Assembly: GCF_006345805.1 (NCBI RefSeq)
Contig: NC_042998.1
Span: forward strand, 117,428,001-117,492,000
Length of the DNA: 64,000 nt
Direction of reading: 5' to 3'
Origin: Octopus sinensis
Lineage: Eukaryota
Shown here: piece after piece, positions 1-64,000 of the stretch
How positions within the stretch are numbered: the stretch's first letter is position 1
Layout of the letters: every line of letters begins with the position of its first letter
Made by a program: the position numbers and the translations under genes
Notes under the pieces: model-generated
Database searches by the model: none
Seen by the model: the letters and a program-made list of their open reading frames with translations, nothing else
Told to the model about the DNA's origin: nothing

Positions 1-102
1 AGAACATTACATTATTGTTTGGGGGAACATCAATGTGCGCATTCAGGCCATACGTCTCATTATTATCCACACTTCTTGCAAGTACATATGTTGCATAATT
101 CA

Positions 103-275
103 TGTTCTATATTTTAGAGAAGAGGAATTCTGTACTTTTTTTACATTATTTACATTGGTCGGATATGTGTTCTCATCTTGTTTATTGTTACCACAACGTT
201 TCGGTAGATTTACTCTCCAGCCTTCATCAGGTATCCTGGTAGAATTTTCAACCCAACATTAAGGGGGTGGGGTGC
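103..275 (-). mobile_element. 3' tail of an (AAT)n-containing SINE/retrozyme-like element with a degenerate hammerhead
   Basis: Minus strand reads (AAT)n...gatacCTGATGAaggctggagagtaaatctaccGAAAcgTTgtgg...aacaagatgagaacacatatccg. Homologous to 62040-62212 (-). Confidence 0.7.
190..235 (-). ncRNA. Minimal hammerhead ribozyme, degenerate helix II
   Basis: Helix I tac/gtg, core CTGATGA, GAAA, helix III palindrome ACGT, GUU cleavage triplet. Confidence 0.55.
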
Positions 276-277
276 TG

Positions 278-289
278 ATATTATTATTG

Positions 290-376
<87 letters not shown>

Positions 377-379
377 ATT
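278..379. repeat. (ATT)n/(GTT)n microsatellite
   Basis: Seen directly. Confidence 0.95.
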
Positions 380-2192
380 GTTGCCTTTGAACAGCTTCTA
401 ACGCTGGAGATGTTCTACAGTGTCAGCTGTTCACTACCAGTGAACTAACGTGTCACATCTGATTTTTCGAGCACCTTCCGGATATTCGAGCGGTTCCAAG
501 CAGTACTGTTTTCTGCAACTGTACCACCTTTATTGCAGGCCCTATTTGTTCCACGTACTTCTCGAGATTTTTGCTCACTGTTCCCAGGGCTACGTATTTT
601 ATCGACCACAACAGCTTAACTTCCCAAGCTAACCTGTCGTATCTCCCAACTTTTCTTTCTTCCTTATTGCATACCTTGTTGTCAGCTGGGCATGCTATGT
701 CTATGATCCAGCATAGTTTGTTTTCTTTCTCAATTAAGACTATGCCCGGCTTCCAATTTTCTATCTCAAGGCTGCATCGAATCATAAAATCCCATAGGAT
801 CTTTGCATTTCTATTTTCGACGATGCATTTAGGCTTGTCGTCGTACCAACGTTTTGCTCTGTCAAGTCCATAATTTTTGCAATGTGTCCAGTGGACAAGC
901 TTGGCTATATTGTCGTAGCCTCTCTTATATTCCTTCTGGGCTAGAGGCGTACATTGGCTGGTAATATGCCATTCGGATTCACCGTTTTGTCCACAGATTC
1001 TGCACTTTTTCTGATGTGATACCTATTCTGTATTTTATGTAGTTTGTTGTTAGTGCTTTCTCTCGGGCAGCATAGATTACAGCCTCGTTTCCGGTTTCAA
1101 ATCATTTTTAGTAATCCACAGCCACGTTGTTTTTACTCTGTCTCATCTTCGACATCCTTATGAAATTGACCATGCATTCTTTTCTTTACCATACTATGTT
1201 CATTTTCATTCGTTTTCAATTTCTTGTATAGTGCTTTATCTTTGCAATCTTTCATCCTACACACGCCTGAACTTCCTACTTCTAATATTAGCGGTTCATT
1301 GGTATTTTATACATACCATGCTATGTTGGTTTCTTTTGCTCTAATGCTGTCTTCGCATTCAATAATTCCTCTTCTCACTCATTTTTTTTTTTTGGTACAC
1401 ATAGTCTGTCCGTCTCACTTTTGGGGTGGAGTGACCCATATTTAGTTAGCAATTTACTTGTCTTTCTGTCTAAGGTGTTTAGTTCGTCTACTGTCCAAGC
1501 GATTACTCCTGCCCCATGGCTAAGGAGTGAAACCGACCGGGTGTTGATAGCTTCGATCTCATTGCGTCCGTTGAATTTCGATTTAAGGATCAATCTCAGT
1601 CTGCGCAAGTACTCCTCTTTAATTTTTCTGTCATTTCTTCCTCCATCAATTTATCCATTTCCAAAATTCCTAAGTACTTATCGCACGACTCTTCTATCTG
1701 CTTCTTAACCTCCCCCGACGCTATTATTAGTTCGTCCATACATTTGATTTTGCCTCTATTCATGGTTAACACACCACACTTTCTCAGTCCGAACTCCATT
1801 CTAATATCAGCACTGATACTATACACCGTATCAACCAGTGAACTGACTTGGTCTTCGTCTTTACTATAAAGTTTGAGGTCATCCATGAATAACTAATCGT
1901 TGGCTGCTTTGAATGCATACCCAGCTTTTGCTTCCCTCAGAATCAGTGTCACTGGTATCCAGCACAGGACAACAATCAGTGGGGACAGGCAGTCCCATTG
2001 GAAGATACCGCTCTTAATTTTTACTGTCCCTAAACTTCTTCCGTAAGCTGTCAAGTCCGTCCTCCAATTCTCCATAATTTGTCTAAGCAATCGCTCAGCA
2101 TTTGATGTAATTCCAAAGAGGTTCATACACACCATAGTCCAAGAATATCAGAACATATCGTACGCCTTACGATAGTCGATCCATGATATAGC
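380..2192 (-). mobile_element. Degraded 5'-truncated R4/Dong-type non-LTR retrotransposon (RT plus restriction-like endonuclease)
   Basis: Frameshifted pieces WIDYRKAYD, GIFQWDCLSPL, FMDDLKLY, FGLRKCG, KPGIVLIEKENKLCWIIDIACP and LQKTVLLGTARI. The 3' end abuts (AAC/AAT)n. Confidence 0.9.
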
Positions 2193-2199
2193 TCAAATA

Positions 2200-2463
2200 G
2201 ATTTACAGACAGGCAGATAGACAGAAAGACAGACAGACAGACAGAAAGAGAGATAGACAGATAGACAGATAGATAGACATACAGACAGATAGATAGATAA
2301 ATAGATAGATAGATACATACATACATGGCGGTGCCCCAGCATGGCCACAACTCATTAGCTGAAACTGGAAAAATCAAAATCAAATATACATACACACATA
2401 CATAGATCGATCGATCGATCGATCGATAGATAGGTAGATAGATAGATAGATAGATAGATAGAT

Positions 2464-2518
<55 letters not shown>

Positions 2519-2520
2519 TA
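2200..2520. repeat. (GACA)/(GATA)n microsatellite with a SINE 3' fragment at ~2327-2385
   Basis: Seen directly. ggcggtgccccagcatggccac matches the SINE ends at ~28350 (-), ~52412 and ~53395. Confidence 0.85.
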
Positions 2521-3231
2521 CGTATTATATTCGGTTGTTATTTTTTAAGATTTTCTTCAACAAAGCATTGTCGAATGATTTGTCAGTTGTCAGTATATGA
2601 TATATTATCGATCATCTGTGAGCCTTAACTATTCGTAACTTCGGATGTATTTTTCGAATATATACACTCTAATTTTTTCGTGAGAAATTCGTAACGATTT
2701 GTGTATTTAAGGAAAATATTATATATAAAAAATAAACATCCATATCACAAGGAAAAGATGTTAAAATGTCAAAGAAATATATATAATTCGTTGAGAAAAG
2801 CGTCGATATTTGTTGTGTTTTATGTAGTTACAATTGTAAGTTAGATGGCAGTTACAGTGCCTACTGAGACAAAATATATTTCAGCATTCAAATAGAGAAT
2901 AGAAGAGGCTTTTGAGATCGATGTATACTACACACATATATTTAAGAAATTACGAATCTAAATACTTTCTTTAATAATATAAATTGTCGATATAGTAGCA
3001 TACTTTAGAATTCTTCAGCTGATATTTTATGTAGCAACGGCTTTTTGAGGAAATCTTTTAATATTTTTAATATTTAGAAGATTATTATGTATTATATGCA
3101 ACAGATATTTATATTTCTATGTGTAATCCATGGGTTGTTCCGCTTCATTTTCACCATCCGGTTGCATATTTTTGGTATCGGGTTTTATCCCGAGTGCAGC
3201 ATGACTTCGTTTCAATGTACATATTTAAAAA

Positions 3232-3612
3232 TGTGGAGTGGTAAAAGCCCAGGGGTTAGGACAGCAGACTCACGGTCGTAGGATCGCGGTTTCCATTCCC
3301 AGATGGAACGTTGTGAGTGTTTATTGAGCAAAAACACCTAAAGCTCCCTCCACGAGACTCCGGCAGGGGATGGTGGCGAATTCTGCTGTACTCTTTCACC
3401 ACAACTTTCTACCTTTCTACCTGTTTATGTTGTACCTGTAATTCAAAGAGCCACCTTTGTCACATTCTGTGTCACGCTGAATCTCCCCGAGAACTACATT
3501 AAGGGTATACGTGTCCGAGGAGTGCTCAATCACTTACACGTTAATTTCACTTACACGTTAATTTCCGTTGATCGGATCAACAGGAACCCTCGTCGTTGTA
3601 AACAACTCAGTG
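3232..3612 (+). mobile_element. tRNA-derived SINE (degraded)
   Basis: tRNA-like head with B-box-like ggtttccattccc. Its 3' part (gtgctcaatcacttacacgttaatttcac...gttgatcggatcaa) is shared with 43290-43600 (-). Confidence 0.7.
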
Positions 3613-4704
3613 CCACGATTAAAAATATGATTTGCTTAAGTTCTTTCACCCTTTCTGGTGATAAGATTCGGTTAAAATGTATTTCTTTGAGGTTGCATTC
3701 CCCTACACAATCTGACTGTTTATTCGGTAATTAGAACTATTACTAAACAATTACATAAATTATTTCAAGGAACATCTGGTGTTTATAAATTTAAATATGG
3801 AACCTGAATTTTCAAATAAAAGAAAATCCTAGTTTTTCTAGAATGCATCTGTGTTGGCAATATTGCTTTTTTACATTAAACAAGCACCTACATTTTTGAG
3901 TTACAGGAAAACAATTTACAATATAGAATTTTCTAAATTTGAAGTAACATTTATAGTAGTAAGATTGAAACGATTTATAAAAAATTCAATGGGGGAAAGT
4001 ATATTGTCAATTCCATTGTTATGGTCGAACATAATCTGAACAAAGTGCGTGCTTCAACGTGTTTCATCATCCAAATAATAATGTAATACTGCACATACTG
4101 CATTCGACATGAAATAGAAATCTTCAGAATATATAAACCCTACAGATATTGAACAGTAATCTTTACATTGTGCGGAGATTCCCCGTAGATCTCAATATAT
4201 CTGCTGAATAGAGTTCGGAATTTCATTAAATATTGTCACTTAGGAAAATATTTGCAGGAAGAATGGGAAATATTTATCAATGGTTGACAGAATGGAGTCA
4301 CAGAGAGCTATTTATTGAGAATACTTATATATTCAAAGGATTCCTACTCTTTTAAATATAAAAAAATAAACTTGGATTTGGAATTCGCCTTGCCACAATC
4401 TCTACAGAGAGAAATATTATTTCACATTAATGTCTTTGACTCCCACATTTCAAGCATTAGCATATCATATATATCTTTTAGAAAAGCAATTCTACGGGCC
4501 TGTCTTAAACTACTTTGGTAAACTACACGCAGCCGTATTAAAAATAAACATACATTTGATATTTTTAATAACATCAGGTGCAATTAATCAACTATTAAAA
4601 TGGATAAATTAGAAATAGCGACTTATGCCTCCTACCACAACTTGATACTGGAATACTGGGAAATATGATGGATCATCAGTACCCTATATATATATATATA
4701 TATA

Positions 4705-5316
4705 TCTTTATATATATAAAACTGAGAATGTGTATGTGTCTGTCTGCATGTGTGTTTCCCTAAAACTTGAGAACTACACAACCAATTTCATTCAAATTTT
4801 ACACATGCCTTACTTAGGGTCCATGTAATTTCATGGGCAAAAGATTGAGCGAGCCCATAGCAATATCATATCTTCTCCACTATTTTATTATTACGTGTTA
4901 AAAGTGAAACAAAAATATTTCTTTATTTTATGTCAGATGCTTTCACTTTAACAATAAAAATAATAATAACAATTGAATTATATGTAGGAAATTATAATTA
5001 AAATCAAACTAAAGTATAATATAATCGTAACGTAACAAAAGTAAAAACAGCAATTGGTATAAAATTGCATCAATGATTTGAACTTGAATAAGTGGTTTCA
5101 CATGAATGAGAATAAATTAAAAATAAAATTAGCATGCAGAAATGGAATAGTCCAGATGCATAATAAAAAAATTAAATTAAAGAAAAGACTATTGTCTATA
5201 AAGTATACAATGTAGAGAAAAAAGAAGAGCTAACAATTCCAGTCTGTTATATATTTTGAGTATTGTTATCACTAGCGATATCAAGAAATAACTTTGTATT
5301 TTGCATTTTATGTGTA

Positions 5317-5354
<38 letters not shown>

Positions 5355-5439
5355 TGTACATGTAATATGTACACATATATATACACATATATACATGCAC
5401 AAGCACTAAGACCCGGCAACGACGGGTCGTTAATGCTAG
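4705..5439 (+). mobile_element. Non-autonomous Helitron inserted in (TA)n
   Basis: Starts with TC at 4705 after an A. Ends with the hairpin GACCCG-gcaacga-CGGGTC (5410-5428), then CTAG (5436-5439) followed by T. No target-site duplication (TSD). Confidence 0.8.
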
Positions 5440-5450
5440 TATATATATAT

Positions 5451-5483
<33 letters not shown>

Positions 5484-7949
5484 TATGTGCGTGATGCGTG
5501 TGCGTATTCATATTAAATCCTGTATTTTTGTTGTTACAGAAGGCACGTTATTTTTATAATTATTATACAAAGTGCCCAATTTCTCCAGGTGTTCTAGGTG
5601 GCGCATATATTCAAGGTTTCGTATACACTATATTCTTCTTCATTTCAGTGAACAATCAATCGCTATGTTCAATGTATTAGGGTGGTTTATCAAAGTTATA
5701 ATATATACACACATATATGTATATAAACGTATTTATGGATGAATGTATGTACGTATCTATGTATAGAAAAATGAACAAGTGAGAAAAAGAGAAAACAGGG
5801 TGATGTACGAAATGCAGCTTCCTTTCTACTATCAAAATCCCATTACGTAGCATTAAATACAAAAATGTAACATAACGTGTATAATTTTCACACCACTTGC
5901 ATAGTACGATAAATATTGTACGATGTCACGTATGCAAAAATACAAATCAGCTGAACGCATTACAAATAAATATCAACGTAAGTATTTCTGCAGACAAAAG
6001 AGCATTCATGTACAATAACAGTTCTTCGCATTCTTTCTTACAATAAAAATATAAAATAGGTATTGTACTTCATTTTATCACAAATTGCACACGCTTGCTC
6101 GGAGACAGCCTGCACATAGAAACTTAAATACTAAATATATTACAACCACCTGTAAGTCTTATAGTCAGAATCATCAGGAAGTAGCAGTTGCTGGTAGTAT
6201 AGTATATCCAAACAATATACCTCAAAATACCAAAAATAAATTCTCTAACAACATAAGAGGTCATCTTACATTCTCAATCGTATTCCATCTATGCATCGAA
6301 CATAATGAAATAAAACATTAATAATATAAAATTCTAAAACACTATTTATTGAACATAAAATATTGACTCCAGCATAATGCGATTTATGATATCTGATGCG
6401 TTATTGTAACCAAGACATGTTCGTTCTCGTATCCTGTAAATCAATATGGAATACTGAGACCCACTAAAGAGTCTGATAATTCGAACTTTGCGACCGCACT
6501 TGAGTTATCGCGGATATTGCCGTTCCCGATATGCACATGAGTAGACTAAGAATATAGATAGTTTAAAATAACTAGTTCCAGCTTCACATAGAAAAAGACA
6601 CAGCTAATATATAATTCTTCTATTGTTCTTTAGTTTAACCTAGATATTTTTTATGCATTTTGTGATATAATTGTTACTGATAGTTTCGACTTTATTTTCA
6701 GTTATATTACTATTAAGTCTGTCAATATATACACACAGTAGACGTACGTTATCCGGCACGAAATACGATAAGCACCAGGCTTTAAAAACAGTAACTACTA
6801 TCTATATGCTCGAATGCCTTTATGTCAAAATACTATATGTATTCTATGCTGGTTCACGTTTTGTTGACGTTTTATTCAGGTTCAAATTGATATTAAATAT
6901 TTCTTTCTAATCTATCGTAAAAAGTGGGAATTTTGCAGTGAAGATGAACTCGTATTGCGTGTTTACCTTGAGAGAGACATACCAATTCATTAAACAAATG
7001 TCATATAACCCCCCAGATGAAGTTAAACTACTGTTCAGCTCTCAAACTTAATTGTGTTAGTTGTCAATTGCACTTGCACGATTCATAGAACTAACATCTG
7101 AACTGTTCCATTATTTTCCAGCTTGTGAGATTATAACTTCTGTACTTAGATATGCAAAACTGCTTTCGTTTTGTTCATGTTTCCAGACAAAATTGTATGT
7201 GTACTTATGGCAAAATTGTACGTTTATTTGCTGTTTCACGACTCATGTGTTTCAGGAGATGTAAATAAAGTCTACACATTTCGCTCTTTAAAATGTAGTA
7301 ACAATTGAATTATACATATAAACAGGACATTTTCCTCAGGAAATTTACATTTAAGTGTAAACATTGTATAGTATATCTAATCGCTTTCTGTCATCCATGT
7401 ACTTCCCTTGCTTTTCGTTTTGCTTACAAATTAAATAATCTTGTTCAGCCAAAGGCCATGTTTGTTGAGAATACTTAAACGGCATGTTCCTATAATTATA
7501 GTATTCTATTTAATTGAAAGTAAAGCTAGGCGATTTGTGTGGAACGTTTCAACGCGAAGTGTTAATACTAACAAAAAATGGCGAATAATTTAATTTCTCA
7601 GAAAATGTTTAAGTTGAAAGAAATAAATCAAAACGCCCCAACGTTTTAGTCAATAGATGAAGCCTATAAAAAATAAACTAAAAGAAATAAATTCCCCGAA
7701 ATATTTATTCCAATTGAAATAAGCTGTGTGAACAATGTGAATTGTTTATATTACATTGTGATTCATTTTCAAAGAATGTTCACATATTACATCTAACTGA
7801 TTAAACAGAGAATGTAAATGTTTGTAATAAATAGAAACCTACGCAAATATTTGATCATAATGAATAACAAAACTCGTCATTCTATATCTTTAGTGAAGTT
7901 TGCAGTTAAATATGATGGTTCTGATATTTGGAACATGCTCCTCCAGGAT

Positions 7950-9850
7950 TTTCTATACGTACATTACAGTGTATCTCTCTCTTCGATGTTCAAGAAGGTC
8001 GAGACACAGAGCTTTCAAACGTTTCCAGAATTTTAACTGAGTTCATTTTATTGGTGAATGTTCTTTGTAACACTTGAATTTGTGCTATGAAACCGGATGA
8101 GTTTCGAAATTAAAGCTGGTAGCAGTAATCTAATCTTGGTCAAAACTAAGGTTTTCCAGGTGTCACGAAGGCTCAAAGGATCCATCCTATGACATGCCTG
8201 TTTGATGTGGTTGACAAAAGATGCATAATTTGAAATGATTACTGCTACGTCCGGTATGTTATTAGCACTCTGAACCATTGTTATATTTTGTCAAATAATG
8301 GGATGTATGAATATTTAGTATGTATTGTAGAACTGGATGTTTTCATATATTAAATTTCATGCTGATTTTATCTCTCGTTGATAAATGAGGTTTAGCTCAT
8401 TTTGAAGTGTAACGGCATTTGGAGTTTGGATAGACTTCGATATTTTTTCTCTGTAGCACATCAAGTTGGACGAGTACGATTGGTGATGCAAAATAACAGT
8501 GGTCCTAGAACCGTACCATGACGTATTCCACTTGATACTGATGAATTTGCAGAGAGGAAACTGTTTGCAGCAGCTGATTGATTGCAGCCCTGTTAGAAGT
8601 CAAAGCACTATTTTCCGAGTTTTCTTGTGGTATCATATTCCTTACACTGACAGCTGATTCCATAATCAATTATGTCAAACTCTTTAGCAAAGTAAGGATA
8701 TATGTGGTCAGGGATCATTTCGCACAAAACATCATTCATGATAGTGTTATGGCGCTGTAATAGTTGTGACAGGCTCTTTCGTCCTGTCCGAAAACCATGT
8801 TGTGTATTGTCTGCAAGGCTATTTTCCCCAGTGTATGCAATTTTGTTTTACGAACAATGCGTTTGCCTTTTATGTGTAAGTGTCTTTCAGGAGTTCTGGG
8901 AATACTCCGGTAACTAAAGACTTCTGAAATAGTATCTTTAACAGTTTGGCGAATCACTTTTTTGTATGTTTTTGCTTCTTTTTAGATTCGTATTCATTAA
9001 TATCCCCAAATATATCATCGTCCACCATACCGTTCATTTCTATACGTGTCTCAGCAGTTGATTTATGAGGATCAAGGAATTCGTTTGATTTATATACTAT
9101 TTTGTTGGTTATGTGTTGAGAACGTGTGATGATCCAATTTGGCCCGTTCAGTTTCAATTTCCTTCAACTTGCCTTCCTGAAATTCAAGATCATGGAGAGT
9201 AGGTGAATCATATTTGATGTTATTTGATAAATGTTGCCTCCTTGAACCTGATATAGATAATTGTATAACATTGAAGAGGGAACAATCTGAAAATTGCGAG
9301 TATAATCTGCATTTGGGGTGAACACAAGGTTGAGTAAGTTATTAATCCTAGTTAGAACAGTAACGACTGGTGCAATAGGAAGTCGTTAATGGTATCGAGG
9401 AGAAAGTACATATCGATCTTGTTTAGTTGTTTTGTTCCAGGTTATATTTAGCCTTCAGCCTGCTAACATTAGGAAACTTAAATTCGTCCGTTAAATTGCT
9501 AGAAATAAGAGTGAAAACAACTTTTAGCCAAGGGCAAAGCACTTATCTATTGACTGAAAAGGGAGAACAACCACCCTACAGCGAGCGAGGAATATCAGCG
9601 CATTTATGACTTCGGATTGAATTAATCCTCGTCAGTCGCACTTACTATATTGCCTAAGATTTACTTGAACACGCCTTGTCAGTTTATAGAAAGTACCATA
9701 TGTATCAGTGCCTGATTCTGTAAGATTGGTTTAAGAGTGAAAGGGCCTCGTAGCTTTTCTCTGTAAACTCTTTGAAACAGCTACGCTGAGCTGGTATATT
9801 ATGGTATTACCGAATCATGTCCACAGCTAACATAGAGCTTGTAATTCGTT
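7950..9850 (-). mobile_element. Heavily degraded CR1-type LINE ORF2 (AP endonuclease plus RT)
   Basis: Minus-strand remnants EFKFPNV (GDFNFP-like), TRINNLLNLVFT, QHGFRTGRKSLSQLL, FAKEFD, SGIRHGTVLGPL and WKTLVLTKI. Confidence 0.75.
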
Positions 9851-10984
9851 TGCAATTTCTCTTTTTCTTTGAAAACTTTAACAATTATCATTAGTACTAT
9901 TTTTGTATTGAAACAAATTTAAATACATAATTGTTCGCATACGTCAATCAGTACATTTGTCACTACTTGCCTTCGTTATACAAAATTTACTTTGAGATAT
10001 TTTGTGGTAAAACAGCGACCGCATATCACTTCATCAAAAGATCCTGCTGCAGCAATGAAAAATATTACTATGCAAACCAATTAACAGGCACATATTTAAA
10101 TTCATTTGTTTATTTGATTAGGAAAACGCCATTAATTGTACAACCGTGGTAATGAAACATTTTGTCAATAAGTATAATTTACATCATAACATCCTATATT
10201 GAATAAATATCAAGGTGTAAATATTGCTATGCAAATATCTTCGCAAAAGTGTTCGGTGGTGACGATTTTATATCATTATTGATCATAAATTGTAAATCAC
10301 CAATTTCCATTAAAGTGAATAGTGTACTCAATATTTTTTCTTTCCTATTACGGAGATATATCTAATCGGAAATGCTTTGGCTAAATCAACTTTGCCTCTC
10401 TGTGTCGCTGGAATCTGTAATCAAAATAGAGAAGTCTTAATTCTCACGTCTTCGTTTGAGCTACAGATAAATATGTATCAATAAAAATTAAACATTTTCT
10501 TTCAGTATATTGGCAATAATTTATTAGATGCAAAAATACATATTTATTGGAAGCTATCATAATATGATGATTTCAGCCCTGTATATTCTTACAGGAATAC
10601 ATTTTATTGGATTCGTTATGAGATAAGAAGTGACAATGAATCGGGTTTAAGGCTAATATTCCTGTTTCTCTGCTTCATTGAATTTCTAACAATCAATCAA
10701 TATGAAACAATAATTATTGCATTATCAAAATACTGATATTTTGTATAAGTCATTTTATTGTACGTTGAATTAAGCAAAGTATACCCCACTTACATACATT
10801 TTTACATCTGTAAATATGATCTGATCATGTAAAAAAAACAGAAAAAACAAAATATAGATGCATACAATTTCTGGCATTGTACAACATTACTTACAGAAAA
10901 TAAACTTGCTTATAACTTGTGGCTTTTAATGGCGGATCCAATGTATATGCACATACATGTGGGCGCGCAGTCATAGACGTGCAT

Positions 10985-11106
10985 ATGTATGTATATATGA
11001 ATATATATGTATATATGTATATGCATGTATATATGTATATAACTTCTTATATGTATGTATATATGTATATAACTTCGTATATGTATGTATATATGTATAT
11101 AACTTC
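10985..11106. repeat. ~30-bp minisatellite (atgtatgtatatatgtatataacttcgtat), about 3 copies
   Basis: Seen directly. Confidence 0.85.
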
Positions 11107-11673
11107 GAACAACAAGAACGCAAGTCACATTCGGCCCGTGGTTAACAATACACCAAACGTATAGAAACACACCTGTTTTCAGTTTATGACATACTCTCAT
11201 TTCTTTGTATCATAATATTATTTTCACTTTAATATATGATACCTATTTTGGAAACATCTGATGGTCAAAAACACAACTTTAGGCTGTTTAGGTCGGGTTG
11301 ATATTAGAATGTTTCCGGATATTCTCATAAAGGAAATAACTGCCTTAATCAAACATTGCCAATTATCAGAGGGGAATATCATTTGCTTAACCTCAGTGAG
11401 TATCTCGTATGAGACGATCTTCGGTCAAAGTTATTGTAGACGTGTTGTTCGTATTCTTTTTTCTTCAGGAGTAATTCCTCTTAGGCTATTCTATTAGATG
11501 TATTGATGATAAAGCAAGATAACATAAGAATGATTTGTGTATGTGGCTGCTATTTATAGCAAGTTAAGTAAACACTTGGATATAGTAGTAGGTTAAACAT
11601 AATAATAATCTTAAATGTTGACCATCGTATTAGCAACATTGATATTAGCATTGGAAATAAAATTATTAATATA

Positions 11674-11752
11674 TACTTAATTGTTTGAAAAAGTCGTCCT
11701 GGAATCTAATTTGATTATACAGAAATCTGCTTAATGCTAACGTATTAGACCA
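11674..11752 (+). repeat. 79-bp direct repeat, left copy (right copy 12832-12910)
   Basis: Ungapped alignment by eye gives 10 mismatches in 79 nt. Confidence 0.9.
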
Positions 11753-12831
11753 GATGGGAAATCTTGTTAGGAATAATTGCTAAGTGAACCATAAGAGTCG
11801 TACAGCATAATGGATATGTTAATGAAGCAATCCATATGGCAGGGATCCCTGAAATACTTGCATGTTTTTGCCATCTGGGAAGCTGTCAGCTATGCAAAAC
11901 AACTGAAGAATAATCTGTACATTGTATGGCTAGATCTTGCTATTGCATATGGATCTGACACTGACATGAGAGCTGGCAGTGTTATGGGAAGAGAAAATTG
12001 ATAATGCAGAGCAACAGAAGAAGAGGTATGAGAGATTAATCGAAGAATGCAGAGAACAGGAATGGACTGTTGAGTATTACTACCTGGTCAGTGGGGACTA
12101 GAGAATTCACTGAAAGGAAACTGGCGACGTTATTTAAAAGAAAGTTTGAATTTTCGAGCCTAGAGCTGGGAAACGAACGTAATATGTAGGTTAAAATAGG
12201 CAGTCAACAAAGCCAGCTTCTATTTATGGCTGAAACAAGAAAACTCAAAATGGCTTGAAAGCCATAACACGGCGACTGGGAAATAGCGTCGCTAGGTGAG
12301 GCTGGCTAACACTTAGGCAGCATCGCTGAATGAGAGGTGGTCCAAGGAAGCGAACTCGTTCATAGCGCGCCCTCATCCTGGTTCGAAGGCGTGTACCACC
12401 AAACAGCTGGTCGTCTCTGGCTGCTGGAACTGAAACTAACACGACACTGTTGGGAGGCAGGTTTAGAGAGGGCGCGAGCTAAAACTACGCGCCATTCCCC
12501 TCCATTGGTCAGTTGAAGTTTAGTCAGTGTCACGTGACAGTTAGCTGGTGTTGGCTGCTGGAGCCTACGGATGCGTATATTATGGGAAATTTGGCAGGAT
12601 GGTCATTCGCCCGCTGACATTCGTTGACGCTGCATCGAAGAAGCCAAAGAGCAAAACAAAAAGGGGCAAAAAAGAAACACACTCAGCACCAGAGCTGAAG
12701 ACACCTTCCAAATGGAGAGGGGCGCCGCGTCGTAAACGAGGGGCCGTCGTTCCTCCTGATGATGTCTTTAGTCACTGGATTCTGTAGAGGAGCTGTTGAG
12801 GTACCGAACCACGAAACGTGGTTTGAATTCC
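11753..12831 (+). mobile_element. Internally deleted HERO-like RLE LINE with a GC-rich 3' region
   Basis: RT motif IVWLDLAIAYGS is joined to a C-terminus CREQEWTVEYY...VGTREF...ASFYLWLKQENSKW. The element is bounded by 79-bp direct repeats. Confidence 0.65.
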
Positions 12832-13677
12832 TACTTAATTGTTTGAAAAAATCGACCTGGAACCTAATTTGATTATATAGGAGTCTGCTTAATGGAAATA
12901 TATTAGACCAAACTTGTGTGCATGTATTAGACGTCCTTGGCAAGAAACAGTGATTCATTTGTGAAAGATATTGAATACTTAGTTTGCAATTAAACTTGCT
13001 GTCCTCACAAAACACAACTAGGTTCCAATGCCAAAGTCAATTAATTAAATAAATCTGTAGTGTATCTTTCATTCACATGATATATATTATGCACCAGTAA
13101 TTTTCTGGCATATAAAGAAATATATTAAATTACTCACATGAACTTTCATAAAATCACATTACAATTTTAAGGATTCATCGATATGATAACGTGTGGGGTA
13201 TATAATTACATCCCAAGGCATTCTTCTATACAAGAGAAGAGTACTAGTTTTGAAGAATAATTAACCTGCCATATATTATGGTAGAAACGAAAGAAGATAT
13301 TGGATGGATATTTTTGTTGGTCGATGCTAAATATAAGTGACCATATACACGTAAACACGTGCATATAATTAAAGGAGATCCATGAAGGATCTAGGCAAAT
13401 CAAATCAAACAAACATCAATTAATGCCTAGACACAATTACACATTATCTCACATCTTAGAGTTAAATAATCTGTTAACATTGCACGAAATGCATAGATGA
13501 AATGAGATTGTTTGGTAATCACTAACTCCAATAATATCGAAAGATGAACAGAAACTTAAATATGGCGTACGGATACGTCAGCTTGATAGTACTTGCTGGT
13601 ATATTTCGCGAACCTGTTGGGCTGAGAGTTGAGTAAAGTCTCATATTCTTATGGATGTTTTACATATCACATACCTA

Positions 13678-13905
13678 TTTCTTTATTACCCACAAGGGGC
13701 TAAACATAGAGGGGACAAGGACAGGCATAGGTATTAAGTCGATTACATCGACCCCAGTGCGTAACTGGTACTTAATTTATTGACCCCGAACGGATGAAAA
13801 GCAAAGTCGACCTCGGCGGAATTTCAACTCACAACGTAACGACAGACGAAATACGGCTACGCATTTCGCCCGGCGTGCTAACGTTTCTGCCAGCTTACCG
13901 CCTTA
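13678..13905 (-). mobile_element. Full-length tRNA-derived SINE with ~17-bp TSD
   Basis: Head ggcggtaagctggcagaaacgttagcacgccgggcgaaatg and core gtcgactttgcttttcatcc. TSD taca(t)(a/t)tcacataccta at 13661-13677 and 13906-13922. Confidence 0.9.
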
Positions 13906-16109
13906 TACATTTCACATACCTAAAGGAACAACGTCTACGACACGATTTTAGATTTCACGTACAATACTTGTAGCTGTAATTGTTAAACCATTTGTCACTG
14001 TGTAGTGTGTGTGTGTGTGTGGTGCGTTTATAATGTACACAATATAAGCTTACGAGCTACTAATTCTTTATTGCTCCGAAGACAGCGGTCAACGCAGCTT
14101 TTGTAATAAATCATGTGTCTCCAACCAATCCTAAGTCTCTGAGTACATGGTCTATTCAATTTGTAAAGTAAGAAACTGGTTCTCTGAAATTATCTTGAAA
14201 AAATATAAGAGACATTCCATCTACCTTCTTCTCGTCACGAAGTTTGTTTTGTTATATAGATAGGACACCATCGGAAAGAACATGTTTTCACAAGGTAATA
14301 ATTTTTACTGAAGTATCACAATTTGTTTGCATTTATATATTGGAATAAATTATATCTATAACGTCACATTTTCATGTTACTATGGATATATGCCAAATTA
14401 ATGTGGAGCTTATAGAACTTGCAGTTTATCATCTGCTGCTTTGTACTTAGCGTTGTTATCTGATATAAAACGCCAGAGGTGATCCTCAAGTTGTTCTTGC
14501 TATTTCAATAAAATTAAAATCCGTATTCGAACAAAATAAGGTGGTTTCGTTTGTGATTATCAACCTGAGAAAGAAAGAAATACTTAAATAATCGTGTATC
14601 ATGGCCGGCTGGAGATCTATAGCGTATCACAAAAGTTAGAACAGAGAAATATACGAAGACAACAGGAATCGTTTCCTCGAGTTCTTTTTTGGTTTATAGA
14701 CTAGGCCATTTAGAAAATGTCTTTACGACCGTGTTATGGATGAAGAAACGTGTGTGTGTATGACGGAAGAGCGTGAGAGAGAGAGAGAGGGAGAGAACTG
14801 AGAGAGGAATTTTGGAGGTAATTAGTCTGTTGGGAAATGAGTATTATATGTACGCATGCTTCTAAATGGGGAATGTGATAATGGGAAGGTTTTGGATGAG
14901 AAAAGATGTGTGAATAAGATCGGAGACGAAAGTAAGGAATAAAATCAAAGAGAGAAGTAAAATTAAATTCAGATGAAATGATAAACAATATACTTCTAAG
15001 TAATTGAAGTGCAAAAAACTATAAGTCCATGTATGTATGTTTTAAAGAAACATAAGGCAAATCAGAGTTATCTCGGCTCGGAAATAATTTTTCAGTCAGT
15101 TTGTTAAAATCTTAGTGTTTAAACCGAGGGATAAACCTCGGTAAGTGAAAAGCATAAATGACGTTCCAGTCAATATCTCTTCATCATGATTTACTCATTC
15201 GAAAATACCTTGAGAATATGTAACTAATTCTAAGATACTAGGTTGCATTTTAAGAATAGTTTCACAGTACGATTATATTTGCAGATTATTGCCAAGGAAT
15301 TACCACGCGCTAATAATGGAGTCAGGAATGGAATCTGAAACATTATGAACGCATATGGCAGGGCGTTACAGTCTGCAAATGTTTTTACACGAAACTTTTC
15401 TACGCAATATCTTACTATGGCTAATACACTTCATAAGTTTGTAAATGTTTTACAAGAGATTAGCTACAAGTTAGCATTTGAGTGACTAAAACACGTATAG
15501 CAGTGTCATCGTGAAATGTAATTCTATCGCCAAACCAGATATGCAACTTCTATGATAAGATTCCTTTAGTTCATTTGTCTATGTGGAAAAGTTGTGTAAG
15601 CTGTAGATTCCATTCCTGACACAATGAATTCAAGTAAACATTTCTTACCAAGAAAGTTTGATCTTAAAATATATCCTGTAACCCAAAATAACTTGCCAAC
15701 ATTGGCGATACTGAGACAGAAAATGAAGATCAACTTGTAAAGAGGATATATGTATCTATGTATGAATCTATACACACATTGCTATCTGTCCAACGCTCCC
15801 TCGTTACTCGCTAGCTCGCTTTCTGCCTGGCAATTGTAAATTTTCAACCAAGATGATTATATAGAAAAAATTTCACTGACCTTCATAAATGCTTTTCCGC
15901 TCCACTTTTATGCGCTTTGTCTCAATTTTCTTGTTCTCTTTCTCTTTCTCTTATTAGATCACTTTGAATCTATCTCTATACACGAGATATATTTTTATTC
16001 GTGTTCATTCTTAATTCTTTTCATAACGGTTCTCCCTGTACTTCTCCTTATGCGTATACACACACACAGGCACACGCATACACACACACACACACATATA
16101 CGCGCACAT

Positions 16110-16167
16110 ATGTAGATAAACAGATAAATAGATAGATAAACAGATAGATAGATAGATAGATAGATAG

Positions 16168-16214
<47 letters not shown>

Positions 16215-16219
16215 CAGGC

Positions 16220-16279
<60 letters not shown>

Positions 16280-16300
16280 TGATAGATAGATAGATAGATG
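16110..16300. repeat. (GATA)n microsatellite
   Basis: Seen directly. Confidence 0.95.
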
Positions 16301-16745
16301 GATACATAAACGTAATTTCGTTCCCAAGTAAAATTGCACTTCATATCTCAAGCAGCCATGAATCTATTGGAAGATATACAAGCATAAAATGTGAGTACAC
16401 TACAACTAATAATGGAAACAGGAGGATGCAAATTAGTTTATACCATAAGTTTTTTTTTACTTTGTCATTTTATTTGTCATATTACTGCCCTGTACTCAAC
16501 TGGCGCCTTGTTCTAAATTATAACACCAGGTTAATAGTATCGCTATAACTGAGCGAAATAATATTTCTCATGTGTGTGAGTGTGTGTCGGGTGTGTGGTT
16601 GTATGTGTGCGCTCGTGCATGTATGTAGCTAGAAACAGATAGATAGGTAGATTTACACACACGCACATATACATATACGTGTATGTATTGACATAAGGGA
16701 GTAAAGAATTCCATTATTAATAATAACAACCTGTTGCTTGCCCTT

Positions 16746-16806
<61 letters not shown>

Positions 16807-17034
16807 TGGTAAAACGGTAAGATAACAAAAGAAAGAAAGAGACCTCAATATTATGTAAATAGAGGAAATTTTATCTATACAATAATATGTTACATTACTC
16901 GATAGTCAAGATAAAAATCCACAACACCATCTCTTCGGTTATCTAGCCAGATAACCGAAGAGATGGTGTTGTGGATTTCCACTTCGGCATAACTCAGAGT
17001 TTTATCTTGACTATCGTGTAATGTAACATATTTT

Positions 17035-17037
<3 letters not shown>
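16807..17037 (+). mobile_element. Non-coding palindromic derivative of the Nematis-type PLE pseudo-LTR, in (TA)n
   Basis: Both ends are nearly identical to those of 56283-57197. Perfect 28-bp inverted arms at 16917-16944 and 16949-16976, with longer outer arms. Confidence 0.85.
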
Positions 17038-17076
<39 letters not shown>

Positions 17077-17078
<2 letters not shown>

Positions 17079-17553
17079 TAAACAGTAAAAATAATTACAG
17101 ACATGGACAAGAACATGAAACACCACAGAGACGACACAAGAACCACAGGACGGGACATTCGAAGCCCTCAGTCATCAGTCAAAAACCAGATCATCTTAGC
17201 AATTTCGGCTGATTAATCTTGAGATTGCTCCGACATGGCCAGCCCGCCAAGGGAAATCTAAGCCAAGCGCATTAGATCCCCTGGAGAGATAGAGAAACGT
17301 AGAAGGGGGTGGGGGGAAGACGGATGGAGAGGGAAAGAAAGGAAGGGGAATAAGGGAGGAGAGAGAGAGAGAGAAAGAGACAGATTAAGAGTCGTATCAA
17401 TGCTAGAGAAAAAATATACTTATCGTATAAGGACAATTGTGGATACGTAGCCGCCGATTATATAGGTAAACAGTAAAAATAATTACAGACATGGACAAGA
17501 ACATGAAACACCACAGAGACGACACAAGAACCACAGGACGGGACATTCGAAGC

Positions 17554-17556
<3 letters not shown>
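17077..17556. mobile_element. 388-bp non-coding unit plus a perfect 92-bp terminal direct repeat, in (TA)n (PLE/retrozyme-like)
   Basis: 17077-17168 is identical to 17465-17556. Flanked on both sides by (TA)n. Confidence 0.6.
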
Positions 17557-17605
<49 letters not shown>

Positions 17606-17607
<2 letters not shown>

Positions 17608-18165
17608 CTTTTTTTTAAAGTTTCTTACCAATAATGGTTATATTTCCATGCCGAAATCTACCCGGAAATGATTATTGATTTTGAAATTAATAATTATTTA
17701 CCCTTATATTATTAATAAAGGAATTTTTCACTCCCTTATGACAATCCATAGCTCTATTCCAGAGGAACTATTTTTGTGACGCACATGGTAAAATTTGGGA
17801 GGGAAAATACGAATTCATTCGTCTATATGGATTTAACCTGTGTTAATTGTCTCATGCTATCTCTGATGGCGTGAGGTCGGAAAGCAAGAGGTATGTAAGT
17901 TAACATTTGTACATCTATCTAAAGGAATGTTACGCTGAAGAAGGGAATGCATTTGTTCATAATTCTGACCCAGAGACGCGCCCGTAACTAACCTAAGACT
18001 TTGTTTTCGTTATTTTTCATCTTGTTATACATATGTGAGTTACATGTATATGTTACATGTGGAGTTATATTTGTAGAAAATAGAAAGAAGCTGTCTTTGA
18101 CTGTTATTTCAAAATTTTCGGTATGTGGCTAAGCAACCTGTTGCTCGCCCTTTTTATTTACATAT
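17606..18165 (+). mobile_element. Diverged monomer of the ~550-bp HHR-containing retrozyme-like family
   Basis: Colinear with the reverse complement of 38089-38824 (e.g. tatttttgtga...ggaggga.atacgaattca and ttcggtatgtgg...agcaacctg). Confidence 0.75.
17929..17988 (+). ncRNA. Hammerhead ribozyme, probably inactive copy
   Basis: gttacg CTGAAGA a-ggg...ccc-a GAGA cgcg CC cgtaac. Helix I is 6 bp; GAAA is changed to GAGA and UC to CC. Confidence 0.7.
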
Positions 18166-18539
18166 ATATGTATGTAACATGTATGATTCAGCGTACCAGA
18201 AGATTACAGATTGGAAAAATCAAAATTTAATCGGGCTGCATATTTATGAACATTACACTCAACACCTCGCGATCTCAGTTTCAATTTTCTACATAATAAA
18301 TTTCATTTACCATATCACGTATCAACTAAAGTCATCTTTGAATTACACACGCTTCTTAAAATGTCTCTGCCCCTCAATATTTTGTGTAAATAATTTCGTA
18401 TAAATTTTCTCTCCAAGTTATTGTTTAAGTTTACTATGTATTTTTCTAATACTCCCTAATAGCTTACTATATCTCTTAGATGAACGAAATGTCCTTTAGT
18501 ATTTTCATGACAACTTTCAGCTTGTTTTGCTGAATATCA

Positions 18540-19600
18540 TGGAAAGTATCAGCTGCCTACAGCTAACACTTGTTCATTGATCTTGTATCAAGAATACTGC
18601 GGAGAACTCTCGCAGTTCCAAGGAATATTGGTTTTTGGAGGTGTTCTTTTTTTATATTTGTACCACTATTTTGGAGCCATGTTAGTTGTTTAGTGCTCAT
18701 ACTTCTGAGCACGTCAATTATTATTGGTATCACGTCCAATCTCCTGTACTTCTATCTTGCTTTTGCCAATTTCCCAATAAAATTTCTTTGTTTCCGTCTT
18801 GAATACCTTGTTTTGTCAATAAAATTTGATTCTTTTGTCATACATTGTGAGCCGTTGGGCTTTCACTATTTCCTTCGTTGCAGGGAGGTATATAAAATTT
18901 TTGGCTTCATATTTTTGCTTCATTTTTCTAGTCTGTTTTATCCTAACATTTGTTCCTCTAACAAGTTCATCAGAATAGATACATCTGCCCGCAAAAATTC
19001 GATCTATTTTGTGTTGTTACTTTACACTTAGGAGTTCCCTTGATATAGTTGTCCTTTTCTGTGTCGTCCACGTACCTAAGTGAGCAGTTAAAACATTAGC
19101 AGTGGAGTAGATTAGGTTATTCAAAGTTGTTAGTTCATTTCCTTTATTTATTAAGATATATATAAAAGCAACATTATATATGAAGTTTGTGTTGTTATTT
19201 TTATGCTGTTTGAGAGCTTTGGCAGGGGTTCTCTATTGATAATGTCAGTAAATTCATTCGTGCAGAGGACTGTCATAATATCTTCTTTTGCTTCGGTAAT
19301 CTTGTCTTTATTATTCATTTCACATTCTGTGCTATATCAATTGTTGCGTTTTTTAGATAGGTCTACTTTCTCCACTTTTTTCCTTATCTGTTCTTTGCTA
19401 TTCTTTTTCACAGCTTCCTCGTTTTGATGTACTGATCGTACACTAGGTTCTATGCATCCGTTACATATTTCATCTGTATTTGGTACACCATGAGATATCT
19501 GTGTCCTAATCTGGCTAATTTCAGCGTCAGTTAACATTTTATTCTACGTACATTGCTTAAGTTATTCACGTCTATGTATCTGCATACTTCGTTGCCTGCT
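18540..19600 (-). mobile_element. R4/Dong-type LINE fragments (RLE C-terminus and an N-terminal-like piece)
   Basis: LQKPIFLGTARVLRSIL near 18600-18640, and LTDAEISQIRTQI at 19337-19537. Confidence 0.55.
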
Positions 19601-19604
19601 AAAT

Positions 19605-21470
19605 TTCTCCATGCGTTAGTAGTTTCGATCTTATACCGTCTGTTTATTGTCGACTTAAGTATCAGTCTTAGTCTGCGCAAGTACTGCACCTTACATTTTT
19701 CTGTCATTTCTTTCTCCATCAATTTATCTATTTTGAAAATACCCAAGTACTTATAGCCCGCCTCTTCTATCTGATTCTTAATTTCCACCGACGGTATCTT
19801 TAGCCCGTCCATACATTTGCCTCAGTCACGACTATCACACCACACTTTCTCACTCTGAACTCCATTCTGATATCAGCACTGATACTATACACCATATCAA
19901 CGAGCGAACTGACTTGGGCTTCATCTTTACCATAACGTTTGATTTCCTCCATGAATAACAAATGGTTGATGTTTTGTTGGCTTTTGCTTTCCTCAGAATC
20001 AGTGTTAGTGGTATCAAGCACAGTACAGAGATCAGTGGGGACAGGCAATCGCCTTGGAAGAAGCCCCTCCTAATTTCTACTCTCCCTAAACTTCTTCCGT
20101 ATGCTGTCAAGTCCGTCCTCCAATTCTCTATATTTTTTCCAAGCAATCGCTCAACATTCGATACAAAACCAAATAGGTTCATACACTCCATAATTCAAAA
20201 TGTGAGATCATACCGAAAGCCGTACGATAGTGGATCCATGGCATGACTAACTTACTTTTCCTCCTTTTACAGTCTCTAAGAACAGTTTTGTATATCAAGA
20301 ATTGGTCCTTGGTACCTCTGCACTTACGCTTGCAACCCTTCTTCTCATGTGGCAGGACTCCATTTTTTTCCAGATGTTCGTACATTGACTCAGCCAGTAT
20401 TCCAGTCAATAACTTCCACATAAGTGGCAAACAGGGTATCAGTCTGTAATTGTCTACCGTATTGCCTTTTTCTATGTTTTTGAGCAACAGAACTGTCCTA
20501 CCCAGTGTCAACCACTCTGGTGTTACTTGGTCGGCATTTAACAAGGTGTTGAGTTGTGCAGCTATTCGTGCATGACATTCACCAAATCTTTAGATCCAGT
20601 AGCTTTGATTTCCATCTGGTCCCGCGCTTTCCAGTTGCTCATTTGTTTGCTGAATTCTTACACTTCCCTAACTGAAATGACTAGTTCTGGCTATTTTGGA
20701 CAGACTACTGTTTGTTTCATTTCTTGCAACCATTCAGCATACTTCTTATGCTCCTTGTCTTTGCTCCAGATGTCACTCTAAAAACATTGTCAAATAATCA
20801 ATGTTATCTGGTATTAACTTTTCATCTGTACACTTTCCAGTTATTTCTTTATAGAATCTCTTGTGATCTACTCTGAATAAACTATTGTGTTCGTAATCCT
20901 TCATTCTTTGGTCGTATCTTACCATCTTTGCTTTCTTTGCAACGGGGCGCTGTTTCAGTTCCTCCAATACTACTTTCAGGGGCCCTTTTTTTCAATATTA
21001 TACTTTCTTTTCCGCACCCTGTATTTACGTTCGCCTTTAAGCTCCCTTTCTCTTTTCAGTCTAACACAGAGATTTCCTTAGAGAGCATGTCTAATTCTGT
21101 CTGGATTCTTCTTTTCTACCATGGATCTTTTCTAATGTTTCTTTTTCTTCACATCAGCACCCACGTTTTCTGCTACAACAATACTTGCTGCCTTGATAAT
21201 GTTTGTTCTCATGTATTTCAGAATTTTATTGATATTTTTCGTTTCTTGCTTCAATTTCCATCGACCAACCATTATAATATTGCAAATAACGTCGCTATCG
21301 TTCGCTTGTAGTATTGCATTTATTCTGTCGTAGATTGCCTTTTGTTCATCTGTCATGTCGCCACTAATTTCATTGTCTTCTTTTAGACCATCTATATGTC
21401 TCTCATCAAGAAAACTAACACTGTTCCTTTCCTGTGCTATAAGATTACTCTTATTGGTAAGAACTGTATT
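19605..21470 (-). mobile_element. Degraded R4/Dong-type LINE RT region
   Basis: [73 protein letters not shown]. Same family as 380-2192; next to (ATT)n(AGT)n. Confidence 0.9.
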
Positions 21471-21496
21471 TTTATTGTTATTATTATTATTATTAT

Positions 21497-21567
<71 letters not shown>
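21470..21567. repeat. (ATT)n(AGT)n microsatellite
   Basis: Seen directly. Confidence 0.95.
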
Positions 21568-22139
21568 TGTTTCAGCTGAGTATGATAGAAAAGTGTCAGC
21601 TCTCTTCATCTAGAAGATTAAGGTGAAGCTTGTTTACTGTTCATGCTTCAAGATGATTCAGAGCACTCCACAGTAACAACTATCATCGCAAACATACGTA
21701 GATCTCATTATACGTCAATGTCAAAGACAGCCACATGTATCAACGTATTACACAGCCAATAATTTAGATAGTAGAGTGTTCATGAAACATATACAACACA
21801 TCGAAAACATAACGAATGAAGATATCATCATAACAACAAATAAAACAGCAACAAACATATATATCATACAAACTCCTCAAACCATACAGAACACGATATG
21901 CAGAACGCTACCACAAATAAATTCCCGTATTGCTGAGGATATTTTTGAAAGAATAGGAATTAAGACGATTTTAAGAAACTACTTGTAGAAAAACACGCTC
22001 TCAACCGTTGGAAAAATTCCAATTCTTCCTCTGGATTTACGTAAGTGAGCATTTCTCACCTAGCTCTCATCGAACATGGATCTACTTGGAATAGGCAGTT
22101 AAAATTAGGGGAATCGGGAAGATTTGCTTAAATACCTCA

Positions 22140-22450
22140 GATGCCAAGTTTTATCGGTAGTTGCCGTCAGTGATACTTGATTTCCTGATCCCAAGGCCTT
22201 CATGCCTAACATTGCTAGGAGATCTATGTGTCTGCAAGTCAACTGATATTGAAAATCGGAACTGTTTTCTACTTTGTCTTCTTGATCCCCTGATAAGGAC
22301 TCTCTTTTGGGATCTTGAAGCTAAATTGCTGGTTCTCGATGGCAATATTACATGATCTGCATGGTCCTGATAAACAAGCTTCGCTGGAAGATATTTGGTT
22401 AGTCAAAGGTGAAGAGTTTCACTGATAGTGCCCCACGATTAGAGACCAGC
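22140..22450 (+). mobile_element. Possible L1/Tx1-like AP endonuclease remnant
   Basis: CLTLLGDLC (GDFN-like), followed further on by GRYLVS (DRFLVS-like). Weak. Confidence 0.3.
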
Positions 22451-22539
22451 GAAGCCAATTAGGTAGCTGGAATTTACAGGGGAATTCACTTACAATAAAT
22501 GTTTGTTCACTCAAAAAAATAGCATGCGAGTACAGGAGA

Positions 22540-23760
22540 ATCGACATGATTGCAGCGACAGAGGAAAATAGAATAGAGAAGCTCAAGTTAAATACATAGA
22601 CAAAGCGCTCAAGAAAGGCAATGCAACCAACATATTTCGCCCTCAATAGATTTTTCAACGGGGTAAACAAACGGTGCATTGTCCGTAGTACAGTACATGT
22701 TCTAATAAACGAAGTGATGAAAGCTAGTTGATAGACTCGAATGTAGAGACACATTCCGCAACAAAGACACAATTTGATGATAGGCAGGCCGTAAGTGACA
22801 AATATTATTCAAACAGAAGAAAATACGGTTTCTTCAGTAGCAGTGTAGACTGTTCGCAACATACAATAGGCGCTAACACAACAAAGACTTCAGTGCCTCG
22901 CACGACTCACAACGGACACGGAGTGTTGTGAAAAGCTCAAAGCAGTCATGGAATAACGGGATGCAATGGTTCGCTTCATGATGGAGAAATCGCCAGCTGG
23001 GCTATCCGTGTTTTACTTTTATATGTCAGATATATTTGGAATCCTCTTGGCAGCTTCAACCGCTACTAATAGCAGAACGGCAGATTTTTATTTTCCATTA
23101 GTGGAGGAGCAGTAACGCTACAGACATTCGACCCACATTAGAGGGTTTAACAATCATAATGTTCGGTCTATCAAAGTTCAATATTTTCGGCAAAATTTTA
23201 GCAACAAGATGTTGCTTATGGCGGATTGTCTAAAGTGTGATGCGTATATATAAGAAATCCCGAACCGATTTATCTATGATATTAATGTATAGAGTGGGGA
23301 ATTAACCAGATATAGGTGGTGCCATGATATAGATCAAATCCTTTCGATATGGTTGATAACCAATTCTTGGTAGCTGTACTTAGGTGAATGGTTTTGTACC
23401 CTTTTCCGGAGTTAGAGTGCCGCAATGTTCAGCTAGGGAGCTAACAGGACCGTTCTGTATCAAGTGCTCTCTCTTCGTCAAAATTGTTCACTCTTGTTTC
23501 TCGTGTATGAATTTTGAAGGCAAGTCCTTTCGTCCAACATCAGCGTGGAGTGATAAATGGACGGACGGGTTAAGTTGCTCGAGGTCTGGCTCATTCTCGA
23601 CCTCTGTATGGAGATCTGGGACGAAATCGCGAGCAAGATAACCTATCTGGGTTACCAAGAGGAAACTGTCCCTGAACGATCGGCAGGGTTGGCGAACTCC
23701 TTCATTGCCTCCATGTAATATTTTATCATATGAGACACCATTCACTCTGGAGGGAAAGCA
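22540..23760 (-). mobile_element. Very degraded Penelope-like element 3' part with HHR-like motif at ~22625-22668
   Basis: GIY-YIG-like remnant QSAISN...NFDRPNIM near 23150-23240, then ccccgTTGAAAAatctattgagggcGAAAtatgTTgg downstream. Confidence 0.4.
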
Positions 23761-25599
23761 CTTCCCTCATCAGACCACCCCATTTACTGTCAAAACCTAA
23801 CGGATTTTTTAAGTGAAAGATTGAGTATATTGTTTAGTACGCCACTAATATGCACTCAAACATCGTCATCTCCAAGATTTCTTTGTTATCGACCAATTGT
23901 GGATGACGTTTATGAGATTTGTTGTCACACAGCTCATTTGTTTTGCATTTTCTTGCGTGAAACTTGAACACGAATCTATACATGAAACTATTATTTTTAA
24001 CAAATTAGCATATGGTTTAATCCGGCTGTTTCATATCACATTTATCAATATATTATTTGTATGCTTGCTCCTAATGTAGTTGTAGTTAAGAATATGTAAT
24101 ATAGTTTTTAATTAAATTGTTTTTCAATATTTATCCTTATTTTTCTTATTATTCATCTTTCATTCTACTTTCATATTTTACTCATCATCGTAAGATATTT
24201 TAAAAGCAAAACATTATTAGCAAAAATTAAAGAAACCTGTTTGTTTGGTACAAGTATTTCATAAAGGTTTTTGCATTATACTTCCACGATCTTTAGAAGC
24301 TTTAGTGTTATATTGTTTTAGATATTATGTTTTCTTCTGTGTTACTTTAATAAAATATCCCAAAGTTTATTTATCTCAAGTGACTTTATTACTTCACTTC
24401 AATTTACTAAGTAATAAATTTCAAAATTTAATATTAATTTCCATTCGTGTCACAAGATTGCATTGAAATATATTTATGCGCATGAAATTAACATATAAGG
24501 TTAACTTGTTTATTATCCCTGCAAGACTTCTACTCGTCTGAAAACTACCTGTCTGAAAGCAGATCTAACACCAAACAACGCAACGTCATGATTATCTGAA
24601 ATTAGGTCTGCAATATATCTGGAATGAGAGGTGACATATAATAATAACCTAACATTTTTTCTATTTTATAGAATAGATATATCTTTTGTTTCACCTTAGG
24701 TATGGAGCTACGAAATAACAAAATGCAATACAGTAACTAATTGTTGTTTTTCTGGGAAAATTATATTGATAGTTGAGGAGGTGTTCAATACAAGTCTAAA
24801 ATTCAGGTCTCTTGGGAAATTATATTTAACTAAATTAGCCAAATTATTTTCATTTCATTTAAGTAAGTATAATAAGCCTGACGTCGAACTGACGAAAAAT
24901 ATGACGATACAAATTGCATCTATTTCCCAATTGCCTCGCGAAATGACTGTCTATGAGAACTGGCTTAGGCACGCTTGCACCCAACGTTCATGTTATTATT
25001 AGTTTCGCTAAAGCACAAATATATGTAAAAAGATTGTGTCAGTTATAACTTCGGTGTTTTTAATATAGTTACTACAGTAAATTTTATATTCCTTATCTTA
25101 TATTTTCAAGACTAACTATGGGATGGGAAAGTGTTCTGACAAAGCAAATTCCACAGTAATTTGAATAAGCAATGCGGTCTGGATGCAAAAATTAAATTAC
25201 GAAATAGAGGGGTGCAGAAAAAACGATATTACAAATGTAAGATAGAAGAAAAAAACAGAAGTATGGCAAAAATCCAAATAAGTGTATTAGCAGGGAAAAT
25301 GAGTTTACTATATTTCGCAATATATCTCGTCATCAATAAACCATGATTTAGTATCAAAATAATCTGCACTCTCTGTTCAAGTGTAATGATTACACAATGT
25401 AACACATGTTTTGTTTATTTGTGTTTTTTGATGTTCGTTTAGACGTAACATCGATAGTTATTTATTTATTCCTAATTTCATATTTGCTCATTATATTTGT
25501 AACTTTTCTGTACAGCACTTTGTTGTTCAATCTATTTTAGTGTTGTAAGGATAATTACACAATATGTAGTACTTTTTCATGTATTGAAAGATATTTAGG

Positions 25600-26067
25600 A
25601 AGTTTAGTATTGCTTTGTCGATCGAGATTTTCTGGAGTGTACACCTTCATCTCTTCTGACTTGAGACCATATATAATCTCCCATTATAGCAGTATCCCAT
25701 CGTCCTTGGTATCTTCTTTCCATAGTTGCGATGTCTTGATGAAATCTCTCATCATGCTCCTCACTGACATCACCCACGTTTTCTGGGAAAAAATCTAGGT
25801 GAGAGTGCAAAAAATGAACCTTTAAGGACATACGACAACCCATTTTCTTGAAGTTTTCAATATATTTGCTACCAGCTGTTTGTAATTAGGATCCTTGTGA
25901 TTTCCTAGGAATCCACGAACTACATCACGAAATGCACACCAGGCTTCTTTTTCAACTTTTGTCATCGATCTTTCCAGTTTCTTCGACTTTAACATTGCAT
26001 TTACCTGTGTCCCAACAAATATGCCACCCTTGATAGCTTTGGAAACATAAGTCTGTATGCTATCCAC
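25600..26067 (-). mobile_element. Chapaev3 (CMC)-type transposase C-terminal fragment
   Basis: KAIKGGIFVGTQV...EKEAWCAFRDVVRGFLGNHK...MSLKVHFLHSHLDFFPENVGDVSEEHDERFHQDIATMERRYQGRW. Confidence 0.8.
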
Positions 26068-26299
26068 AATTTGGTACCTTTCACGATCTTATGTAATACC
26101 TGCTTTTCCAATATAATAACTACACACAGCAAAATGTATCTGGAGAATTTTTACATACTCTAGTAGCCATCCTAAAAGTAACAGAACTTAGTAATTAGTC
26201 TGAAAGAGAAAATTAGACGTAAATTTTGTAGCGGAACATTATACCAATACCGAATATATAACATTGAAAGTCGACATAGTTTTTTAATTGTTGATGATA

Positions 26300-27600
26300 C
26301 ACCCCGCTCATCATTTCATTGCATTAACAAACTACATTCCGTTACCTTATCGCATTACCGCCCACATCTTGTTTCCTAATCTCTATCTTGCTTGTAGGAT
26401 GCATTGTGGATAAAATGCAGACGTTGTCCATGTCACACTCGAGAGTAAATGCCATTATCTGTGCATTGGTACGTTGTTTCCTTCTTTCGAAGTTTAATCT
26501 TGTGATGATCGGGTGGCATGTTTTTCCTGTGCTTCTTCAAAGTTTCTCAGGAATTAGTCCTCCTCGCCTGCAGCTGCAGGAAGTAGTCTGGACTGGAAAA
26601 CCGGTCGTCCATATAAACGTTGTAGCCTTTGAAATACAAGTTTTCATTCGGAAACAATACGACATCAGTTGACGATAGAGTAGACACTAGAAGATCCAAT
26701 CTGCCCTAGATTTCATAATTCCACGTATAACCAGATGCTCTGTCAATTGACTGATATACTTTGTTAACCTTGACTCCAAAGTGAGCCCGTTTGTTCATGT
26801 TGTATTGCTTGAATCGGAGCCTTTCCTTGGATTTCTAGGAACGCTCGTCCGTAGAAATATCCTGCGTAGGGACATACACCATTCTGAAATTTTCAGCTAC
26901 TTCGTCGACAATAGGACGTATTTTGTGCAGCATACAGTGCTGGTTCGTGCCAGAATTGAAATGTATATTTCTAAGAAACGCCAAACTTCGATCAGATGGC
27001 ATCGTATCAGGCACGAAAGGTGTCGACGTGGCTAGATCTCGATTTGAATATGACGCCAGGGTGTGTTTCTTCACGATGTCCATCAGTATCAGCAAGGCAA
27101 GCAGAACTTTGATTTTGTTTCCTGTGGTTGGAAACCAATCACCGACATACCTGGATATGGTCATCGTATAGTCATTCGTTTAGTCCGCAATATATATTGG
27201 GACGTTTCATCCATCAAAAACTCGTAGAAGATTTCCAATGACGAATCTCTACGTTCAAGATTTGTCTTTATGCCCGTCATACCAGTAAACCCATGCTCTC
27301 GCTCGCCACACGATATTCTATTGCCCAGGGCTATTCCTTGCTACTTGCTTATATTTTTGATTTATAGGAATATCATCTTCGATATTGGAATTATCTGATT
27401 CTGCACAAGGAAATACTCACTCTCCGAGACATTATCCGAACCGGAAAAGCGTAGCTTGGCGCGACGACTTTATATTGGACGAAAAAAGACACGACGACGA
27501 ATTTGACACACCCGAAGTGGCGGGATTAGCCTATCGGATTATAAATTTACATGAAACATCTAATCGGCTTGTTATTTGGCAGGTGGCCCGATACTAACAT
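26300..27600 (-). mobile_element. Degraded piggyBac transposase
   Basis: FLRNIHF...KIRPIVDEVAENFRMVYVPTQDISTDE, then KGRLRFKQYNMNKRAHFGVK and SGYTWN, plus a Cys-rich C-terminal remnant. Confidence 0.85.
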
Positions 27601-27904
27601 AGGTAACATATTCTAGATAATTGTTCTTCCTGTATTAATTATGGTAAATAGTTTGATTTATTAGTTTTATTCAAATAAATTTATAACTTATATAGAGGTT
27701 ATTTATTTTTTAAATAATATTAACTGACGTTTGACATAATAAAGGTAATAGATACTAGTAATAATAGGGGTAAATTTCACAATAAGTTATTAATTCCCGT
27801 AAAGTATATATAGATAGGCGGTTTAATTTAACGTGTTTATAAAATAGTCGATGAGGTTTTCTTTATGGTTCGCACTTTGTATATATATATATATATATAT
27901 ATAT

Positions 27905-28230
27905 CATTATCATATCTTTAAGAGTTTAATTTTATTCAATTTTTATGATTTTTAGAATTTATTTTTATTTAAATTTTTTTAATTTGGAAAAATATGTTAA
28001 GAAGTTATATATATAGATATTCTTATTCATATTTTTAGTTTTGGCGAAAATATCTTAGAATTTGTATGATTAAGTAGGATCCGTGAATAATAATCAAATA
28101 AATACTAATATAAAGAAAAAATAGCGTGTGGACGCACCGGTGGATTTATATATTAAGTATGGCCTGGTGAAACAAGCCACCAGTGCAGAAACACGTGTAG
28201 TGTTGATTAATATTATCTTCGTACCCCAGA

Positions 28231-28232
<2 letters not shown>
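27905..28232 (+). mobile_element. Non-coding insert in (TA)n with degenerate HHR-like motif (28120-28204)
   Basis: Flanked by (TA)n. gcaccggtgg...ccaccagtgc-a GAAA CACGTG TA gtgtt, but the 5' core reads GTGTGGA. Confidence 0.45.
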
Positions 28233-28292
<60 letters not shown>

Positions 28293-28329
28293 TATATAAT
28301 ATATATACGTATACAATCTTTTATACGCT

Positions 28330-28510
28330 TCATTCATTTGACTGCAGCCATGCTGGAGCACCGCCTTTAGTTGAGCGAATGGACCACAGCACTTATTCTT
28401 TGTAAGCCTACTACTTATTCTAACGGTCTCTTTGCCCAAACCGGTAAGTTACTAGGACGTAAACACACCATCGGTTGTCAATCGATGCTCGGGGGACAAA
28501 CACAGAAACA
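28330..28510 (-). mobile_element. SINE 3' half
   Basis: Reverse complement of the SINE 3' part seen at 52250-52450 and 53250-53440. Confidence 0.75.
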
Positions 28511-28807
28511 TACACACACACACACTCACACACACACATATATGCATAATATACATATATATGTGTGTGTGTGCGTGCGTGTGACGCATGTGTGTATATA
28601 TGTAAGTATATATGTAGATATATGTCTATATATATATAACTCTACCATGAGATGTATAACATGCATTACACCAGGAAAGCATATAAACGACACTTAATCA
28701 GTCCTGATTTTAAAATATATATATAATTAAGATGCGTTTCTGTATACAATAAGAATTTAGGTTAGTTAAAATTGTGTGACTTATTTCAAGTTCTAAATTT
28801 CTAAAGG

Positions 28808-28854
<47 letters not shown>

Positions 28855-28917
28855 GCGGGTGTTTGTGTGTGTTTGTGTGGGTATGTGTGGGTATCTATAT
28901 ACATATATATATATATA

Positions 28918-29253
28918 TACAAAATTTTGAGGATTGACCACTAAAAGTGAATAGCCTGTATTCTAGATATAGACATCAAAATCGCCATTATCCACGGAGA
29001 ATGTGATCTCAAGAAAAAATTCAGCAAAAAAACAAAGCGTAAAAATAAACAAGACAAATGAAAATATACGAAATAAAAAACCATTACCTATGTACTAATT
29101 AGTTTCACTTGTTAATAATTTACGTGTATGAATACATAAACATCTGCAAGATCATCAGCATAGTCTGTCGTTTACGAAACACAATTTCAAGAACAAGATA
29201 CAGTGCGCTCGACCGAAATCCACTTTTAGTAGTCAATCCTTTAAATTTTGTAT
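28918..29253 (-). mobile_element. Solo PLE pseudo-LTR/retrozyme with ~35-bp inverted ends
   Basis: tacaaaattttgaggattgaccactaaaagtg vs cacttttagtagtcaatcctttaaattttgta. Contains an HHR; the 3' end joins (TA)n. Confidence 0.75.
29088..29163 (-). ncRNA. Type-I hammerhead ribozyme
   Basis: ctatg CTGATGA t-cttg...caag-t GAAA CTAATTAG TA catag. Core intact, GUA cleavage site. Confidence 0.85.
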
Positions 29254-31104
29254 GTAAAAAAATTATTAATCGGATTTTTTAAATATGCTAGGCCACTGGT
29301 TTTAATTGATTAATATCAATTTCTACCCTTATTTAATTATACGTAAACCGTACCCGACCGTTAGACACTTATTTAATTATATATATATATATGTGTGCGT
29401 GTATATGTGTGTATATGTGCATATATACACACATACATATATATACATACATACATACATACATACATACATACATACATACATACATACATACAAACAT
29501 GCATACATATATACATATTTATAGTTATATTTGCCTTCAGAAATTTAGAACGTGAAATAACTTATAAACATTTTAACTGACCTGAAATTGTTACTATATA
29601 CACAAAATGTATGTTTTGCGTTTATAACGCATCTTAACTATTTGTATATTTTAAAATCTGAACTGATTAAGTGTCGTTGAAAACGCTTTCCTGATGCATA
29701 TTATACATCTCGAGATAGTGTTACATATTTTTTTTATGAAATATTCCATTTTGAAAGGGATACAGAACATTAACTGGAATATTTACATCAGTTTTGGAGC
29801 GCATATATTTTAAGCATTAGAATTATTTGGAATGTAATATTATTGGAAGAAATGCTAATTTAGAGATACCTTGTAATACGTTTTGGCATTGATTTTTCAA
29901 AATTATTAAAATAACCAAAAAATTGTTTATAATTTAATTGAGATAAAATAAAATTAATTTTGTTTGGTTTTTATCATATTAGAAAATATGAATGAGAGTT
30001 TTATGAGAAAAATACATTATACATTTTGGTATGTGTTTCACTAAATTTTCACAAAGCTAATTAAAGTTATGTCACCACAGCATAAGCAATAACTACTAAA
30101 ATGAAGAAAGAGAAAAAAACAGAAAATTGGCTACTAATGGATGCTGTTTCACGATAACTGAAAAATTTGGAAAAAATATTGATTGGAATTACTGCAACAA
30201 AATTTCTGTCTACTATATTTGAATAACGTAGATTAAATATTTGTTTTTAAAATTAAATAGAAAAAAGTGCATCAAAGAAGAAGATAGTTTCTTCTGCTTA
30301 ATCATAATCATCATATGGGAATCTCTTTTTATTATTTTTCATAAGCATGTGCTGTATTTTGAGTGAAAATCCGATCTAAAGTTTAATTTCAAGCACTTTT
30401 AAGTTTCTTTTCAGTGAGACGGAAAAAATTAAATTTGCTAAAAATATAAAGATGTCTTTATTTCCGATATAATTTTAGAGTTTGTTTCCATATTAGAGCT
30501 TTTTTCTCTTGTTTCTTGGCGTATATGTGCAACATATATTAATTGTACAGGTAAAAGTGCGTACGCACACACACGTGCCATACCAACCAGATAATAAAAA
30601 GGCGATCAATATGAAGAAATATTGAAGAACTTCCATGTATTTATATAAGAAATATAATTCTAGCCTCAGATTGTACTAGTAACCTGAGTTATTATCACTC
30701 AGGCCTCTCGAGGGAACAGCTGACAGGAATTTACAACTGTACTTGTTTCACCGTTAATAATTTGTTCTTTCTACATTGAGAGACTAACAGCTAGACCGAC
30801 AGAAGAAAGGCAGAAAAATAAAGTAGCATGAAACTACTCTCTGCGGTTGTAAATAAAAATACGAAGAGTGACAACAAGACACTTAGATACAATTTAAGTA
30901 AATTAGCTTCAATATGCATTAAAAAGTAAAAACAATGAAATAAACAATAACAAGGTCTTCGAAGATCAACAGTTGTTCAAACAAAAATACATAACAAAAA
31001 AAGCAGCAATAATAAATGTGTTACTTTCCAATTACAGCTCAACGCGAGCAACTTCAGAGGTCGATTACATCGCCTCCACTCCTCAGCTCCTACGTATGTT
31101 CTCG

Positions 31105-31228
31105 GAAGTGAAAACATGAAAGGGCAAAATTCGAGCTCGTGGAGATTTTGAACTTGAAACTTAAACACCGACGAAAAGCTTTCAATCATACTGGACAGTG
31201 TGCTAACGATTCTGCCAGTTCGGTGCCT
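31105..31228 (-). mobile_element. SINE 5' fragment
   Basis: Similar to the head of 13678-13905. Confidence 0.55.
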
Positions 31229-31231
31229 CAG

Positions 31232-31258
31232 TAATAATAATGATCATAATAATAATAA

Positions 31259-31342
<84 letters not shown>

Positions 31343-31515
31343 TAATAATAATAATAATAGTAATAATAATAATAATAATAATAACAATAACAATAATAAT
31401 AATAATAATAATAATATCAATAATAATAATGATAATTATAATAATCGTAATAATAATATTAATAATGATAATAGTAATGATAATAATAATAATGATAATG
31501 ATAATAATAATAATA

Positions 31516-31550
<35 letters not shown>

Positions 31551-31565
31551 TTAATAATAATAATA

Positions 31566-31612
<47 letters not shown>

Positions 31613-31632
31613 TAATAATAATAATAATAATA
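31232..31632. repeat. ~400-bp (AAT)n microsatellite
   Basis: Seen directly. Confidence 0.95.
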
Positions 31633-34418
31633 GTTGCCCGCATAGCGAGGTATGAAAAGCGTGTTAGATTTTTCAAGGACAACAACATGTTCAAAAATAA
31701 CCCCAAGAATTTTTACAGGAAGATAGGAAAAACAGCGTTTACTGCAAGGTCTGTACCATCAAAAGAAGAAGTGCAGGGATTTTGGAATAAAATCTGGGCA
31801 GAAGAAAAAACACACAATGAAAAGGCCCCCTGGATTGACAGAATATCTACAGAACTTTTTGCCCTTAGAAGAGCAAAAGTGGGAGGGTGTCAACGTAGAA
31901 GATATAAGATCTGCTCTCAGGAGGTCAAGCAAATGGAAGTCTCCAGGAAAGGATAAAATTCCTAACTTCTGGCTGAATGCCTTCCCAGAGAGCCATGAAC
32001 TGCTAACAGATCTGTACAATGATGTTTTGCAACACCCTAGTAGGATGCCTCCTTGACTAGTTAATGGGTTAACATTCCTGCTTCCAAAAAGTGAAGAAAC
32101 AAATGAACCAAAAAACTATAGACCCATAACCTGCTTAACAACTATGTACAAAACGCTAACATCTGTCCTGACGGAATATACCTATAGTTTTTTAACAGAC
32201 AGCAGCATATTCCCTAATGAACAGAAAGGATGTAAACGTGGATCCTACGGCTGTAAAGACCAACTACTCATCAATAAGATGATCTTAGAAGATTGTCACA
32301 AACGACACAAAAACTTATCAATAGTCTGGATAGACTATAAAAAGGCTTTTGATAGCCTACCACATAGCTGGATTAGGAAATGCCTGGAAATGTATAAGAT
32401 AGCACCTACTCTGCGAAACTTCTTGACTGTAAGTATGAGATCATGGAGAACCACACTAACTCTGAACATTGACAATGAATCCCTAAATGCTGGTGATGTA
32501 AAAATTTCGTGTGGCATTTTCCAGGGTGACTCACTGTCAGCACTCCTCTTCTGTTTATCCTTAACACCTCTCTCAAAGCTGCTCAATGACGCGCAGTACG
32601 GGTATAAAATGTTTGATAAAAATATAAATCATCTCATTTACATGGATGATTTAAAGCTTTTTTGCAAAAAATGACCAACAACTCAAGGGCTTACTAGCGA
32701 TAGTCAAACAATTCAGTGACGACATCAGAATGCAATTCGGCCTCGATAAATGTGCAAAAGCTACCTTTATCAAAGGAAAAATGACAGAAACATCTAACGT
32801 TAACCTTGACCAGCAGAATGTCATAAAAGAACTAGACCCAGCGGAGAGCTACAAGTACCTTGGGGTAATTGAAGGGAACGGAATAAGGCATTCAGAGATG
32901 AAGGAAAGGATCAGGAGAGAATGCTATCGAAGAGTGAGAGCAATACTCAAGACAGAGCTGAATGCAAGAAACAGGATCGAAGCGATCAATGCATTAGCCA
33001 TACCAGTCGTGACTTACAGTTTCAATATTGTTAACTGGTCAATTACTGAAATATGTCAGCTCGACAGAAAAATAAGGAAACTGTTGACAATGCATAGAAT
33101 GCACCACCCTAAGGCAGATACAGAATGACTCTATCTGCCAAGAAAAGAGGGAAGCCGTGGTCTTTTACAACTGGCAATAACAATGAAGATTGCTACAATT
33201 GGCCTAGACACCTACCTGAAAAACTCTGAGGACTGGATGTTAAAACTTGTCTCAAAACATGAAAACAAGAAAGCATAATACTCAGTAACAAAACAGGCAA
33301 AGGAATATCTAAGTGAATTCCGAATACAACCAATTTCGGAATTAGAGATAGACATACACGAAACAAGCACAGAAAAAGCTAGGCGCATGTAAACCCGTCT
33401 CAAAACTGCGGCCTTAGATATTCTGAATAATAAATGGCAAGAAAAACCTCTCTATGGCAAATACCCAAAGAGAGCGAATAATGCAGATATTGACAAAGCC
33501 CTGACCCATCAATGGCTAATGGCCTCTGGCTTAAAATCTGAAACAGAGGGGTTTATCAGAGCAGCTCAAGATCAATGCCTACCAACAAGAAACTACCAGG
33601 CCAACATATTAGAGAACGGCAGTAGCCCAACATGTCGTGTATGCCGACAACAAAATGAAACCATTGATCATGTTGTCTCCAAATGCAGTCTTCTAGCGCC
33701 TACAGAGTACCTCAACAGGCATGATAGAGCTGCACAATATATTCACTGGGTAATTTGCAAAAACCTGGATTTTCCCCATGAAAAAAACTGGTGGGAACAC
33801 AATCCACCTCCAGTGCTTGAAAATGATCACATCTCACTCCTCTGGAACTTCACCATTCAAACTGACAGGAAGATAGATGCAAATAGGCCAGACATCATAT
33901 TGAAAGACTTCAGACAAAGAACATGCCTCCTCATTGGTATGACTGTCCCAATCGATATAAACGTATCTGTCAAGACCTACCAAAAACTGAGCAAATATAA
34001 AGATCTTGAAATAGAAATCAGCAAAATGTGGAAGCTGAAGACTAAAACAATACCTGTTGTCATAGGTGCCCTGGGAATGATAGCGAAAGGGACTGATTAC
34101 TACCTAACTCAGATACCATGAAACCCCAAAATGGCAGAAATTCAAAAGATAGTGCTCATGGGAACTGCTCATATCCTACGCAAAATACTCTCTATGTAAT
34201 CCCAAGGTTTAAAACAAACTTTTTATTTTTCTATTTTTTTTATTTTTTTTATTTTTATTTTATTTTATTTTTTTTTTTTATGTATTGGACATCCACTAGT
34301 ACAACACCAAAAAAAATCCCCAAATATATGGCACAGAACTTCCAACCTGTTGTCTCTTGAGGTCTCTGGGTGAGACTTGGAGCCAACTTGTACAGACATA
34401 AAGCAAAAGTCAAACGTA

Positions 34419-34419
<1 letters not shown>
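31633..34419 (+). mobile_element. R4/Dong-type non-LTR retrotransposon, 5'-truncated, inserted in (AAT)n
   Basis: YRPITCLTTMYK, EQKGCKRGSYGCKDQLL, WIDYKKAFDS, GIFQGDSLS, YMDDLKLF, CCHC finger CRVC...HVVSKC, RHD, and RPDII...K..KY RLE motif. Several stops and frameshifts; (AAT)n on both sides. Confidence 0.95.
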
Positions 34420-34482
<63 letters not shown>

Positions 34483-34497
34483 GATAAACTATATGAA

Positions 34498-34700
34498 ATG
34501 CGGCGAACGATCAGAATCTTTAGTACACCGGGTGAGATGTTTAACATCATATCCTTTGTTTTTACCTACTGAGTTTAAATTACGCCGAAGTCGACTTTGA
34601 TTTTCATCCTTTTGGGATCGATAAAATAAGTTCTTGCTGAACACTGGGCTCAATGTAATTGACTTACCATGCTTTGGGGAAAATCTCGGTGAATTCAGCA
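34498..34700 (+). mobile_element. tRNA-derived SINE (diverged)
   Basis: gcggcgaacgatcagaatc...gtcgactttgattttcatccttttgggatcgataaaataag. Confidence 0.75.
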
Positions 34701-36871
34701 ACTATAATTAATTCCCTCCTGGCCATTATAGACATAATAAATGTGAAGGCTGGCAATAATATCATCATATAGAACGCATTTATATATGTTACAACCACTT
34801 TAGAAGCAATCTAAGGAAATTTGCCAAATTCTAATATCAAATGCAGAAAACAATTCAAATACACTGGGTGGGGAAAATTATAGAAGAAAAGAGTGCATAT
34901 ACTAAAAGTCGCAATGGGTCTGGAGAAAATATTTGAGAGAAGAAATTTATGTAACCTTATTTATATTTCTCTCTGTTCTAACCTAAGTTAGGTTGAGGTA
35001 AATAGGTAACTTAAATTGCAGATGAACTTAAATATATATGTTATATGAAAACCAATATTAATTGGCTAGCTATATACAATAGAGAAGCGAAACGCACATA
35101 AAAGACATGCTGGAATAAAGCAAATGAATATTTTAGATATCGCTTTCTAATCAAGACACTGTAAATTTTATATGACAGGTGATATATTACAAACTTTGGA
35201 ACATACCCAACCTAATGAATTGTCAATAAAATAACTAAATTCATTAAACATTCTGCAGAAAAATATCCCCAACATTTAAAACAAGTCAAGTAGTATATAT
35301 TTTCTAATGCCACAAGCCAATAAAGTAATATGTGTTCTTAAATGTGTTATGTTTGATAATATAGTAGAACCTATACGTGGACCAATAAAACAATGCACAT
35401 TGTACATACATGGCGCCTAATTGTCTAGCACAACCTGCACAACTCTCCAAGTGCAACCATCACAATCCCTGTTCGGTATAAGGACACAAAAAACCCACAA
35501 AATAAACACAAGACAAATAAACCATACAATAAACAGAGAATATGCAGAATATAATTTCAATTCTATCCACCCAGGCTATACAGTTGTAGGCATAACAGGG
35601 TGAATAACTACGAGACAACTTTATTCGGTTAGCGTAAGGGAATTAAATGTAAAGCCTCTCATATAGAGGCGCAGATCAGCCAAGTGGATCAGTAAAAGAC
35701 TGCAAGATTATTAGGCCTAAATTCAGAGTCTTAGTTATGGCTGTAAGTAGAGAATAGCATAAATTATTGAACATTCTACTTTTCTTTTTGTTTCTATACC
35801 TAAGTCCCAAGGTCTATATAACGATTTCTATATAGTGCACACATCTATATTTACAGAGATATGGATAGATTTTAGAATCGAAAATTATTTAATATACTGA
35901 AGACTGTCTGCAATATTATTGGCAACATATCTATAAAATACAATTAGTCATTATCTCAGGGAACAGATGATCTAAAAATATATTTTAAACTTTACAAAAT
36001 AAACAGACAAACCCTATCGATATATGTTATCTTATGCTTCCTTATGCACAAAATTACTATCTACATTTGTATTCACGCTATTCAACACTGCTGTTCTTCG
36101 ATATTGATCAAGGAAAAATGTATTCTTTTACTTTAAATGTACGTACAATATATATACACATTGTATATGTATATATCTGAAGAGTCGACGTGATATTTCA
36201 GCAACATTGTCTTTTCAAAACATTCTTATTTTAATATAGTTTGGTTCCAAAAGAATTTTACTGTATCAATCAATAGTAACCGCGCAAAAGGTCAGAAGAA
36301 ACCAGCTTTCGCTGGCAAAGGTGCATGATGGTAATAACACAAGTAGGGAAATAATATAGTTAAGTTGTCAATTTTCCCTACCAGTTGGCACATCAAGGCT
36401 AAGTATCCCAGTCTGTGAAAGAAGTGTGCATTACTACTACTTGCCACTCAGCAAACATTATTAGAAAATTATACAGAAGTATTTTAATCAAGCAAAAGTT
36501 TGTAGTAGATTTACAAAAAATGTATTCAACTGATATAATAGATAGATTTCTTCGATGGTATTATTTAATTTTAGGAGTAGAACCGATAAAGAGACTAGTG
36601 TAGACATTTTCCTGAAATAGGTTCAAGTAGAGCAGGTGAAATTCATTTGGTTGTAACCATTCTCAATGGACATTAAGAAGATGCGGATTCCTCAAGCTGG
36701 TCCTCTGTTAATCACATCCCTACTTCTCAACATACTCCCCTTTTCTCTCAACAGCAATATTCTACCTTCGAAGGAAAGCATGCATCCCTGCCCCGTAAAA
36801 TTCTGTTGAATGTTCTTTAAGCCACTTCATCACCACAATTCTCACTTCCTCGTGACTGGACTATCATTGTC

Positions 36872-36975
36872 ACTGGACTATCATCTCTTCGGCGCCATGA
36901 AAGAGGGTTTGAGAGACAAACATTATTCCAGTGACGATGAAGTGAAAATATAGTGAAGAAGTAGCTTCAAAAGGT
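36872..36975 (+). mobile_element. Mariner transposase fragment
   Basis: DYHLFGAMKEGLRDKHYSSDDEVK. Confidence 0.75.
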
Positions 36976-37945
36976 GTCTGTATTTTGTAATAAAATGAAT
37001 CGTTGGCTGCAGGTTGTATCGTCCCTGAATTGGTAGAGGGGTAAATTCTGAAGCTTGGAATTTTCTTATTGGCGCAAATATCGATGTATTGGCTGAATGC
37101 AATTTTTCTGTTTTGGGGAAATTTGATCTGGGATGTGTGCAGAGCCATCCTTTTACGTAGACTGTTTTTTGTTTGGCCTATGCAATGTCAAGAGCAATAT
37201 ATTTTTAAAACGATACACTCAAGAGATTCCCAAGAATTCATTAAAAAACAGTCCCAATCACTACAAGAATCAATAACGAACCACTTTTATGTCACTTGAC
37301 CAATTAACATCCTACTACTATCATACCAGCTACATTTCCTTCTTATTCTCACTTCTCTTTCTCCTTCTTCTTCTTCGTCTTCTTCCACTTCGCCACCTCT
37401 TTCCTAACTTTACCACTATTGCTGCTTTGAATAACACTTGCGCAAATTTTATAAACAATACATTCAAACGAGATGTCTCAAGAATTCAATCACTACTACC
37501 ATCCAAAACACATCACGGTCAGTGCACTTGACCATTTAATATCCAACTGCTATCAAGGCACTACCGCATTCTCCTTCTTCTTCTTCTTCTTCTTCTTCTT
37601 CTTCTTCTTCTTTTCTTCTTCTTCTTCCTCCTCCTCTTCTTCTTCTTCTTCTTCTTCTTCTTCTTCTTCTTCTTCTTCTTCTTCTCCTTCTTCATCGCTG
37701 CCAAGAATTCACAATGACCTCTAACTCACATGAGTAAACAAGAGGGACAGAGTCAGGCGGATCAAGAAATATGCCCCTTGTATTTGATTACTATGCAAAT
37801 ATTCTTTTAAAAAAAGTTTTTCTTTTAATTTTTTCCAAACTTTAATTCTTTTCCATACAGTTGAAAAAGTCTCAATGACTGAAACCGTAATGAAATGTTT
37901 TTTATAAAATTATTTTAGCATTTTCTACCTTGATATTTTTTCCAT
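36976..37945 (+). mobile_element. Truncated Neptune-type PLE: inverted GIY-YIG piece (36976-37180) plus pseudo-LTR with HHR
   Basis: Minus strand MALHTSQIKFPQNRKIAFSQYIDICANKK closely matches the 50871-51278 ORF. 37800-37945 is homologous to 51940-52090. Confidence 0.85.
37858..37892 (+). ncRNA. Hammerhead variant, U3-A8 core
   Basis: cag TTGAAAA AGTC tcaat GACT GAAA ccg TA atg. Confidence 0.65.
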
Positions 37946-37953
37946 ATATATAT

Positions 37954-38070
<117 letters not shown>

Positions 38071-38088
38071 TATATACATATATATATA

Positions 38089-38998
38089 CAGATAAAGGGT
38101 GAAATATAATTAATTTAATAAAATCAACAAATTTCACCAAGTAGTTTTTTCTGTATGGAAAAGGACCATATTCGGTAAAATTATATATAATTAGAAGAAT
38201 GAGGGTCTTTGCAGCAGGTTGCTAGACCACATACCGAAAGTATTAGAAATAGCAGCCATACGACTGTTATTTCTTTTACTACAAAAATATGTCCCACAGA
38301 CAACAGTATTTGTAACTCACTATGGCAAAAAAAAACGAAGAAAAACAACGAAATCAAACAGTGTCCGGTCTATTATGGACGCATACGTTTCTGGATTAAA
38401 ATCACAGATTCATTTCCTTCATCAACATAATATTCCGATAAATAAATCTGAAAATGCTAGGAAATCTTACCACCATATTCCGAACAGGCGACATCGGACA
38501 TATAGAAGCTGACCAGTATATCCACATTTATATAGACAAGTGAATTCGTATCTCCCTCCAGAATTTCTATCACGTGAATCACAAAAATACTGCCGAAAAT
38601 GAATTCGTAGTTCCGTCGTAGGGAAATAAAATAATCAATACAGACAAAGGGGGAAATATAATTAATTTATTAAAATCAACAAGTTTCACCAAGTATTTTT
38701 CGGTATGGAAAAGGACCATATTCGGTAAAATTATATATAATTATAACAATGAGGGTCTTTGCAACAGGTTGCTAGACCACATACCGAAAGTATTAGAAAT
38801 GGCAGCCAGTCGACTGTTATTTCTAAACAGACACTGTTTGATTTCGTTGTTTTTCTTCGTTTTTTGCCATAGTGAGTTATAAATTTTGCTGTCTGTGGGA
38901 CATATTTTTGTAGTAAAAGAAATAACAGTCGTCTGGCTGCTATTTCTAATACTTTCGGTATGTGGTATAGCAACCTGCTGCAAAGGCCCTCATTGTTA

Positions 38999-39003
<5 letters not shown>
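38089..39003 (-). mobile_element. Non-coding retrozyme-like element: 552-bp unit, partial tandem copy and inverted segment, in (TA)n
   Basis: 38641-38824 repeats 38089-~38274. 38830-39003 is the reverse complement of ~38185-38366. (TA)n on both flanks. Confidence 0.85.
38371..38432 (-). ncRNA. Type-I hammerhead ribozyme
   Basis: tattatg TTGATGA a-gga...tcc-a GAAA cgtatgcg TC cataata. 7-bp helix I, GUC cleavage site, C3U change. Confidence 0.85.
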
Positions 39004-39095
<92 letters not shown>

Positions 39096-39229
39096 AGTGT
39101 GTGTGTGTGTGTGTGTATACATATATATACATATATATATATATACATGTATATATATATACATACATATGCATATATATACATATATACATATATATTT
39201 TGTATGTATATGTATGTGTGTGTGCTATG

Positions 39230-39400
39230 TGCCCGAGCAACCAGATACGATCACAATGCCTGGGATTAAATTCGTGCACCAGGCAGCAAGTGTATTCTTG
39301 TTGAAAGCATTTTATTTCACATTACTCCATCTACTCAGCTCTAATATAAAGTGGGCTAGCAACGCATTAGACTGATGCTGCTCTGAACCTGACAGCCAAG
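39230..39400 (+). mobile_element. Degraded SINE
   Basis: B-box-like gggattaaattc followed by a gcattttatttcacattactccatctactcagct core. Weak. Confidence 0.4.
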
Positions 39401-40129
39401 ACTCATCCTAAATTCGACAATACCAGCTTTATGCACAATAAAATATGTTGAGTCACGACGTTAAAATACCTACTTGTCTCGGGCTTTATTGATATTTGCT
39501 TTTGCTATGATATATCATCAGCTGTCGTTCTTAATGTCCAAATGTAATATAAAACCGAAACTTGTTCTAACTTTGTGAATGCTGTCGCCATAAAAAACAC
39601 TTCTTCCTGACATCGATAATACAAACAGGTTTGCAGTCGGCATTTTACACTCATTTGCTTTCAGACTTACTTGCGTATATTTATCAGTTAATAAGCAGAA
39701 ATTACATGATTGAATTTCTATACATGTCTATTGCTGCAAACATCATATCTACCATGTGAAAGCGATTTTATAATATTTTCTTCCAAATTAAGTATTTAAA
39801 AACAAGAAATCATTTATGATCACGCAGGCTCAATTTCAATGAATTAATATCTAGCGATTTACTTAGTTAATATGGTTGTAGTAAATAATAAAAATATTCC
39901 GGTATAACTAGAATAGTCATCAGTATGATATCACATCTGATATCATACAGTAAATTATTTGAAGTCGAGGGGACTAATTTAATTAAAACATTTCTAAATT
40001 TACATGAATATTGATCAGTTTATTCTTTATATATTTTTTGTAATTCTGTAGAATCCCATGATTTGTATATGTAAAATATTAACCAAAACGTAACACAAAA
40101 TTACATATATATATATATATATAATTTTG

Positions 40130-40172
<43 letters not shown>

Positions 40173-40181
40173 CATATACAT

Positions 40182-40236
<55 letters not shown>

Positions 40237-41462
40237 GATATACATATATACATATATATATATATATACATACATATACATACATATATATATATATACA
40301 TATGTATATATGTATACATATATGTATTATATTGATGCTTTGGGGTTTCAAGAACGGTTCTGAATTTATTTCTGCTGTCTCTGTAGCACATTTTTGCCTC
40401 CGGCAGGCTCAGGTTGTTTCCATGATACTGGTATGGACAGTAATATTGTCGTCGAGAACAATAAGTCCTCTTGCATTTCACACAATATTTATAATGTTAT
40501 TGTCTGCCTCCGATAATAGAATTTGCAGGATAGTTGGCGAAAAGAGAAGCGATAAATAATCTCAGTATAGATTTATGCCCTTGCTTCATTATTACATTTT
40601 CACCCATTCCTGAACATAAGACTCTCCTTGATAATTATGATGAGAATGAAATCGGTAATAATTCAAGACAGCTCTCCTAGCACAATAATACCCTATTCAA
40701 TGCAAACCCAAGAATTTCATTACAGTTGAAATAAAATTTGACAGGCTGGTATTATTATCATTCAACATGTTTACCCCCATTGACCTTGTTGCTTTTCGAA
40801 GTAGCTTGTACATATCAATAGCAAAGAAAAGTTTTTACCAAACTGTCAAGCAAAATTACCGCTTTTTACTAGGCCATAGAACTCTGTTCATTCTACAAAA
40901 CTGTACTGGCAGACTGACATTTCTAATTATCTTACTCGTAACACTTTATCCGATATATATATATATATATATATAAATTATTTTGTTTTTCATAGAAAGG
41001 AAGTGGCAAACAAAATCGTGTACAGAAGTTTCAAAGCATGTTAACGATGAAAAGATAGAATTGTCCCTGTACTGTCAATTTCTTGTAATAATGCCATAGT
41101 AACTTATGAAACTGGCGAAATTTAAAATTCTATAGATAATGGGAGGCAAAATTCGTGGTATAATTTGAACACGAGAGAAATATATTGCAAGGTGTTAATT
41201 CATTGTACAAAGTATTTTTGAATATTATTCTGATGCGTGCGCGGTATTACTGAAGAGCCACGTAAGTTATCACAAAATTAAAGAACAAACGAATTGTGTT
41301 ATTGCGTGATAGTTAGGAATATGTATGTATATACAAATACACATATACTTCTATGTACAAGCGAGGCAGTTTATAGCATTTTTTATAGGATGACGCTTCT
41401 TTACAATAAAACCGTTGATGATTATTTTCATATATTTATATATATATATATTATATATATAT

Positions 41463-41500
<38 letters not shown>

Positions 41501-42952
41501 CCCATTTAATGTGTGTCTATACGTGTGCGTATGAAAAGAAATATATATATAAGTATAAAATATTCCCTTGTAAATGTGTATGTGTGTGTGCTTATGTGCG
41601 AGTGTGTGAGGGTGCACACATACACATACACAAGTGTGTGCTGATTTTTTAATGATTCATTATGTGAAATCTTTAGCTGTTTGTGTAGGGGGGTGCGTCA
41701 TGTTGCCAGTAATTGATATATGCACTTGTTCTCTTACACTTGTCGTTTTATTGATATTATTTAGTTATCTAATTAATTAACCATCAAGTGACTGATTGTT
41801 TCGATTAATCGTTTGATCAACCACAAATAGAAAAAATCATTTGGTTAGTCAGACTTTTCCGTTGGCATTGGTGACCTAATAAATGGCTTGATGTGTTTAC
41901 GCCAATCATATCTTGTTATATCCAAACGCCGTTTCGTCACACTCATATTCATTTCTAACGCTGTTGGACCCTCTGCATGATTGTTGTTGATATAAGTGCT
42001 GTTTATCTATAGTATATTCTGCCACTTATTATTGTCCTTCGTCTAAAATAACTCCAGCTGATATGTCTGACACACACTGTCACGTCGTGATGTGGATTTG
42101 AGAAAGTCTTTAAGAATAAATAGTTAATAGAAAAAATGTTAGGTATGTTAGCACGATAGCCATGGCATGTACAAGTTTCATTTCATAACTATATATCTAA
42201 ATTGAAAGTGACCAAAATCCGATATAATAACCTTGGTTCTTCCAAATCTCTTTATCGTTACACCATGTGTTGTTTCACTTTTGCACAGAAAATTTTCTGG
42301 AAACTTCCTTGACTTATAATAAAATTTGGAGCCCTAGGGTTACATATCTAATGCAATATAACGTTTTAAAATTTTACTTAGAAAAACAATTCTATGTCGC
42401 TTATTTTTAAGAAATCTTTCAATATTCCTATTCTTCACAGTAAAGTTATACGTTCTACTAGCAAACGCAGCCTTCCTTTGGGCGGTATAAATTGCTATGG
42501 CGATATGTTTCACCAAATACTTGAGATACCGAAGGTTTTCCATTAACCTAGATAAACGGAAAAACCAAGTTGAAAGTTGGTTATTCTAAGGTCTTTTCGC
42601 TTTAATGATCATAGAAGATATAAGTTTGCAAGCGATGCTAAGTAGAGCTACTGAAATGTTTTGAGTGTGGATTTCGGATACTGACTACACAATAAAGTTG
42701 TTTTACATGAAAACAAAATTCCTCGTTAGAAACAACCACATAAATGGTGTAAGGAAATTGAAGGAAGACGTTGAAACTTTCCTGCTGCGAGTTTACTTTA
42801 TTCAACAGTAAAAGGGCTATTTTCACGGAGAGAAGTATGATCGGTACGTCCAAAAGAGGCAATAAAATATCTACTTTAAAAAGTAGAATTAAAGTGAAGA
42901 GTTTGATGTCAGTTCACGAATACCGCTTTGAATCTTTAGCAGTTCACAGTGA

Positions 42953-43008
42953 AAAACCGCTAAGCATTTCGCCCGGCGTACTAACGATTCTGCCAGCCCA
43001 CCGCCTTA
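42953..43008 (-). mobile_element. SINE tRNA head fragment
   Basis: gcatttcgcccggcgtactaacgattctgccagcccaccgcctt matches 13861-13904. Confidence 0.8.
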
Positions 43009-43289
43009 ATATAGCAACGATATTGTATCATCTATGTACATAGCATAGAGCCATCATTAAACATAAGTGAGGATATTTAAATACAAATAAAATTATATTG
43101 CTTAAACAAATGTTATTCCCACTCGCCCTCTACAAATAATGCAGTTTACTGTTCAGTTTCGAAAATTCCTCCACGTGAAGATTTTTCTCAACAGAAAATA
43201 TCCTCTCTGCAGTGAGTTCTACAATCGCATAATTACTATGAAATTCTGATCTGCGAAACTGAAATTCCTTGCTATACTGGCACTCACTC

Positions 43290-43598
43290 TGTTACAACAA
43301 CAATGGCTCTTTTTGATCCGATCAACAGAATAGTCTGCTCGTGAAATTAACGTGACAAGTGGTTAAGCACTCCACAGACAAGCGTGTCCTTAACGTCATT
43401 CTTAGGGAGATTACAGCGTGACAGAGTGTGTGACAAGACTGGCCCTTCCAATAACGGTGCCAATCGCATTTGCTAGCTCGGTGGACTGCAACAACGAGAA
43501 ATAAATTTGACAAAGGAGACAACAAGCCACCAGTAATCCAACTCACGATCTAACAATCGTGAAATGAGTACTGTAGCCGCTAGGCCAGGCACCTTCAT
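43290..43598 (-). mobile_element. tRNA-derived SINE (3' region shared with 3232-3612)
   Basis: gatccgatcaac...gtgaaattaacgtgacaagtggttaagcactcc...cagcgtgacagag. Confidence 0.7.
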
Positions 43599-45228
43599 TC
43601 CATGCTATATAATGACCATATCGAACACTTTATACAAACTTGCTGCCGGTAATTAAGTAAATATCACATTTATTATATAATCGTATACGTCTAGTTCATT
43701 GGAAGAGTGTTAGTGTTTATAGCCATCTGAATTCAAAATGGATTTCAATTATTAGTTATAAATTTAAAAAAAAGAATACTGATAACAATCGAGTTAATCT
43801 AACAGTATATTATGCCTCGGGCAATGGGGATATTAGGCGTATGCTACATGTGTTGATGCTGTGAGATAAAAAATAGAAAAATAAAACGAGTCAGAATGAT
43901 AAATCTATTTAGTGAGAAGAGAAAATAATGGAACAGATTCTGTTGTGATTAATGTATTCCTCAGTATAATCTTCATATGTCATTTTACGTTGCTGATTAA
44001 TTGTTTAAATACCATGTTTTTGTCCTTCGTAGATATTTTAATTCAGAGACCGTTAACATTGTCCAAAAATGGTAAATACATGAGATAGATAGACAGATAA
44101 ATAGGGTGAAATAGGTGCAATGCGTCTGTATATATATATATATATTACAAAAACAGAAAATATATTGCTTTATTTGTTTAGGAAATTTACGTTTATATAA
44201 AGGTTACTTACAGTCAAAGATCTTAAAATATCCAGCCTGTCATGTATAATAAACTAAAACAAAGGATGTACTGATGTTTTCCCTGATAGCGTAACGAGAA
44301 AATATTGCCAGAAGTCTGTAATAGTAATAAGATATATAATACATTTCGAGAAAGTTATATTTGTAGGCTCCTACCAACGTTAGTAAACATAAAATAAAAT
44401 GTTTATATACACACAAATACTCAAACATGCACACACACGCACACACACACACTCACATACAGTCGTTTCTCAAAGCGGCTTATGGATAAATAGTGTCCAT
44501 ATATCACATTCTCCAAATTAATAAGTGAAAATGACACACCGTTTCAGAAACGCATCATTCAATTTAGTTTTTATGTTAAAACTCATATGATCTAATGTGC
44601 TGTCTTGTTCACAGCCTATATACGGTAATTTTCTATCCAACAAACCCAAGAAATGAATGGTTTTCCAAGATATATAAAGAACCCTAACACCGTTATGAAA
44701 TAGAAGTATTTGCAAAGCGGACTATTTCATCATATTTGTGAGATAAATTATTTCAGTGCATCCAGAAAGGTAAGTTGTTTTGTAAATAAAAGATAGGAGA
44801 TGTTAATGACTTTAGCTACATTGCCGATTAATATTATCAGAAAATATAGAATTATCGAGGGCAGTGATTTATTGAATGTACAAATGTACACGTCGCACAC
44901 AATTTGTTGTTGCTTTTTGTAAAACGTTAATTGGTGAAGCGTTAATGAATTGAAGAGGTGTTATTGTAGGAAATATCTAAATAGAAATAAGATCGGTGAG
45001 CGTTTAACATCTTAAAATGTTACACATTTTCAGAAGGAGAGCTATAATTGTCCTCAGAATATTATCCGTGCGCATTTACCAACCTCAAAAATAACAATTA
45101 TATAGGATTGAACGAAATATAAGGAAATCTGAATTAACACTATTTGAAATTTAAAATGATAAAACGAAGTAAACCGATGGAAATTGATTTTTAAAAATAC
45201 GTGATTGAACATCTTTATCACCTACCCT

Positions 45229-45447
45229 ACGTGTAGGTGTTTAAATGTTCCTTGCTTGAGTAACAGAACATACAGGAGAATCAGTTAATTATGATTTTTT
45301 TCAACATATTTCCCTCCCAAATTCACACAATTATTGTAACGGTCCTTCAGTTTTCCAAAACCCTGTAAAAGAACTCAACTTTGGGGACTCCAGCCAGGCC
45401 TTCCGCGACACCCTTTAATCCAGGAGCGTATCAGCTTCCATCTCGTA
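45229..45447 (-). mobile_element. Mariner-derived MITE
   Basis: Degenerate TIRs starting TACG at both ends. The internal minus-strand remnant FFYRVLEN...EGNMLK resembles a mariner C-terminus. Confidence 0.55.
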
Positions 45448-45891
45448 CAACATCTATGAAACAAAATACATACGGAAGGAAAATATATCTATAATTCAAA
45501 GCATGTAATTTATTCTGGTTATCTATATTTGCTGCAATATTTACATATAGTTTATTTTGATAATATTATAGATTATGTTTAAAATCCTAAACAAAAGATA
45601 ATGTACAAATGCACCTAGTTACCTCCGAAACTATTATTTTTCTCAAAATAAAAATTTACAAAATAAACTATAAATGTTTGCATCCATGTTTGAGATATAT
45701 CTCGTTTCAGCTGTATTAATAATAAAAAAGAATACCAAAATACAATATTTGGGAATCAATACTTCGTATTCATTTGATATTTATTACAATTTACAGGTGC
45801 TATTCTTCGAACTTGTGTGGCTATAATTATAAATTGTTAATATATGTATCTGTGTGTGTGTGTGTGTGTGTGTGTGTATTTATATGCACAT

Positions 45892-46065
45892 AGGCGCAGG
45901 CGAGGCTGTGTGGTAAGAAATTTGCTTCCCAACCACATGGTACCGAGTTCAGTCCTCAGTCCCACTGCGTGGCACCTTCAGCAGGTGTTTTCTGGTAGAT
46001 CCTCGAGCCTACCAAAGCGTTGTCAGCGGATTTGGTAGACGGAAACTGAAAGAAGCCAGTCGTAT
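45892..46065 (+). mobile_element. tRNA-derived SINE 5' half
   Basis: ggcgcagg...ggctgtgtggtaagaaatttgcttcccaaccacatggtaccgagttcag...ggatttggtagacggaaactgaaagaagcc. Confidence 0.85.
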
Positions 46066-46074
46066 ATAAATAAA

Positions 46075-46151
<77 letters not shown>

Positions 46152-46203
46152 CTCTCTCTCCTCTATATATATATATATATATATAATATATATATATATA
46201 TAT

Positions 46204-46355
46204 AGGCTCGAGGATCTACAGAACACACCTGGTGAAGGTGCCACGCAGTGGGACTGAGGACTGAACCCGGTACCATGTGGTTGGGAAGCAAATTTCTTAC
46301 CACACAGGCCTGCGCCTATGTGCATATAAATACATACACACACACACACACACAT
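46204..46355 (-). repeat. Inverted duplicate of adjacent DNA 45855-46011
   Basis: Copies the SINE head, its upstream flank (tgtatttatatgcacatagg) and the local agtcctcagtccc stutter. Confidence 0.85.
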
Positions 46356-46442
46356 ATATATATATTTATATAATATATATATATATTATATGAAAAAACA
46401 AGTAAAAATAAAAATGCTAAAATAATTTTATAGTGAACATTT

Positions 46443-46479
46443 CAGTACCGGTTTCGGTCATTTTGAGACCTTTCAACTG
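46443..46479 (-). ncRNA. Hammerhead variant in the inverted pseudo-LTR (core one A short)
   Basis: cag TTGAAA GGTC tcaaaat GACC GAAA CCGG TA ctg. Confidence 0.65.
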
Positions 46480-49400
46480 TAACGATTAAATAATTAAATT
46501 AGAAAAATTAGAAGAAAAGTTTTTTTAAAAGAATATTTCTCTATAGTAGTGTTCAGATTTAAGTGGCATTCTGCCTTTCTCTGACTCCCTTGTTTGCACT
46601 TGTGTGTTCGAGGTAGTTGTGAGCTCTTGGTAGGTAGTAGAGAGAAGGCTGGTGAGGAAAGGGGGTGGGAGAATCTGGGAGTGCCCTGATGGTCGTATTT
46701 TGAATGGTCAGTGGCGGCTGGCAGTCTCAGTTCAATTCAGGAGAATATTTATATTGACAGGCTTCTTTATAGAATTAGCGTAGGTGTTATACTAAAAAAC
46801 ATTAGTGACGAACTTAAGGGTAGGGTAGGGGGTGGAGAAGAAGAGAAGAAGAAGAAGAAGAAGGAGAAGGAGAAGGAGAAGATGACGATGATGGTGATGG
46901 TGGTGATGATTATGACGACGATGATGATGATAACGATGATGATGAAGAAGAAGAAGAAGAAGAAGAAGGAGGAGAAGGAGAAGATGGTGGTGATGATGGT
47001 GGAGATGATGATGATGCCGATGATGATGATAACGATGATGATGAAGAAGAAGAGGAAGAGGAAGAAGAAGAAAAAAACAGAGAAGGGAGAATATGATGTA
47101 AATATAGCTATGAAGGGGCTGATTAGTAATGGATTCTATTGAGTGTAGTATTTGTGTGTGTATATATTTTTTCTTTTATTCTAAGGTTGAGGTATATTAA
47201 TGTTTGTCGTAGACCCGTTAAGAAGTGGCTTGTATTTTGTAATAAAGAGATTTTCTTTACTTATTCGTTGTCTCGAGGTTGTATCGTCCCTAAATTGGTA
47301 GAGGGGGAAAATCTGAAGTTTGGTGTTTTTTTTGTTGGCGCAAGTATCTATGTGTTGGCTAAAAGCTATTTTTCTGTTTTGGGGAATTTTTATCTGGGAT
47401 TCTGTGCAGGGCCATTCGTTTACGCAAACCATTTTTGTGTTGGCCTATGTACTGCTCTTGACACCGGAGCAGGTTAGTGAGTATATTAGGTTCTCCGAAG
47501 CACATGTGAAGTGCTGTTCACTGTAAAACGTTGTCCCTGTTTGAAGGAGAACTCAGAACCCTCGATTAGATAGTCGCATATCCCGCAATTGGGTCTTCCA
47601 CATTTTTTACTGTCGGCTTCTGTGTGAAGAGTGAATTCGGGTTGTGTAAGGAGCCTTTTCATGGATCTAGGCTGTCTTTTGCTTTTTATGATCGTGTGTG
47701 TTTGGAGGATTGTGTACATTCTGTGTCTTTTTTTAGGAGGGGTATGTTGTGGAGGATGGTATCGAAGGCTTCGTTATTGAGAGGGTTGTGTGTGGAGATG
47801 TATGGTAAGGCTTTTGGTTGTAAGTTTTTCTTTGATTTGGGATGTCTCAGTTCCTTGATGTTAAGTTGAAGGGCACGTGAATGCATTTGTCAATAAGTGA
47901 AGGTGGATAGTTCCTGGTGATTAGGGTATCTTTTAGTTCTTGTAGTCGTGTGTCTCTGGTGTTTGCGTTAGAGACTATAGTGCATATCCTTTTGCTAGAT
48001 TGAAGGGGATATTCATCCTGGTGTGTCTGGGGTGGCATGAATTGAATGGAAGATATTGCTTAGAGTCTGTAGGCTTATAGTATATGTCTGTTTCTATTAT
48101 ATTATTAGCTTTCTTAATGAGGATATCGAGGAAGGGGAGTTGTTGTTGGCTATATTCCATCGTGAATTGGATGTTTACGTCCAGTCCGTTTAAAATATTC
48201 TGGAATTCTATGAGTTTTTCTATATTTTTATGCCAAAGGATGAAACAGTCATCTAGATATCTCTTCCAGTTGTTTTCTATGTAGATGGAGAAAGGGCTGC
48301 CATATCTTTCTAGAACCTTACGATACAGACTGATCTCTAGGTATCCTATGACTAGGTTGGCAAAGGAGGGGGCCATTCGTGTACCCATCGAAAAAGAAGA
48401 ACTGTGAAAAAGAAGAACTAAAATCTCTCCAACGCTGGGAGAAAGCGCCACTTGGTTCTCAGACTATGAAGCCGTCTTTCAAACAGAGCACGCCTCCAAC
48501 AAACCCTTCCAGAAATAAGAAAACCAAAAACACCCCAAACACCGATACACACCTCTCTAAAAATCGGAACCTTCACTACTATCAAAAAAAGAATACAGGA
48601 CCTAACCCTAACTCTGTAAGCAGCCAGCGATACAATATCAGGAATACCCCCCAATCAAGCAGAGAAAGGATAAATCAACACCCACAGCATAGACACTGCA
48701 ACCTCATCCCCACCAAAGGAGTTACCAACGAAATCTTCGTCCCATTAACCGGTTTAAACAACCATGCACAACAAACCCACACCACTTGCAATGATTACCA
48801 AGGAAGGCCTCCTAGAACACCACACCCGAATATGGGATATCGGGATGCTCTCCTCAATACTGCTCCAAGAACACACACCATAAATCAAACAGGAGACCCC
48901 TAATCACAAAGAACAACTATATAAAAGCTACCGTCCCAACCACCGCATTCATTTTTTAGACCCAATACGCAAACACAGAGACACAAGATAGCACCAAACA
49001 AGCAGGAGGAACCAAAAGTAATAAAAATTATTAATCTAACTCACAAGGAACTAACAGCAAACCAAATAAACATACTTTCCAAAGGACTCAAGTTTACACC
49101 CACCCCACAACAACCCAACTACAATGAAATGAAAGAAGACATCGCAGAATTCTGCAGAAAATTAAGACTTACTGAGGAGCTATACGATAAATACAACGAG
49201 GACGAATCGTTAGCCAGAAATAGGAGTAACTACACCCCCTCGAAAGGTAAGAATAAAACACTTGATGATTTCTGTGACCACATATCAAATTACCCATATC
49301 AACATATGCACAAACAAAAACACAAACCAAACTTCAGCAAAAAAGAATGGGCTGAGTTGAACAAATTAAAACTAGATAAAACAATAACAATCAAAGAGGC

Positions 49401-51990
49401 CGATAAAGGGAGTGCTGTTGTCTTAATGGATACGACATTTTACATAACTTTGGTACTTTCTATGCTGGAAGACACAACATACTATGAAAAGGCACAAAAC
49501 TACAGTCAACAAAAAATAATGAGGGAACTAAAATCCATATTAAACCCATACAAAGCAGGGCTAACCGACAAAGAATATGATTATATGACCAATTTCACAA
49601 GTAAAACTAGCCATTCTACGGTATACCTAAGATCCACAAAAGTGAAAAAATAAGCAACGCATGCAAGATAGCTACAGACAAAATAATTAAAGTCCCTAAT
49701 CCTAATGACCTCAAATTGAGACCCATAATAGCAGGTCCCGCATGCGAAACCCACCGCCTCAGTAACTTTTTAGACACCCTGTTAAAACCACTCCTCAAAC
49801 ATGTCAAAAGCTAATAAGGGACGACTAGATATGCTCAATCACCTACCGAATATATAAACAAAAACACCATACTGGTATCCTTCGATGTAGTCAACCTCTA
49901 CTCCAATATCCCCCACAACCTAGGACTAGAGGCAATCCAATTCTGGCTAGAGAATCACGCCAACGAAAACTACCACACCGCATCAAAAAAGAATTTGTGA
50001 TAGAAGGGGTTAAATTCATCCTGGAAAATAACTTCTTCGCCTTCAATGACAACTTCTAACCGACAAAAATCGGGGACTGCGATGGGTACACGAATGGCCC
50101 TCTCCTTTGCCAACTAGTCATAGGATACCTAGAGATCAGTCTGTATCGTAAGGTTCTAGAAGATATGGCAGCCCTTTCTCCATCTACATAGAAAAACAAA
50201 CTGGAAGAGATATCTAGATGACTGTTTCATCCTTTGGCATAAAAAATAGAAAAACTCATAGAATTCCAGAATATTTTAAACGGACTGGACGTAAACATCC
50301 AATTCACGATGGAATATAGCCAACAACAACTCCCCTTCCTCGATATCCTCATTAAGAAAGCTAATAATATAATAGAAACAGACATATACTATAAGCCTAC
50401 AGACTCTAAGCAATATCTTCCATTCAATTCATGCCACCCCAGACACACCAGGATGAATATCCCCTTCAATCTAGCAAAAAGGATATGCACTATAGTCTCT
50501 AACGCAAAACCAGAGACACACGACTACAAGAACTAAAAGATACCCTAATCACCAGGAACTATCCACCTTCACTTATTGACAAATGCATTCAACGTGCCCT
50601 TCAACTTAACATCAAGGAACTGAGACATCCCAAATCAAGAAAAAACTTACAACCAAAAGCCTTACCATACATCTCCACACACAACCCTCTCAATAACGAA
50701 GCCTTCGACACCATCCTCCACAACATACCCCTCCTAAAAAAAGACCACAGAATGAACACAATCCTCCAAACACACACGATCATAAAAAGCAAAAGACAGC
50801 CTAGATCCATGAAAAGTCTCCTTACACAAGCCCGAATTCACTCTTCAACACAGAAGCCGACAGTAAAAAAATGTGGAAGACCCAATTACGGGATATGCGA
50901 CTATCTAATCGAGGGTTTGAGTTCTCCTTCAAACAGGGACAACGTTTTACAGTGAACAGCAACTTCACATGTGCTTCGGAGAACCTAATATACTCACTAA
51001 CCTGCTCCGGGTGTCAAGAGCAGTACATAGGCCAAACAAAAAATGGTTTGCGTAAACGAATGGCCCTGCACAGATCCCAGATAAAAATTCCCCAAAACAG
51101 AAAAATAGCTTTTAGCCAACACATAGATACTTGCGCCAACAAAAAAACACCAAACTTCAGAATTTTCCCCCTCTACCAATTTAGGGACGATACAACCTCG
51201 AGACAACGAATAAGTAAAGAAAATCTCTTTATTACAAAATACAAGCCACTTCTTAACGGGTCTACGACAAACAATTAATATACCTCAACCTTAGAATAAA
51301 AGAAAAAAATATATATACACACACAAATACTACACTCAATAGAATCCATTACTAATCAGCCCCTTCATAGCTATATTTACATTCATATTCTCCCTTCTCT
51401 GTTTTTTCTTCTTCTTCCTCTTCCTCTTCTTCTTCATCATCATCGTTATCATCATCATCGGCATCATCATCATCGCCACCATCATCACCACCATCTTCTC
51501 CTTCTCCTCCTTCTTCTTCTTCTTCTTCTTCTTCATCATCATCGTTATCATCATCATCGTCGTCATAATCATCACCACCATCACCATCATCGTCATCTTC
51601 TCCTTCTCCTTCTCCTTCTTCTTCTTCTTCTTCTTCTTCTTCTCCACCCCCTACCCCTTAAGTTCGTCACTAATGTTTTTTAGTATAACACCTACGCTAA
51701 TTCTATAAAGAAGCCTGTCAATATAAATATTCTCCTGAATTGAACTGAGACTGCCAGCCGCCACTGACCATTCAAAATACGACCATCAGGGCACTCCCAG
51801 ATTCTCCCACCCCATTTCCTCACCAGCCTTCTCTCTACTACCCTACCAAGAGCTCACAACTACCTCGAACACACAAGTGCAAACAAGGGAGTCAGAGAAA
51901 GGCAGAATGCCACTTAAATCTGAACACTACTATAGAAATATTCTTTTAAAAAAACTTTTCTTCTAATTTTTCTAAATTTAATTATTTAAT

Positions 51991-52038
51991 CGTTACAGTT
52001 GAAAAGGTCTCAAAATGACCGAAACCGGTACTGAAATG
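51991..52038 (+). ncRNA. Minimal type-I hammerhead ribozyme with U3-A8 core in the Neptune pseudo-LTR
   Basis: cgttacag TTGAAAA GGTC tcaaaat GACC GAAA CCGG TA ctgaaatg. Predicted cleavage after A52030. Confidence 0.85.
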
Positions 52039-52120
52039 TTCACTATAAAATTATTTTAGCATTTTCTATTTTTTACTTTTTTTTTCATATATATCAACTC
52101 GTGTGTTCCTTTTCACCCTT

Positions 52121-52221
<101 letters not shown>

Positions 52222-52244
52222 ATGTATATATTTATGTGTGTGTA

Positions 52245-52450
52245 TCTGTGTCTCTGTTTGTATCTACTACTCGCTTGACAACCGATCATGATGAGTCTAC
52301 GTCCTCATAACTTAGCGGTTGGGCAAAAGGAAACGATATAACTACTAGGCTTAGAAATGATAAGTTTTGAGATTGATTTCTTTAAATATAAAACTTATTA
52401 TATGGTACTGAAGCATGGCCACAATCAAATGACTGAAACAGAGAAGAGAC
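52245..52450 (+). mobile_element. SINE 3' half
   Basis: tcgcttgacaaccgat...taacttagcggtt...agcatggccacaatcaaatgactgaaaca. Confidence 0.7.
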
Positions 52451-52467
52451 TAAAATAATACATATAT

Positions 52468-52613
<146 letters not shown>

Positions 52614-53125
52614 TTGTGTCTTATTATGAACAAGAAGGTAAATAGGACTGCAATAGAAGCGCTCAAAAGCACTATATGTGATTTAATGTTCGAAGAGATG
52701 TGATATGTTAGGTGGATGACCTTGAAACATATAGGCTATAGTAGAAGACACAGGTGAACGTAGTGGCACTCAACCCCGGACTATGTGGTTTGTAAGCAAG
52801 CTACTTACCGCTCGACCATATACGTATACATATATGTATATATATATATATATGTGTGTGTGTATGTGTGTGTGTGTGTAAATACATATGTCTATGTCTG
52901 TACCAAAATATACTTACATGATTTTATTTTCATAAATACGCGAAGTCGTCTCCCTTGTCAGTCAACTGATATGTGTTTTGCCTGAGGCTAATTCCTGTTT
53001 TGTAACTTAGTTCTAGCAATGCTGGTGCTGACTTGCGCCCTTAATCACGATTGTACTTCATATTAAAATTGCGACTGACTACCTATATAATTTATACACA
53101 TATCATGCATATATATAGATACAAA

Positions 53126-53440
53126 CACTGCGTGGCACCTTGGGCAAGTGTCTTCTACCATAGTCTCGGGCCGACCAAAGACTTGTGAGTGGATTTGGTA
53201 CATGGAAACTGAAAGAAGCCCGTCGTATACATGTGAGTGTATGCTTGTGTGTCTGTGTTTGTACCCCCACCATCGCTTGGCAACCGATATTGATGTGTTT
53301 ATATTCTGGTAAACCTTGCGGCAAAAGGGACCGAGAGATTATTAGTAGGATTACAAAAAACAAGTTATACTGACGATTTGTTCAAATAAAGACGATGCTC
53401 AAGCATGGCCTAATTCGAAACGACTGAAACAAATAAAATT
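53126..53440 (+). mobile_element. SINE lacking its tRNA head
   Basis: cactgcgtggcaccttgggcaagtgtcttc...ggaaactgaaagaagcccgtcg...agcatggcc...gactgaaaca. Confidence 0.8.
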
Positions 53441-53636
53441 TTAAAAAATAAAAGGAAACTACACACACATACACTTTTATATGAAACGACATATTTGTCT
53501 GGCCAGTATTAACACATATCTCTTATTTCATGACCTACAATTATAAAGTATATCTTCTCCTCTTTAAGCTGTACAACGACTAATTGTCATAACTTGAACA
53601 AATATAATTCTGGATTTATATATTAGCAGCTGCGTA

Positions 53637-53869
53637 GGAAGGCGGCGAGCTGGCAGAAAAGATAGCACCCCGGGCGAAATGAGTAGCCGTATTTCGTCTG
53701 CCGTTACGTTCTGAGTTCAAATTCCACCGAGATCGACTTTGCCTTTCATCCTTTCAGGGTCAATAAATTAAGTACTAGTTATGCACTGGGGTCGATGTAA
53801 TCGACTTAATCCGTTTGTATGTCCTTGTTTGTCCACTCTGTGTTTAGCCCCTTGAGGGTAGTAAAGAAA
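53637..53869 (+). mobile_element. Full-length tRNA-derived SINE with perfect 20-bp TSD
   Basis: Same family as 13678-13905. TSD tatatattagcagctgcgta at 53617-53636 and 53870-53889. Confidence 0.92.
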
Positions 53870-54271
53870 TATATATTAGCAGCTGCGTACACTCAACGGA
53901 ATACTAGCTAGTTGTGCTTGATTAAATTTAAATTGGCCTGATGAGCCAGGAAAACTACATAACGTATGTTGCAATCTATCTTGACTACATGAAAATAATG
54001 AGTTCTATCGAAACTACCTTCAGAAGTTTAAACACCAATCATCTGCGGTTTCCTTTATACACACACACACACATATATACATATAACTTTTTTTTCAGAC
54101 CAGAGCGCAGACGCAAACCATACCCGGCGAACAGAGAGGATGTCGGTAAAAATTTACGAGCAAATTTATCGAGTAATATTTAAAACAGTAAATAGGGTCT
54201 GAAAACTTAGAGTATACAGATCGTTAGATTTCCACGTGCTTCTAGCGATATGTACAGCTTGGATTATAAAG

Positions 54272-54356
54272 GCTACCTGCTGACGAGTCTGGCCTTGGCA
54301 GATGAATTCTATTCATTTGCTAAAAAGAAGAGACGAAACTGCAGTACAGGATTAGC
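54272..54356 (+). ncRNA. Canonical type-I hammerhead ribozyme
   Basis: gcta-cctg CTGACGA GTCT...AGAC GAAA CTGCAG TA cagg-at-tagc. Helix II is extended by the ttggcagatgaat/attcatttgctaa hairpin. Predicted cleavage after A54346. Confidence 0.9.
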
Positions 54357-54584
54357 TGAGATGGTAAACGTTTTTGATTTTCATTCCATTTCATGAATTA
54401 TGCCCTCTTTGCGTATCTAGCACTTGCTTCTGTATTTGGAAGCCTTTTAATGTATTTATATATGAATAACGTATAGTCTAATGACTAATCCGTCTTTTGT
54501 GCTAGGTCACTGGTAATAATAATTTATTTTTATTACCCTATTTACTATGTTTTATATATATATATATATATAGATATAGATATA

Positions 54585-55965
54585 GAAATTCGGGGTGAGT
54601 ACTTGATAATTGTAAGCACCTGTATATACCGTTTGGTGGTGTAGGTGGAGGAGTAAATTGATCAAAATAAAAACATGATGCCAAGGATTCAGCGGTACAT
54701 ATGTTTCGGGCCTTTATTAGACAGATTTATAATAATGCATAATGTATGTCTGTGGCCTTCTTCAGCCGCGCACAACAACTTCCACAAGGACATGTGTTAC
54801 ATCAAAAATTCTAGGTTGGGGATGCAAATCCTCTCATTCGCGTACGACATAATGCGGCAGCAGCATAGAATTGAAGCGTCCATCTCGTTCTTCTCTCAAT
54901 GTAGAATGAGGGAATTTAGATGTTGAAGTAATGTAAATAAATTAACAAATAAATACATATATAGACGTGAAGGGACCTGGTGATAAGAGTAAATAGGGGT
55001 AAAGATGGAGGGGCGAGAATTCAGGGCGAAGGATAAAAAAATATATAAAAAGTGTAAGTATAGAAAAATGTAAAAGTGTAGAGTATAAAGATATAAAGAG
55101 ATATAAGGAGATATAAGGGGGTATAAAGAATATAAAAAAAAATATAAATGAATATAAAGGTATCAAGTTATAAAGTAAAAATAGAAATAGAAATAAAAAT
55201 AAAAATAAAAGCAAAAAAATAAAAATAGGAATAAAAATAGGAATAAAAGTAATAAAAAAATATATAAGGATAAGGGATGTATAGTGGTTACGGACCAAAC
55301 ATGGTGGTCAGGAAAATGACAAAATCCAGTTGTAGAATCAACAGGGGCGTCTGGGGACTTAGTGTGTTGTAAATCAGATCTGTTGAGCGGTTAATCTAGT
55401 TCTTTGAGTTAATTGGTCATCTTGTACATACATACCAGCATGGATACATACACCCATATACACGCGCACATATACGCACGCATACACAGCTCCAAGCATA
55501 TAAGCATACATACGTACTCACGTGTAAACATATACAGAAACCCATATACACCCACACACATGCGCATGTATACATACATACAACAGAATATGCGTATATA
55601 TACCCGGACATTATCCGTGTACATATACATATATACATATATACACACACACGCACATACATATATACATATGCATATACACATATGCACACATATATGC
55701 ACGTGTATAATGTCGTAGATGCCAAAGAAATTACATACCCGGTCGATGAATACTTCACCAGCCAAAGATCCATCGTTGCATCCCAAAGAAGATTCGTACA
55801 ACGTGCTGTAAAGTGACCGGCATCACCCTGAAAGTTGAACCTGCGTTCTATGTCAACCTTCCAAGAGACAGGATATTGCAGCCATTCCAGTTCATATGCT
55901 AAACTACAGTGTGACTGAACGCGAGCTTGTGCATTTTCTCTTCATAGTGGTGACTATCTCTACGA
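54585..55965 (-). mobile_element. Probable degraded PLE 3' part ending in (TA)n
   Basis: HHR at 54692-54769, a low-complexity UTR, and a weak GIY-YIG-like remnant HMNWNGCNIL near 55870-55900. Confidence 0.45.
54692..54769 (-). ncRNA. Type-I hammerhead ribozyme
   Basis: gcgg CTGAAGA a-ggcc-acaga...tctgt...ggcc-c GAAA CATATG TA ccgc. Confidence 0.85.
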
Positions 55966-55987
55966 TGTAATACACACACACAAACAC

Positions 55988-56045
<58 letters not shown>

Positions 56046-56224
56046 TATATATATGAAGATGTACTTGCATAGCGAGTGGCCGGAAGGTATTTATAAGTCA
56101 TTTAAGAAACACACAAAACCGTTAGATTCACTTCAACATTTAATTTAATTTGTCAAAATATTTTCGTCGGTTCATATATAATGCCGGTGTTCCCTGCACC
56201 CTGGGTTACACTTTATTGCCGGTG

Positions 56225-56279
<55 letters not shown>

Positions 56280-56282
56280 ATA

Positions 56283-57191
56283 TGGTAAAACGGTAAGATA
56301 ACAAAAGAAAGAAAGATACCTCAATATTATGTAAATAGAGAAAATTTATCTATACAATGATATGATTAGATAATTGTGTCGCTTTTCTTTTGTTCCAGTG
56401 CCTAAAGCTCAAAGTGTGGTTATTGAACCTGGCCTTGAAGTTACCCTCTGTAAGGCCCACATATTTCTTCGTCGAAACGGTGGTTACAGAGTTTTTAGTG
56501 GTTATAGAGTTTACGGTAGCTTCATATATGATGGTCTTGGACATGCAAGCTCCATTTAGCGGGCACAATTCTTTATTCCTGCATGAACAGCTGTAACTTC
56601 AAGGCAAGGTTCAATAACCACACTTTGAGCTTTAGGCACTGGAACAAAAGAAAAGCGACACAATTATCTAATCATATTTGGTCTTTAAGAGATAAAGGTG
56701 TCGATTATAACATACATTGGAAGATTTTGGCCAGATGCAATCCCTATACCAACGGCAGCGGAAGGTGCGGTCTATGCGACATGGAGAGATGACTTATCTG
56801 GAAAAGCAGCTTAGACCCTACTACATGTCTAAACACAAGGACAGAACTTTTCGGATCATGCCCATATGTGACTAAATTTCTGTTACATTTTTGGTCCCCT
56901 AAAGAAAACAGATAGAACATGCTTTCTATGTTATGTCCCAAGATGATTTTATATATTTTTATATATTTTTTATATATTTTTTATGTATTTTTATATAATT
57001 TTTATGGCGTAAAATGCGAGCGATGTATAAGTACGCAGGCAATCAGAGTTATAACAGAGTAATTTCCCTTTGTATAACGGTATATTTTCATAGCGTTTTC
57101 AAATAGCCAGATAACCGAAGAGATGTCGTGGATTCCACTGCGGCATCTGAAACTCAGAGTTTTATCTTGACTATCGAGTAATGTAACATAT

Positions 57192-57197
<6 letters not shown>
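56283..57197 (+). mobile_element. Nematis-type Penelope-like element, 5'-truncated with inversion, in (TA)n
   Basis: Inverted part CSCRNKELCPLNGACMSKTIIYEATV...KKYVGLTEGNFKARFNNH. Direct part NFKARFNNH...LSNHIWSLRDKG...WKILARC...CGLCDMER*LI...LNTRTELFGSCPY. Pseudo-LTR carries an HHR-like motif. Confidence 0.9.
57109..57167 (+). ncRNA. Non-canonical hammerhead-like motif
   Basis: agataa CCGAAGA GATGTCG...CGGCATC-t GAAA CTCAGAG TT ttatct. U4C change and one extra U before G12. Confidence 0.65.
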
Positions 57198-57247
<50 letters not shown>

Positions 57248-57251
57248 TATA

Positions 57252-57295
<44 letters not shown>

Positions 57296-57300
57296 ATATA

Positions 57301-57563
57301 TAATTCACCAGCAATAAAATTTAACCATGGGTGCAGGGAACACGGGCATTGCTAGAAATAAAAATCCGAAACTCCTTAGTCACACAAGGTAATTTGTTCT
57401 ATGTAACTGACTGGGGAGACATTGCACCTCACCTGAGGTGGGAAGGTTGTCTCCTCTGTTAATTAAATAGAAAGTGCTTTCTGTGACTGAGATATCTCTA
57501 ACTCTTATTTCTAGCAACGACAATGTTCCTCGTCCATTGGTTACTTTTTAGTGACGTTGAATT
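57301..57563. repeat. ~260-bp imperfect fold-back (MITE-like)
   Basis: Nested arms ttgctagaaataa/ttatttctagcaa, agtcaca/tgtgact, ggagaca/tgtctcc and cacctc-acct-gaggtg. The left arm is also inverted at 56180-56230. Confidence 0.7.
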
Positions 57564-57621
57564 CTTTCATTTTGGGATTTAAATTTCCGCTAGCCAACTT
57601 AATTATTTACACGTGTGTCTG

Positions 57622-57672
<51 letters not shown>

Positions 57673-60600
57673 GTGTGCATGCCCCGCGTACACATGTATC
57701 TCTGTGCATAGTGAAACATAGGGATGTTACAGTCAGAACGCAAGGGAACACTAAATGTTTAAAAGAGATGTATAAATATCGAATAAGAGCTAACACGCAC
57801 GAAATAACAGGAAACACCAGGATTACAATTACATTCCAATATATACATAATTATACGCTTCCACTTGCCTGCATACAACTAACAACTATCCCACCGTGCT
57901 CAGATCGGTGTACATGTGAGGTTTTAAGGTAAAGTTATACTGTTAGTTTTGGTATATCTAACAAGTGGAAGGTTAGGATATTTAAATAGATTGGCAACAT
58001 GGGTGACAGATTTTTGTACTTTAAGAATGTGTTAGATAATCGATATTTACGATTGACAAGAAGGCTGCCTATTCTGTTTATATCTATCGCTGCTTTGCAT
58101 CATAATTATGATTTTTGCAATTTAAAGTGCGCACGTTTTCCTATTCCTGCTATACAGTTTGGAATGTTTTACAGTTGACCATTTTATATTTTACTCTACT
58201 AAATTTTGTACCTTTAACTTTCGCTTTCGTCATTAGACTAGAGTAGTGGTATCTCAGTCTCGCCTAGAAATTCGTGTTGTACGCGCCGACGTACGCGATA
58301 TTTTTGGTGAGGCATCTATTATATAAGACAGAGTGCCTAAAGTTCCATAGCTGAAGTTAATCGGGTATTACATGGGTGAAAAGCTGTAGAGTTACTCAGT
58401 GAGGTGATAGTAGAGTGAGGAAGCTATCCGTTGGATGTAATTCACTATAGGGTAATCAGCGTTACCTGATCCCTAGGCTGATAACGAGTAGTTCGCTAAG
58501 TGTAAGTCTAGCGCTAAATTTTCTTTCTTACCTTCTCTGTTTTCTTTCCTTCTTACTCCTCAAATCTAAACCACACCGACTCTTGCATCTTTTGTGCCTC
58601 ACAATTTTCTATATGAAACATTGGCCTTCTAAATTTGGTTTTTTGTTTTTATTTTGTTGCAGTTTTTCTTTTCAGTTGAACACGGCATTTTGTTACGGCG
58701 GACTTAAAAATCCGGTGTGACAATGTAATCTTCATTCATGTGATCTCAGGCTTATTTTTACGTAAGCTTAGCTGTGTTTATTCCATATTAATTGCATCAT
58801 TAATAACATTTCTGACTGATCTTTTAAAAACACAGGAGATGTGTAAGGTTTAAAATATTGCATAAATATTCAATATTTAGATTTACTTAGTATAAGCCTT
58901 CTGGCAAGTTTCAGACGGGAAAAAGTAGCAAATATCGAAGTGGAAGACTAGGATACTCTACGTCAATACGTTGTTACTTTAGTTTAATTTGTATACCAAC
59001 TCATATGTGCATGTGTTATTTGTCCACCGACTCCCATGTTCACCTTTTCTAGTGATTGTTATTTACACCGAGTGCTCAGAGTATAATTAAATTTTCTGGC
59101 ATACGTTGTAGAAAACATAATTGTTGGCAGGGCTTTATAGGACATAAGGCTGTTTGGGCTTTCTGAGTATCAAGTAAAGAAAATTGTCAGATGTCTAGAG
59201 CTTTATGGGAGACAATTCAACTTACATTATTTATAGAAAGGATGAATTGTAATATTTTCACGGTCAAGTTAATCTTCACTTTATCTTTCATTATTTGTGA
59301 GGTGATTATATACTATTGTAGAATTGATTGCTAATAAGCGACGTAAAATCCATCCGACTCATAATTCTGTTTGCTGAAACCCGAACTATAATAAAAATGT
59401 CAATAATGTATACCGAAATCCTATTCTAAGTCATTAAGCCACCGAAGTCACACTTCATAGATTAATAGAAAGATGTTTAGTAACACGCTAGAAATGGGTA
59501 TTTATAACCGCAATTTTTTTTAAGAAATCAGTTGCTGAGGACATAAAAATCTACCGAGAGAACAAATCTTCTAAGCTTGTCTTAACATAATCATACATAC
59601 CCAACTAAACACGCACACTCACACACACATTATATTTAAAGAATTTTATATGCACACCTGCACATACATGAAAGCACTTTTAGTTACGCTGTTTAGTCAC
59701 TAACACACATGAATGTGTGTGTGTTTAATCATACTTGGGCAAAAAGTTCTAAATAGGGTAAACTAGATATGCCCTAAAAGAATATCGTGAATAAAAGAAT
59801 TAATGGACCATTTGGAGTGTTGTCAATATTCTATTCTTTTATATTTTAGTTGCAAAAATATTTTTTCAATTTTTATTGTGTGTCTTTTAGTTAATTCTGA
59901 ATAATGCAATAAAATATTTATTATTCAGTAATACAATGTGCATCCTATATTATTTGCATATATTACTCTCAGTTGCTTAGCGCTAATAAAGTACATTTCT
60001 CCTACATAGCAGTAAGCTGTAAGCAGTAAGTCTGACATATTAAAGTGAATTGTTGATAACTTCAAAATAACTTTTCATAAACTATTCAATTATGTTCGAA
60101 ACAAACCCCATTTTCTATGTTTGAAAATGCGTTTTTATAAACCGACGATAGATACTCTTATTATCAGAATCATTCAGACTTTCTTTTTTTCCTTCTGAAC
60201 ATCACCTTTAAAACATTAAACGCAATTATACAAAACCACGTCATGTTTCCCGCTATGTTTTTCTTGTTGTTTTCCTTGAAGACAACTCTAATAAATGTTG
60301 CTCCCTTTCATCGTCACTGATATTCAGTTAATATAACTAATGTGTCCGTGAATTTTGTATATGCTACGGAACATTTTTAGAAAGATTCGGCTATTGTTTC
60401 TAGCTTGTCACGCCACTACATAATATTAGATGTATATTGCATTCAGTTTCTGAAATATATAACGTTGAAATATTTTATGTTTTTGATCATATGAATTTTT
60501 AAAAGGAAAAGCAAAATTAGGAATACACACACGGCTTTAAAACATCTCAAATACCTTCTCCATAATAAGGAAATTAGCACATATATTGTGGATGACATTC

Positions 60601-61500
60601 TATCGACAATGAGGTTGATGGTTTTAAAGGTCCAATATTTTTGTAACAGAAATGTGGACACTGGAAGGAAATAGCTTTATATTTATAATATAACAGCACA
60701 TTCTACAAATAGTTCATTACTGGTGTTAGATAACCAGTTATCTTGCCACCGTATGAGATGAGAGAATATCGTCTGAAATCAGGATGAGTTAAATATATTC
60801 ATTGGTCTGAGTTACTTCGTTATCTATGTCTTAGTGTAGGAACAGCACTGAAATGACAGAATTTTCAACAACTTTGTGCAAATTTCATATCATCGCTTCT
60901 CAAAATATGTCATCAAATGATAGCTTTTTGTATGGTGCAATTCGTAAATATGTGTGGTACGGCATTGCGCGTAGACACACTGGTGTTAAAAAGCACCAGA
61001 TTTGAGAGATGAATAAAATTAGTTGTGGTATTAATGGAGAGAAAGTGGAAGGAATAATAATAATTGTTAATTATCAGAAACAAATAAGTGTAAATTGAAA
61101 GTAAATGATATGGCTTGAAGAAAAGAACGTAATGAATAAATAATAGATCAAAATATATCTCAATGACAATAAAATTAAATATCTCAAAAGCATATTTACC
61201 TGAATATTTTCGAAAGTTCTAAAGAAAGAATAATAAAGATATATAGAATTTTCATGTGAAAATTACGGAAAAGCTTCCCGTATAATCTGCAATAATTTAT
61301 AGTAAAATATTTTAAAATCTACAAATAATAATGTCCTTATTTACAGGCCTCCAACAATGGGATGATTCCTTAAGAGCATTTGTGAAAATGGTATGTCTAA
61401 CAAAATACATGAAAATTAACGGAAGTTATCCGAAAAGCGCTGGTTTTACACTCAAGCACACATAAGCAGCGCGCGCACACAAAAGCATTCAAACACGCGT

Positions 61501-61544
<44 letters not shown>

Positions 61545-61703
61545 ATACACACATACACACACACACACACGCACATATATATAGATTTCCAGTAAGATTT
61601 CATAAATTAGAATAAACGAAGTATTTGTATATTACGCAAATAATGATTAAATTATACCATATTACAAACTATATATAACAGCCGTTTCATACACTCCATC
61701 AAA

Positions 61704-61884
61704 CGCTCAAACCACTACGCCATATGCCCATGCGCATATGGCGTAGTGGTTAAGAGCGCGGGATACCAACCCCAAGATCCCGAGTTCGATTCCAGGCAGT
61801 GACCTGAATAATAATAACAATAATAACAACAATAATAATAATAATAAAAATAACAACAACAGCATCGAAAAATACCTTAGGAAT
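61704..61884 (+). mobile_element. tRNA-headed SINE 5' part with a fold-back head and internal (AAT)n
   Basis: A-box TGGCGTAGTGG at 61739-61749, B-box GAGTTCGATTCC at 61782-61793, and a perfect 18-bp inverted repeat 61710-61727/61734-61751. Confidence 0.85.
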
Positions 61885-61984
61885 ATAATATTTTGAGTCG
61901 AATGTTGGATTTAGGGTGGATGTTATTTTTAGTTCATTTCATTTTTACTATGATTTTTTTGAGATAAATTTATTACAGTTGAAC

Positions 61985-62264
61985 ATTTGGTTGAATATTT
62001 CCTTGAACATTGGTATTATTAGAGTTACTAATAAAAGAATTGTACATTGTTTACATTATTTACATTATTTGTAAATGTATTTATCGACGGATATGTGTCC
62101 TCATCTTGTTTGTTGTTAACAAAACATTTCGGCTGATATACCCTCCACACATCTTCAGATGACTTGTGGAAATTTCGAATCTGGGTTCTCATTCCTAAGG
62201 TATTTTTCGATGTTGTTGTTGTTGATGTTGCTAATATCATTATTATTATTGTTGTTGTTATTAA

Positions 62265-62337
<73 letters not shown>

Positions 62338-62435
62338 TTTAACCAGTTGGTTGAGTATTTCCTTGAACCTTTATATTATGAGAGTTACTAATAAAAAAAA
62401 TTGTACATTATTTACATTATTTACATTCGGCAGAT
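61985..62435 (-). mobile_element. Partial tandem of the (AAT)n plus HHR tail unit, antisense to the SINE head
   Basis: 62191-62212 is the exact reverse complement of 61863-61884. HHR-like catCTGAAGAtgtgtggagggtatatcagccGAAAtgTT at ~62118-62163. 62341-62430 repeats 61985-62070. Confidence 0.75.
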
Positions 62436-62444
62436 GTTAACCAG

Positions 62445-63790
62445 CTGATAATTTTGGTTCGATACTGTTATAATGGAAAGCCTTGTGAGAGATTTTTAGC
62501 ATTTTTGCCAATAGAAAACCATTCATCCACGACCTTGTTCAACAAAATAACACAACTTCTGGGCAAGCATAAGTTTTCACTTGAAAATATCCGTGGACAG
62601 TCATATGATAATGCTTCCACTATGAAGGGCTTAGAGATAGGGCTGCAAGCACTTCTTAAAAACATTAACAGGTATGCAGACTATGTACCATGTGAAAGCC
62701 ATTCGCTCAACCTTTTTGGAGAAAAGGCACTCTATACTGTACCTGAAGTTGTTGACTATTTTGGCATATTGCAGCAGTAGTATGTTTTCTTTTCTGAATC
62801 ACCAAGAAGACAGCGGATTTTAAACACACGCGACAATCTAGCCTTTTCTTTAAAGAGCTTAAGTGTAACTAGATGGTCTGCACTCTATCAAGTAATCCGA
62901 GAAATTAAAAATGGACAAAGGAATTTCTTTTCTACAAACTCTCAAACATATGTTCGAAGACTTAAAAGAGAAGCCTGAATGTAAGCGAGATGCAAAGAAT
63001 CGGAATATGCTGTTTTAACAGTCAGCTGGAAAGAAGTTATGGAGCATTTTAAGAAAACAAGTAAGAAACTCCAAACACTTGGTTCTGAAGTATTTGAAAA
63101 TTACCTTCTGCTAAGATTTTTGCTTTCATTTGTTAAATAACTACGATAAAATTCAGCCGACACTATGAATCAATAGTAAAAGATTTATGTGAATATATCA
63201 CCTCAAATTATTCAAAATACTTTCTTACAAATAAATTTGTAGATGGAACAAGTGATAGGGATTTTTGAAAGGGGCTGAAAAATGTAGGGTAGCAGTTCTA
63301 AATCAAGTCTATGACTGTTTGATAATCTAGTTAAGCAAGAGGATGGGCCCACATCATCTGATTGCAAGAAAGATTCGAGTTTCTTTCAGAATTGATTAAC
63401 AATTCAGAATTTGACGAGTACAATTTGCATTACAAAAACAATACTGACTACTATTAATAAATTAATGTTATCAGTTCAAAGATTATTTACACCATAGGAA
63501 ATCCCGGAACACAGAAATAAACTCACCATCTAAAATGCAATGCATAGAAGTTCTTCAGCTTATTTATGAGCGACAATTAATTGAAGTGTTCCTTAATATT
63601 ATCACTGCATTTAAGCTGTACTTGACGTTGCCAACACGAACTGTGAAGCAGAAAGACATTTCTTAAAGCCTTCCTTTATAAAAAAAATAAATTTCGGTCT
63701 ACCATGACTGAAGAGCACTTAAACTCCTTATGCATATTGTCTCAAGAAAATGACATTGCAAGGAAGCTATCATGTGACAAAACTTTAATA
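62445..63790 (+). mobile_element. Degraded hAT transposase (ZMYM1-like/Tip100-type)
   Basis: VRY...ERFLAF, IRGQSYDNASTMKG, YVPCESHSLNL, LSVTRWS, LYLTLP..CEAER, NKFRSTMTEEHLNSLCILSQEND. Confidence 0.88.
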
Positions 63791-64000
63791 AAAACGTATT
63801 TTGTAATTATCACATGTATCTTAAATATAAGATTACTATTATATTATATCGACTGTGGCATTTGTTATGTTTTACGTCTTTATTCTATGATGCATCATGC
63901 ATATATTAATTGCTTGCCTAATTATCAACCCCATAACTCAAAAAGTATAAAGCATAGACTGGAAAATATTTGTTTACACCACCGACTTTGAGAATCACAA

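Follow-up and report, generated by a model that had tools for sequence, protein, structure and literature searches.

A hammerhead core in which U3-A8 takes the place of C3-G8 is already on record for PLEs. Cervera and De la Pena (2014) reported it in the minimal hammerheads (min-HHRs) of Schistosoma mansoni Cercyon PLEs, with about 1,300 matches, and in the available part of their supplement UUGAAAA is recorded, as is a U3·G8 core from a Saccoglossus PLE (PMC4209133). A dimer model and slow cleavage in vitro have been described for PLE hammerheads (PMC4209133, PMC6765202). An additional nucleotide that separates position 9 from 10.1 together with G10.1-C11.1 is common, not universal, in metazoan PLE min-HHRs. 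Natural U3-A8 hammerheads with reported in vitro activity were also described by Perreault et al. (2011) (PMC3088659), and an inhibitory C3-G17 pair is known in hammerheads (PMC3884650). The hammerhead of the Anolis PLE PAc (Poseidon) is protein-assisted; according to the available text of PMC11167929, its mutants had no effect on PLE insertion in vitro, RNA ends at its cut site were not found, and uncut RNA was the main template. Craig et al. (2021) call the function of PLE hammerheads unclear (PMC8557442).

Here, we analysed such a motif in a 64-kb stretch of Octopus sinensis DNA, hereafter the window. The U3-A8 variant itself is already published for PLEs; the Octopus motif adds a member, not a class. 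For a clade-wide switch to U3-A8, for clustering of 5′ junctions at the predicted cut and for amplified lineages with mismatched cores, no report was found in the literature searched, a scope outside which stand Lunse et al. and Przybilski and Hammann (2007), possibly covering U3-A8 activity and PLE variants. The clustering of 5′ junctions in truncated copies is new here. Within their available parts, nothing on the hammerhead core was found in a retrozyme preprint (10.64898/2026.07.22.740005), and no mention of a ribozyme or Neptune in PMC13282606.

The U3-A8 core of a minimal type I hammerhead motif

Read from the sequence, the motif (Table 1) is CGUUACAG UUGAAAA GGUC UCAAAAU GACC GAA ACCGGU A CUGAAAUG. 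Hammerhead numbering and the NUH rule for the cleavage site are well established. The type I core nucleotides 3-9, 12-14 and 15.1/16.1 and the NUH site are all present in order, with C3-G8 replaced by U3-A8, just as the sequence-only reading had it, and with GUA as the cleavage site. Seven pairs are possible in helix I (GC, AU, CG, UA, UA, GU and CG), and the G10.1-C11.1 pair of helix II has a predicted pairing probability of 0.97. This pair is present without the extra nucleotide between 9 and 10.1, and an older subfamily has A-U instead; comparison across families and subfamilies provides compensatory support for helices I and II. The palindromic rudimentary helix III of metazoan PLE min-HHRs is present as ACCGGU. 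Judged by sequence, the locus holds a hammerhead motif of the minimal type I form with U3-A8 in its core, for which catalysis is predicted.

At the gathering level, Rfam gave zero matches in the window. The best Rfam match at the motif was HH9, a weak one (19.7 bits, E = 0.012, below the gathering score of 52); as Rfam models depict full-size motifs, this score weakens membership in RF02275 only. Fold stability of the monomer was unremarkable (z −0.65), and z-scores gave no signal for any of seven motifs. A CUGAUGA...GAAAC string at 8538 was dropped as a hammerhead candidate because it has no helix II.

Table 1 Features of the hammerhead motif and its host element, in window coordinates
Feature	Position	Strand	Details
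Helix I, 5′ strand	51991–51998	+	pairs with 52031–52038 through 4 bp and, after an A·A mismatch, 3 bp
Core UUGAAAA	51999–52005	+	U3 = 51999, A8 = 52004
Helix II GGUC/GACC with 7-nt loop	52006–52020	+	strands 52006–52009/52017–52020
G12-A13-A14 and self-complementary ACCGGU (A15.1 to U16.1)	52021–52029	+	predicted dimer helix III
A17	52030–52030	+	predicted cut between 52030 and 52031, from hammerhead numbering and junction clustering
Helix I, 3′ strand	52031–52038	+	pairs with 51991–51998
PLE copy, 5′-truncated and frameshifted: RT, linker, GIY-YIG, 3′ pseudo-LTR	48393–52126	+	ends in ~35-nt tail, then (TA)n
RT-EN linker C-x4-C-x2-C	50872–50898	+	second Cys is Tyr here, Cys in L064 and L208
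GIY-YIG endonuclease domain	50985–51248	+	Pfam PF01541, E = 3.7e-5, 24.4 bits, cutoff 22.6
Inverted 5′ duplicate spanning the final 2 kb of the element	46387–48390	−	97.5% identical, without tail
Third hammerhead copy	46438–46484	−	core run shorter by one A
Older-subfamily hammerhead	37853–37897	+	A10.1-U11.1, 5-nt loop; within relic at 37000–37951

The host element is an EN-bearing PLE

The element copy that carries the motif encodes RT pieces and a GIY-YIG domain, and is a dead 3′-terminal copy with no ORF downstream. The tail occurs in the plus copy and is missing from the inverted one, and both copies run into (TA)n. In a tandem copy (L064), the same repeat also stands upstream of the ORF, and ~123 nt separate the predicted cut from the first ATG that follows. 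Since the repeat precedes the ORF there, the term pseudo-LTR used in the sequence-only reading holds, and this direct repeat together with a second locus (L208) confirms a location flanking the RT-EN ORF. The motif of sister family C likewise lies ~120 nt ahead of the ATG.

As in EN+ PLEs, RT is followed by a C-terminal GIY-YIG with CxxC between GIY and YIG, and insertions are tandem or inverted with a tail at one end. L208, whose frame is intact, shows CGRPNCGIC as its linker and a CxxC inside GIY-YIG, and a CX2-5CxxC linker precedes the endonuclease in each of the 34 homologs with a matched GIY-YIG motif. 3′ ends enter (TA)n in the copies examined, barring those continuing into the ORF, an insertion bias also described for the Neptune clade. 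The closest named protein relatives come from molluscs (about 46–64% identity). The linker fits Neptune or Nematis, being shared by both; the RT trees contain unnamed rows only. Identity as a non-LTR retrozyme was rejected, given a unit of ~4.3 kb that encodes RT and endonuclease and is not short and non-coding. No relative was found in the viral contigs searched. The sequencing runs used were all contigs, a form that shows neither ends nor expression, and they supported no intron joint.

The window holds two further hammerhead copies. The A missing from the core run of the inverted one may be a homopolymer assembly error. The other, from 37861, reads UUGAAAA AGUC UCAAU GACU GAAA and is decayed, with one G gone from the ACCGGU palindrome and A replacing C at 1.1. 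Both this decay and the inverted copy had been overlooked in the sequence-only reading.

The 3′ UTR of the element contains a trinucleotide-rich tract of ~300 nt (CTT/CAT repeats) at 51340–51660 and 46790–47110, copied with the element. Broken non-LTR RT-type ORFs at 453–1869, 19850–20589 and 31567–34121 represent another retrotransposon family, and from their translations the fragments at 26835–27179 and 62382–63991 presumably resemble piggyBac-like and hAT-like transposases. Two sequencing runs guessed to be RNA (X2 and X11) have many A>G and T>C places over 51800–52120 and L064:4700–5900 (12 A>G and 12 T>C in X2, 26 A>G in X11); the large runs X15 and X17, probably DNA, show few or none. 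This possibly reflects A-to-I editing of double-stranded RNA that comes from inverted copies.

U3-A8 is the family state

Genome copies were counted by a motif pattern with positions 3 and 8 left open. It gave 3375 matches and none in the reversed control, so the motif is not chance. U3-A8 occurred in 3282 of them (97%), including the youngest copies, and is the family state. A CUGAAGA consensus, which would have spoken against the sequence-only reading, is not what the family has: C3-G8 was found in only three matches, one of them unrelated. Most of the single changes (C3·A8 in 46 copies, U3·G8 in 44) belong to the old subfamily and occur at roughly the neutral rate, and the two C3-G8 family copies compare with 1.3 expected from independent decay, given a rough subfamily size. 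As all these counts fit independent decay, we rejected 3-8 covariation within the family, which the sequence-only reading had suggested testing; the signal is one switch between clades.

A compensatory difference in helix II, AGUC/GACU in the copy at 37.9 kb and GGUC/GACC at the motif, had also been pointed out. The difference is real, but one of the two copies compared is decayed, and the change proved to be a single subfamily event. Positions 10.1/11.1 were A-U in 734 copies, G·U in 316 and A·C in 109, which leaves at most 2123 copies with G-C (78 of the first 100 matches by eye). In a flank tree built without helix II (68 of the 90 rows retained; support for most forks 81–97), the order ran from A-U with a 5-nt loop (11% from the majority) through G·U with 5–7-nt loops to G-C with a 7-nt loop (3%). 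On this tree, the compensatory change is one event that would have passed through a G·U wobble intermediate. CpG decay is insufficient as the source of the G·U class, since CpG transition rates were 0–17% and the majority of G·U rows sit on branches in between; one G·U row (L103) nests among G-C rows. The A·C class makes up ~13% of the old subfamily against an A/T transition rate of ~3.5%, which it exceeds.

A single switch to U3-A8 in a clade of families

Sister families, for which the letters A–F are working labels, were found by protein searches of the genome and of fetched stretches. They have 57–62% RT identity to the window's family, and their 300-nt upstream flanks do not align with it. 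Three of them have U3-A8 with differing helices I and II and with U, C or A at N17. They retain GAAA, a palindrome and helix I, although the sequences differ. U4, G5, A6, A9, G12-A14, A15.1-U16.1 and a non-G N17 are conserved in four families with unalignable flanks. A core kept while flanks diverged past alignment is read as selection on master copies, which lends support to the earlier proposal of a selected ribozyme variant, catalysis being predicted. Helix II of family D (L191, L207) is short, with two or three pairs, compared with seven pairs for helix I. Several other repeat families (L130–L159) have canonical C3-G8 minimal hammerheads with CUAG, CAUG or CGUG at helix III.

A general U3-A8/CCGG pattern had 10,221 genome matches versus 82 in the control, while a broader canonical C3-G8 pattern had 4948 versus 842 (~4,100 above background). 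The variant is natural, as the sequence-only reading had stated, and already published for PLEs (PMC4209133), but in this genome it is not rare. Its prediction that CUGANGA searches miss the variant was borne out: such descriptors overlook the larger share of the palindromic minimal hammerheads counted, bearing in mind that the two patterns differ.

Outside this clade, a hammerhead was called in 29 of 65 metagenome relatives, in every case with C3-G8, and older copies of a more distant in-genome family are C3-G8 as well. No hammerhead was found in the other 36 metagenome loci, for which many stretches were too short, nor in the stretches examined for L197, L199, L202, L203, L206 and L209; a strict motif script recovered 18 of 31 chosen loci. 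Weak U3-A8-like matches inside coding sequence in L215 and L226 were put down to chance, as were loose ones in L243 and L250. A 57-row RT tree placed every U3 row to one side of a 99/99 branch; the same side held four in-genome rows without an assigned state and one long-branch C3-G8 row (L249, branch length 2.35). In a 44-row tree that left out L249 and 12 of the 16 unknown-state rows, position 3 changed state once (SH-aLRT 99). These trees point to a single C3-G8 to U3-A8 switch in the ancestor of the clade, which would then have been held by selection on master copies. The 3-8 switch, being one event, counts as one data point of covariation.

Mismatch-core lineages have spread

In a young sub-lineage of sister family D, 95 of 96 matches have U3·G8. 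One contig of this sub-lineage (L195, G000:C1665:156500-164000) has three same-strand copies ~4 kb apart. A more distant PLE family (L275–L304) has CCGAAGA (U4C) in most copies examined and CUGAAGA in an older-looking minority; young copies of this outgroup family carry U4C and older ones U4. Because lineages with U3·G8 and U4C spread, a perfect core is not needed for spread. Some activity may persist in these cores; otherwise, cleavage would be dispensable for spread. Since the U3·G8 lineage was amplified, U3G8 is also not a safe negative control for cleavage. Overall, one genome contains a natural allelic series of C3-G8, U3-A8, U3·G8 and U4C, and of A17, C17 and U17.

5′ junctions of truncated copies cluster near the predicted cut

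We asked where 5′-truncated copies begin relative to the predicted cut. Among ten matches without A17, nine arms at seven loci begin exactly at C52031, whereas at a control position 8 nt further on only 2 of 30 loci (33 matches) were junctions. In an unbiased 35-position junction scan of the window's family (53 matches, 52 script-checked, six rows corrected by eye), 13 of 29 junctions lay within 2 nt of the cut versus 3.3 expected if uniform (P = 6e-6). Family C, which differs in sequence, gave 14 of 40 versus 5.2 expected (P = 3e-4; 79 matches, 30 script-checked and the others by eye, paired arms counted once). The clustering remained significant against the downstream rate alone (P = 8e-5 for the window's family and 4e-3 for family C). 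Cut-site starts are short 3′-end pieces and make up ~1% (13 loci versus at least 2030 copies); about 99% of copies read through the cut site.

At the level of these sequences, the clustering of 5′ junctions suggests weak cleavage in vivo. If RT stalls at the palindrome, or if the target shares TA microhomology, the same clustering could arise. We hold it a little less than an even chance that in vivo cleavage by U3-A8 PLE hammerheads has left a record in the genome, with cut RNAs copied into short insertions that start at the cut in two unrelated sequence contexts, and with the allelic series as a companion record of lineages that spread. At one inverted insertion (L312/L313, G000:C15:10706277-10706388), both arms begin exactly at the predicted cut, and the 64-nt foreign spacer between them contains UUGACAA...GAAAC. 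This spacer motif is possibly chance, or possibly a junction with another hammerhead.

Folding and proposed mechanism

According to folding predictions, helix III does not close in the monomer (−1.6 vs −6.8 kcal/mol). Closure of A15.1-U16.1 costs ~5 kcal/mol in the monomer, while the ACCGGU self-duplex has −8.3 kcal/mol, and the homodimer fold has −25.7 compared with −18.2 for two monomers. These energies fit the dimer model for PLE hammerheads. The predicted monomer fold also pairs U3 with A17 (P = 0.77), a mispair that would damp monomer cleavage, as an analogue of the inhibitory C3-G17 pair. It would not apply throughout, because N17 is U or C in some of the U3 families. A monomer cleavage assay could give a false negative.

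We favour, with a probability of roughly 0.7, a U3-A8 hammerhead in the pseudo-LTR of an EN-bearing PLE that likely cuts after A52030, weakly, through ACCGGU pairing of two copies or through the element's protein. By analogy with PMC4209133 and PMC11167929, the RNA would fold as a dimer or with protein help. A minor share of tandem transcripts would then be cut in the 5′ leader, ~120 nt before the ORF, and most cDNA would be made from uncut RNA.

A hammerhead-derived motif that is now kept for a non-catalytic role, such as ACCGGU-mediated RNA dimerisation or a structure that binds protein or pauses RT, with negligible cleavage, would sit well with the amplified U3·G8 and U4C lineages, the 109 A·C copies, the two-pair helix II in family D, the predicted U3-A17 mispair, the read-through of nearly all copies and the use of uncut RNA as main template in PMC11167929. 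We nevertheless regard it as unlikely, because catalytic-core positions and a non-G N17 are kept in families with unalignable flanks, positions 3 and 8 switched jointly to a Watson-Crick pair, junctions begin exactly at C52031 in seven loci, and the mispair is absent where N17 is U or C.

Weak, assisted cleavage also has to be weighed against an efficient stand-alone monomeric ribozyme that sets the 5′ end of the element RNA. A stable helix II, seven possible helix I pairs and the presence of every core position agree with this, but the monomer is unable to close helix III, upstream pseudo-LTRs go hundreds of bases past the cut site, and few copies begin at the cut, which makes it highly improbable. 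Equally little credit can be given to UUGAAAA as a CUGAAGA that decayed neutrally, by two transitions in AT-rich DNA, or as a chance look-alike. Both changes are toward A/T, the Rfam score is far under threshold and the fold z-score is unremarkable; however, the state is found in nearly all copies, youngest included, and is common to four families, while single mismatches occur at the neutral rate and C3-G8 doubles at the number expected, so that the counts largely refute this explanation.

Comparison with known systems

What most merits following up is the junction footprint, together with the natural allelic series. Junction clustering and amplified mismatch lineages offer two cheap handles on the function of PLE hammerheads and, if the record of cleavage is true, the allelic series would allow a direct test of whether these hammerheads are needed for transposition, tuned low (e.g., by a U3-A17 trap) or riding along.

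The comparisons below refer to the available parts of the cited papers. The Octopus motif shares with the Cercyon min-HHR its type I topology, palindromic helix III, pseudo-LTR position and U3-A8 core (PMC4209133). Unlike it, the Octopus element is of the Neptune/Nematis type and has no extra nucleotide between 9 and 10.1, and its motif has a 4-bp helix II, a 4-nt palindrome, A17 and young, near-identical copies. With the Neptune/Nematis EN+ PLEs (PMC8557442), the element has in common the C-terminal GIY-YIG, the CX2-5CxxC linker, the pseudo-LTR hammerhead, an inverted 5′-truncated duplicate, a tail of 30–40 nt at one end and (TA)n flanks; it differs from those clades in its U3-A8 core, and Neptune and Nematis are not separable by the features compared.

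Like PAc, the element has a PLE pseudo-LTR hammerhead close to the ORF start, with RT start sites giving the tail (PMC11167929). PAc, however, has a C3-G8 core and no RNA ends at the cut, whereas the Octopus core is U3-A8 and genomic junctions cluster at the site. The natural U3-A8 hammerheads of PMC3088659 show the same compensatory exchange at 3-8. They are few examples from a broad survey, whereas in Octopus the exchange is fixed across a retrotransposon clade, with >10,000 genomic matches.

Follow-up and report, generated by a model that had tools for sequence, protein, structure and literature searches.

Short interspersed elements (SINEs) are defined as passengers of LINEs. In the 64,000-nt stretch of octopus DNA analysed here, called the window, a repeat with a tRNA-like head shares a 22-mer with a hammerhead-like motif (61704-62435), and a first-pass annotation made from the letters alone took it for a SINE that parasitises the machinery of a Penelope-like element (PLE). 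The locus raises the question of whether head and hammerhead belong to one unit, whether this unit is an independent SINE or a part of the PLE, and how its copies are made.

Pieces of the element in the window

The headed copy is located on the forward strand. Its tRNA-derived head (61732-61806), with an A box at 61739-61749 and a B box at 61782-61793, is identical to the family majority at 71 of 75 positions, and to tRNA genes of the same genome at 45/69 (tRNA-Arg(TCT)) and 48/75 (tRNA-Cys) positions. A fold-back arm on the reverse strand (61710-61727), an 18-bp inverted copy of the head's first bases, is a perfect complement of 61734-61751, with a computed fold z of -8.8; this junction recurs in other genomic copies and as loose ends in contigs of four runs. 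After the head come an (AAT/AAC)n spacer (61807-61862, forward) and the first 22 nt of the body (61863-61884, forward), where the copy ends. The same 22-mer is present on the reverse strand (62191-62212) and continues there into a minimal type I hammerhead motif (62118-62163, core 62158-62152, GAAA 62130-62127, predicted cut after 62123). Boxes, spacer, both 22-mers and fold-back were all found where the first-pass annotation had placed them.

The reverse-strand motif belongs to a second, headless copy, whose body (62067-62212, reverse) is 91-93% identical to the best other copies and lacks the 35-nt extension described below, and whose 5' truncation falls in an (AAT)n spacer (62213-62337, reverse). 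Pairwise alignment and genome search delimited two direct repeats of 88-90 nt on the same strand (61979-62066 and 62338-62427), each made of about 60 nt of local AT-rich DNA and about 28 nt of element end with its 9-nt end repeats; this composite is what had been read as a partially tandem tail. The 88-nt repeat used as a query matched only the two places in the window, a count that is a lower bound. Candidates for its origin are a DNA-level duplication and re-use of the template by the reverse transcriptase (RT); 3' transduction by Pol III is unlikely because a T4 or longer run lies within about 10 nt downstream.

A third piece (103-245, reverse) is a body without a head; its hammerhead is decayed, with the core starting at 230 and cleavage predicted after 195, and the 35-nt extension is present. 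It corresponds to the tail annotated at 103-275 and indeed holds the 5' strand of helix II, the 3' strand lying in the 61704-62435 copy, as had been proposed from the two tails together. It belongs, however, to a sister family: besides the main family A, we distinguished family B, of the 103-275 type and about 85% alike, other copies of which do carry the head, and an older family C, about 78% alike.

Both hammerhead motifs of the window are decayed. The motif at 62118-62163 retains the core letters with 2/4 pairs in helix I, helix II is reduced to 3/5 pairs in each motif, and the fold z of +0.9 and -0.1, respectively, gave no folding signal. Rfam called neither a tRNA nor a hammerhead in the window, its matches being microsatellite-driven or due to chance, and ARAGORN found no tRNA and no cloverleaf in the head. 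The window alone does not show a link between head and hammerhead, because the headed piece breaks off after 22 nt of body and is oriented towards the hammerhead piece. Since the arms of the family's inverted twins point apart, this adjacency is not the family's inversion geometry either, although it had been taken for an insertion in the style of PLEs. The window holds a 3'-truncated headed copy with the stub of an inverted arm, beside a separate headless decayed copy.

Other repeats were noticed around these pieces. A broken transposase relic (62430-63800, forward), which we take to be of the hAT type from motifs read by eye, starts right at the right-hand direct repeat, and a broken LINE relic of RTE type, as judged by eye (384-1900, reverse), abuts the (AAT)n of the 103-275 copy. 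Insertions inside the (AAT)n spacer were also found in L007, L011, L022, L052 and L054, so this spacer seems to be a target for other retroelements. Nested inverted repeats with arms 95-100% complementary span about 5 kb (~46630-51845) and represent a palindromic element of recent origin or an artefact of assembly. Repeats of 90-190 nt and 89-95% identity, dispersed or inverted, also pair 13715-13904 with 53639-53828, 38182-38346 with 38846-39010, and 16991-17081 with 57151-57241.

The headed unit is the pLTR of a Penelope-like element

In the 2.7-Gb, microsatellite-rich genome, a search with the head gave 474 candidates, of which 40 were scored and 30 loci kept; a search with the body gave 2,273, of which likewise 40 were scored and 30 loci kept. 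The body was located downstream of the head on the same strand in 25 of the 29 head-selected loci other than the window (among the 40 of 474 candidates scored), which confirms genome-wide the contiguity of head, (AAT)n and hammerhead that the first-pass annotation had proposed to check. Head-to-body distances ranged from 21 to 633 nt in these 25 loci, the longest containing nested insertions. The unit ends with 9-nt repeats, followed in many copies by a 35-nt extension.

Several copies shared sequence upstream of the head that translates to an RT thumb and a GIY-YIG-type domain. A search with this open reading frame (ORF; 40 of 2,589 candidates scored) gave 30 loci, three of which duplicate one locus, and in 25 of the 27 distinct loci the head directly followed the ORF. 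The ORF, of about 2.4 kb, encodes the RT and then the GIY-YIG-type endonuclease and ends about 35 nt before the head; after it come head, spacer, body, 9-nt repeats and 35-nt extension. Two loci (L092 and L231) are near full-length, broken partial tandems with upstream repeat, extension, an ORF of about 800 codons and downstream repeat, and the ORF-bearing main body, which follows the upstream repeat, opens with the 35-nt extension. The N-terminal part of the ORF was found at at least 40 genomic places, with a same-strand body just upstream of the ORF in 11 of the 18 copies fetched; none of the copies examined had an unbroken ORF. Given the ORF just upstream of the head and the partial tandems, the supposed SINE is therefore the pseudo-LTR (pLTR) of an autonomous Penelope/Poseidon-type element, and the autonomous PLE with the same tail, which had been suggested as a check, exists in this genome.

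Pfam called the RT (RVT_1, E 6.5e-9), and telomerase RTs in the PDB matched weakly (E 0.003). The endonuclease domain was not called by Pfam in the ORF; translations read by eye showed a GIY-YIG-type motif that has two inner Cys, with R, E and H further on, and a 44% identical relative (P0075) is named a predicted GIY-YIG endonuclease by its source. By the features tested the element is thus assigned to the PLEs, its clade being placed from motifs only; the CX2-5CxxC linker, a feature of Neptune and Nematis, was absent from the translations. Among close relatives of the protein, the one that bears a name is labelled an octopus protein (73% identical), and relatives outside octopus (P0001-P0004) are 63-67% identical. 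A metagenome scan for relatives gave 33 pattern matches, none of them confirmed. Contigs of four runs labelled as four organisms hold the element together with the fold-back junction, one of them bridging head and ORF; the summed contig depth of these four DNA-like runs declines from head to UTR, and such depth cannot rank the parts.

Family C (L323-L334) has the same layout, but an A-rich spacer replaces (AAT)n and the cleavage triplet is GUA. Some loci are near-identical (97-99.9%) between the chromosome and small contigs (L091/L092, L062-L065, L190/L192 and L321/L322) and are probably assembly duplicates or haplotigs.

A tRNA-derived module in the pLTR

The head was compared with 20 of 46 tRNA hits from the same genome, covering six amino-acid types. 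The best pairwise identities were 64-68% (48/71 for tRNA-Arg(TCT), 48/75 for tRNA-Cys), and the identity was lower in a multiple alignment (40/73, 55%). The pairwise values exceed the SINEBase threshold of 60% tRNA identity across 60 nt or more, and the lower value of the multiple alignment makes the head a borderline case. Among the 20 genes compared it appears closest to tRNA-Arg or tRNA-Cys, which does not fix the source tRNA.

A tRNA-like module follows the end of the ORF in families B and C too. Between families A and C, 18 of 24 columns match in the A and B boxes against 29 of 71 around them (p 0.005), with columns that we chose, an alignment anchored by those boxes, and 3 and 4 copies; the A box of family C departs from the usual consensus. 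Among dispersed copies, the A box, the B box and the intervening DNA are equally diverged (4.3%, 3.3% and 4.2%), which indicates neutral decay and gives no support for transcription by Pol III. Our search of the open-access literature, with Repbase and Dfam lying outside it, brought up no description of a tRNA-type promoter or a Pol III module as part of an autonomous PLE's pLTR. To this extent it is new that a pLTR contains a module of A and B boxes derived from a tRNA, which three related families have kept.

The hammerhead lies in the frame of the ORF

The hammerhead core is kept in 101 of 187 body hits, of which 24 are fully paired (both arms, some loci being counted twice). The intact motif of one copy (L057) folds a helix I of 5 bp and a helix II of 6 bp around the core (z -1.8), with one unpaired base preceding helix II and a palindrome of two bases where helix III would be. 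The features tested of the minimal type I hammerheads of PLEs were all present: core letters, G10.1-C11.1, palindromic 15.2-16.2 and a short helix I. Across families A, B and C the core letters are invariant except at the free position 7 and at G12 in one copy, and core and helix II are retained while loop 2 changes; covariation analysis revealed no compensatory change across the three families. The minimal hammerheads of PLEs are described, in the excerpts of PMC4209133, as cleaving weakly and not as unmodified monomers, and their opposite-strand pairs as lying 100-700 bp apart.

In family A, translation from an ATG upstream of the motif would read across the hammerhead and on into the ORF in one frame; B and C have this frame open across the motif as well, barring single-copy stops and shifts. 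Protein constraint could thus explain a part of the motif's conservation. Third positions at the end of the ORF are already identical across families at 35 of 48 sites, so invariant synonymous positions in the hammerhead are weak evidence. The predicted hammerhead cut would remove the start codon, for which the cleavage-driven, cap-independent translation of RNA viruses is a possible parallel (PMC13725137, in the part available). Signs of dual coding, with the upstream ATG opening the ORF frame, were observed in L343, L350, L351 and L354 (~434-770, sense), L314 and L324; upstream of the hammerhead the families differ in length by multiples of three, and the frame is preserved by the 9-nt end repeats.

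In the arms of twins (L002-L230), a biallelic hammerhead position agrees in 46 of 56 pairs and differs in 10, about 55% agreement being expected by chance; the pairs may include duplicates and some separate insertions. Some twins may have been copied from two different RNAs, which would fit a dimer.

Insertion marks and copy number

We scored 86 insertions selected on their 3' part only, after dropping three query loci and one duplicate. Back-to-back inverted twins were present in 60 of the 86, and in twins from a set not selected on the extension, the 35-nt extension was carried by one arm in 17 of 20 cases, by neither in 3 and by both in none. An inverted copy with a one-sided extension is the insertion pattern described for PLEs (PMC8557442, section 6 and legend of Fig. 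2). Same-strand tandem short units are rare, L218 being the case among the 86.

Flanking direct repeats of at least 10 matches were found in 25 of 53 insertions (60 loci less 7 dropped as query, duplicate or compound), compared to 0.9% of mismatched flank pairs. The absence of a target site duplication (TSD) noted at the window locus therefore stands for this spot and does not extend to the family, whose TSDs measure 10-15 bp. They do not speak against a PLE, because variable-length target duplications are ascribed to PLEs in the excerpts of PMC8557442. An A-rich 3' flank is rare (2 of 50 copies).

Position-chosen genome blocks totalling 1.29 Mb contained 8 family insertions, leaving out two 40-nt ORF scraps and one older sister copy, which extrapolates to about 17,000 insertions of all lengths genome-wide (range 7,300-33,000). 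With a unit of about 290 nt, the family is short, interspersed and well above the 100 copies asked for by SINEBase.

Origin of the short copies

Sorted by their 5'-most base, the 86 insertions comprise 10 that begin in the body, 14 in (AAT)n, 11 within the head, 44 at the head edge (-13 to +8), 3 in the UTR and 4 in the ORF. By a rule of our own, -6 was assigned to some ends whose BLAST alignment had continued through the fold-back. Hence 44 of the 51 search-selected copies that reach +8 stop at the edge, where about 7% would be expected from the truncation rate inside the head. In the position-chosen 1.29 Mb, 2 of the 6 head-reaching copies stop at the edge (p 0.01 against the search-selected set) and the other 4 run on to -42, -222, -238 and -498, so that the pile-up may be inflated by the selection of the search.

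Pol III starts about 13 nt before the A box of tRNA-type promoters. Such a start would give 5' ends at the head edge, and we consider it somewhat probable that the short copies derive from Pol III transcripts driven by the tRNA-like promoter of the pLTR. In this scheme, transcription would begin about 5 nt upstream of the tRNA-like +1, and Pol III would find no T4 terminator within the unit. The target would be nicked by the PLE protein, which would then prime at the extension and copy the RNA as far as its 5' end. There the new strand would often fold back on a short palindrome, giving the inverted arm. Cleavage by the hammerhead would take place in dimers only, as has been proposed for the motifs of other PLEs. 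The promoter probably enables the element to produce short, SINE-like copies of its tail in their thousands. The unit and the 2.4-kb majority sequence contain no T4 run (P 0.03-0.04 by codon shuffles), while two RTE controls have two T4 runs each in 1.0-1.5 kb; G4 runs are absent from the ORF too, and the lack of T4 is a weak additional hint for Pol III. RNase P trimming was rejected as the cause of the edge because the head has no cloverleaf and many ends lie upstream of +1.

Three unstranded RNA-seq runs of about 12 million reads each gave 10,736, 8,018 and 7,375 reads on one locus (L020). Since 67-72% of them run on into other sequence, with no pile of starts or ends, they come from copies inside host transcripts and are uninformative on Pol III starts or cleavage. 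Thousands of reads from these runs (X21-X23) cover L020:1290-2240, some across inverted junctions; RNA from inverted twins would become double-stranded and could thus be open to editing, and in the L020 reads A>G and T>C changes are indistinguishable from differences between copies.

Rather unlikely in our judgement, yet the most serious competitor, is that the short copies are ordinary 5'-truncated PLE copies made from a long Pol II or circular RNA, the head being a SINE head captured long ago, or a passenger, and the edge a palindromic fold-back. Heavy 5' truncation is given as typical of PLEs in the excerpts of PMC8557442, palindrome-centred fold-back junctions are common, short and long copies cannot be told apart by sequence, and two thirds of the position-chosen copies run past the edge. 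The hairpin or palindrome coincides with the head edge and could itself cause fold-back on a long RNA. The longer hairpin of that RNA lies at -13, however, and was used by 2 of the 44 edge ends; this rarity favours an RNA end as the cause of the edge. Six edge copies (L183, L204, L212, L214, L225 and L229) start between -5 and +8 without a palindromic junction, and the boxes are kept across families whose spacers diverged, which both argue against simple truncation. A doubtful extension of the Pol III reading is that Pol III, recruited by the promoter of the upstream pLTR, transcribes the entire T4-free element. The template RNA would then itself be a Pol III transcript, which the in-frame hammerhead would switch between template and message, and the SINE-like copies would be a short by-product of the promoter in the downstream pLTR; an ORF-bearing copy that starts at head +4 (L337) and the 2.4 kb without T4 are consistent with it.

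The first-pass reading of a SINE on PLE machinery was right about the link to PLEs, which is closer than it had supposed; its separate SINE with a borrowed tail is not supported. We regard as very unlikely an independent tRNA SINE with its own short masters, the head of which entered the autonomous element later by recombination. The dominance of short headed copies in the search-selected sets (44 of 86 at the edge and 7 further upstream) would suit it, as would the lower divergence of short-copy bodies than of ORF-linked ones (3.1% and 4.6%, p 0.01), a comparison confounded by selection on the body. But the head lies in the terminal repeat of the autonomous element itself and predates families A, B and C, because it follows the ORF in all three. 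Moreover, a single consensus describes both short and ORF-linked copies, their insertion marks are alike, two linked biallelic sites show both haplotypes in each class in similar proportions, and no site separated the classes (21-44 copies each) after allowing for about 200 tests. The short copies thus appear, from these sites, to be made from the same masters as the long ones rather than from a SINE lineage of their own. That the repeat is a conventional LINE-mobilised SINE, with hammerhead-like letters by chance, is scarcely credible. TSDs of 10-15 bp, the silence of Rfam on a hammerhead and RTE-type sequence beside or inside some (AAT)n spacers would agree with it, against which stand a tail contiguous with the PLE ORF on both sides, the scarcity of A-rich 3' flanks, inverted twins with a one-sided extension, and a motif with features of PLE minimal hammerheads (PMC4209133, as excerpted). 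A tail matching a LINE 3' UTR, with ordinary TSDs, had been named as the contrary outcome; the tail matches a PLE, and the TSDs are compatible with one.

Significance and comparison with known systems

If Pol III does make the short copies, a SINE-like amplification would be run by a Penelope element and built into the end of the autonomous element itself, giving a route from a pLTR to a short parasite and a possible model for the origin of tRNA-plus-hammerhead elements such as Sm-alpha. If they come from truncation, the family is an ordinary one among PLEs, and its head a tRNA relic that was captured. How PLEs integrate is poorly known, and the thousands of copies here, in which 5' ends, TSDs and twin arms can be mapped, are material for its study. 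SINE-filed repeats make up 11.6% of the O. vulgaris assembly and are mostly unclassified among recent families (PMC13282606, in the part available); some octopus repeats filed as SINEs may be PLE ends.

The nearest known systems are the endonuclease-bearing (EN+) PLEs Penelope and Poseidon, as they appear in the excerpts of PMC8557442 and PMC4209133. The octopus element shares with them the RT with C-terminal GIY-YIG-type endonuclease, the partial-tandem pLTRs, the inverted 5'-truncated copy, the 30-40-bp extension at one end, the minimal hammerhead in the pLTR and the variable TSD. Unlike the elements described there, it has a tRNA-derived A/B-box module and an (AAT)n tract in the pLTR, and its hammerhead lies in frame within the predicted N-terminus. 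The promoters of Penelope and Chlamys-3 overlap a spliceosomal 5'-UTR intron (PMC8557442, same excerpts), which in our view points to Pol II.

The schistosome Sm-alpha and Sj-alpha are also tRNA-related elements with a hammerhead downstream, reported as apparently transcribed by Pol III (PMC6765202 and PMC2770079, in part). They differ in having canonical hammerheads (PMC4209133) in tandem or dispersed repeats, with no autonomous partner named in the passages of PMC6765202 and PMC2770079, whereas the octopus unit has a minimal motif of the PLE type and is physically the end of a PLE. Animal non-LTR retrozymes (10.64898/2026.07.22.740005 and PMC7229834, in part) are likewise short, non-coding, pLTR-related hammerhead units proposed to use PLE enzymes; they form head-to-tail tandem arrays with a hammerhead per unit, whereas octopus copies are inverted twins or singles, and in the available main text of the preprint (10.64898/2026.07.22.740005) the words 'tRNA', 'Pol III' and 'promoter' are absent. 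A Pol III promoter derived from a small RNA is known in the terminal repeats of the TRIMp3 elements Helenus, Ajax and Cassandra, for which a SINE insertion was proposed (PMC10886601, in part). TRIMp3 are non-autonomous LTR elements with PBS, PPT and 4-5-bp TSDs, as opposed to the autonomous PLE lineage with pseudo-LTRs and 10-15-bp TSDs of octopus.

The comparison with SINEs is divided. By the SINEBase definition, a SINE has an internal Pol III promoter and is copied by the RT of a partner LINE (PMC3531059, in part). The short octopus form works like a SINE if Pol III makes it, yet its 3' end and insertion marks are those of a PLE and not of a LINE partner. The tRNA SINEs OK, OR1 and OR2 of octopus, reportedly of tRNA-Arg origin, are said to have been described by Ohshima and Okada in 1994; like the head of the present unit, they are tRNA-derived. 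The short form may already be catalogued as an octopus SINE, in the 1994 paper or in Repbase/Dfam, without its link to a PLE.
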